Assembly (NCBI GenBank): GCA_965242725.1
Contig: CBDESZ010000014.1
Span: 1-30,247 of the forward strand
Reading direction: 5' to 3'
Length of the DNA stretch: 30,247 bases
DNA from: Alkalispirochaeta sp.
GTDB lineage: Bacteria > Spirochaetota > Spirochaetia > DSM-27196 > Alkalispirochaetaceae
The notes below the pieces were generated by a model. The model did no database searches, was not told the origin of the DNA, and was given only the letters and a program-made list of their open reading frames with translations. Positions 1 through 30,247 of this stretch are shown one piece after another (within the stretch, counting starts at the first letter, position 1; every line of letters starts with the position of its first letter). The position numbers and the translations under genes are program-made.

Positions 1-213
1 CAGCTGCCCTTCCAGCGGGCGCGTCACCGACTCCTCGATCTCCTCCGGCCCCGCGCCGGCGTAGTTCGTGAAGAGGATGAGCACCGGCGGATCGATCTCC
101 GGAAAGAGGTCGATCGCCAGATCACTGGTCGTGTAGAGTCCGAAACCGGTGACAAGGATAAAAATGATGAGAACCGTGGTCGGTTTTCCGACGACGCGTT
201 TACTGAGACTCAT
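1..213 (-). CDS. RND efflux permease subunit (AcrB/AcrD/AcrF family), N-terminal 71 codons, truncated by the window edge
   Basis: Manual translation from ATG at 213 gives MSLSKRVVGKPTTVLIIFILVTGFGLYTTSDLAIDLFPEIDPPVLILFTNYAGAGPEEIEESVTRPLEGQL. This matches the AcrB-type N-terminus (TM1, 'DLFPEID', 'YxGAxPEEIE..VTxPLE'). It starts 3 nt after the adaptor stop. Confidence 0.93.
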   Translation of the reverse strand, partial: MSLSKRVVGKPTTVLIIFILVTGFGLYTTSDLAIDLFPEIDPPVLILFTNYAGAGPEEIEESVTRPLEGQL

Positions 214-216
214 GGG

Positions 217-1227
217 TCACTCCTGTCCCAGGGGTTCAACGGTATCGATGATACGCACCGACACACCGTCTTCAAGCAGGTTCTGACCCTGATAGACCAC
301 CAGCTCACCCGCTTCGAGTCCTGCGGTGATTTCCATGATATTGTCGATTTCGATACCCGGATTCACCGTCCTGCGCTCCACCGTATTATCATCTTTTACG
401 ACGAAGACGAAGTCTTCACCAAAGCGCCGAATAAGCACATCGGCGGGTACCTTGACGATATTGTCTTTTCGCTCCGTCACGATGCGCACTTCCGCGTACA
501 TCCCGGGACGAACGCCCTGTATGGATGAGGTAAAGCGGAGTTTCACCTCAAGCGTCCGGGTCAGGGGGTCGACGACGGGGTTGAGCTCACTGACGACGGC
601 GGAAAACTCGCGGTCCGGAAAGGCGTCGAGACGTACAACCGCGGGTAGTCCCGTACGGATCTTGGATACGAAGCGCTCCGCCACGTTCACGATGATTTCA
701 AGCTCATTGGTACGGGATATCTGTGCGACCGGCGTGCTCTGGTTGACCCGTGATCCAACGCGTATCGGGAGCCGGGTGACGGTGCCGCTTATCGGTGCGG
801 TGACGGGGCTCAGGGTGAAGTTCTGACCCGGACGGGAAGGATCCACTTCCGCGATGCGTTGCCCTTCCGTGACGCGTTGACCGATTCCGACATAGAGGCG
901 TACCACTTCACCTGCCGCGTCGGAATAGGCATCAACACTTGCCGTCGTATCCACGTCGCCGTTGATTTCGATATAGTCGCTGATCGGGCCCTCCACGGCG
1001 GGAGTAACGTTGATCGCAAAGACGGTACCCACATTCTCGCCGCGGACCGTTTCTCTCCCGTCTACAGCGGGTTGCGACGCTTCCTGTCCCTCTTCCTGAG
1101 CTTCTCCCTGCGATCCGAAACCGGGGAGACGATCGCATCCGGCGAGAGTCCCAAAAAGAATCACTGTTATGAACACGGCGGCGACCGCTCGTATCAGCCT
1201 CCCGTGTCGTGCGTCTGTCCTTGTCAT
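217..1227 (-). CDS. RND periplasmic adaptor (membrane fusion protein), lipoprotein, lacking the alpha-helical hairpin (BesA-like)
   Basis: 336 aa with a lipobox (LAGC), two lipoyl half-motifs (GEVVRLYVGIGQRVTEGQRIAEV and VTAPISGTV), 'PVVDPLTRT', 'VRPGMYAEV' and 'EITAGLEAGELVV'. It lies between TolC and the RND permease. Confidence 0.93.
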   Translation of the reverse strand: MTRTDARHGRLIRAVAAVFITVILFGTLAGCDRLPGFGSQGEAQEEGQEASQPAVDGRETVRGENVGTVFAINVTPAVEGPISDYIEINGDVDTTASVDAYSDAAGEVVRLYVGIGQRVTEGQRIAEVDPSRPGQNFTLSPVTAPISGTVTRLPIRVGSRVNQSTPVAQISRTNELEIIVNVAERFVSKIRTGLPAVVRLDAFPDREFSAVVSELNPVVDPLTRTLEVKLRFTSSIQGVRPGMYAEVRIVTERKDNIVKVPADVLIRRFGEDFVFVVKDDNTVERRTVNPGIEIDNIMEITAGLEAGELVVYQGQNLLEDGVSVRIIDTVEPLGQE

Positions 1228-2582
1228 TCCTGCTCCTCGGCAATTTCTTCGATGGACGTGTTCAGTGCATACTGCAGGTCCAGAAGGTTGTCCATTATCT
1301 GTTTTCGCTGTTTGAGCACCTCAAACCGCGCATTCTGCAATTCCACTTCCGCGTTCTGTACCTCCAGGAGGTCCCGGAGTCCGTTGTTGTATCCGATTTC
1401 AGCCAGTTCAAAGGCGCGCCGGGCGAGGCGGATGTTGTACTCCAGAGCCTCCACCGTCTCTTCCGCCGCCCGTATCGCCCTGATGAGGCTCCGTACCTCG
1501 ATTTCCGCGCCGGTGAGCGCCTGTTCCCGACGGACCGCATTCTGACGCCGCTGTTTTTCGATATTTGCAAGTTCATTCCGCAGCTGGCTGTATGGAAGCC
1601 ACGGATCAAGGGGCTGCCTGATGGTTATCGAAAACGCACCGCTCCGCTGATTCCAGCTGTCCCCTTCAAGAAGATCGTCTTTCCAAGGATCGCCGCTGAA
1701 GGCGGGATCGTAGGACCACCCGAAACTCACCACAGGTGCACGACCGGAATCGGTAAGAAGGTACTGCTGTTCAAGGATTCGTTCCAGCTGTTCCAGCTGC
1801 CGTACATCCAGGCGCTGCATGAGGAGGTCCCGGGTGACGTCACGGAGTTCCATCGTCAGCGACGGGGGATCGATCGTTCCGACCGGTTCAATTGACGAAA
1901 TGAGCGATACGCCGAGGCTGTTGCGAAAAGCGAGCAGTCCCTGCTGGTACTGGACCTCCAGGCCGGCGAGGCGGGGCTTCTGGTTCTCCCACGCCACCTG
2001 GGCGCTGAGCATTGTATACTCGTCGACCAGGCCGTTTTCATAGTTTATTCGCGCCTGATTATACCGGCGCTCGGCCGTGCGTATTTGCTGTGTCGTCAGG
2101 GCGATCTGTTCCTTCAGAAGCAGAAGAGTGTAAAACTGCTTCGTCACGTCCCGTTCTACCTGCCGACGCGCCTGTTCCAGGGTGATTCTGCCGTTTTCAT
2201 AGTCCAGATTGGCGAGACGAACACCCGGCACCATTTGCATCGTCAGGTTCAGTTGCATGTCGATACCGGTAGAGAGGGACCAGCGGGGGACGGGATCCAC
2301 TTCAAAACCTAATAGATCCGCGACGGGCTCCATCGGATTGGACGGCTCCTCATTGCTCCGCGACAGCGTCGCCCTGGCACTCACCGACGGATAGAATCGA
2401 TTCCACCACGTATCGGCGATAAGGCGCTTCTGCCGGAGTTCCAGCATTTCCGTTTCCAGACCGAGGTTGTTCTGAAGGGCGAGTGCCACCGCCGTCTCTA
2501 GATCGATCTCTTCCGCTCCGGCATGGAGGGTGATTCCGATAAGGGCGATAATCGCCATTACTACTCGTTTACGTGAGGTCAT
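1224..2582 (-). CDS. tolC: TolC-family outer membrane efflux protein
   Basis: Start re-assigned to ATG at 2582 (MTSRKRVVMAIIALIGITLHAGAEE signal peptide, preceded by GGGAGAAGGAAA). Two OEP repeats are visible ('IDLETAVALALQNN', 'ARINYENGL', 'AEIGYNNGLRDLLEVQNAE'). It overlaps the adaptor start by 4 nt. Confidence 0.9.
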   Translation of the reverse strand: MTSRKRVVMAIIALIGITLHAGAEEIDLETAVALALQNNLGLETEMLELRQKRLIADTWWNRFYPSVSARATLSRSNEEPSNPMEPVADLLGFEVDPVPRWSLSTGIDMQLNLTMQMVPGVRLANLDYENGRITLEQARRQVERDVTKQFYTLLLLKEQIALTTQQIRTAERRYNQARINYENGLVDEYTMLSAQVAWENQKPRLAGLEVQYQQGLLAFRNSLGVSLISSIEPVGTIDPPSLTMELRDVTRDLLMQRLDVRQLEQLERILEQQYLLTDSGRAPVVSFGWSYDPAFSGDPWKDDLLEGDSWNQRSGAFSITIRQPLDPWLPYSQLRNELANIEKQRRQNAVRREQALTGAEIEVRSLIRAIRAAEETVEALEYNIRLARRAFELAEIGYNNGLRDLLEVQNAEVELQNARFEVLKQRKQIMDNLLDLQYALNTSIEEIAEEQE

Positions 2583-3897
2583 TTTCCTTCTCCCTGTCGA
2601 TGTTGCTGCGGGATGCCGATGTATCCCCGCCCGTCGGGCGGTCATATCCGCCGGCAAAGCGAATGAACAACTCCCGAACGACGCTGCGATACCGCCGTGT
2701 ATCCCGGCCAAAGTGTGTCTGGACCGCAATTTCCTGCATCACAATGAATGACACAAACTGCAGTATCCCGAATGCATCATCCGGCGAACCCGCCAACTCA
2801 CCCTGGACAAGCATATCCGTGATGAATGTATAGATCTTCTTTAGTTCAACAAGTTGAGTATGCGGAATTTGCACCTCGATGTTGCTTTCCCGCACCCAGT
2901 TTTCTACGATCGCGGCTCCCGGGCTGAGGACCGCCCAATCGGCGAGGAGCACAAACAGCCCGTAGAGACGTTCGTCATCGCATGCAAGTTGACGAAATCG
3001 AAGGGATGCGATGGCGGCAAAGCGTTCCTGAAATTCCATGAGCATCCGGGAGAGCATTTCGTCACGATTTGCAAAATAGTGGTAGAGGCTCGATTTTGAT
3101 CGGCCCAGTTGTGCGGCAATTCGCTCCACCGTGGCGTCGGCGTATCCGTACTCCTCTACAACGGCGGTAATTGCCGTCATAACCCGGTCGGGTTGAGGAA
3201 TCTCTTCAGGAGCGATGGTGGCAATGCGGTCCACTCCGTCAAAATCGATGCGGGGGAGGATGTTCGGCGCAAAACCGTGCATGAAATGGCGCGTGGCATC
3301 ATCTATCAGGTTCGCCCGGCGCTCACTCCCGAGGGAGAAGGATTCCGGCTGGAAGACCTGGTCCTCCGCGGCGCTTTGATCGAGGGTCTTTCTGTAGTGA
3401 TGGGTCATCCAGAAGACGGCGGACATCGTCAAGTATCGCACCGCGGCGACCGTCTCCCCGGCGGGAAGATGCCTGGCCGTGGAAAAGAGCGAAACGAGAA
3501 GCGTCGTCGTCCGATGGCGCATATTTCTGACGTCCGTTCCGTCCCGGAGGAGGCGCCCGATGATGCGGCGAAGGAAAAAGGGGTAGTGATAGGGGTGTTC
3601 CTCAAAGAGGCGAAAGACGCCGGTGAAATAGGTCCGGATCACCGACTCCGCCTCCACCTTCGACGACGCCTGAAGGCTCTGAAGGGGCGTGACGATATAC
3701 TGCTCCGAGAGACGATCGTAGTCTTCTTCGAGGGCGTAAATGACTTCATCCTTGTTGCGGAAGTAGCGGTACATCGCCGGTTTGGTCACCCCCAGCTCGC
3801 GGGCGACGAGATCGAGCCCGGTGCGCATGAAAAACGTGCGACCCCACGCGCGGAATGCAGCTTCAATAATCTGTTCTCTGTTCAATCGTGGTGTCAC
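2569..3897 (-). CDS. TetR/AcrR-family regulator with two tandem TetR HTH modules
   Basis: 442 aa. HTH1 is 'REQIIEAAF...GLDLVARELGVTKPAMYRYFRNKDEV' and HTH2 is 'VMTAITAVVEEYGYADATVERIAAQLGRSKSSLYHYFANRDEML'. First gene of the efflux operon, overlapping the tolC start. Confidence 0.9.
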   Translation of the reverse strand: MTPRLNREQIIEAAFRAWGRTFFMRTGLDLVARELGVTKPAMYRYFRNKDEVIYALEEDYDRLSEQYIVTPLQSLQASSKVEAESVIRTYFTGVFRLFEEHPYHYPFFLRRIIGRLLRDGTDVRNMRHRTTTLLVSLFSTARHLPAGETVAAVRYLTMSAVFWMTHHYRKTLDQSAAEDQVFQPESFSLGSERRANLIDDATRHFMHGFAPNILPRIDFDGVDRIATIAPEEIPQPDRVMTAITAVVEEYGYADATVERIAAQLGRSKSSLYHYFANRDEMLSRMLMEFQERFAAIASLRFRQLACDDERLYGLFVLLADWAVLSPGAAIVENWVRESNIEVQIPHTQLVELKKIYTFITDMLVQGELAGSPDDAFGILQFVSFIVMQEIAVQTHFGRDTRRYRSVVRELFIRFAGGYDRPTGGDTSASRSNIDREKENDLT

Positions 3898-3928
3898 CGG
3901 TACCTCTGTTCGTGGCGTTTGAAATAGT

Positions 3929-3962
3929 TACCGACTGTTCGGTAGTTACCGTCCCGTTGGTA
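3929..3962. promoter_or_regulatory. Two tandem 16-bp palindromes (TACC-N8-GGTA), putative TetR operators
   Basis: TACCGACTGTTCGGTA (3929-3944) and TACCGTCCCGTTGGTA (3947-3962), with an 18-bp period. They lie between the predicted promoter and the tetR start codon. Confidence 0.7.
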
Positions 3963-3968
3963 ACGACG

Positions 3969-3997
3969 AAAATAACCGATACACTTGCAAAAATCAA
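3969..3997 (-). promoter_or_regulatory. Putative sigma70 promoter for the tetR-tolC-adaptor-RND operon
   Basis: TTGATT (3997-3992), 17 nt, TATTTT (3974-3969) on the minus strand. The predicted +1 falls at the edge of the operator pair. Confidence 0.45.
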
Positions 3998-4074
3998 GAA
4001 TCGGAGTCAATGTTTAATTGGACTCTAACATGCGCGCGTCAGCGTAGGAGCAGATTCAAAAGGAGGAGCGAGAA

Positions 4075-4983
4075 ATGAAACGAGCTATTGTAGCCGCGGT
4101 CATGGTGGTGTTTACGGCATCCCTGCTGTTTGCGACAGGTGCCCAGGAAGGACCTGCATTGGGGACCGAAGAGAATCCAATTGTCTGGGCCTTTGTTCCG
4201 TCGCAGGATACCCAGGAGATCTCCGCGGGTGGGCAGAAGGTTTCGGATATGATCTATGAACGAACGGGACTCGTTGTCGAGGCGAGCGTCGCGACCGAGT
4301 ACGCCGGCGTTATCGAAGCGCTGCAGAGTGATCCCCCCAGCGCCCACATGGCTTCCCTGGCGACCTTCGCCTACGTCGTCGCCGCCGACCGGGGAGTTGC
4401 GGAGGCAAAACTGGTTTCCGTTCGATACGGACGTCCCTTCTATGACGGCCAGATCATCGCAGGTGCCGATACGGGCATTCGCACTCTTGCCGATCTTGAA
4501 GGAAAGAGTTTCGCCCGCCCTGATCCCCTGAGCACTTCGGGGTGGATCATTCCCAGTCTGACCATGCGTGCCGCCGGAGTGAATCCGGACACCGATCTTT
4601 CCCGCGTTGTCGATGCAGGCGGACACACCGGCGTGGTTACCGCGGTCTACAATGGTGACGTCGATGCCGGTGCGACCTTTGTCGATGCCAGGGGCAACGT
4701 TGAAGAGGACTTCCCCGACGTCTACGACAAAGTTGTCGTCATCGAGGTAAGTGCGCCGATTCCCAACGACGGCGTACAGTTCCATCCCAGCGTTCCTGAA
4801 GAGATCCAGGAACAGATCGTCCAGGCCCTTCTCGACATCGTCGAAACTGAAGAGGGAGTCGAAGCGTTGAGCCAGGCGTATCAGTGGCAGGATCTTGAGC
4901 GCCACGGCGACGACTTCTACGATCCCTTCCGGCAGGTTCTTCAATCCGCCGGTGTAGATGCCGCCGAACTGATGGGCGACTGA
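4075..4983 (+). CDS. phnD: Phosphate/phosphite/phosphonate ABC transporter substrate-binding protein (PhnD family)
   Basis: SD AGGAGG and a spirochaete-like signal peptide (...LLFATGAQE). Motifs 'FVPS', 'EYAGVIEAL', 'DPLSTSGW', 'GGH', 'IPND'. Followed by phnC/phnE-like genes. Confidence 0.9.
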   Translation: MKRAIVAAVMVVFTASLLFATGAQEGPALGTEENPIVWAFVPSQDTQEISAGGQKVSDMIYERTGLVVEASVATEYAGVIEALQSDPPSAHMASLATFAYVVAADRGVAEAKLVSVRYGRPFYDGQIIAGADTGIRTLADLEGKSFARPDPLSTSGWIIPSLTMRAAGVNPDTDLSRVVDAGGHTGVVTAVYNGDVDAGATFVDARGNVEEDFPDVYDKVVVIEVSAPIPNDGVQFHPSVPEEIQEQIVQALLDIVETEEGVEALSQAYQWQDLERHGDDFYDPFRQVLQSAGVDAAELMGD

Positions 4984-5001
4984 TTTATTGTAACCGTTTT
5001 T

Positions 5002-5044
5002 GCTATCTTCCCTGATGTTACGTCAGGGAAGATAGCTTTTTTTT
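5002..5044 (+). terminator. Intrinsic terminator-like hairpin between phnD and phnC
   Basis: Perfect 14-bp stem GCTATCTTCCCTGA/TCAGGGAAGATAGC followed by 8 T. Confidence 0.85.
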
Positions 5045-5072
5045 CGCCGCACACCATCCAGGAGGAATACCC

Positions 5073-5909
5073 GTGCTGGAGTTCAGCAATCTATCAAAGA
5101 CTTATGACGACGGGACACAAGCCCTCAAAGAGGTCAGTTTTTCCGTAGAAAAGGGCGAGTTTCTCGTCGTGATCGGTCTTTCCGGATCGGGAAAGTCCAC
5201 GCTCTTGCGTTGCACCAACCGTCTTATTGAACCAACTTCAGGATCGATCATGTGGGACGGTCTCGACATCACCGGCGCGGATAATACCCAGTTGCGCACG
5301 ATCCGCCGCAGGATCGGTATGATTTTTCAGCACTTCAACCTTGTGAAACGGTTGAGCGTGATGAACAACGTCCTCTCAGGGCGGCTTGGCTATCTCGATA
5401 CGTGGAAGAGCGTCTTTTATCGCTTCGACGGCGACGACAAGAAAAACGCTTTTCGCTCCCTTGAACGGGTAGGGTTGACGGAGCAGGCGTACAAAAGGGC
5501 GAGCGAGCTTTCCGGCGGACAGCAGCAGCGGGTGGGTATTGCCCGGGCGCTCATGCAGGAGCCGGAAATCATCCTCGCCGATGAGCCCGTTGCCAGTCTC
5601 GATCCCGTCCTGGCTCATACGATTCTCGGGTATCTTGAGCGTCTCAACAAGGAAGACGGTATTACCGTCATTTGCAGTCTCCACTACCTGGACCTGGTTC
5701 AGCGCTATGCCACAAAGGTGATCGGACTGCGGGACGGACGGGTCGTCTATCGGGGTACCGGCGCAGACATCAGGCGCATGACCGATGAAGAGTTCAAGGA
5801 GATATACGGAGAGGAAGCGGAACGCGTCGGCGCCGCGCCGGCCTCCGCGGCGACCCTGGGCGGAATACCCGAGAGCGTCGTCCCGACTGATGAGGAAGGG
5901 AGTCGATAA
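5073..5909 (+). CDS. phnC: Phosphonate-type ABC transporter ATP-binding protein
   Basis: Walker A GLSGSGKST, 'IGMIFQHFNLVKRLSVMNNVLSGRLG', signature LSGGQQQRV, Walker B ILADEPVASLDP. SD AGGAGG before GTG. Confidence 0.93.
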   Translation: MLEFSNLSKTYDDGTQALKEVSFSVEKGEFLVVIGLSGSGKSTLLRCTNRLIEPTSGSIMWDGLDITGADNTQLRTIRRRIGMIFQHFNLVKRLSVMNNVLSGRLGYLDTWKSVFYRFDGDDKKNAFRSLERVGLTEQAYKRASELSGGQQQRVGIARALMQEPEIILADEPVASLDPVLAHTILGYLERLNKEDGITVICSLHYLDLVQRYATKVIGLRDGRVVYRGTGADIRRMTDEEFKEIYGEEAERVGAAPASAATLGGIPESVVPTDEEGSR

Positions 5910-7459
5910 TGGCCAAGACACCACAGGAAAAAGAACGCATTCGACAGGCTCGCGTAACAGCCCGTTCAGCCGCCCAGAACCCCCTCGTCACGCCTCCTCT
6001 TGCGGCGATCGCATCGCTCGTTCTTCCCGGGCTGGGGCAGATTCTGAGTCGCCAGACCCAACGGGGTCTTCTCATTCTCGCCGCGATGGCTACCGGCGGC
6101 GGAATATTCGCATGGCGTGTCGCAGACCTGGGAAGGCGGGTGACCGGCCTGTTCCCCTCAATACGGCGTGCCCTTGAGCTCAGTCCCGGTTTCGTAATTC
6201 TTGTTGCCGTTTCACTGCTTCTCGTGTGGCTCGTTGCCGTGTGGGATGCCTACAAATGTTCCCGTGATCGACGCAGGCCGACGACGGGCGTCTTTGCCCT
6301 CGTGCTCGCCTCCTTCTTTGTCCTGGGATGGCAGATCGCCGAAATCGATGTGGTCAAGCTCGTCCGGCAGGCACCGGAAGCGCTTCCTCCCCTCTCCCGG
6401 GTCATGTGGCCGTGGCGGGCGGCGATCACCTATGACACGGAATCCCTTGTTGCCGGAGCAGATGTGCTCGCCGGGGAGGGAACGGCGCCGGTACGGCAGG
6501 AACCGGTGGAAGGTGAGCCGTATCTGCTGGTTGAGCCCAATGTCGGTCAGATGTCCTCACAGGATGAGAACTACCGGCCCGTTCCCGGCACGAGAATCAC
6601 CCTCACCGGAAGCAACTTCGCACCCAACACGGAGACGGAGATCTGGTGGGAGGATCCACTGGGAAATGAGTTCCGGCCCCGGGAGGACGGAGAGTATCTT
6701 ATTTTCCAGACCGACGAAGAGGGCAGTTTCCGGCTTGAGATGACGATGCCCTATCGTCTTGCGCCGCCAAGTGCGGAAGGACCCTTTATCCACACGATAG
6801 AGGCGCGGCAGGTATCGAGAGTCGGATTGCCCAAGGCGTCGGAGGCGTTGATTCTCACGATCCACCGCATGATTGAGACTATTTTCATGGGAATGATGGC
6901 CACCTTCTTCGGTATCATCTTTTCTATTCCCGTGAGTTTTCTGGCGGCGCGAAACATCATGTCCGGCAGCCGTCTCACCATGGGGCTCTATTACCTGACA
7001 AGGACGATCCTCAACATCATCCGTTCAATTGAACCGCTGATCTGGGCGCTCATCGCAGTCGTTTGGGTCGGGCTGGGCCCCTTCGCGGGTATCGTGGCGT
7101 TGACTCTCCATTCCATCGCCGCCCTGGGGAAACTGTACTCAGAGGCTATCGAAGGCATAGACGCCGGCCCGATCGAGGCAATTCAGGCGACCGGGGCAAA
7201 TCGTCTTCAGACGATCATGTTCGGGGTGATTCCCCAGATGATTTCACCCTTCATCAGCTTCTCCATCTATCGATGGGATATCAACGTCCGTATGTCCACG
7301 GTCATCGGTCTTGTCGGCGGTGGTGGTATCGGCTTCCTTCTGGTACAGTACATCCGGCTGCTTGATTATCGATCCGCCGGCATCGCGGTGTGGTTTATCG
7401 CCATTACCGTTGCCACGTTGGATTACGTGAGCGCGGAAATACGAAACCGATTGATGTAG
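5909..7459 (+). CDS. phnE: PhnE-family ABC permease with a long N-terminal extension (extra TM helices plus a soluble beta-rich insert)
   Basis: The C-terminal ~200 aa is PhnE-like ('RSIEPLIWAL', 'GLGPFAG', 'LGKLYSEAIE', EAA loop 'IEAIQATGA', 'YRWDINVRMSTVIGLVGGGGIG'). TAATG overlap with phnC. Confidence 0.9.
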   Translation: MAKTPQEKERIRQARVTARSAAQNPLVTPPLAAIASLVLPGLGQILSRQTQRGLLILAAMATGGGIFAWRVADLGRRVTGLFPSIRRALELSPGFVILVAVSLLLVWLVAVWDAYKCSRDRRRPTTGVFALVLASFFVLGWQIAEIDVVKLVRQAPEALPPLSRVMWPWRAAITYDTESLVAGADVLAGEGTAPVRQEPVEGEPYLLVEPNVGQMSSQDENYRPVPGTRITLTGSNFAPNTETEIWWEDPLGNEFRPREDGEYLIFQTDEEGSFRLEMTMPYRLAPPSAEGPFIHTIEARQVSRVGLPKASEALILTIHRMIETIFMGMMATFFGIIFSIPVSFLAARNIMSGSRLTMGLYYLTRTILNIIRSIEPLIWALIAVVWVGLGPFAGIVALTLHSIAALGKLYSEAIEGIDAGPIEAIQATGANRLQTIMFGVIPQMISPFISFSIYRWDINVRMSTVIGLVGGGGIGFLLVQYIRLLDYRSAGIAVWFIAITVATLDYVSAEIRNRLM

Positions 7460-7468
7460 GACTGAACT

Positions 7469-8374
7469 ATGGACACCCTGAATTGGGACCCCCGGGTTCC
7501 TCTTATTCTCGTTACCAATGACGACGGGATCAATTCGCCCGGTCTCGTCGCCGCCGTGGAAGCGGCGCGACCCCTTGGACAGGTTGTGGTGGCCGCGCCG
7601 ACGACACAGCAGACGGCGCGGGGACGGAGCCTTGTCGGCGAAGACGGCGACTTTTTTCACCCGATTGAGCTCCCCCTGCGGGACGGCCTCGATTCACATC
7701 AGGCCCCCGCGGCGTGGCATATCAATGCGTCACCGGCACTGGTTGTGCGGCACGCACTGGCGACGCTCTTCGGGGGACGATATCCCGATCTGGTCATTTC
7801 CGGCATCAACTATGGTGAGAACCTGGGAAACAACATCATGATTTCCGGTACGCTCGGCGCCGCATTCCAGGCGGCGGCCCAGGGGGTTCCCGCACTGGCC
7901 GTCTCGCGACAGACCGATATCGAACACCATTTCTCATACTCCGAGCTCGACTGGGGCAGCGCGGAAGGAATTACCCGCCGCTGGGCCGAACGGCTGCTTG
8001 AACGCACCTTCAAAGGTGCCTACCACCCGCCGGGCGGCAGGATTCCCACCAATATTTCCGATGACTATCCCGCCGCCGCTCTTCCCTTCGATGTATTGAA
8101 GATCGATGTGCCCGCAGAGTGTCCCGAGGGAACGGAGGAACGCATTACCCGCCTTTCCGGACGCCATTATTTCATGTCCCTCATGGACGCCGGCGGACCG
8201 GAGACTCCGATCGGCGCGGCAAAGACGCACATCGACCACGACCGCGCCGGGCTATCGCCGGATGACGACATCTATGCAATTTCCGTCGACGGAGTCGTCT
8301 CCATCACACCGCTGCAACTGGACAACACCGCACCCCTCGACGCCGCCCGTTCTCTCCTGTCGGGAAACGGGTAA
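7469..8374 (+). CDS. surE: 5'/3'-nucleotidase SurE
   Basis: Catalytic 'LVTNDDGINSPGL', plus 'DLVISGINYGENLG', 'SGTLGAA' and C-terminal 'VSITPLQLDNT'. Confidence 0.92.
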   Translation: MDTLNWDPRVPLILVTNDDGINSPGLVAAVEAARPLGQVVVAAPTTQQTARGRSLVGEDGDFFHPIELPLRDGLDSHQAPAAWHINASPALVVRHALATLFGGRYPDLVISGINYGENLGNNIMISGTLGAAFQAAAQGVPALAVSRQTDIEHHFSYSELDWGSAEGITRRWAERLLERTFKGAYHPPGGRIPTNISDDYPAAALPFDVLKIDVPAECPEGTEERITRLSGRHYFMSLMDAGGPETPIGAAKTHIDHDRAGLSPDDDIYAISVDGVVSITPLQLDNTAPLDAARSLLSGNG

Positions 8375-9705
8375 ATGGACCGGAACGACTCCGCCCATAC
8401 AGAATTACTCTCTTCCCGAAAAATGAAGCGAGGGCGGCGCCTCGTCCGTCGATTTGCAACGCTCAACGGAATTTCGGTCGCCCTTCTCATGGACAGCGTT
8501 CTCATTCTCTACGCCATTCGCAACGGGGTCGGTGATGTGGCTCTGGCGCTTCTGGCTTCCTTTGTCCATCTGTCGATGCCCCTGATGATTCTCGGAAAGG
8601 GGCGCGGTCCGGCGCTTCGGCGCCGCCCCGTACATGGGGAATCGGTTGGATTCTCCGTAATCTCTTTGCGATGATCATGGTACTTGCCCCCTTCGTTCCC
8701 GTCGGGGCACCTCAATACATCCGGACTTCGATTATCCTTGTAGGCGCTTTTGGATTCGCCGCTTTTCGGGCGATCGGCCTGGTGGGAAACTCACCGGTCA
8801 TCGGCGAAATCACGACTGAACGTGAGCGGGGGCGGTTTCTTTCGGGAAACTGGATACGCAACACGGCGGCACAGCTCATATCTCTGTCGGCGCTCATCCT
8901 TATACTCCGGGGAACCCCGCAGACATGGGTCTTTCAGCTCGTCATCGCCGTCGCCACACTGATTGGAGTGTACGTCGGATGGGTGCTTTCCCGTATTCCC
9001 GAGACCGGAGCTCCAAGACTCTCGGCGAGCAAACCCTTCGGGGAGGTTCTGAAGCTTGTCATACGCCGCCGTCGATTACGTCGTCTCCTCTTTGCCTGGG
9101 CCGCCGGATTTGCCGCCTATACGCTGGTGATCCCCTTCGCCGTCATCACGGTAAAAAACGGGTACGGTGTCTCCGACTATGAGGCGCTGATCTTCTCATT
9201 GGCGCTCCTCTCCGGCGGCATGACCGCCAGCGCCGTCAACCGGAGCGTGGCCGACGTCGTAGGCCCCCGGCCGCTTTTTATCATTTATGTCATCGCCCTT
9301 GCCGCTGTCGCCGCCTACTGGGCCGTCGCTCCGGCGGTTTTTCTGCCGATCCTGACGGGGGTGACCTTTTTTGTGGCCGGGTACTGCAAGTTCGGCATTC
9401 TCAGTGTCTCCAACCTCTACTTCCTCAATGTGTCGAAACCATCGGATCGGGTGGGCAGCGCCCTCATCCTGAGAATCGTCTCCGGCGCGACGGCGGGTCT
9501 CATCAGCGGATTTATCGGCGGTTCGATCATCGGGACGCTCGGTACAATGGGCTACGATGGAATCGACCTCTATCGGATGTTTTTTCGCATCGTCCTCGTC
9601 ATCTTTCTCTTCATCGTTCCCGGAGTGATCCGGCTGGACAAACTCAAGGAGTGGTCAGTAGGAAGAACGGCGGTCCTCATCTTCCAACCGTGGAAGGCGA
9701 AATGA
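8375..9705 (+). CDS. MFS-type transporter (one gene split by apparent sequencing frameshifts near 8600-8630)
   Basis: ORFs 8375..8674 and 8671..9705 join if one base is removed from each of a G-run and a C-run, giving ...LGKGAVRRFGAARTWGIGWILRNLFAMIM... The product has ~12 hydrophobic segments and MFS-like loops ('ITTERERGRF', 'ADVVGPRP', 'KPSDR'). Confidence 0.75.
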
Positions 9706-9722
9706 GAATGTATTCTCTCGTT

Positions 9723-11519
9723 TCATGACCCGTTCCGGCTGTCCCGGGCGCGGGGAAAAATCAACTCCACTTCGGCGCCGGTCGGACGGTTCCGAAAGGT
9801 AATCGTCCCGCCCAGCTGCTGGGCAAGGGCGTCTATGAGATGTACTCCCAGAGTATCCAGGCGTTTGCGCTGAAGTTCTTCCGTTATTTTGGGTGGAAAG
9901 CCGACACCGTCGTCGTGAACAACCAGCCGATACTGATGATCGTAGTTCCGCACGAAGGTGAGTCCTATCGTACCTGAACGGTCGTCGGGGTAGGCGTATT
10001 TGAGGACGTTGGAGATCAGTTCGTTGACGATGAGCCCGACGGGAATGGCGTTGTCCAGGTCCATGGCGATATCTTCAATGTCGTGGTGTATGGATATGCG
10101 GTGTCCGGCGGCGTTCATGGAACCGAAAAGAGAGGAAACAAGATCTTCGATGTATGCGGCCATGGAGATATGGGCAAGTGTGGATGACTGATAAAGCTGT
10201 TCGTGAACGAGCGCCATTGAGTGAACCCGGGTCTCGCAGTCACGAAAATAGGCCCGTGTCGTGGTATCGGTGATTCCGGCGCTCTGCATGTTGAGAATGC
10301 TGGAAATAACCTGCAGGTTGTTCTTCACGCGGTGATGGATTTCCTTGAGAAGCACTTCCTTTTCCGTCAGGGATTCCCGCAGCTGAGCGGTCACGAGGGA
10401 TCGGCGTCTGATGTTGACCCCCAGAAGGGTCACGAGAACAAGGAGCACCGTGAATACACCCGCCGTGACAAGAATCTCGACGCGATAGAGGTTCCAAATG
10501 GTGGTCTCCTCATTGACGAAGGTTGCCCCCGGAGGCAGATCGTGCCGGTCGATGTCAAACCGTTTCAGCACCTGGGCGTCAAAAATCCACCTGTTCGGAC
10601 TCGAGGTGAGAACGGGAATGTCTATCGTTTCCGTGCCCAGAAGTATTCGTCGAATTATCGCTCCCGCCGCGCGCCCCTGCTCTCGCCCGCTTGCCAGTTT
10701 TCCGCCGAGGGTGCCCGTCCCGACAAAGAAGTCCCATACCACAAAGACCGGTGTCGGCATCAGCCGGGAAACGATCGCACCTGCTGCGTCAAAGGGCAGG
10801 ACCTCGCCGTTCTCATCAAGGATCGATGCCGCAAGAAAAACGATGTCGTCAGGTTGAACCTTGTCGGCGATGTGCTGAACGCCGTACACGTCGATGGCCG
10901 GATAGAGTCGTATATTTCTGTCGGAACCGATTTCCCGCAATGACCGACGAATGAGTGGTACGTTTCGCTGCAGGGTGACGGTGCCGTCGCCGAGTATCCA
11001 GACCGTTTCTCCTTCACGGAGATTATGGGCGAGTTCAAAGGTCGACCGATAGTCGAGCTCTTCCACGACGCCACTTACGTTGCGGAGACCTTCGACCAGC
11101 AGCGGTTCATATGAGTTGATACCCGTGAAGATGACCGGTATCGGCCCGACGATCTCCTCACGGTGCAGGCGGACAAATTCCAGGGCGTGGTTATCCGCCG
11201 CGACGATAACGTCAAATTTCCACCCCGCGTATTTTTCAATCAGATGCCGTGCCGCGGCGTCAAAGTAGTCCGCGCTGTTGTGGTATTTGGAATCGAGAAA
11301 TTCACTGTGTACGACAACCCGCTCTTCCTGACCTGCTCGTATCGTCTCCCGCATCGTCTGATCGATATCGCGGGTCCACTGGAAATCGGTGTTATACGAA
11401 TGGATCACCAGTATACGATGCGTGATTTGTGTCGGTGACGCTTCGATGCGCGTTACCCCCGGGGCTGCCAGGATCATACTGAAGATGAGTACCAGAAGAG
11501 GAACACCGATGCGATCCAT
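9723..11519 (-). CDS. Sensor histidine kinase (HisKA_2 type) with a periplasmic substrate-binding-like sensor domain
   Basis: H-box '[16 protein letters not shown]', '[12 protein letters not shown]', 'DDGVG', '[15 protein letters not shown]'. N-terminal signal/TM segment, ~320-aa extracytoplasmic domain ('RILVIHSY...WT'), then a second TM. Start re-assigned to ATG at 11519. Confidence 0.88.
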
Positions 11520-11525
11520 CACACC

Positions 11526-11576
11526 ATTGTAATGGCGAAGCGCCGCCTTTACGAGAGGGTACGGCGGCGTTACCTT
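11526..11576. promoter_or_regulatory. Overlapping divergent promoters, both positioned for leaderless mRNAs
   Basis: Plus strand: TTTACG(11548-53)-17-TACCTT(11571-76)-7 nt-ATG. Minus strand: TCGTAA-17-TACAAT(11531-26)-6 nt-ATG. No SD before either start. Confidence 0.55.
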
Positions 11577-11583
11577 CAATGGT

Positions 11584-12033
11584 ATGATTCAGTTATTCGC
11601 GTATCCCCTGGTCGCGGCCGTCGTCGCACAGGTGAGCGCTCAGGTGGTGAAAGTTATCCTCTACTCCGTGTCGGAACGGAGATTTGCCGCCAACCGATTT
11701 CTCTCCGCCTCAGGCATGCCCAGTGCGCATTCAGCCTTCGTCACCGCTCTGGCCACATCGATCGGCGTGAAGCACGGTGTGCAGAGCGATATCTTTGCCG
11801 TGAGCGCCGTTTTTGCGGCGATCGTCGTTTACGACTCGTTTCGATTGCGGGGGCAGGTACAGCGTCACGCGGAAGTCCTCAACCAGTTGCTCAAGCCGAG
11901 ACTGGATGTCTCCGCACAACCCGTCCATGGAAAAGCAACAAACAGGACTGTTCGTCTTTCGGAGCATGTAGGCCATACCGTTCCGGAAATCATCGCCGGT
12001 GTCGCCTGGGGCATACTTATCGCGTGGTTGTGA
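11584..12033 (+). CDS. Divergent PAP2 family protein (DUF212/YuiD-like)
   Basis: 149-aa membrane protein with 'AQVVKV', 'SGMPSAHSA', 'VVYDS..LR.Q' and '[10 protein letters not shown]'. Confidence 0.9.
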
Positions 12034-12060
12034 TCGTACGTACGACACCGCCGTACGCCG

Positions 12061-12740
12061 TTAAAAGGTTGTGTACGCGGAAACATCCCGAATGACGATA
12101 TAGACGCTCACCTGCGCCTCATATTCACCGTGCACTGTGCGGATTCGCGGGGGCCGACGAAGAACGACGGTACCGGTGACCTCTCGAGGCCGGTTCAGGT
12201 AGCGACCTCTCAGGTGATCCCGAATTGCATAGTGAATCCCGTCTTCAATGGCTGCAATTTTCCCCTCATATCCGTCAAGAAGCGGCGCGTGACCGATGCC
12301 TTCGGTCTGGTCCCGGTCAGTGTTTTGCCACGATCGAAGCCTGATACGATCGGTTTCCGAAAGGGTGTAATCCATGAGGCCGTACATGGTCGTTTCCTCG
12401 TACCGCACCTCCCGCAGTCGAAGTCCCGGATCTCCCCATGGAATGGACTCAATCGGGGTCAAATCAAAATAGCGTTCCACCTTTCGGGCGGCATATTCAG
12501 GGATATAGACGAAGTCAAAACCGAAAATCATCCCCGAAATCGTGTACTGCCCCTCCTTCAGGAGCCGTTCTTCCGTGGACAATTCGCCGTGGATGATTTT
12601 GTCGGTGCTCGCCCACAACTCAAGGGTCAACCTGTCACCCCACGGCTCCGGTGGAACCGGTGTTTGAGCCGTCATTCCGGGGGACGGGTAAAGAGAGAAA
12701 TACATGCGAATGCGGCGAGGACGACGCGACGTCGACTCAT
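12061..12740 (-). CDS. Exported hypothetical protein (apparent frameshift in the signal-peptide region near 12680)
   Basis: ATG at 12740, 5 nt after the rhomboid stop, reads MSRRRVVLAAFACISLFT (signal-like). It joins the long ORF frame (…PGMTAQTPVPPEPWGD…) across two C-runs. Function not recognised. Confidence 0.65.
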
Positions 12741-12745
12741 TACCG

Positions 12746-13378
12746 CTACCCGAAGAAGCGTCTGTACGGACTGATTCCCATGCGAATGATGAAATAGAGA
12801 TAGGCAAAGCCGAATCCCGCGAGATGGGTCAAATGTGCGATATTACCGCCCCGGCCGCTCATCTGGGAAAAGAGTTCCAGAACGGTATACCCGATGACAA
12901 GTACCGCCGCCCGGACGGGGATTATCCCGAATATGAAGATCTCCGCGTTGGGAAAAAAGGTCGCAAACGCGAGGAGTACCGCAAACACTGCGCCCGACGC
13001 ACCGAGGAGAAAGACATAATAGTTGCCGGTAAACCAGTACACCCCGAGGGAAAACAATCCCGCAAGGAACCCGGTGAGGAGATAAAAGAGGAGAAACTCC
13101 CAGCTGCCGAGTTGTCGCTCCACCTGTGTCCCGAAAAAGAAGAGGCCCAGCATATTGAAGAGCAAATGGGATATCCCGGAGTGGGCAAACATATAGGTAA
13201 AAGGCTGCCACACAAAACCTTCCACCACCGTCAGGGCGGGATTCATCGCGAGATAGGAGACGATCTGCCCGTTCATGTTGCTCAGGAAAAAAACAAAGAG
13301 GTTAATACCGATGAGGATGAAGGTCATATTGCCTTCATAGTATGGCAGGTTGCGCCGCCAGAAAGGTTGTCGTACCAC
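12746..13378 (-). CDS. Rhomboid family intramembrane serine protease
   Basis: 'WQPFTYMFAH', 'HLLFNM', catalytic 'GASG' and 'AHLTHLAG'. Start placed at GTG 13378 because of the promoter 6 nt upstream. Confidence 0.93.
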   Translation of the reverse strand: MVRQPFWRRNLPYYEGNMTFILIGINLFVFFLSNMNGQIVSYLAMNPALTVVEGFVWQPFTYMFAHSGISHLLFNMLGLFFFGTQVERQLGSWEFLLFYLLTGFLAGLFSLGVYWFTGNYYVFLLGASGAVFAVLLAFATFFPNAEIFIFGIIPVRAAVLVIGYTVLELFSQMSGRGGNIAHLTHLAGFGFAYLYFIIRMGISPYRRFFG

Positions 13379-13384
13379 CCGAAA

Positions 13385-13413
13385 ACGGTATTGCCTTTCC
13401 CGTCCCCGGTCAA
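13385..13413 (-). promoter_or_regulatory. sigma70-like promoter directly abutting the rhomboid GTG (leaderless)
   Basis: TTGACC(13413-08)-17 nt-TACCGT(13390-85)-6 nt-GTG. Confidence 0.6.
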
Positions 13414-13435
13414 GTGCGATACCATGATTCCCGTC

Positions 13436-14017
13436 ATGGCGAAACACGGGCGACGAAGACAGGACCATCTGGCGCGAAGCGCACAGGGTGAAGGCTATTA
13501 CGCGCGAAGCGTCTATAAACTGAAAGAAATTGACCGTCGGTATCACCTCTTTTCTCATCCGGGGCTGAAGGTTCTCGACCTGGGTGCAGCACCGGGGTCG
13601 TGGACGCAATACGCCGTTGGAAACGGTGCCGACGTGGTCGCCGTGGATCTCACACCCATGGAGGTTGCAGGTGCTGCCTGCCGCACCGGCGATTTCACTG
13701 ATCCCCCCATGGTGGAGGAAATACACAGGGCGGGACCATTTGATATCGTCATGAGCGACGCCGCGCCGGCTACGACGGGAAACCGCGTCGTCGATACCGG
13801 GAGAAGTGAGGCGCTGGTGGAGTCCATCCTGTGGAATCTCGATGGGTGGCTCGCACCTTCAGGAGCATGCGTCGCAAAAATATTCCAGGGCGGCGGTGAA
13901 CAGCGGCTGCGACAGGAGTTTCAGCAACGATTTGCCAAAGCGGCGCTTTTTCGGCCCCGGTCGGTACGGAAGGAATCCTTTGAAACGTATCTCGTGGGAA
14001 CGGGATTTCTCCGCTAA
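13436..14017 (+). CDS. rlmE: 23S rRNA Um2552 2'-O-methyltransferase RlmE (FtsJ/RrmJ)
   Basis: 'ARSVYKLKEID', SAM motif 'VLDLGAAPGSW', 'VMSDAAP', 'VAKIFQG', 'RKESFETY' (K-D-K-E tetrad). The real start lies inside the 437-aa ORF (13436; 13424 is an alternative). Confidence 0.93.
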   Translation: MAKHGRRRQDHLARSAQGEGYYARSVYKLKEIDRRYHLFSHPGLKVLDLGAAPGSWTQYAVGNGADVVAVDLTPMEVAGAACRTGDFTDPPMVEEIHRAGPFDIVMSDAAPATTGNRVVDTGRSEALVESILWNLDGWLAPSGACVAKIFQGGGEQRLRQEFQQRFAKAALFRPRSVRKESFETYLVGTGFLR

Positions 14018-14054
14018 AAAAAAAACGAAGCCGCGCTTGAAACAGCGCGGCCTC
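14016..14054 (-). terminator. Intrinsic terminator on the minus strand
   Basis: Minus strand reads GAGGCCGCGCT-GTTTCA-AGCGCGGCTTC-G-T10. Confidence 0.85.
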
Positions 14055-14112
14055 AACCCTAAGATCGCGGAGAAAATGAAGAACGGAAGATGTCTACGCC
14101 CCTGACAATCCT
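14016..14112 (-). ncRNA. Candidate small regulatory RNA (~100 nt), or the 3' UTR of the EAL gene
   Basis: Own promoter-like TCGACT-17-TATTAT (14147-14119), a weak 5' hairpin, a CU-rich tract CTTCCGTTCTTCATTTTCTCC, and a strong terminator. Confidence 0.4.
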
Positions 14113-14150
14113 GGTAGAATAATATCGCTTGCGCGGCGCAAAGTCGAATT

Positions 14151-16694
14151 TTATGTGATGAATTTTTCGTGCTGGTTACGGGGAGACCCCAGGAGTTTCA
14201 GAAAGTCGTCACGACCCATGGGAACACCGAAAAGATATCCCTGTCCCTCGAGACAGCCTTTTTTTACCAGAAAATGACGCTGTCCCTCGGTTTCAATGCC
14301 CTCGGCAACGGTCTTCAGCTGCAATGCCCTTCCCATGGCGATAATCGTCGTGATGATCGCCTGGTCACTCGTGTCCGTACCGAGATCCTTTACGAAGGAG
14401 CGGTCGATTTTCAGCACATCCACGGGAAGTCGCTTGAGATAATTCAACGAGGAGTATCCGGTGCCGAAGTCGTCTATCGCAAGGGACAGCCCGCGGTCCT
14501 TAATACCTTTGATGATGGGGAGCGTCTTTTCCACATCATCCATGACGACGCTCTCGGTTAGTTCAATCTCCAGGGATCCTGAGGGGCAGCAATCTCCGAC
14601 GATCGCGGTGAGGCGATCGAGAAATGCGGGGTCGTGTATTTCCCGCATCGACGCGTTGAAGGAAATGGTCATACCCGGCATGTTTGATCCGAATACCGCG
14701 GAAAGGTCGTGGCGAATCTTTGACAACAGCGCTTCTCCAAGAGGCACGATCATGTTTGTCTCTTCCGCGAGAGGAATGAACTCGTCCGGTGAGACGATGG
14801 TGCCGTCGTCCCGAATCCATCGCGCCAGTGCTTCCGCTCCGAGAATCTCCCCGCTGGCAAGATCGATTCGGGGTTGGTAGAAGGGCATAAATCTTCCCCG
14901 TACCAGATCCTGTCGCATCTGTGCTTCCAGAGAAATCTTGCGCCTCAGTGCCGCATCCAGCGCGGCGGTAAACATACCGACTCGCCCCCGGTCGGGCAGC
15001 TGGGGGCGTGACTTGGCCTGATACATCGCGATTTCCGCGCTGTTCAGGAGCGTTTCCGCGTCGTTGCCGTCTTCAGGATAGAGCGCGACGCCCATGCTAA
15101 CGGTGATCTGAACGGAGGTGCCGTCAACCGAAATGGGAGTACCGCACAGGCTGGAAATCTTTTCCGTTATGTGAGCGTATTCCCACTCGTCGGCGACTTC
15201 TTCTACGAGCAGCCCGAATTCATCACCGCCGATACGTGCGACGGTGATGCCGGACCCGACCGTTTGTTTCAGCAGCAGGGCAAAAACCTCGAGAAATGAA
15301 TCACCGAACGTATGACCCATGGACTCGTTGACCTTTCGGAAATCGTCAATGTCCGCGATAACCACCGCCGTTGTCCGGACCTGTTTCCGGGAGGTCCTGA
15401 TGGACGACGCAATACGCTCGAGAAACGAGGCGCGGTTGGGCAACTTGGTCAATCCGTCGAAATTGGCGTGAAACGCCGCTTCTGCCTCCTTGGCGCGAAG
15501 TTCCGTAAGGTCGTGAAAAATGGCGACGTAGTTGGAGATTTCACCCGACTCGGAGTAGATAGCCCGTATTTCCAGCCATTCCGGGTATATTTCGCCGGTT
15601 TTGCGGCGATTCCAGATCTCTCCGTGCCATTCACCGACGGTGAGAAGGCGCTGCCACATTTCCGCATAGAACGATTCGTCGTGACGGCCCGATTTGAGAA
15701 TACTCGTCTTTTGTCCCACCGCTTCGCGGGGTTGGTATCCCGTGATCCGTGAAAAGGACGCGTTGATCTGTTGGACGACACCGTCGGCATCCGTGACGGT
15801 CACGCCGTTCAGGGATGTCTCAACGACGGTATTCATGAGCTGCAGCTGCTGACTCACATCGGTCAGCGTCGTTGTACGTTCCCGTAATAACGTGTCCAGT
15901 TCCCGGTTGACCCGCTGCAGCTCCTTTTCAGTCGAGATTCTGGTGGTGATATCCCGGGCGATCCCGATGACGATGTCCATGTCCGTCCACCGATAGAGCG
16001 AAACCTGCATCTCAACGGGAACGACGCTGCCGTCGGCGCGTCGATGGGTCGTACGAAAGGGTTTTCGGGACGAGTCTGTCTTCATTGCGAGTATGAGTCG
16101 TCGAATCTCGCCTGCAGGTACCTGAACGTCGATATCCATTGGTCCCATGGTAAGCAGTTGTTCCCGGCTGTAGCCGAGCATCCGGAGGGCGGCGGAGTTC
16201 ACGTCCAGAAAGGTCATGGACTCCGAATCGACGAGATACACAGCGTCTTCGGTGGCCTCCAAAGCCGCCTGGAGACGACGAACGTGTCCTGCCCGTTCGG
16301 TCCGCCCGTCGTTCAACAGGGTGACAACGACCCGCTCCGAGGGACCCGCCTGACTCGTCGGTGCGATATGAACCCTTACCGGGGTATACTGCGTATCGTC
16401 GGATGTTCGATACGAGGTTTTCACGATTCTCGTGGTACCGGACACCACATCCTGCAGCGACTGGGAGAGGCGTTGGAAATCGTTTGGATCGGTAAAGGAG
16501 AAGACGTTTCGTCCGACTATCGATAGGGCGGGCTCCCCGAGAACGGTTACCGCCGCCGGATTGAGATCATGGATCGTACCGTCGGGGTCCGCGATGAGAA
16601 CGCCGAACGGCAGTGAGTGTATCAGAGGGGTACACCTGTCGTCGCTCACCTGAAGCGAAGAAGATACCCCGGCGAATAACCGATGAGAAGACAT
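14151..16694 (-). CDS. PAS-PAS-PAS-GGDEF-EAL diguanylate cyclase/phosphodiesterase
   Basis: 847 aa with three PAS/PAC-like repeats, 'DGLTKLPNR', intact 'RIGGDEF', 'EALARW', 'EIELTE', 'IDDFGTGYSSL' and 'AEGIET'. Confidence 0.93.
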   Translation of the reverse strand: MSSHRLFAGVSSSLQVSDDRCTPLIHSLPFGVLIADPDGTIHDLNPAAVTVLGEPALSIVGRNVFSFTDPNDFQRLSQSLQDVVSGTTRIVKTSYRTSDDTQYTPVRVHIAPTSQAGPSERVVVTLLNDGRTERAGHVRRLQAALEATEDAVYLVDSESMTFLDVNSAALRMLGYSREQLLTMGPMDIDVQVPAGEIRRLILAMKTDSSRKPFRTTHRRADGSVVPVEMQVSLYRWTDMDIVIGIARDITTRISTEKELQRVNRELDTLLRERTTTLTDVSQQLQLMNTVVETSLNGVTVTDADGVVQQINASFSRITGYQPREAVGQKTSILKSGRHDESFYAEMWQRLLTVGEWHGEIWNRRKTGEIYPEWLEIRAIYSESGEISNYVAIFHDLTELRAKEAEAAFHANFDGLTKLPNRASFLERIASSIRTSRKQVRTTAVVIADIDDFRKVNESMGHTFGDSFLEVFALLLKQTVGSGITVARIGGDEFGLLVEEVADEWEYAHITEKISSLCGTPISVDGTSVQITVSMGVALYPEDGNDAETLLNSAEIAMYQAKSRPQLPDRGRVGMFTAALDAALRRKISLEAQMRQDLVRGRFMPFYQPRIDLASGEILGAEALARWIRDDGTIVSPDEFIPLAEETNMIVPLGEALLSKIRHDLSAVFGSNMPGMTISFNASMREIHDPAFLDRLTAIVGDCCPSGSLEIELTESVVMDDVEKTLPIIKGIKDRGLSLAIDDFGTGYSSLNYLKRLPVDVLKIDRSFVKDLGTDTSDQAIITTIIAMGRALQLKTVAEGIETEGQRHFLVKKGCLEGQGYLFGVPMGRDDFLKLLGSPRNQHEKFIT

Positions 16695-16815
16695 ATACTT
16701 ATCCTGGGCACACGGAAAAATAACCGAAAATCACGAGCGTCCCTTTTACATTACCGACAATATACCGTAGCGGAAGGAAAACCACAAGGAATTTCATATT
16801 TTCGATAGTGCAGAG

Positions 16816-17523
16816 CTACTGGAGACGGAAGGTGACGCTGATGAGGGTCGTATCGTCGACGGTAGTGTTGTTTCGCCGGGCGGGAAGAAAGGCAGTGTCC
16901 AGAACGGCGTCAACCGCAGCGGAATCGAGGCGCCTGTTGCCGGAACTTTTCGCAATTTCCACATTCAGTACGTTTCCTCTGGACGAAATATGAACCTCCA
17001 GGAGGACATCTCCCTCGATCCCGCGCCGCCGCGCCGAGTAGGGGTAGGCCGGCGCGATCGGTGACGCCGGCCGGGGAGGTTCCATAGTGCTGTCGCCGTT
17101 CCGTTCATTGGTGAGGTTCCGTTCGGGACGAGGTGATTCCGGGACGGCCGATGCATCGGGGGATCGGCGCTCCGCGGGCGATTCCGACGGCGATTCTTGG
17201 GCGGCAGGTTCCGCGGCAGGTCGCGACACCTCCGGTATCGCGGCGGGCGGCGGGGACGGGGGCGGATTTGTGACCGGTTGAGGCTCCGGCGCCGGCGACG
17301 CTACCGCAGGCGGGTCCCGCCGCGGCGGCGTCGCCACCGGTGTGGCGGGTGCGACGAGACGTACCTCCATTGAGGCGGGAGCGGACCGCACCGAGGAGCC
17401 GGTCTCCGATACGACCGAACGGTACACCCCGACACCCGCCCAAATTCCGGAGTGCAGGAAGAGCGAGGCGGCGAGGGCGAGAGCCCCTCGCCGCCGGAAC
17501 GACGTCAGTCGCCGCCGTGCCAA
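16816..17523 (-). CDS. tonB: Energy transducer TonB
   Basis: N-terminal TM with S-x3-H ('ASLFLHS'), a Pro-rich linker and a TonB C-domain ('PAYPYSARRRGIEGDVLLEVHI...SSGNRRLDSAAV...FLPA'). Starts 4 nt downstream of the receptor gene. Confidence 0.92.
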   Translation of the reverse strand: MARRRLTSFRRRGALALAASLFLHSGIWAGVGVYRSVVSETGSSVRSAPASMEVRLVAPATPVATPPRRDPPAVASPAPEPQPVTNPPPSPPPAAIPEVSRPAAEPAAQESPSESPAERRSPDASAVPESPRPERNLTNERNGDSTMEPPRPASPIAPAYPYSARRRGIEGDVLLEVHISSRGNVLNVEIAKSSGNRRLDSAAVDAVLDTAFLPARRNNTTVDDTTLISVTFRLQ

Positions 17524-17527
17524 CGGT

Positions 17528-19579
17528 TCAGTACCGGTAGGACGCCGCCACGCTGAATGAGCGCCCCGGCGCGGGGTAATAGGCGGTGGTGCCCGAAAAG
17601 GATGAGTAGAACTGAAGCGGCGCGTACCGCACGTCGAAGGCGTTCTTCAGCTCCGCCGTGACCGAGAGGTCCCCCGGTACCGCCGGCCGGAAACGTACAA
17701 AGAGATCGGTCACGGCCCAGGGGGAGATGCGATCCGTTTCATTTGCGCTGTCGCCGCCCTGATAGGCGGCGCTGCGAAAGGTCAGGGCGGGACCAAACTC
17801 GAGTCCCAGTCCCGTTCCGGGCCGGAGGGCCAGTTCCCCGTCCACGGAATGGTTGGGAACGAGGGGGACCTCCCTGCCCCTGTTGTCGCCCCCGGCAAAG
17901 GTGGCCAGGACGTAGCTGTAGCCGCCGGTGAGGCGGAAGTGCTCCGTCGGTTCGGCGGTGAGCCTGAAGTCGGCGCCGACCCGGTTGGTGGAACCGATGT
18001 TTTTGTTTGCCATCGCAGAGGCGTCATAGGCGATTTCATCCTCCATGGCGAGCCACCATACGCTTGCCTCAACCTGCGCTTTTCGCCCGGGATAGATGCC
18101 GACGCCGGCCTCGGCGGTGACGCCTCGCTCCGGGTCAAGATCATCGAGGAATTGATCGCCGAATCCCTGCACCGACGCCTGCTCGTCCAGAAGGGGATAG
18201 CGGAAGAGGGTGCCGCCGGAGAGGTAGATCTTGGCGATTTCCACGGGGCGGAACACCGCTTCCGCGTCAAAGACAAACGCCTCATGCGTCTTCCGGTCAT
18301 CAATGCCGCTCGACTCCTTTTCCGCGGTGAAGGTGCTGCGGTCGTAGCGCACCGTTCCGGCGAGGTCGAGCTCTTCCGTCACATAGACGGTCGTTGAAAG
18401 GGCCGTTCCGATTGTGTGGTGGCCGAGGATGGCTGTGTAGTCCCGAGTCTCCCGATCCGCATCGGTATACGAGCGAATCCTCTGTCGCGCCGTTGACCAG
18501 TCCACACCGATCCGGGAGCGCAGGGGGAGGGCCCCGGCATCCCAGTCCACCGTTACGGCCGGTGAAGCCGAGAATGTGTGGAGGTCGCGGTCGATGTAGC
18601 TGGAAAAGCTTGCGGTGTCCGTCTCGACGAGGCGGCCCGCGTAATTAACGGGCACGTTCACCCTGATGAGCGGTCCCGACATCCACTCCACGGCGACACC
18701 GAGATCGATCTGCTCTTCCCGCGCCTCGTCGCCGGGGTTGCCCGCCTGCGTCGGGTCGTCTTTATACGCCGCCTCGGTGAGGCTTCCCGGCATTTCATAG
18801 GAGATGTCGCCGTACCGGCCGGAAAGGCGCAGCGTGAGAGGAGCCGGCACGTCGAAATCGCTGCGAAGGGAGATGTTCCGGGCCTCGTAGGCCGAACGCT
18901 CCCGGTATCCGTCGGTGGTGTAGTGCTCCGCCGACGCGCGCAGGCGTGCCCGTTCTTCCGCAACGTCGACGGTAATGCGACTGCCCGCCTGATTGAATGA
19001 GCCGAGGCTTCCCGATGCGGTGACGGAAAAGGACGTCTCCGCCTCTTTGGTGATGATGTTGATGACGCCGCCCAGGGCGTTGTTGCCGTAGATCGCGCTT
19101 GCGCCGCCGTGGACGACCTCGATGCGGTCGATTGTGTCCATGGGGATGCCGAGCCAGTTGATGCCGGACAGGTCGGGGCTGTTGAGGCGGCGTCCGTCAA
19201 CAAGGACGAGGACGCGGCTCCCGGAACCCTCGCCGAAACCGCGCATGTCGACGGTAGCCTGGGCATCGTTGGAGTAGGAGGTGAAGGAGATGCCGCTTTC
19301 TTGCTCAAGAATCTCCACGACGCTTGATGCGCCGCTGCGGCGGATCTCCTCCGCGGTTATAACTGAGACACCGGCTCCGGTGGCGACGATGTCGGTGAGG
19401 ATACGGTCGGCGGTGACGACGACGGAGAGATCCGGTGTTGGATCGTCGGTTTGCCGGTTCTGGGCGGGCAACTGGGCGGGGGAAGCAAGTACCGCCGTCC
19501 AGAGCAGGGTGAGCGCGGCTATTGGGTACCACGCGAAATGTGACGAAGTTCGATTTACAAAAAATTTACGAAAAATCAA
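17528..19579 (-). CDS. btuB: TonB-dependent outer-membrane receptor, probably for cobalamin (BtuB-like)
   Basis: TonB-box-like 'DLSVVVTADR', plug motifs ('VSVITAEEI', 'MRGFG', 'VLVDGRR', 'IDRIEVVHGGASAIYGNNALGGVINIITK'), and C-terminal 'KNAFD...PGRSFSVAASYRY'. Start re-assigned to TTG 19579 (GAGG upstream, signal peptide follows). Substrate inferred from the riboswitches; the symbol is tentative. Confidence 0.88.
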   Translation of the reverse strand: MIFRKFFVNRTSSHFAWYPIAALTLLWTAVLASPAQLPAQNRQTDDPTPDLSVVVTADRILTDIVATGAGVSVITAEEIRRSGASSVVEILEQESGISFTSYSNDAQATVDMRGFGEGSGSRVLVLVDGRRLNSPDLSGINWLGIPMDTIDRIEVVHGGASAIYGNNALGGVINIITKEAETSFSVTASGSLGSFNQAGSRITVDVAEERARLRASAEHYTTDGYRERSAYEARNISLRSDFDVPAPLTLRLSGRYGDISYEMPGSLTEAAYKDDPTQAGNPGDEAREEQIDLGVAVEWMSGPLIRVNVPVNYAGRLVETDTASFSSYIDRDLHTFSASPAVTVDWDAGALPLRSRIGVDWSTARQRIRSYTDADRETRDYTAILGHHTIGTALSTTVYVTEELDLAGTVRYDRSTFTAEKESSGIDDRKTHEAFVFDAEAVFRPVEIAKIYLSGGTLFRYPLLDEQASVQGFGDQFLDDLDPERGVTAEAGVGIYPGRKAQVEASVWWLAMEDEIAYDASAMANKNIGSTNRVGADFRLTAEPTEHFRLTGGYSYVLATFAGGDNRGREVPLVPNHSVDGELALRPGTGLGLEFGPALTFRSAAYQGGDSANETDRISPWAVTDLFVRFRPAVPGDLSVTAELKNAFDVRYAPLQFYSSFSGTTAYYPAPGRSFSVAASYRY

Positions 19580-19589
19580 TTGTGGATTT

Positions 19590-19785
19590 CCTCTTGTGTT
19601 CGTGAGAGTACGACCGTCATGCGCGGTGCGCCCGGTCGTCTTGCGGGAGAATCGTCTTCTGGCTGACGGATACTCGACGCTGCGCCTTCCCGCCGCGGGC
19701 GGCAGTGGCATGTGGGCATCTCTCATCCGATTACAGCGGCACGTCCGCACCCGATTTGCACGGGTTTCCGTTATTCTTCCGCTCC
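19590..19785 (-). promoter_or_regulatory. Second (variant) cobalamin riboswitch, adjacent to the receptor RBS
   Basis: Minus strand: GCGGAAGAATAACGGAA-ACCCG TGCAAAT CGGGT-GCGG ACGTG CCGC-TGTAA...GCCACTG...CGGGAAGGC...AGCCAGAAGACGATTCTCCCGC. A downstream hairpin CTCT-CACGAACACA-AGAG overlaps the SD. Confidence 0.8.
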
Positions 19786-19829
19786 ATCTTGTCTGTATGT
19801 GTGTTCGTTCTCGAAAAGGAATCGTGGCG

Positions 19830-19958
19830 TTACCGTCCCGGGGCGACCTCCCTCCCTTCGGATGCGGCGCGGTTGGAAGCGGCGCGAATGCGCGGCACGA
19901 TACCTGTGAGTTGTGCGAAAGGGTATGGATGGTGAACGATAGCTATCGTCCGGGGCAC
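19830..19958 (-). CDS. Putative 42-aa upstream ORF/leader peptide between the two riboswitches
   Basis: GGAGG lies 5 nt before GTG 19958. Reads MPRTIAIVHHPYPFAQLTGIVPRIRAASNRAASEGREVAPGR*. No recognisable family. Confidence 0.3.
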   Translation of the reverse strand: MPRTIAIVHHPYPFAQLTGIVPRIRAASNRAASEGREVAPGR

Positions 19959-20125
19959 GCCTTCCTCCGAGGCCGTACATGGTTTGCAGACGGGCAGGTC
20001 TCCTGACTTACGGTTCTACGTCTGCAGGCGCCTTCCCGTGCGGTGGCGTATGCCTGCATCCTCACCGAATACAGTAGCGGGGACTGTCCCGGACTCTCAC
20101 CGGGTTCCCTTCACCTCGTCCGGAT
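19959..20125 (-). promoter_or_regulatory. Cobalamin (AdoCbl) riboswitch, first copy
   Basis: Minus strand: AGGTGAAGGGAA-CCCGG TGAGAGT CCGGG-ACAGTCCCCGCTACTGTA...GCCACCG..CGGGAAGGC...AAGTCAGGAGACCTGCC (B12 box), then the hairpin GCCT-CGGAGGA-AGGC. Confidence 0.93.
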
Positions 20126-20140
20126 GTTACGGATGTATTG

Positions 20141-20169
20141 ATGGTAGCAGGGGGAGATCGGTCCGTCAA
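20141..20169 (-). promoter_or_regulatory. sigma70 promoter for the riboswitch-receptor-tonB transcript
   Basis: TTGACG(20169-64)-17 nt-TACCAT(20146-41) with an extended -10 TG. Predicted +1 is just 5' of riboswitch 1. Confidence 0.75.
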
Positions 20170-20170
20170 C

Positions 20171-20226
20171 GCGGCGGTGGGAGTCGGCGGTGGGTGTCGG
20201 CTGTTGGCGTCGGCTGATGGCGTCGG
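20171..20226. repeat. Degenerate 13-bp tandem repeat (about 4.3 copies)
   Basis: GCGGCGGTGGGAG / TCGGCGGTGGGTG / TCGGCTGTTGGCG / TCGGCTGATGGCG / TCGG. Confidence 0.65.
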
Positions 20227-20268
20227 GGTCAGGTACCGGCGCGCGCCCTCTGCCGACACAGCCATGTG

Positions 20269-20297
20269 TTGGCGCGGTCGGCCATACCGTTCATAAT
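20269..20297 (+). promoter_or_regulatory. Putative sigma70 promoter for the btuFCD-like operon
   Basis: TTGGCG(20269-74)-17 nt-CATAAT(20292-97), then GGAGGGAG SD and ATG at 20314. Confidence 0.55.
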
Positions 20298-20313
20298 CGC
20301 GGAGGGAGATTGT

Positions 20314-21453
20314 ATGACGTTCCGGAAATGCACATACGCCGTTCTCATCGTCGCGATGGCTCTCGGACCCGTCGCAGCAGCGGTGAGTCAGGAGTTCTCG
20401 ACGTCGTTATCCATCGACGATGAATGTGAACCGCTGACGGTGGTGACCGTTACAGATGCCTGGCCGGGGGCGGAACCGTTGCGGTACGCCTTTGTTTCGG
20501 CGGGTTCGGCGGTGGGCCGGGCGGCGGCTCCTTCCCCCGCGCTGGCGGATGCATTTGATGAAGTCATTTCCGTTCCCCTGGAACGGGTTATCTCCCTCTC
20601 GTCAACGGCGATACCCCATATCCGTGATCTTGGTATGGCGGACCGACTCGTCGGTGTGGACCGCGGGGACCATATCTATGATGAGGATATTCACCGTGCG
20701 GTGGAATCGGGGCGGATCGTCGAGGTTGGTTCCGGGGGGACGCTGAATCTGGAACGAGTTGTCGCCGCCCGGCCCGATGTCGTTCTCACCTCGGCGATGG
20801 GGAGTGACGATCCGACGCTGCGGCGGCTGAAGGCCGCCGGTATTCCCGTCATCGTCCTTGCGGACTGGCGGGAGCAGTCTCCCCTGGGTCGCGCGGAGTG
20901 GATCCGTTTTTTTGGGGTGCTCTTTGACCGGACGGCACAGGGGGACGCCCTGTTTGCGGAACGGGTGACGTCGTACCGCCGTATTGCCGGGGTTGCTCGC
21001 GACCTCCCGCCGGACGAGCGGCCGACGATTGTTGCCAACGCGCCGTGGCAGGGTACGTGGCCCGTACCGGGGGGCGACAGCTATGTGGCCACCCTCTTTC
21101 ATGACGCCGGCGGACGCTATCTCTGGGCGGAAACATCGGGAACGGGGTCCCGGTTTCTCGATCTCGAGTCGGTTCTTCAACGGGCGGTACACGCCGAGTT
21201 CTGGTTGCACCTCAATACGGGGTGGGAGTCCCGGGCCGATGCCCGCAATCTCGACGAGCGGCTCACCCTGTTCCAGGCGTACCGGGAGGGACGCATGTAC
21301 CACTACTCCCGAAGGGTACGCCCCTGGGGAGCCAACGATTTCTGGGAGTCCGGCGCGGCGCGGCCAGATCTCGTCCTGGCAGATCTTCTTCACATCCTGC
21401 ATCCCCGGCTGCTGCCGGAACATGAGCTCATCTTCTATCGGAGTCTCCCGTGA
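20314..21453 (+). CDS. btuF: ABC transporter substrate-binding protein, cobalamin/iron-siderophore family (BtuF-like)
   Basis: Signal peptide from ATG 20314. Motifs 'PLERVISLSST', 'LVGVD', 'NLERVVAARPDVVL', 'EQSPLGRAEWIRFFG', 'DFWESGAARPDLVLADL'. B12 specificity inferred from context. Confidence 0.85.
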   Translation: MTFRKCTYAVLIVAMALGPVAAAVSQEFSTSLSIDDECEPLTVVTVTDAWPGAEPLRYAFVSAGSAVGRAAAPSPALADAFDEVISVPLERVISLSSTAIPHIRDLGMADRLVGVDRGDHIYDEDIHRAVESGRIVEVGSGGTLNLERVVAARPDVVLTSAMGSDDPTLRRLKAAGIPVIVLADWREQSPLGRAEWIRFFGVLFDRTAQGDALFAERVTSYRRIAGVARDLPPDERPTIVANAPWQGTWPVPGGDSYVATLFHDAGGRYLWAETSGTGSRFLDLESVLQRAVHAEFWLHLNTGWESRADARNLDERLTLFQAYREGRMYHYSRRVRPWGANDFWESGAARPDLVLADLLHILHPRLLPEHELIFYRSLP

Positions 21454-21524
21454 GGCGCGCCGATGGATAGGTACATGGGAGCGGGAGTGAAGAAAACCGC
21501 GACGTCGGAGAATGAGGCGGCCCC

Positions 21525-22553
21525 GTGAACGTACGAGTTCTCCTCCTCATACCCCTTCTCGTGATGCTTGCCGTTCTTTCCCTTTCGGTCGGGTCCGTTA
21601 CCATACCTGCAGGCGAGCTCTGGGATGCATGGTTTCCGGCGCGAGGACCGCTGCGGAGCCCGCCGCGGCGGATGCGTCGGTTGCACGCATCATTCTGCAC
21701 ACAATCAGGGTGCCCCGGACGGTTACCGCCGCCGCGGCGGGAGCCGCCCTCAGCCTGGCGGGGCTCCTCATGCAGACCGTATTCAGGAACGCCCTTGCCG
21801 GACCTGGCGTGCTGGGAGTCACCTCCGGCGCGGGGCTCGGCGTGGCGGTCGTCATCCTTGGCGGCGCGACGTTGCAGTCGATCGTGCCCGTCGGTGCGGC
21901 GGCGGTACTCGGAGCGTCGACGGTGCTGGGGCTGGCCCTCCTGGTCAACCGGGTGGTCGGGCAGCCGGTCATCCTCCTGGTGCTGGGACTGCTCTTCGGG
22001 TACGCCGCCAGCGCCGGCACCACCCTCCTCATGGCGTCGAGCCCGGCGGAGGGTCTTGAGCGCTATGTGGTGTGGAGTTTCGGTTCATTTGCCTGCCTCC
22101 GGGGCCGGGGCCCCCGGCGCTGGCGGCGGTCACCCTTGCGGCGGCGCCCTCCTCACCTGGTCGGGCAGACGGCTGGACGCCCTCCTTCTGGGCCGCCTCT
22201 ATGCGGAAAGCGCCGGTCTGAACGCCCGGGCGGTACAGGGCGCACTGATTCTGCTGGCAGGCACCCTTACCGGACTCGTGACGGCAATGACCGGTCCGAT
22301 CACCTTCATCGGGGTGGCGGTACCCCATCTGGCGCGGGGGTGGGTGCGCAGTTCCCGGCATCGCGTGCTCGTTCCCGCCGTCCTGCTTCTGGGGGCGTCC
22401 CTGGGTATAGCCGCCGATATCGTCTCCCGTATGCCCGGTACCGACCGGGTGCTCCCCCTCAATTCGGTGATGGCACTGGTGGGTGTGCCTGTTGTACTCA
22501 CCGTGCTCCTCCGTCCCGGCCGGCGGGTCACCGAGGAGGGCATCGGGCTGTGA
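21525..22553 (+). CDS. btuC: FecCD/BtuC-family ABC permease (compensating apparent frameshifts near 21640 and 22100-22140)
   Basis: N- and C-termini are in the 21525 frame ('LSVGSVTIP', 'LDALLLG', 'GPITFIGVAVPHLAR', 'LPLNSVMALVGVP'). The middle is in the 21512 frame ('IRVPRT', 'GLLMQTVFRNALAGPGVLGVTSGA', 'WSFGSF'). Confidence 0.85.
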   Translation: MNVRVLLLIPLLVMLAVLSLSVGSVTIPAGELWDAWFPARGPLRSPPRRMRRLHASFCTQSGCPGRLPPPRREPPSAWRGSSCRPYSGTPLPDLACWESPPARGSAWRSSSLAARRCSRSCPSVRRRYSERRRCWGWPSWSTGWSGSRSSSWCWDCSSGTPPAPAPPSSWRRARRRVLSAMWCGVSVHLPASGAGAPGAGGGHPCGGALLTWSGRRLDALLLGRLYAESAGLNARAVQGALILLAGTLTGLVTAMTGPITFIGVAVPHLARGWVRSSRHRVLVPAVLLLGASLGIAADIVSRMPGTDRVLPLNSVMALVGVPVVLTVLLRPGRRVTEEGIGL

Positions 22554-23328
22554 GAGAACTGATCGTTGCACAGTCATTGTGTATCGGCTATCGCAGGGGG
22601 CCGACCGTCCTGGCCGACATCGCGACGCAGATCGTTGCGGGAGAGGTGCTGTGCATCATCGGCCCCAACGGCGGCGGCAAGACGACGCTCCTGCGCACCC
22701 TTTCGGGACTGCACCCGCCGCGGGCGGGGTCGGTCCTGCTCAACGGACGTCCCCTCTACGGTCGGGGTGCTCTGGAGCGGCGGCAGCGGGCACGCAGGGT
22801 GGCCGTCGTCCTGACCGACCACGTGGCGCCGGCGTATCTGCGGGTCCGTGAACTGGTATCACTCGGACGTTTACCCTACAGACCTTCCGCGAAGGCCGAC
22901 AGGAATGCTGTTGAACGGGCCATGGAAGAGAGCGGCATCGCCCACCTGGCGAATCGTCCGGTGGGAGAACTCAGCGACGGTGAACGGCAGCGGGTGATGG
23001 TGGCACGTGGCCTGGCACAGGAACCGGAGATTCTGTTGCTCGATGAGCCTGCAGTGCATCTCGACCCGCCCCATCAGAGCGAACTCTTTCTCCTCTTGCG
23101 GGATCTCGTCGCCGCCGGGCCGTTGCAAAGCGTTGCCATCGCAACGCATCAGCTCCATCTCGCCCTGCACTACAGTGACCGTCTTCTTCTGGTCGCCGGG
23201 GGGAGCGTCACCGCCGGAACCGCGGCGGAATTTCTCTCGGATGATCGGCTTGAGCGGGCATTACCGAGGGAACGGGACATCACCGTCTCATACTCGATGC
23301 CCATCGCGGGTGGTTTGTTCCTTCGTGA
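22550..23328 (+). CDS. btuD: ABC transporter ATP-binding protein (BtuD/FecE-like; apparent frameshift near 23260)
   Basis: GTG at 22550 (GTGA overlap with the permease stop, SD GAGGAGG). Walker A GPNGGGKTT, LSDGERQR, LLLDEP, H-loop ATHQ. The likely true C-terminus ...TEGTGHHRLILDAHRGWFVPS* ends at TGA 23328 in another frame. Confidence 0.85.
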
Positions 23329-23329
23329 G

Positions 23330-23358
23330 CTGACAGAACCCTCTCCCTCTGGTAGATT
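23330..23358 (+). promoter_or_regulatory. sigma70-like promoter abutting the next ATG (leaderless)
   Basis: CTGACA(23330-35)-17 nt-TAGATT(23353-58) with an extended -10 TG, 7 nt before ATG 23366. Confidence 0.55.
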
Positions 23359-23365
23359 GCTTCCT

Positions 23366-25205
23366 ATGCGCATTCGCAACGTTCGGCGTTATCTGATTCT
23401 TCCCCTCCTGTACGTTGGTGTGATCTTCGGGCTCCTCTTTCTTCAGTTTTCCGGACGGTTGACGGTACGAAAAGAAATCCGGAACCTTCATTTTACCGGT
23501 ACCCTGGTGGCAGGAGCGGATGAAACGAGCAGCAACATCACCGCCGCGCGTCTCGAGTTTGAGGGCATCCGCTTTGACTTTTCCGAGGATATCCCTCTCG
23601 TGATCGCCTCGGGCGGCGAGCCTGATATGCGTCTCCATCCCGGCGCTATGAAATCGAGGGCGATGAATTGCGAATGACCATGTCCGACGGGAGCGCCCTG
23701 CGCTTCAACGTCTCCGAGTCGGAACTGTCGGAACTGCATATCATCCCCGTCCCTACGGAAAACTGGCCCGCCCGGGGACAACTGATCATACCCTACCGCC
23801 TCACATCCGAAGCCGAACTCCGGGCGCCGGACACCTCCATGCCGGAGCAGCGGGAAATCATGGTGGGAGAACGGCGGTTCTTCCTCTCTTCGCCGCCGCG
23901 GACCGTCTTTGACGATACCCAGCAGAGCCTCATTATCCCTCTCGACGGGGAAGCCAGATGGTACGATACGCCGAGGTGTCACCTGAGGCTGAGGATATCA
24001 TTGAAGCAGCCTTCAGTGACGGACAGCGGACGATCGGAGTGGTGCGGTATGAACAGACAATTCGGGACTATCTCGACGTCGGGTATACCGGCTGGTCGGG
24101 AGAACGGTACAACGGCGGATCCGGAACGTGGTCGATGCGCGACGGCGCGGCGCGATTTTCCGAGGAGATCCTCACCGCCTATCTCGCGGAGGCGTGGCGG
24201 CGCAATGAGTATGCAACGGCTTTCAACCAGATGCGCCGCGCGGCGGACCTGCATCCCCAGGCGGTCGGGTTTCTTTCCGCTCCCTTCCTCGGTGACCTGA
24301 GAAGCGTTTCCGCGACGTTTGTGGAAGAGGACCGGGAGCGAGCGCAGAGCCTCGAGGCGCGCATCGCCGCCGGTGATCCCACGATTTTTCGCGATGAAGA
24401 TGTCATTATTCACGCCTCCCTCCACGGAAATGAACAGCTCTATCGGCTGCTCCTTGAATACATCGAGATTGTGGATTATCGCACCGTGGGGATTCCCACG
24501 GCGGTGGGAATGCTCGCCTCGGCGGTGGATACCGATTTTCCCGACCCTGCGGCGGAGGAGGCAACACGTCGCTTTCTGGGGATTATCGAGGAACGCCTCT
24601 TTCCCGCGGTACGGCGATTTGACGACTTCTTTTATCTCGAAACCGCCCAGGGTGAGATCGACGTATACCGTTCCATACGGGCGGGACAGCTTATCGAACG
24701 GGTTGGCCGGGACGAGGACAACCAGCTCTATATAACGGTGGGACGAAACCTCGTCATGTCGGGACTTCAGCTTGCGGACCCCCGGGGATTTCTCCCGGAG
24801 TTCCTCTATTTCAACGAGACGGGAATTCAGCGCCGTGAGGGGAGTTTCGGCGTGGAGCGGCTCTACGCCAGGTTTACGGAAAACCCCTGGTATCCCCGAG
24901 CCATTTCACTCTATGACGATCTCGGGGCGGGCAGTTTCATTTGGACGATCGCCGATTTCACAACCATCGATATCGGTGAGGAGACGTTTCGATTCAGACT
25001 GCAGTACCCCGCCAATCAGACCCACTACATCATCATGCAGGGTATTCCTCCCTTCAACTCGATGCAGCTCTTCGGGTTGCAGTGGCGCAACGACATCAGT
25101 TTTGAATCGTATATAAAGGGACGTCACTACGAGGAATCGACGCGAACGCTGATGATCAAATACACAGACAATTCAACGGAAGAGGATATCATTCTCAATT
25201 ACTGA
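23366..25205 (+). CDS. Large (~610 aa) N-terminally anchored hypothetical protein (apparent frameshifts near 23640 and 23950)
   Basis: MRIRNVRRYLILPLLYVGVIFGLLFLQFS forms a TM anchor. Three consecutive ORF segments (tail of 21512..23677, 23668..24300, 23958..25205) read through with single-base corrections. Function not recognised. Confidence 0.7.
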
Positions 25206-25208
25206 CCC

Positions 25209-25976
25209 ATGAACTACGCCGAACAATTCCACACGACCATGGCGGAGCTGAAAAGGCCCGCCCGCTTTTACTTTGTCCGTCACGGCGAGTCCGCCGGAAA
25301 CGTGGCCCGGAAGATGCAGGGTCACCTGGACAGTCCCCTTACCGACCGGGGGCGCCGTCAGGCGGCCCGAATGGGACAATGGTTCCGTTCCGGCGAAGTA
25401 ACGGTGGATCATCTTCTTACGTCACCCCTTCAGCGCGCCAGGGAAACGGCGGAGATTCTCGCACACCACGGTGAAATGCCGTCGCCGGAGATCCTGGAAG
25501 CCGCGAAGGAGCTCGACACCGGGATCTTCACAAATCTGTCGATGGACGAAATTGCGGAACGGTATCCCCGGGAGTACGCCGAATTTATCGTGAAGAGCTG
25601 GGAATCGGTGCCCGAGGCGGAGTCGATGGACGCTCTTGCTGCAAGGGGCGTGGCGGTCTGGCGTGCTGTGGTGGATGCGGTAAACGGCGGATCAGACCAT
25701 TCGACCCGAACGGTGGTGACCGTGACCCATGGCGGCGTGCTGCAGTGGATACTGAAGGTAGGTCTCGGTGCCGCACAAAGCGGGCAGTTGTCGTGGATGC
25801 CCCTCGTTCTGGCGTCAAATGCCGCCGTTTTTTCCTTCACCGCCCGGCCCGTACGGAGCAGAACCGATGATGGAGAAGTCAACTGGTACTACGGACAGTG
25901 GTCCCTGATGAACCACGTACCCGATGGAGACGGAACCGGCGCCGTCACGGCGCCGGAACAGTTTCACACACGGTAA
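25209..25976 (+). CDS. Histidine phosphatase / phosphoglycerate mutase family protein
   Basis: 'FVRHGES..N', 'PLTDRGRRQA', 'TSPLQRARETA', 'ELDTG', 'AES', 'VTHGG'. Confidence 0.9.
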   Translation: MNYAEQFHTTMAELKRPARFYFVRHGESAGNVARKMQGHLDSPLTDRGRRQAARMGQWFRSGEVTVDHLLTSPLQRARETAEILAHHGEMPSPEILEAAKELDTGIFTNLSMDEIAERYPREYAEFIVKSWESVPEAESMDALAARGVAVWRAVVDAVNGGSDHSTRTVVTVTHGGVLQWILKVGLGAAQSGQLSWMPLVLASNAAVFSFTARPVRSRTDDGEVNWYYGQWSLMNHVPDGDGTGAVTAPEQFHTR

Positions 25977-26002
25977 CGGGGAAGGGGACGCGTCCCCTCC
26001 CG
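25977..26002. terminator. GC-rich hairpin between convergent genes
   Basis: CGGGGAAGGGGA-CGCG-TCCCCTCCCG directly after the phosphatase stop. No U-tract on either side. Confidence 0.35.
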
Positions 26003-26020
26003 ACGAGAGAATGCGCTTCG

Positions 26021-27991
26021 TTACGCCTTTTTGATGATCTCCGCCAGTCGTTTGGCGGTAAATCCGAGGGACTCCGCAACTGCATTGCCCGGTCCGCTCT
26101 CGCCGAAGCGATCGATTGAGAGTATCCGTTCCTTCGGTGCGATTCCTTCCCATCCGAAGCTCACACCCGCCTCGGCAACGACGGCGGGAACATTCCGGGG
26201 AATAACGGCGTTGCGATAGGCGTCATCCTGGGCGTCAAAGAGCTCCTTGCTCGGCATTGAAACGACCCGTGCCTTCCGGCCGCTCAGCGTGACCGCTTCC
26301 ACCGCAAGGGCAACCTCGCTGCCCGTGGCTACAACCACAACCTCCGGATCGGCCACGTCCCTGACGACGTATGCGCCCTTGCGCATGGACTGCCGCCATT
26401 TCGCATCGGCCTTCTCCTGGGTGGGAAGTCCCTGACGTGTCAGGGCGAGCACGGTCGGTCCGTCGTGTTCAAGCGCCATGAGCCACGCTTCGTTTGTCTC
26501 CTCACCGTCGGCGGGGCGGAGAATGCGCAGGCCCGGAATCGCACGCAGCGCGGCAAGGTGTTCCACCGGCTGATGGGTGGGGCCGTCTTCACCGACAAAG
26601 ATGGAATCGTGGGTCAGAACGTAGATCAGCGGTGTCTGCATGATTGAAGAGAGACGGAGCGCCGGGCGCAGGTAGTCGCTGAAGACGAGAAACGTCGCCA
26701 CAAAGGGTCGGAATCCGCCGTGCAGGGCCATGCCGTTTCCGATGGCGCTCATCGCAAGTTCCCGGACGCCGAAATGGAGGGTCCGTCCCTCGGGTGTGTC
26801 GGGTCCGAAATCTCCGTATTCCGTCAGCGCCGTATTGTTGGAAGGCGCGAGGTCGGCGGAACCACCCACAACGTGGGGCAGCATCTGGGCGATCGCCTTC
26901 AGCGCTTCACCGCTCGCCTTCCGGGTAGCCACCTTCTCACCTGCTTTGTATTGGGGAAGGGCGATATCCTTCAGGAGTTTCTTGTAACCCCCTTCCATCG
27001 TCTCCTTCCACTGCGCCAGGAGACCGGGATTGGCCTCTCCCCAGGTGGTGAAGGTCTTCCGCCACGTCTCTTCCGCGGCGGCGAGCTCGGTCCGGCGTTT
27101 CTCAAAGAACGATGTCGCGGCGGGATCGATGTAAAACATCGCGTCCGGGTCGACACCGAGTTCCTTCTTGGTCAGCACCACTTCGTCGTCGCCGAGGGCG
27201 GCGCCGTGGACGCCGTGGGTTCCCGCCTTGTTTGGCGAACCCTTGCCGATGACCGATTTCAGGATCACCAGTGAGGGACGGCCGTTCTCTTTTTGGGCCT
27301 CTGCAACGGCTTTCCTGATACCCTCGACGTCATAGGCGTCGCCCTCCACGACGTGCCAGCCGTAGGCGCGGTATCGGGCCGCGGTGTCTTCCGTAAAGGC
27401 GAGGTCCGTGGAACCTTCGATTGAAATGCTGTTGGAATCGTAAAAGACGATCAGTTTTCCCAGTTTCAGATGACCCGCGAGGGAGCTGGCTTCAGAGGAA
27501 ATACCCTCCATGAGACAGCCGTCTCCGACGATGGCGTAGGTATGGTGATCGACGATTGTATGGTCGGCGGTGTTGAACCGTGCCGCAGCCATGCGCTCGG
27601 CGATGGCCATACCGACGGCGTTGGACACGCCCTGACCGAGGGGCCCTGTAGTCGTCTCGATACCCACGGTGTGGCCGTATTCGGGATGACCGGGAGTCCT
27701 GCTTCCGACCTGACGAAACTGCTTGAGCTCATCCAGAGGCAGACCATAGCCGGAAAGGTGGAGCAGGCTGTAGAGAAACATCGAACCGTGCCCGGCGGAG
27801 AGGACAAATCGGTCCCTGTCGGGCCATGAGGGATCGGCGGGGTTGTGGCGCAGAATTTCTCCGTACAGCAGCGCACCGAGCTCGGCCATACCCATGGGCA
27901 TGCCGGGATGCCCGGAATTTGCCGCCTGAACGGCGTCTATTGTCAGCGTCCGCACGGAGAGCGCGACGGCCTTAACCGCATTATTATCCAT
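26021..27991 (-). CDS. tkt: Transketolase
   Basis: 'NSGHPG', '[12 protein letters not shown]', 'TPGHPE', 'TTGPLGQG', TPP motif 'GDGCLMEG...N', 'GSADL', 'FGVRE', '[16 protein letters not shown]'. SD AAGGAG. Confidence 0.97.
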
Positions 27992-28074
27992 AGTAATCCA
28001 GCTCCTTCAGCTTCTGATATGGCCGAAGTGTATCATAGAGAGATACGGCGATGCAAAAGCGGCGCCCGCAGTCG

Positions 28075-28768
28075 TTAATTCTCGTCTTCCGCGATGCGAC
28101 GGAAGAGGCGCTGGGAACCTTCGACGAGGCTCCGCTGGGGGAAAGAGCCCGAAGGCGACGCCGAAGGAGGCGAAGAACTCCTTGTCCCGGACGTCATAAA
28201 TCCCCTCGGTTACAAGACTGACCGCGGTACCCGGCAGATTGAGGAGACCGATCGCCCCGATCTGGCCGGAGGGAGAGAAGGTCGTACCGACCTGAAGGAG
28301 CGTCTCCTCCTCAATGGAGTCGATAACGGACCCGAGCGTTTCTATTTCATTTTCAAGTTCGAACTGCGTTTTGACGAGATGTTCCTTGTATTGCAGCGTC
28401 TCATCCCGGTAGTTCTTGGCGTGAACCGCCATGGACTTGTACTCCCGGCGGAGAGCCTCGTTATCCATTCGTACCTGGGCGAGCTCGGCTTCCAGATCCG
28501 CCGTGGCGGCGTCGATCTCTTCCTGGGTATACAGTTCCGTGTTGCGCTGAATCTGCTCCCGCAGGAGAATCCGGGCCTGCTCATACCGTTCCACAAGGTC
28601 ACGTATTCGACTTTGATACTCCTCAGGTATTTCACCGATCGAAAATGCGGGAGGAACGGCCGGCTGCCCCGGCCCGGTCGCCTGCTGCGCCTGCGGAGAA
28701 AAGACGGGCAGAAACAGGAGCAGTACCGAGAGTTGCACGACGGCGATTACGCGGTGGCGGGATGTCAT
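28075..28768 (-). CDS. Exported hypothetical protein: signal peptide, long coiled coil, four C-terminal amphipathic beta-strands (apparent frameshift near 28140)
   Basis: ATG 28768 follows GAGG. Signal peptide ends ...SPQAQQ, followed by a heptad-rich helical region. Correcting the TTT/CCCCC run gives ...GLFPQRSLVEGSQRLFRRIAEDEN* at 28075, which frees a tkt promoter-like TTGCAT-18-TACACT. The uncorrected ORF ends at 28007. Confidence 0.65.
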
Positions 28769-28807
28769 ATTCACCTCAATTCATATATCGGCGCGTATAA
28801 AGTGGTC

Positions 28808-29959
<1,152 letters not shown>

Positions 29960-29980
29960 AATCACTCACGTGAGACCGGA

Positions 29981-30247
29981 ATGCAGCACTTTCTGATGGT
30001 TTTTTACGTGGTATTCTTCTCCACCGGGTTCATGGGCGGCGCCGCCCTCGGGCTCCTGGCGCTCCGTCTCAGGAGCCGGCTGATCGGACCGCTTTTGATC
30101 TTTCAGCTGCTTTTTTCTCGTCGGGACCGGTCTCATCCTCTTTTACATATCCGCGGTGTCGACGGCGTTGTTGCCGCCGTCGGTTGAACGAATCCTCCTT
30201 GGCGTCATCATGTCTATAAACGTTGCCGTCTGGGGTGTGGTGATCGT
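29981..30247 (+). CDS. Polytopic membrane protein, N-terminal part, truncated by the window edge (apparent frameshift at a T-run near 30115)
   Basis: MQHFLMVFYVVFFSTGFMGGAALGLLAL...LLIFQLLF, with hydrophobic sequence continuing in shifted frames (LVGTGLILFYI; RILLGVIMSINVAVWGVVI). Function cannot be assigned. Confidence 0.6.

What the first reader, a model, noticed from the sequence alone, without database searches (positions are those of the whole stretch)
19579..20169. Tandem cobalamin riboswitches in one ~550-nt leader of the TonB-dependent receptor/tonB operon
Seen: one clear promoter (TTGACG-17-TACCAT), a canonical cobalamin aptamer (20125-19987), a ~200-nt spacer, and then a second complete aptamer (19782-19643) abutting the receptor RBS. 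The second one is hidden inside the over-extended 5' end of the computed 740-aa ORF, so gene callers would mask it. Each aptamer has its own P13-like hairpin whose loop is complementary to its own L5: UCCCCG with CGGAGGA for copy 1, ACGUG with CACG for copy 2. The two kissing loops therefore look orthogonal. Established: AdoCbl riboswitches act through an L5-L13 kissing loop that occludes the RBS, and tandem riboswitches can sharpen the response or integrate ligands. Inference: a two-input or steeper B12 switch, possibly sensing different cobamides, in a spirochaete.
Basis: partly seen in the sequence, partly recalled or inferred. Interest (0 to 1): 0.85.

Follow-up and report, generated by a model that had tools for sequence, protein, structure and literature searches.

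The report
Two different B12 riboswitches in tandem
The leader of a vitamin-B12 outer-membrane importer gene in a soda-lake-type spirochaete carries two complete but differently built B12-sensing RNA switches in a row; tandem B12 switches are already known, but here each copy has its own private docking sequence and the pair recurs in relatives.

Summary
Confirmed. Rfam's Cobalamin model (RF00174) hits twice on the minus strand: 20133-19977 (89.6 bits) and 19769-19654 (69.9 bits). Both lie in one ~555-nt leader, between the only promoter-like site and the TonB-dependent receptor/tonB genes. They are the genome's only two hits.

The copies are two diverged types. Type A matches the full model and pairs L5 UCCCCG with L13 CGGAGGA. 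Type B closes with one covarying helix and pairs L5 ACGUG with L13 CACG. The order A then B recurs, complete, in 8 of 99 genomes of the order. Orthologous receptors carry A only, B only or both. Both switches are far better conserved than the spacer.

B's docking hairpin holds the receptor's ribosome-binding site, so B is a translational OFF switch. A has no terminator. Its docking loop is a Shine-Dalgarno sequence followed by GUG; in a relative the same unit directly starts btuF. How A reaches the receptor is inferred: a riboswitch-gated leader ORF with Rho polarity is my best guess.

Tandem AdoCbl doublets are published (26 counted in 2022), and this scan noted two on other DNA. This is a new variant of a known kind. 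Sensing of different cobamides is untested.

The parts
20141..20169 (-). Promoter-like site TTGACG-17-TACCAT with TG before the -10. The -10 ends 7 nt before aptamer A.
   Evidence: the only minus-strand site in 19400-20400. By the same rule a site lies upstream of type A in 5 of 12 related leaders. A TTGAC box is visible upstream of type A in the 10 leaders printed.
19977..20133 (-). Aptamer A: full-length cobalamin aptamer with outer P1/P2 helices, a compact P6 extension and the B12 box.
   Evidence: RF00174, 89.6 bits, model 1-189. Aptamer plus P13 is 74-89% identical to other tandem leaders, against 44-58% for the spacer.
20078..20083 (-). L5 loop of aptamer A (UCCCCG).
   Evidence: alignment and sequence. 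The surrounding 13-nt motif is identical in all 15 distinct type-A sequences.
19959..19973 (-). P13/L13 hairpin of switch A: stem GCCU/AGGC around loop CGGAGGA. The loop is complementary to L5(A) with one bulged A, and it is also a Shine-Dalgarno sequence.
   Evidence: The 15-nt motif is identical in 15 of 15 type-A sequences, 100-104 nt after L5. In locus L037 the same unit sits directly before the ATG of a btuF homologue.
19830..19958 (-). Candidate leader ORF: GUG immediately after P13(A), 42 codons, then UAA. The peptide is not conserved.
   Evidence: The codon at this position is AUG in 1, GUG in 5, UUG in 7 and GCG in 2 of the 15 type-A sequences. ORF lengths run 19-42 codons and frames differ between relatives. 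Translation is inferred, not shown.
19875..19934 (-). C-rich, G-poor stretch inside the candidate leader ORF (26 C, 10 G). A possible Rho loading site.
   Evidence: C/G is 2.6, above the 99th percentile (2.33) of 60-nt windows on this strand of the window. A rho gene is present in the genome. The function is inferred.
19645..19780 (-). Aptamer B: cobalamin aptamer that lacks the model's outer P1/P2 and is closed by one helix (19773-19780 with 19645-19652). Its P6 extension is longer than A's.
   Evidence: RF00174, 69.9 bits, model 47-167. Closing helix across 14 type-B sequences: 7 of 10 pairs change on both sides and 84% of cells pair. For the whole tested structure, pairing falls from 92% to 42-52% when partners are slid.
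19740..19744 (-). L5 loop of aptamer B (ACGUG).
19591..19608 (-). P13/L13 hairpin of switch B: stem CUCU/AGAG around a loop that starts with CACG, complementary to L5(B). The 3' arm is part of the receptor's SD (AAGAGGAAA).
   Evidence: CACG sits at this place in 15 of 15 sequences with an RCGUG L5. The four core kissing pairs are invariant in 14 of 14.
17528..19579 (-). BtuB-like TonB-dependent receptor with Plug and beta-barrel domains. Likely start TTG 19579.
   Evidence: Pfam PF07715, PF00593. (start candidates). All 20 related receptor loci scanned carry an RF00174 hit upstream.
16816..17523 (-). tonB gene directly downstream of the receptor gene.
   Evidence: PF03544, E 1e-17.

Best explanation
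One roughly 555-nt leader, transcribed from the promoter-like site at 20169-20141, carries two complete and independently acting cobalamin OFF switches in series before a btuB-like receptor/tonB operon. The genome looks like a B12 importer. Switch B works in the classical translational way. Ligand binding lets L5 (ACGUG) dock on the CACG loop of P13, which stabilises a hairpin whose 3' arm is the receptor's Shine-Dalgarno sequence. Switch A is a self-contained translational unit of a different subtype. Its L5 (UCCCCG) docks on the L13 loop CGGAGGA, which is itself a Shine-Dalgarno sequence placed 5 nt before a GUG. My best guess for A's output is that it gates ribosome loading on a short, non-conserved leader ORF. 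Without ribosomes, the C-rich spacer would be exposed and Rho would terminate before or within the receptor gene. Repression at two levels would multiply, giving a tighter and steeper shut-off of B12 uptake. The different docking sequences would stop the two switches from mis-pairing on one RNA. Shown here: both aptamers, their platforms, their conservation and their covariation. Inferred: a single transcript, ligand response, translation of the leader ORF, a role for Rho, and the shape of the dose response.
For: Both aptamers score far above the gathering threshold. They are the genome's only two RF00174 hits. The downstream genes are a Plug/beta-barrel receptor and tonB, and 20 of 20 related receptor loci have an upstream cobalamin aptamer. 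MetH is present; CobS and CbiC were not found in a 92%-complete genome. The complete A-then-B tandem occurs in 8 of 99 genomes of the order, spread over three families, and one more is cut at a contig end. A and B (aptamer plus P13) are 74-89% and 70-76% identical to other tandem leaders, against 44-58% for the spacer. B's closing helix covaries. The L5/L13 codes are kept in 15 of 15 type-A sequences and 15 of 15 type-B sequences, and a sister subtype has the compensating CGCG/CGCG code in 10 of 10. In L037 the same A unit sits directly at the ATG of a btuF homologue, so A's L13 is a working ribosome-binding site in at least one context. An NUG codon follows P13(A) in 13 of 15 sequences. The 2 exceptions are short leaders where A is 56-57 nt from the receptor start. 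The spacer has a 60-nt stretch with C/G of 2.6, above the 99th percentile, and rho is present. No promoter-like site lies in the spacer of 0 of 7 tandem leaders, and no terminator-like site was found. There is a precedent for a B12 riboswitch whose L13 hairpin masks the initiation region of a leader ORF that the downstream gene depends on, with Rho discussed: M. tuberculosis ppe2 (PMC11260477, abstract and passages read).
Against: There are no RNA data. The runs that hold the locus are low-depth DNA contigs, so the single transcript, the transcription start and any premature termination are untested. The leader ORF's peptide, length (19-42 codons) and stop position are not conserved, and window and G007 differ by a frame-shifting indel right after the GUG. 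The GUG/UUG retention amounts to only two or three independent lineages. The same GGAGGAAGG segment is complementary to a downstream pyrimidine tract. That pairing is strong (-15.1 kcal/mol) in the two short single-A leaders and weaker (-8.4 to -11.7) in the long ones. It suggests an RNA relay in which the SD might never be free. C/G enrichment in relatives' spacers is weaker (1.6-2.1). Ligand binding was not tested for either aptamer.
Confidence: 0.55

Rival explanations
1. Switch A acts purely through RNA structure, not through a leader ORF. When unliganded, its GGAGGAAGG segment pairs with a downstream pyrimidine tract and opens a conserved spacer hairpin with an SD-like 3' arm. When liganded, that hairpin closes. 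In tandem leaders the output could be to permit or block folding of aptamer B, so that A licenses B and both ligand-binding events are needed.
For: In the single-A leaders L041 and L046 the segment has a 9-10-bp complement (-15.1 kcal/mol) overlapping an anti-SD hairpin that holds the real receptor SD. Long leaders keep a hairpin with a GGAGG-type 3' arm. In 6 of 7 tandem leaders the best complement of A's L13 segment is the 3' strand of B's closing helix.
Against: In the window itself that complement is not among the top four sites. Partition-function folding with A's platform free or withheld gave no consistent change in B's closing helix or in SD accessibility across 7 leaders. The complementarities are generic 5-7-bp SD/anti-SD pairings. 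No start codon consistently follows the spacer hairpin's SD-like arm.
Confidence: 0.2
2. The two aptamers sense different corrinoid forms, differing in upper ligand or in base-on versus base-off lower-ligand state. The leader would then be a two-input NOR gate rather than a sharper one-input switch.
For: A and B differ in the peripheral elements that the literature links to selectivity. A has the outer P1/P2 and a compact P6 extension. B lacks P2 and has a longer extension (PMC7367189 passages). Cobalamin riboswitches fall into semiselective and promiscuous groups, and the kissing loop may contribute to that (PMC9600662 passages). The pairing is always A with B, never A-A or B-B, in the 8 complete tandem leaders and the one cut at a contig end. 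The organism appears to rely on imported cobamides.
Against: Both aptamers match RF00174 best and both have a P6 extension, the mark of AdoCbl-binding class I. No sequence rule for selectivity could be applied here. Orthologous receptors manage with A alone or B alone, which argues against an obligatory two-ligand logic.
Confidence: 0.17
3. Switch A no longer regulates the receptor. It may be a leftover of a rearrangement, for example the riboswitch of the divergent btuF operon, or the two switches may lie on separate transcripts.
For: A closely similar type-A unit directly heads a btuF homologue in L037, while the window's own btuF-like gene has no riboswitch. A lies about 380 nt from the receptor start and has no terminator.
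Against: The A-then-B order before the receptor is conserved in three families, and tandem leaders lie on both sides of the deepest split of the receptor clade. A's aptamer and platform are under clear purifying selection. No inverted repeats flank A. No internal promoter-like site was found. A-only leaders exist 180-210 nt upstream of the same receptor in L038 and L039.
Confidence: 0.08

Closest known systems
Tandem AdoCbl riboswitch doublets (called pseudo-cooperative, with multiple expression platforms). Sherlock et al. 2022, PMC9481103, passages read; that paper credits the first report to its reference 25, Sudarsan et al. 2006, which I did not read.
   Same: Two complete aptamers of the same class sit in one leader, each with its own expression platform. 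They are expected to give a steeper, tighter OFF response.
   Different: I could not see which loci make up the 26 doublets (supplement unreadable). The examples described in the text have intrinsic terminators. Here neither switch has a terminator. The two copies are different structural subtypes with non-cross-complementary L5/L13 sequences. The first platform gates an SD plus GUG rather than the regulated gene.
Translational cobalamin riboswitches with an L5-L13 kissing loop (E. coli btuB, env8). Known to me through the reference list and passages of PMC9600662 and the search listing of PMC11162775.
   Same: Switch B sits before a btuB-type receptor. Its P13 hairpin contains the RBS, and the P13 loop is complementary to L5.
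   Different: L5/L13 use CGUG/CACG rather than the C-rich/G-rich consensus. B lacks the outer P1/P2 of the Rfam model. It is preceded by a second switch.
M. tuberculosis ppe2 B12 riboswitch controlling a translated leader ORF (PMC11260477, abstract and passages read).
   Same: The L13 hairpin masks the SD and start of a short upstream ORF rather than of the regulated gene. Downstream expression depends on translation of that ORF, and Rho-dependent termination is discussed.
   Different: That is a single riboswitch of a different subclass, and its leader ORF overlaps the gene start (AUGA). Here translation of the leader ORF is only inferred, it ends 48 nt before aptamer B, and a second riboswitch follows.
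Glycine-type tandem aptamers sharing one expression platform (as described in PMC9481103).
   Same: Two aptamers for one ligand class lie in one leader.
   Different: Here the aptamers are about 195 nt apart, each has its own P13 platform, and nothing indicates inter-aptamer docking.

Membership tests
Cobalamin riboswitch (Rfam RF00174, clan CL00101) | Covariance-model score at or above the curated gathering score (31.5 bits) | tested here: met
   Aptamer A 89.6 bits, aptamer B 69.9 bits.
Cobalamin riboswitch (Rfam RF00174, clan CL00101) | Conserved core: B12 box, GCCAC box, GGGAAGGC, and the P4 and P5 hairpins | tested here: met
   The alignments to the model show these blocks in both copies. 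P4 covaries in 3 of 5 pairs among type-B sequences.
Cobalamin riboswitch (Rfam RF00174, clan CL00101) | Expression platform with a P13 hairpin whose loop can pair with L5 | tested here: met
   Sequence complementarity is present in both copies. It is conserved in 15 of 15 type-A sequences and 15 of 15 type-B sequences, with the compensating CGCG/CGCG code in 10 of 10 of the sister subtype. Docking itself was not tested.
Cobalamin riboswitch (Rfam RF00174, clan CL00101) | Binds a corrinoid and changes gene expression | not testable with these tools
   Needs in-line probing, ITC and reporter assays.
Class II cobalamin riboswitch (lacks the P6 extension; Cbl-IIa binds MeCbl/OHCbl) | Absence of the P6 peripheral extension | tested here: not met
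   Both copies align through model positions about 80-150, the P6 extension. The class definition is taken from PMC7367189 passages.
Tandem riboswitches with multiple expression platforms (pseudo-cooperative) | Two complete aptamers of one class, on the same strand, in one leader before one gene | tested here: met
   The same arrangement occurs complete in 8 of 99 genomes of the order.
Tandem riboswitches with multiple expression platforms (pseudo-cooperative) | Each aptamer has its own expression platform | tested here: met
   P13(A) is at 19959-19973 and P13(B) at 19591-19608, with non-cross-complementary loops. What A's platform controls remains uncertain.
Tandem riboswitches with multiple expression platforms (pseudo-cooperative) | Both lie on one transcript, with no promoter between them | tested here: inconclusive
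   No sigma-70-like site lies in the spacer of the window or of the 6 other tandem leaders. This is only a consensus scan, and no RNA data exist.
Cooperative dual aptamers with a single platform (glycine type) | Adjacent aptamers sharing one expression platform | tested here: not met
   A spacer of about 195 nt separates them, and there are two separate P13 hairpins.

The most novel reading that the evidence does not exclude
The pair is a two-channel corrinoid sensor built from two structural subtypes, one with P2 and a compact P6 extension and one without P2 and with a longer extension. Their kissing-loop sequences have been kept mutually orthogonal so that both can work on one RNA. A and B would have different corrinoid selectivities, and the leader would integrate which forms of B12 are in the cell, not only how much. 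Orthogonal L5/L13 codes would be a general design rule for tandem kissing-loop riboswitches. At least three codes occur in this order: CCCCG/CGGAGG, CGUG/CACG and CGCG/CGCG.
Probability: 0.17. Interest if true: 0.75.

Novelty: new variant of a known kind. Interest (0 to 1): 0.5.

Why it matters
Tandem riboswitches are the main natural examples of RNA-only devices with a sharpened or logic-gated response, and tandem B12 switches have been counted but barely dissected. This locus offers a natural comparative series for one orthologous receptor gene: A only, B only, and A plus B. The two switches have distinct, testable docking codes, and neither has a terminator. That makes three questions directly testable with reporter swaps. 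What does the second switch add? Do kissing-loop sequences have to be orthogonal in tandem? How does an upstream translational riboswitch reach a gene hundreds of bases away (leader-ORF/Rho polarity or RNA relay)? On the practical side, gene callers extend the receptor ORF over aptamer B, so such second aptamers are easily masked.

Tried and rejected
- Whole-leader MFE folding was uninformative: z-score 0.39, and 60 of 100 shuffles fold as well.
- I folded 7 tandem leaders with A's platform free or withheld, to test whether A's state changes B's closing helix or SD exposure. The results were inconsistent: the window and G007 moved in opposite directions and the other five showed no helix at all.
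- I searched for RNA evidence. The runs holding the stretch are low-depth contigs of unknown or DNA kind. There is no information on transcript ends.
- I tested the idea that A was brought in by a recent inversion from the btuF side. No flanking inverted repeats were found, and the arrangement is conserved.
- I looked for a decayed aptamer B in the A-only leader of L038. There was no RF00174 match even at E up to 10.
- The 69-aa ORF 19771-19980 in the spacer has no Pfam family, and its ATG is absent from the g15/g16 leaders.
- The supplement of PMC9481103, which lists the 26 AdoCbl doublets, was not readable. I therefore cannot say whether spirochaete or heterotypic doublets are among them.
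- A joint alignment of type-B and type-C sequences did not place the L13 loops in common columns. The U-A to C-G switch is therefore documented by the script tally, not by the pair-counting tool.
- The gene behind the type-C switches could not be identified: tblastn with the window's BtuF-like protein found nothing, and Pfam found nothing in a 104-aa fragment.
- Literature searches for 'tandem AdoCbl', 'tandem cobalamin', 'two cobalamin riboswitches' and 'tandem B12' returned 3 papers, none on tandem arrangements like this one.
- The scan's own index has no look-alike of this stretch.
Full report
**Observation**

A scan of the whole window with Rfam 15 gives exactly two matches above gathering. 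Both are to the Cobalamin family RF00174 and both lie on the minus strand. The first is 20133-19977 (89.6 bits, E 3.7e-21, model positions 1-189). The second is 19769-19654 (69.9 bits, E 1.6e-15, model positions 47-167). A more permissive scan of 19400-20400 adds nothing. The whole assembly, 4.34 Mb in 34 contigs, has no other RF00174 match.

The only minus-strand promoter-like site in 19400-20400 is TTGACG-17-TACCAT at 20169-20141. No terminator-like site was found. The 740-aa ORF 17528-19750 runs over the second aptamer. The plausible start is TTG 19579, which is preceded by AAGAGGAAA and followed by a signal-peptide-like N-terminus. Orthologues align from about residue 35 onward.

**Context**

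On the minus strand the leader is followed by a Plug/beta-barrel TonB-dependent receptor and tonB, then a PAS-GGDEF-EAL gene. A divergent plus-strand gene for a Peripla_BP_2 binding protein starts at about 20311, followed by FecCD and ABC-ATPase genes.

Relatives of the receptor found in named records are titled Alkalispirochaeta alkalica DSM 8900 and Spirochaetaceae MAGs. All 20 receptor loci that I scanned carry a cobalamin aptamer upstream on the same strand, which marks the receptor as BtuB-like.

The genome encodes MetH and Rho. CobS and CbiC were not found in an assembly estimated 92% complete. The organism looks like a B12 importer whose only riboswitch-controlled locus is this one.

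**Two aptamer types**

An alignment of 18 aptamers from the window and relatives splits them cleanly into two types.

- **Type A (the first copy).** It matches the whole Rfam model and has a compact P6 extension, L5 UCCCCG and the B12 box AGUCAGGAGACCUGCC.
- **Type B (the second copy).** It matches only model positions 47-167. It has a longer P6 extension, L5 ACGUG or GCGUG, and the B12 box AGCCRGAAGAC.

Type B is closed by a single helix, 19773-19780 with 19645-19652 in the window. On 14 type-B sequences this helix has changes on both sides in 7 of 10 pairs, and 84% of cells pair. For the whole tested structure 92% of cells pair, against 42-52% when the 3' partners are slid by 1-3 columns. 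The second copy is therefore a complete aptamer of a different architecture, not a fragment.

**Expression platforms**

*Switch B.* Downstream of type B lies the hairpin CUCU[CACG...]AGAG (19608-19591). Its loop begins with the complement of the L5 core. Its 3' arm is part of the receptor's Shine-Dalgarno sequence, 8 nt before TTG 19579.

I examined 28 aptamers of this architecture from the order.

- 15 have an RCGUG L5, and all 15 have CACG at the start of the P13 loop.
- 10 have ACGCG in L5 (I call these type C; they sit before another gene). All 10 have CGCG 26-29 nt after the B12 box. In 8 of them it is clearly the loop of a hairpin whose 3' arm carries AGGAG.
- 2 have the common CCCG-type L5.
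- 1 could not be parsed by my pattern and was dropped.

The U-A to C-G exchange between types B and C is a compensatory change across the proposed kissing interaction. Within type B the four core pairs never vary.

*Switch A.* Downstream of type A lies GCCU[CGGAGGA]AGGC (19973-19959). All 15 distinct type-A sequences share the same L5 motif and this 15-nt hairpin at a fixed distance of 100-104 nt. L13(A) is complementary to L5(A) with one bulged A. It has no complementarity to L5(B), and L13(B) has none to L5(A).

**What switch A controls**

L13(A) is itself GGAGGA, a Shine-Dalgarno sequence. In locus L037 the same unit is followed 5 nt later by the ATG of a btuF homologue with a signal peptide. 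The unit is therefore a working translational riboswitch in at least one context.

Before the receptor genes, the codon at that position is GUG in 5 and UUG in 7 sequences. It is GCG in the 2 short leaders where A lies 56-57 nt from the receptor start. In those two leaders the GGAGGAAGG segment has a 9-10-bp complement (-15.1 kcal/mol). That complement overlaps an anti-SD hairpin holding the real SD, which is a classical relay.

In the long leaders the NUG opens an ORF of 19-42 codons. Its peptide, length and stop position are not conserved. The window and G007 even differ by a frame-shifting indel just after the GUG. In the window the ORF runs from 19958 to 19830. It contains a 60-nt stretch with 26 C and 10 G, a C/G ratio of 2.6, above the 99th percentile (2.33) for this strand of the window. 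Relatives show 1.6-2.1.

A-only leaders (L038, L039) place the same unit 180-210 nt before the receptor start, with no trace of a second aptamer. Type A must therefore be able to act at a distance, if it acts at all.

The published M. tuberculosis ppe2 B12 riboswitch offers a precedent. Its L13 hairpin masks the initiation region of a leader ORF on which the gene depends, and Rho is discussed (PMC11260477, abstract and passages). My preferred model is accordingly a riboswitch-gated leader ORF with Rho polarity. I hold it at roughly 35-40% on its own. An RNA-relay alternative and a 'licensing of B' variant remain open. Folding calculations did not discriminate between them.

**Conservation and history**

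Among 99 genomes of the order, 73 have at least one RF00174 match. Eight carry a same-strand pair 100-210 nt apart: G000, G007, G047, G069, G051, G044, G037 and G084. These fall in three families. A ninth, G085, is cut at a contig end exactly at B's closing helix. Every pair is A then B.

Where enough sequence was available, the receptor orthologue follows: five loci by tblastn and one more. For G069 only eight codons are on the contig.

Between the window and other tandem leaders, identities are as follows:

| Segment | Identity |
|---|---|
| A (aptamer plus P13) | 74-89% |
| B (aptamer plus P13) | 70-76% |
| Spacer | 44-58% |

A maximum-likelihood tree of 20 receptors gives a 100/100 clade of the 14 receptors with A, B or A+B leaders. 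Tandem leaders lie on both sides of its deepest split, so the label needs 2 changes. A-only and B-only leaders are interspersed. One origin of the tandem followed by repeated loss of either switch is the simplest reading, but the tree does not prove it. None of the 7 tandem leaders scanned has a promoter-like site in the spacer or in B.

**Comparison with what is known**

Tandem riboswitches for one ligand with separate platforms are an established class. A 2022 survey lists AdoCbl among them, credits the first report to a 2006 paper, and counts 26 AdoCbl doublets (PMC9481103, passages read). Its supplement was not readable here.

This scan has also noted tandem cobalamin switches before TonB receptors in two other genomes (unchecked notes). 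The kind is therefore known.

In the papers I could search I did not find three features described:

- a conserved heterotypic pair of two structural subtypes;
- non-cross-complementary kissing sequences in tandem partners;
- a first switch that lacks a terminator and gates an upstream SD/NUG instead.

The peripheral elements in which A and B differ (P2 and the P6 extension) are the ones the literature links to corrinoid selectivity (PMC7367189, PMC9600662, passages). Sensing of different corrinoids is therefore possible, but nothing here tests it.

**Verdict**

This is a new variant of a known kind and is moderately interesting, mainly as a clean natural system for testing what a second riboswitch adds and whether kissing codes must be orthogonal.

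**Data caveat**

Three DNA runs that hold this stretch carry four extra single bases relative to the window: after 19644, 21632, 22091 and 22142. The one after 19644 lengthens the C run just 3' of aptamer B and does not change any conclusion here.

Noticed in passing
window 21512-23677 (plus strand): The 721-aa 'fused FecCD-ABC' ORF looks like an artefact. FecCD profile positions 30-171 are in one frame (ORF 21512...) and positions 190-311 in another (ORF 21525-22553). Three DNA runs holding this stretch have extra bases after 21632, 22091 and 22142. Either btuC is frameshifted in this assembly or the assembly has homopolymer errors.
   Followed up: partly
window 19644-19647: The same DNA runs have one more base here, CCCC instead of CCC on the minus strand, directly 3' of aptamer B's closing helix.
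   Followed up: no
window 20266-20311; locus L037 880-1230: The window's divergent btuF-like operon has only a short leader with a promoter-like site (20269-20297) and no riboswitch. In a same-genus genome a type-A riboswitch sits directly on the btuF start, and a type-C aptamer points the other way.
   Followed up: partly
loci L130-L135, L138, L139 (other genomes of the order): A third kissing code occurs. Aptamers built like type B but with L5 ACGCG pair with a CGCG loop in a hairpin carrying AGGAG, before a gene for a secreted protein. I could not identify that gene: Pfam found nothing in a 104-aa fragment, and tblastn with the window's BtuF-like protein found nothing.
   Followed up: partly
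locus L038 about 5576-5720 (minus strand): In this A-only leader an ATG-started ORF after the spacer hairpin ends in TGA overlapping the receptor's ATG (ATGA). In L039 the same ATG is in frame with the receptor. This recalls the ppe2 leader-ORF coupling described for M. tuberculosis. I read it by eye only.
   Followed up: no
loci L041 3792-3870 and L046 2360-2436: Short single-A leaders show a complete relay. The L13 segment has a 9-10-bp complement overlapping an anti-SD hairpin that holds the receptor's SD and is followed by a run of 5-6 U. The hairpin could act on both translation and transcription.
   Followed up: partly
tandem leaders L032, L036, L033, L035, L034, L050: In 6 of 7 tandem leaders the best downstream complement of A's L13 segment is the 3' strand of aptamer B's closing helix (-9.5 to -11.7 kcal/mol). 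This is not so in the window. It may be only a by-product of both being SD-like/anti-SD-like.
   Followed up: partly
window 14151-16694 (minus strand): A PAS-PAS-GGDEF-EAL protein gene lies about 120 nt downstream of tonB on the same strand. Whether it belongs to the riboswitch-controlled unit is unknown.
   Followed up: no

Follow-up and report, generated by a model that had tools for sequence, protein, structure and literature searches.

A cobalamin riboswitch without P2 and with a compensatory C-G pair in P3, downstream copy of a tandem in the leader of a BtuB-like receptor gene of Alkalispirochaeta sp.

We analysed a window of 30,247 nt, which is one contig of a 4.34-Mb genome (91.8% complete) of Alkalispirochaeta sp. 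In the whole genome, the Rfam cobalamin riboswitch model RF00174 gave two matches only, both in the window, on the minus strand and upstream of a gene for a TonB-dependent, BtuB-like receptor and of a tonB gene. The receptor gene (17528..19579, minus strand) was translated into 683 aa from a TTG start at 19579 and carries the Pfam Plug and beta-barrel domains. The N terminus read from this TTG is signal-peptide-like, and the next in-frame ATG, GTG or TTG lies beyond its hydrophobic stretch. The same reading frame stays open upstream through the second riboswitch as far as a GTG at 19750 (19750-19580, minus strand), so that automatic gene prediction may wrongly include the riboswitch in the gene. 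The tonB gene (16816..17523, minus strand; Pfam TonB_C) comes 5 nt after the receptor gene and is probably co-transcribed with it. Divergently oriented on the plus strand there is a gene for a BtuF-like binding protein (20314..21453, likely start ATG 20314; Pfam Peripla_BP_2), with no cobalamin switch on its own strand in the whole-genome RF00174 search, and FecCD and ABC genes (Pfam FecCD, ABC_tran) come after it. Between 21512 and 25205 of the plus strand, with ORF frames considered as called, one ORF of 721 aa combines FecCD and ABC-ATPase matches, and the 415-aa ORF that follows has no Pfam match.

The tonB and btuF/ABC neighbourhood suggests B12 as the substrate of the receptor, and the second riboswitch lies upstream of B12-related genes, namely the TonB receptor and tonB, with btuF/ABC divergent. 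A search of genome contigs seeded with the receptor protein recovered one locus only, 69% identical. The genome holds four B12-binding-domain matches and a methylmalonyl-CoA mutase; CobS and CbiC were not found in it. This suggests salvage, the incompleteness of the genome keeping the absence short of proof, and the Alkalispirochaeta-like organism is a probable B12 salvager.

We call the two riboswitches, in the direction of transcription, copy 1 and copy 2. The promoter scan of 19400-20500 gave two sites on both strands together (shuffle mean 0.4) and only one on the minus strand, a sigma-70-like TTGACG-17-TACCAT (20141..20169) just upstream of copy 1, where relatives have a comparable -35/-10 spacing. 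As this single minus-strand match lies in front of copy 1, both switches are probably on one transcript. No intrinsic terminator was found in 19400-20500, hence none between the two switches; Rho is encoded in the genome.

Copy 1 (19977..20133, minus strand; RF00174, 89.6 bits) has the consensus G-C pair in P3, no P2 and a 6-nt L5. Its P13 (19959..19973, minus strand) carries GGAGG in a 7-nt loop, and a GTG comes directly after P13, 5 nt past the GGAGG; this GTG opens a possible upstream ORF of 42 codons between the switches (19830..19958, minus strand), stopping before copy 2. A GTG, TTG or ATG follows the P13 of copy 1 in 12 of 13 copy-1 rows, with unrelated peptides. We rejected a conserved upstream ORF for this reason, considering also that one row of 13 is without a start and that pairing in the stem may be what conserves the codon. 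Both tandem and single loci have a CUCC/GGAG hairpin after copy 1 (L004, L006, L007, L008, L009, L010); it covers the receptor Shine-Dalgarno sequence (SD) in L009, and no gene comes after it in the tandem loci.

Copy 2 (19643..19782, minus strand) was delimited by Rfam and by the pair counts of a 29-orthologue alignment. Its RF00174 score, 69.9 bits over 19769-19654 (E 1.6e-15) against a gathering score of 31.5, places it in the cobalamin family, which was the alignment check proposed in the initial annotation of this DNA; the motifs quoted there were all found in place on the minus strand. Precisely, copy 2 is made of P1 (arms located as motifs at 19782-19773 and 19652-19643), an AA bulge replacing P2, a 2-bp P3, P4 (19765-19749), a 2-bp P5, P6, a full P7-P12 extension and the B12 box. 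The AA bulge (19772-19771) and the 5′ side of P3 (C19770, G19769) occupy 19769..19772 according to the alignment and the motif reading, within or next to the located motif ACGGAA (19771-19766). The B12 box (19653..19664; Rfam and alignment) supplies C19654 and G19653 as the 3′ side of P3, and P5 with its loop (19738..19746; Rfam alignment) carries L5, ACGUG at 19744-19740, with which the aptamer takes part in the kissing loop. Among the other located motifs, GCCACUG starts at 19709 and GGGAAGGC ends at 19684. The four-way junction P3-P6 is present, with the B12 box providing the 3′ sides of P6 and P3, the latter of 2 bp.

The initial annotation had described P3 as changed from GG/CC to CG/CG. 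The flip of the middle pair stands, C19770-G19653 in place of the consensus G-C, with the inner G-C retained; the outer A-U of the consensus has become A opposite A and no longer pairs, so that P3 has 2 bp only and is followed by the AA bulge and then by P1. Copy 2 shares with the RF00174 family (clan CL00101) the P3-P6 junction, the P4 T-loop, the B12 box and the btuB context. It differs in the C-G pair and in the lost A-U, and the model matched it over positions 47-167 only, positions 1-46 and 168-189 (P1, P2 and the changed outer P3 pairs) being dropped. A 4-bp P5 (GCGG/CCGC), also proposed, was discarded: it would use J4/5 and P6 bases, and both Rfam and published alignments give a 2-bp GG/CC closing the ACGUG loop.

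That neither aptamer has room for P2 was correctly noted, the space being a 2-nt bulge in both (GA in copy 1, AA in copy 2). In copy 2 and its orthologues the AA bulge is found in 30/30 rows; the P2 loop-stem-loop module of Cbl-I is therefore missing, and in its place there is a short J1/3 such as that of Cbl-IIa and Cbl-IIb. The P6 extension is of the long Cbl-I kind (P7-P12, with the J11/10 adenosines in GCCACUG...GGGAAGGC) and not the small one of Cbl-IIa and Cbl-IIb, and its helices are paired in 97-99% of the 29-orthologue alignment.

As assembled, P1 of copy 2 has 9 of 10 pairs. The contigs of two sequencing runs of one sample (depth 2-4, possibly the source of the assembly) are one base longer within the C run on the 3′ side of P1 (19644-19647), possibly a one-base assembly error or a strain difference; P1 forms with or without it, and these contigs match the window otherwise, the 10-nt L13 described below included. 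The fold z-score of copy 2 is -0.58 and, considering secondary-structure energy alone, the P3 pair probability is ~0.04. Folding energy does not predict a 2-bp P3, and the structure of copy 2 hence rests on comparison.

For this comparison we searched for orthologues with patterns over P4-P6, which gave 17 genome loci and 9 metagenome loci, as well as matches in 20 of the 401 genomes of the class. The alignment consisted of 29 rows, after removal of duplicates and of four truncated loci; L293, with a cut 5′ end, was excluded. On these rows 98.3% of the cells are paired in the copy-2 structure and 14 of 40 pairs show two-sided change, a level reached in 0/500 shuffles, while slid controls gave 34-44% pairing; the covarying helices are P1, P4, P6 and P7. 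The covariation check suggested in the initial annotation thus supported its structure, with the caution that kinship among the rows, which are not independent, inflates such tests. As P4, P5 and L5 were within the search patterns, we considered their invariance as no evidence. The 3′ G of the middle P3 pair was in none of the patterns, and the C-G pair is found in 29/29 orthologues. Two loci (L317:1475-1636 and L318:1394-1555, in G132 and G109) keep the copy-2 core and P13 and have lost the P8-P12 extension, becoming class-II-like; L317 has no Rfam match.

In the swap test we scanned the genome contigs by the 3′ half of the aptamer only, with a G after the B12 box, and read the 5′ side afterwards. 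At least 116 loci were obtained, of which 33 were unparsed (29 with a looser parser), many of them apparently chance matches in genes or cut loci; Rfam, run on 20 loci (15 parsed, 5 unparsed), scored 18/20 above its cut-off. Among the matches listed, selected for the 3′ G, the 5′ base is C in 81/83 parsed loci and in 82/87 with the looser parser. Together with the 29/29 orthologues and the covarying helices, this agrees with the earlier claim that the paired substitutions are under selection. P2 is absent in 81/83 of the parsed loci, in the sense that P1 pairs best with no more than 4 nt inserted, against 17/76 loci with the consensus 3′ C (a rough heuristic). L5 is 5 nt long in 83/83 C-G loci against 40/83 consensus-3′-C switches, again among the matches listed. 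The 80 titles include Gemmatimonadota, Desulfobacterota, Spirochaetota, Kiritimatiellia, Planctomycetota, Nitrospiraceae and others.

An unselected sample came from the same scan minus the last base, which covers only switches with exactly that motif (at least 118 loci; 32 unparsed, 22 with the looser parser). Among the matches listed, the 97 parsed loci had 7 C-G, 81 G-C, 4 A-U and 5 mismatched pairs, and the stricter parser gave C-G in 7/87. At ~7% and over many phyla, the variant is not as unusual as it had been taken to be: judging from these sequences, the swap is compensatory, tied to P2 loss and a minority form. Covariation of P3 as such has long been known, according to the part of PMC2258182 consulted. 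A second P2-less spirochaete lineage (L037, L038, L039, L041, L043, L045, L046) has A-U pairs in P3 (AAAGGAA with AGACUUU), a third state of the P3 pair.

Downstream from P1, the additional hairpin seen in the initial annotation is present as a linker before P13 (19610..19639, minus strand; -15.5 kcal/mol). The orthologues have it in 30/30 rows (-5.9 to -18.5 kcal/mol, a count made without a shuffle control), its position kept and its sequences unrelated. Pairing of its 3′ arm with the B12 box was disfavoured at -9.0 kcal/mol, the hairpin having -15.5 and P1/P3 -12.5 kcal/mol.

P13 (CUCU/AGAG, 19591..19608, minus strand; -1.9 kcal/mol) has 4 bp and a 10-nt loop starting with CACG, complementary to L5, and is the sole one of the 29 rows outside a 7-nt register. 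CUCUCACG, which supplies the CACG of L13 for the CGUG of L5, is invariant in 29/29 rows and lay outside every search pattern. Four kissing pairs can hence be drawn between L5 and L13 in 29/29 rows, the L13 side not being in the patterns, and docking of the two loops is predicted; the fifth pair is broken in copy 2 and in its closest relative (G007). The 10-nt L13 may have come from a deletion between two CACG repeats such as those of G007, but a global alignment places an 11-nt gap away from these repeats. Over the C-G loci from all bacteria, a kissing partner was found under a strict rule in 19/83, compared with 3.5 for shuffled sequences and 4.7 for swapped L5, and none in the other 64/83; matched loop changes include CGCG/CGCG, CGUG/CACG, UGCG/CGCA and CCCG/CGGG.

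The SD of the receptor, AGAGGA (19589..19594, minus strand; GAGG at 19593-19590), overlaps the 3′ arm of P13 and lies 9-10 nt before TTG 19579; a 16S 3′ end with CCUCC is present in the genome. The TTG start and the overlap put forward in the initial annotation are plausible, an SD inside P13 being shared by the window and six further orthologue rows. In G007 the SD lies ~20 nt past P13, and it is further down in most stand-alone rows too; direct SD overlap is hence not conserved in the genus. In the ligand-free ensemble, forcing P13 costs 1.45 kcal/mol, open and P13-closed folds being ~1.5 kcal/mol apart, and the P13 5′ arm can instead pair with 19730-19720. This balance shifts with the limits chosen for the folded piece (P13-like fraction from 0.72 to 0.15), and the candidate anti-P13 duplex ranges from -0.6 to -13.5 kcal/mol over the orthologues, weak or absent in many.

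As regards the tandem, the stretch of copy 1 and its P13 (20133-19959, minus strand) matches the switch directly before a BtuF homologue in G001 (L005:956-1130), and this homologue is 49% identical to the divergent BtuF of the window; the btuB leader may have received this switch from btuF by inversion or recruitment. The copy-2 type stands without an upstream switch in 21 of 29 rows, the other 8 being tandem, to which a cut one in G002 is added. Rfam gave exactly one match in 19 of 20 stand-alone copy-2-type loci and none in the other. Nearly all copy-2-type rows precede the same receptor family; in one Marispirochaeta row the receptor that follows is more distantly related. On a midpoint-rooted tree of 31 receptor N-terminal halves (L292, L294, L299 and L318 absent), seven tandem rows, three copy-1-only rows and one row with a third type of switch form a group of 11 (support 89/100), in which the copy-1-only relatives G015, G011 and G027 nest among the tandem rows; 17 stand-alone rows lie outside. 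We infer, as the simplest history, that copy 2 is the old btuB switch, that copy 1 was recruited upstream from btuF and that copy 2 was later lost in some lineages.

A pseudo-cooperative tandem would place two aptamers, each with an expression platform of its own, on one transcript; the leader has one promoter match upstream of copy 1 and two P13 hairpins, with no terminator for copy 1. As in tandem AdoCbl riboswitches, of which 26 doublets are counted in the consulted part of PMC9481103 and which make up less than 1% of leaders in that of PMC2258182, two complete switches for one ligand precede one ORF. The differences are that no intrinsic terminator stands between the copies and that a btuF-type and then a btuB-type lineage follow each other, instead of a duplication.

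Compared with class I switches (Cbl-I; T. tengcongensis 4GMA and S. thermophilum 4GXY, as described in the available part of PMC7367189), copy 2 has the same long P6 extension, J11/10 and J6/3 adenosines and L5-L13 kiss, and it differs in the absent P2 module. With class IIb (Cbl-IIb) it shares the short J1/3 instead of P2; the P6 extension is small in Cbl-IIb and long in copy 2, the short form being found in the orthologues L317 and L318. The B. subtilis yvrC/btuF hybrid, in the same part of PMC7367189, likewise mixes class I and class II peripheral parts, although in the opposite way, with P2 and a short P6 extension where copy 2 has no P2 and a long one. In the alignment of PMC9600662 (supplement file 1, the portion of that work consulted), 39/39 rows have P2 and the G-C middle pair of P3.

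By comparison of sequences, the form to which copy 2 belongs is a subtype with a class-I-like long P6 extension, a 2-nt bulge for P2, C-G instead of G-C as the middle pair of P3 and an L5 of 5 nt. No description of a P2-less C-G subtype was found in the literature searched, whose coverage was partial, with subscription papers mostly outside it. Vitreschak 2003 and Nahvi 2004 reportedly treated the P2/Add-I hairpin as optional already, in which case the novelty of the P2-less form would be lower. A P2-less example with a long extension was not found in the available parts of PMC11124144 and PMC11260477. Tentatively, and with low confidence, we suggest that this form, which occurs in many little-studied phyla, is a cobalamin riboswitch subtype in its own right. 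It would mirror the B. subtilis hybrid and might be an intermediate between classes I and II, two orthologues having gone further by losing the extension.

Our preferred reading, to which we assign a probability of roughly 70%, is that copy 2 functions as a cobalamin riboswitch and belongs to a compact subtype of wide occurrence, and that it most likely binds adenosylcobalamin and shuts off translation of the btuB-tonB mRNA. Its helices, its C-G pair and its L5/L13 complementarity are established by comparison. In solved or tested switches, L5 docks on L13 once the ligand is bound and P13 is thereby held, according to the parts consulted of PMC7367189 and PMC5028336. By analogy, adenosylcobalamin would stabilise the four-way junction of copy 2 and dock L5 (CGUG) onto L13 (CACG), the linker hairpin bringing P13 near the aptamer. 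The docked loops would hold the weak P13, whose 3′ arm would then cover the SD of TTG 19579. With the ligand absent, P13 would open and ribosomes load, possibly aided by pairing of the P13 5′ arm and loop with the P7/P8 5′ strand (19730-19720). Arranged in tandem, copy 1 and copy 2 should repress more sharply or more deeply; as there is no intrinsic terminator, control by copy 1 through Rho-dependent termination or through the upstream ORF is a guess.

A second reading is that the P2-less C-G subtype has another affinity or cobamide preference (e.g. methyl or hydroxo forms, or other lower ligands), so that the tandem reads two corrinoid inputs. P3 lines the ligand pocket (PMC7367189), class II switches owe their selectivity to the P1/P3 junction (PMC6158498) and swaps of P1 or P2 altered corrinoid selectivity in chimeras (PMC9600662), as far as the consulted parts of these papers go; moreover, the C-G pair, the missing P2 and the 5-nt L5 travel together among the matches listed, the form is in 0/39 rows of the available PMC9600662 alignment and the P8-P12 extension is also lost in two orthologues. 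However, it is the stacking of J11/10 on J6/3 adenosines that opens the pocket in class I, with P2 having no major part (PMC7367189, same part), and copy 2 keeps the J11/10 AA and the J6/3 adenosines, while the five-nucleotide J1/3 turn of class IIa would not fit into its 2-nt bulge. Copy 1 has the same adenosines and is without P2 as well, hence ordinary adenosylcobalamin sensing is favoured and the suggestion in the initial annotation that the selectivity of the two copies may differ gained no positive support from these sequences. The subtype is also usually alone, so it did not evolve as the partner of a second input. We consider a different preference unlikely.

A third reading keeps the aptamer intact and makes it poorly coupled to translation in this genome, with P13 eroded, copy 1 as the main control and copy 2 being lost. 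The P13 has the weakest register of the 29 rows, with 4 bp, a 10-nt loop and the fifth kissing pair broken, which makes weak coupling a rival to be weighed, and the copy-1-only G015, G011 and G027 sit among the tandem rows as if copy 2 had been lost repeatedly. However, copy 2 retains all its aptamer helices, an intact linker hairpin and the 4-bp kiss, and the altered P13 still has 4 bp and covers the SD, as in six other rows. The 10-nt loop is in the two-run contigs of the same sample too, hence there is no evident assembly slip. This reading, too, appears quite improbable to us. Lastly, an origin of copy 2 by local duplication of copy 1, followed by decay and with paired changes arisen by chance, for which its lower Rfam score, its partial model match and its position next to copy 1 could speak, is refuted for practical purposes, in agreement with the initial annotation, by the copy-2 type standing alone in other spirochaete families, by the orthologue covariation, by the compensation of the C-G pair among the matches listed and by the btuF lineage of copy 1, which is other than that of copy 2.

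Copy 2 is, on the strength of these comparisons, a real, selected and functional-looking switch, and a common minority variant of a known family. The locus alone means little, being a B12 switch that Rfam already detects, placed before a B12 receptor. The architecture recurs and falls outside the class I/class II scheme as worded in the consulted part of PMC7367189, and it is absent from the 39-row alignment, the portion seen of a large corrinoid-selectivity screen (PMC9600662). If the subtype is distinct and its corrinoid preference differs, the leader would join a btuF-derived and a btuB switch into a two-corrinoid sensor. In this genome a G-C copy 1 and a C-G copy 2, neither of which has P2, stand side by side as a natural pair, and the stand-alone, tandem, copy-1-only and short-extension states all occur among relatives; hence the role of P2 and of the P3 pair in selectivity, and the origin of a tandem by recruitment of a neighbouring switch, are directly testable.
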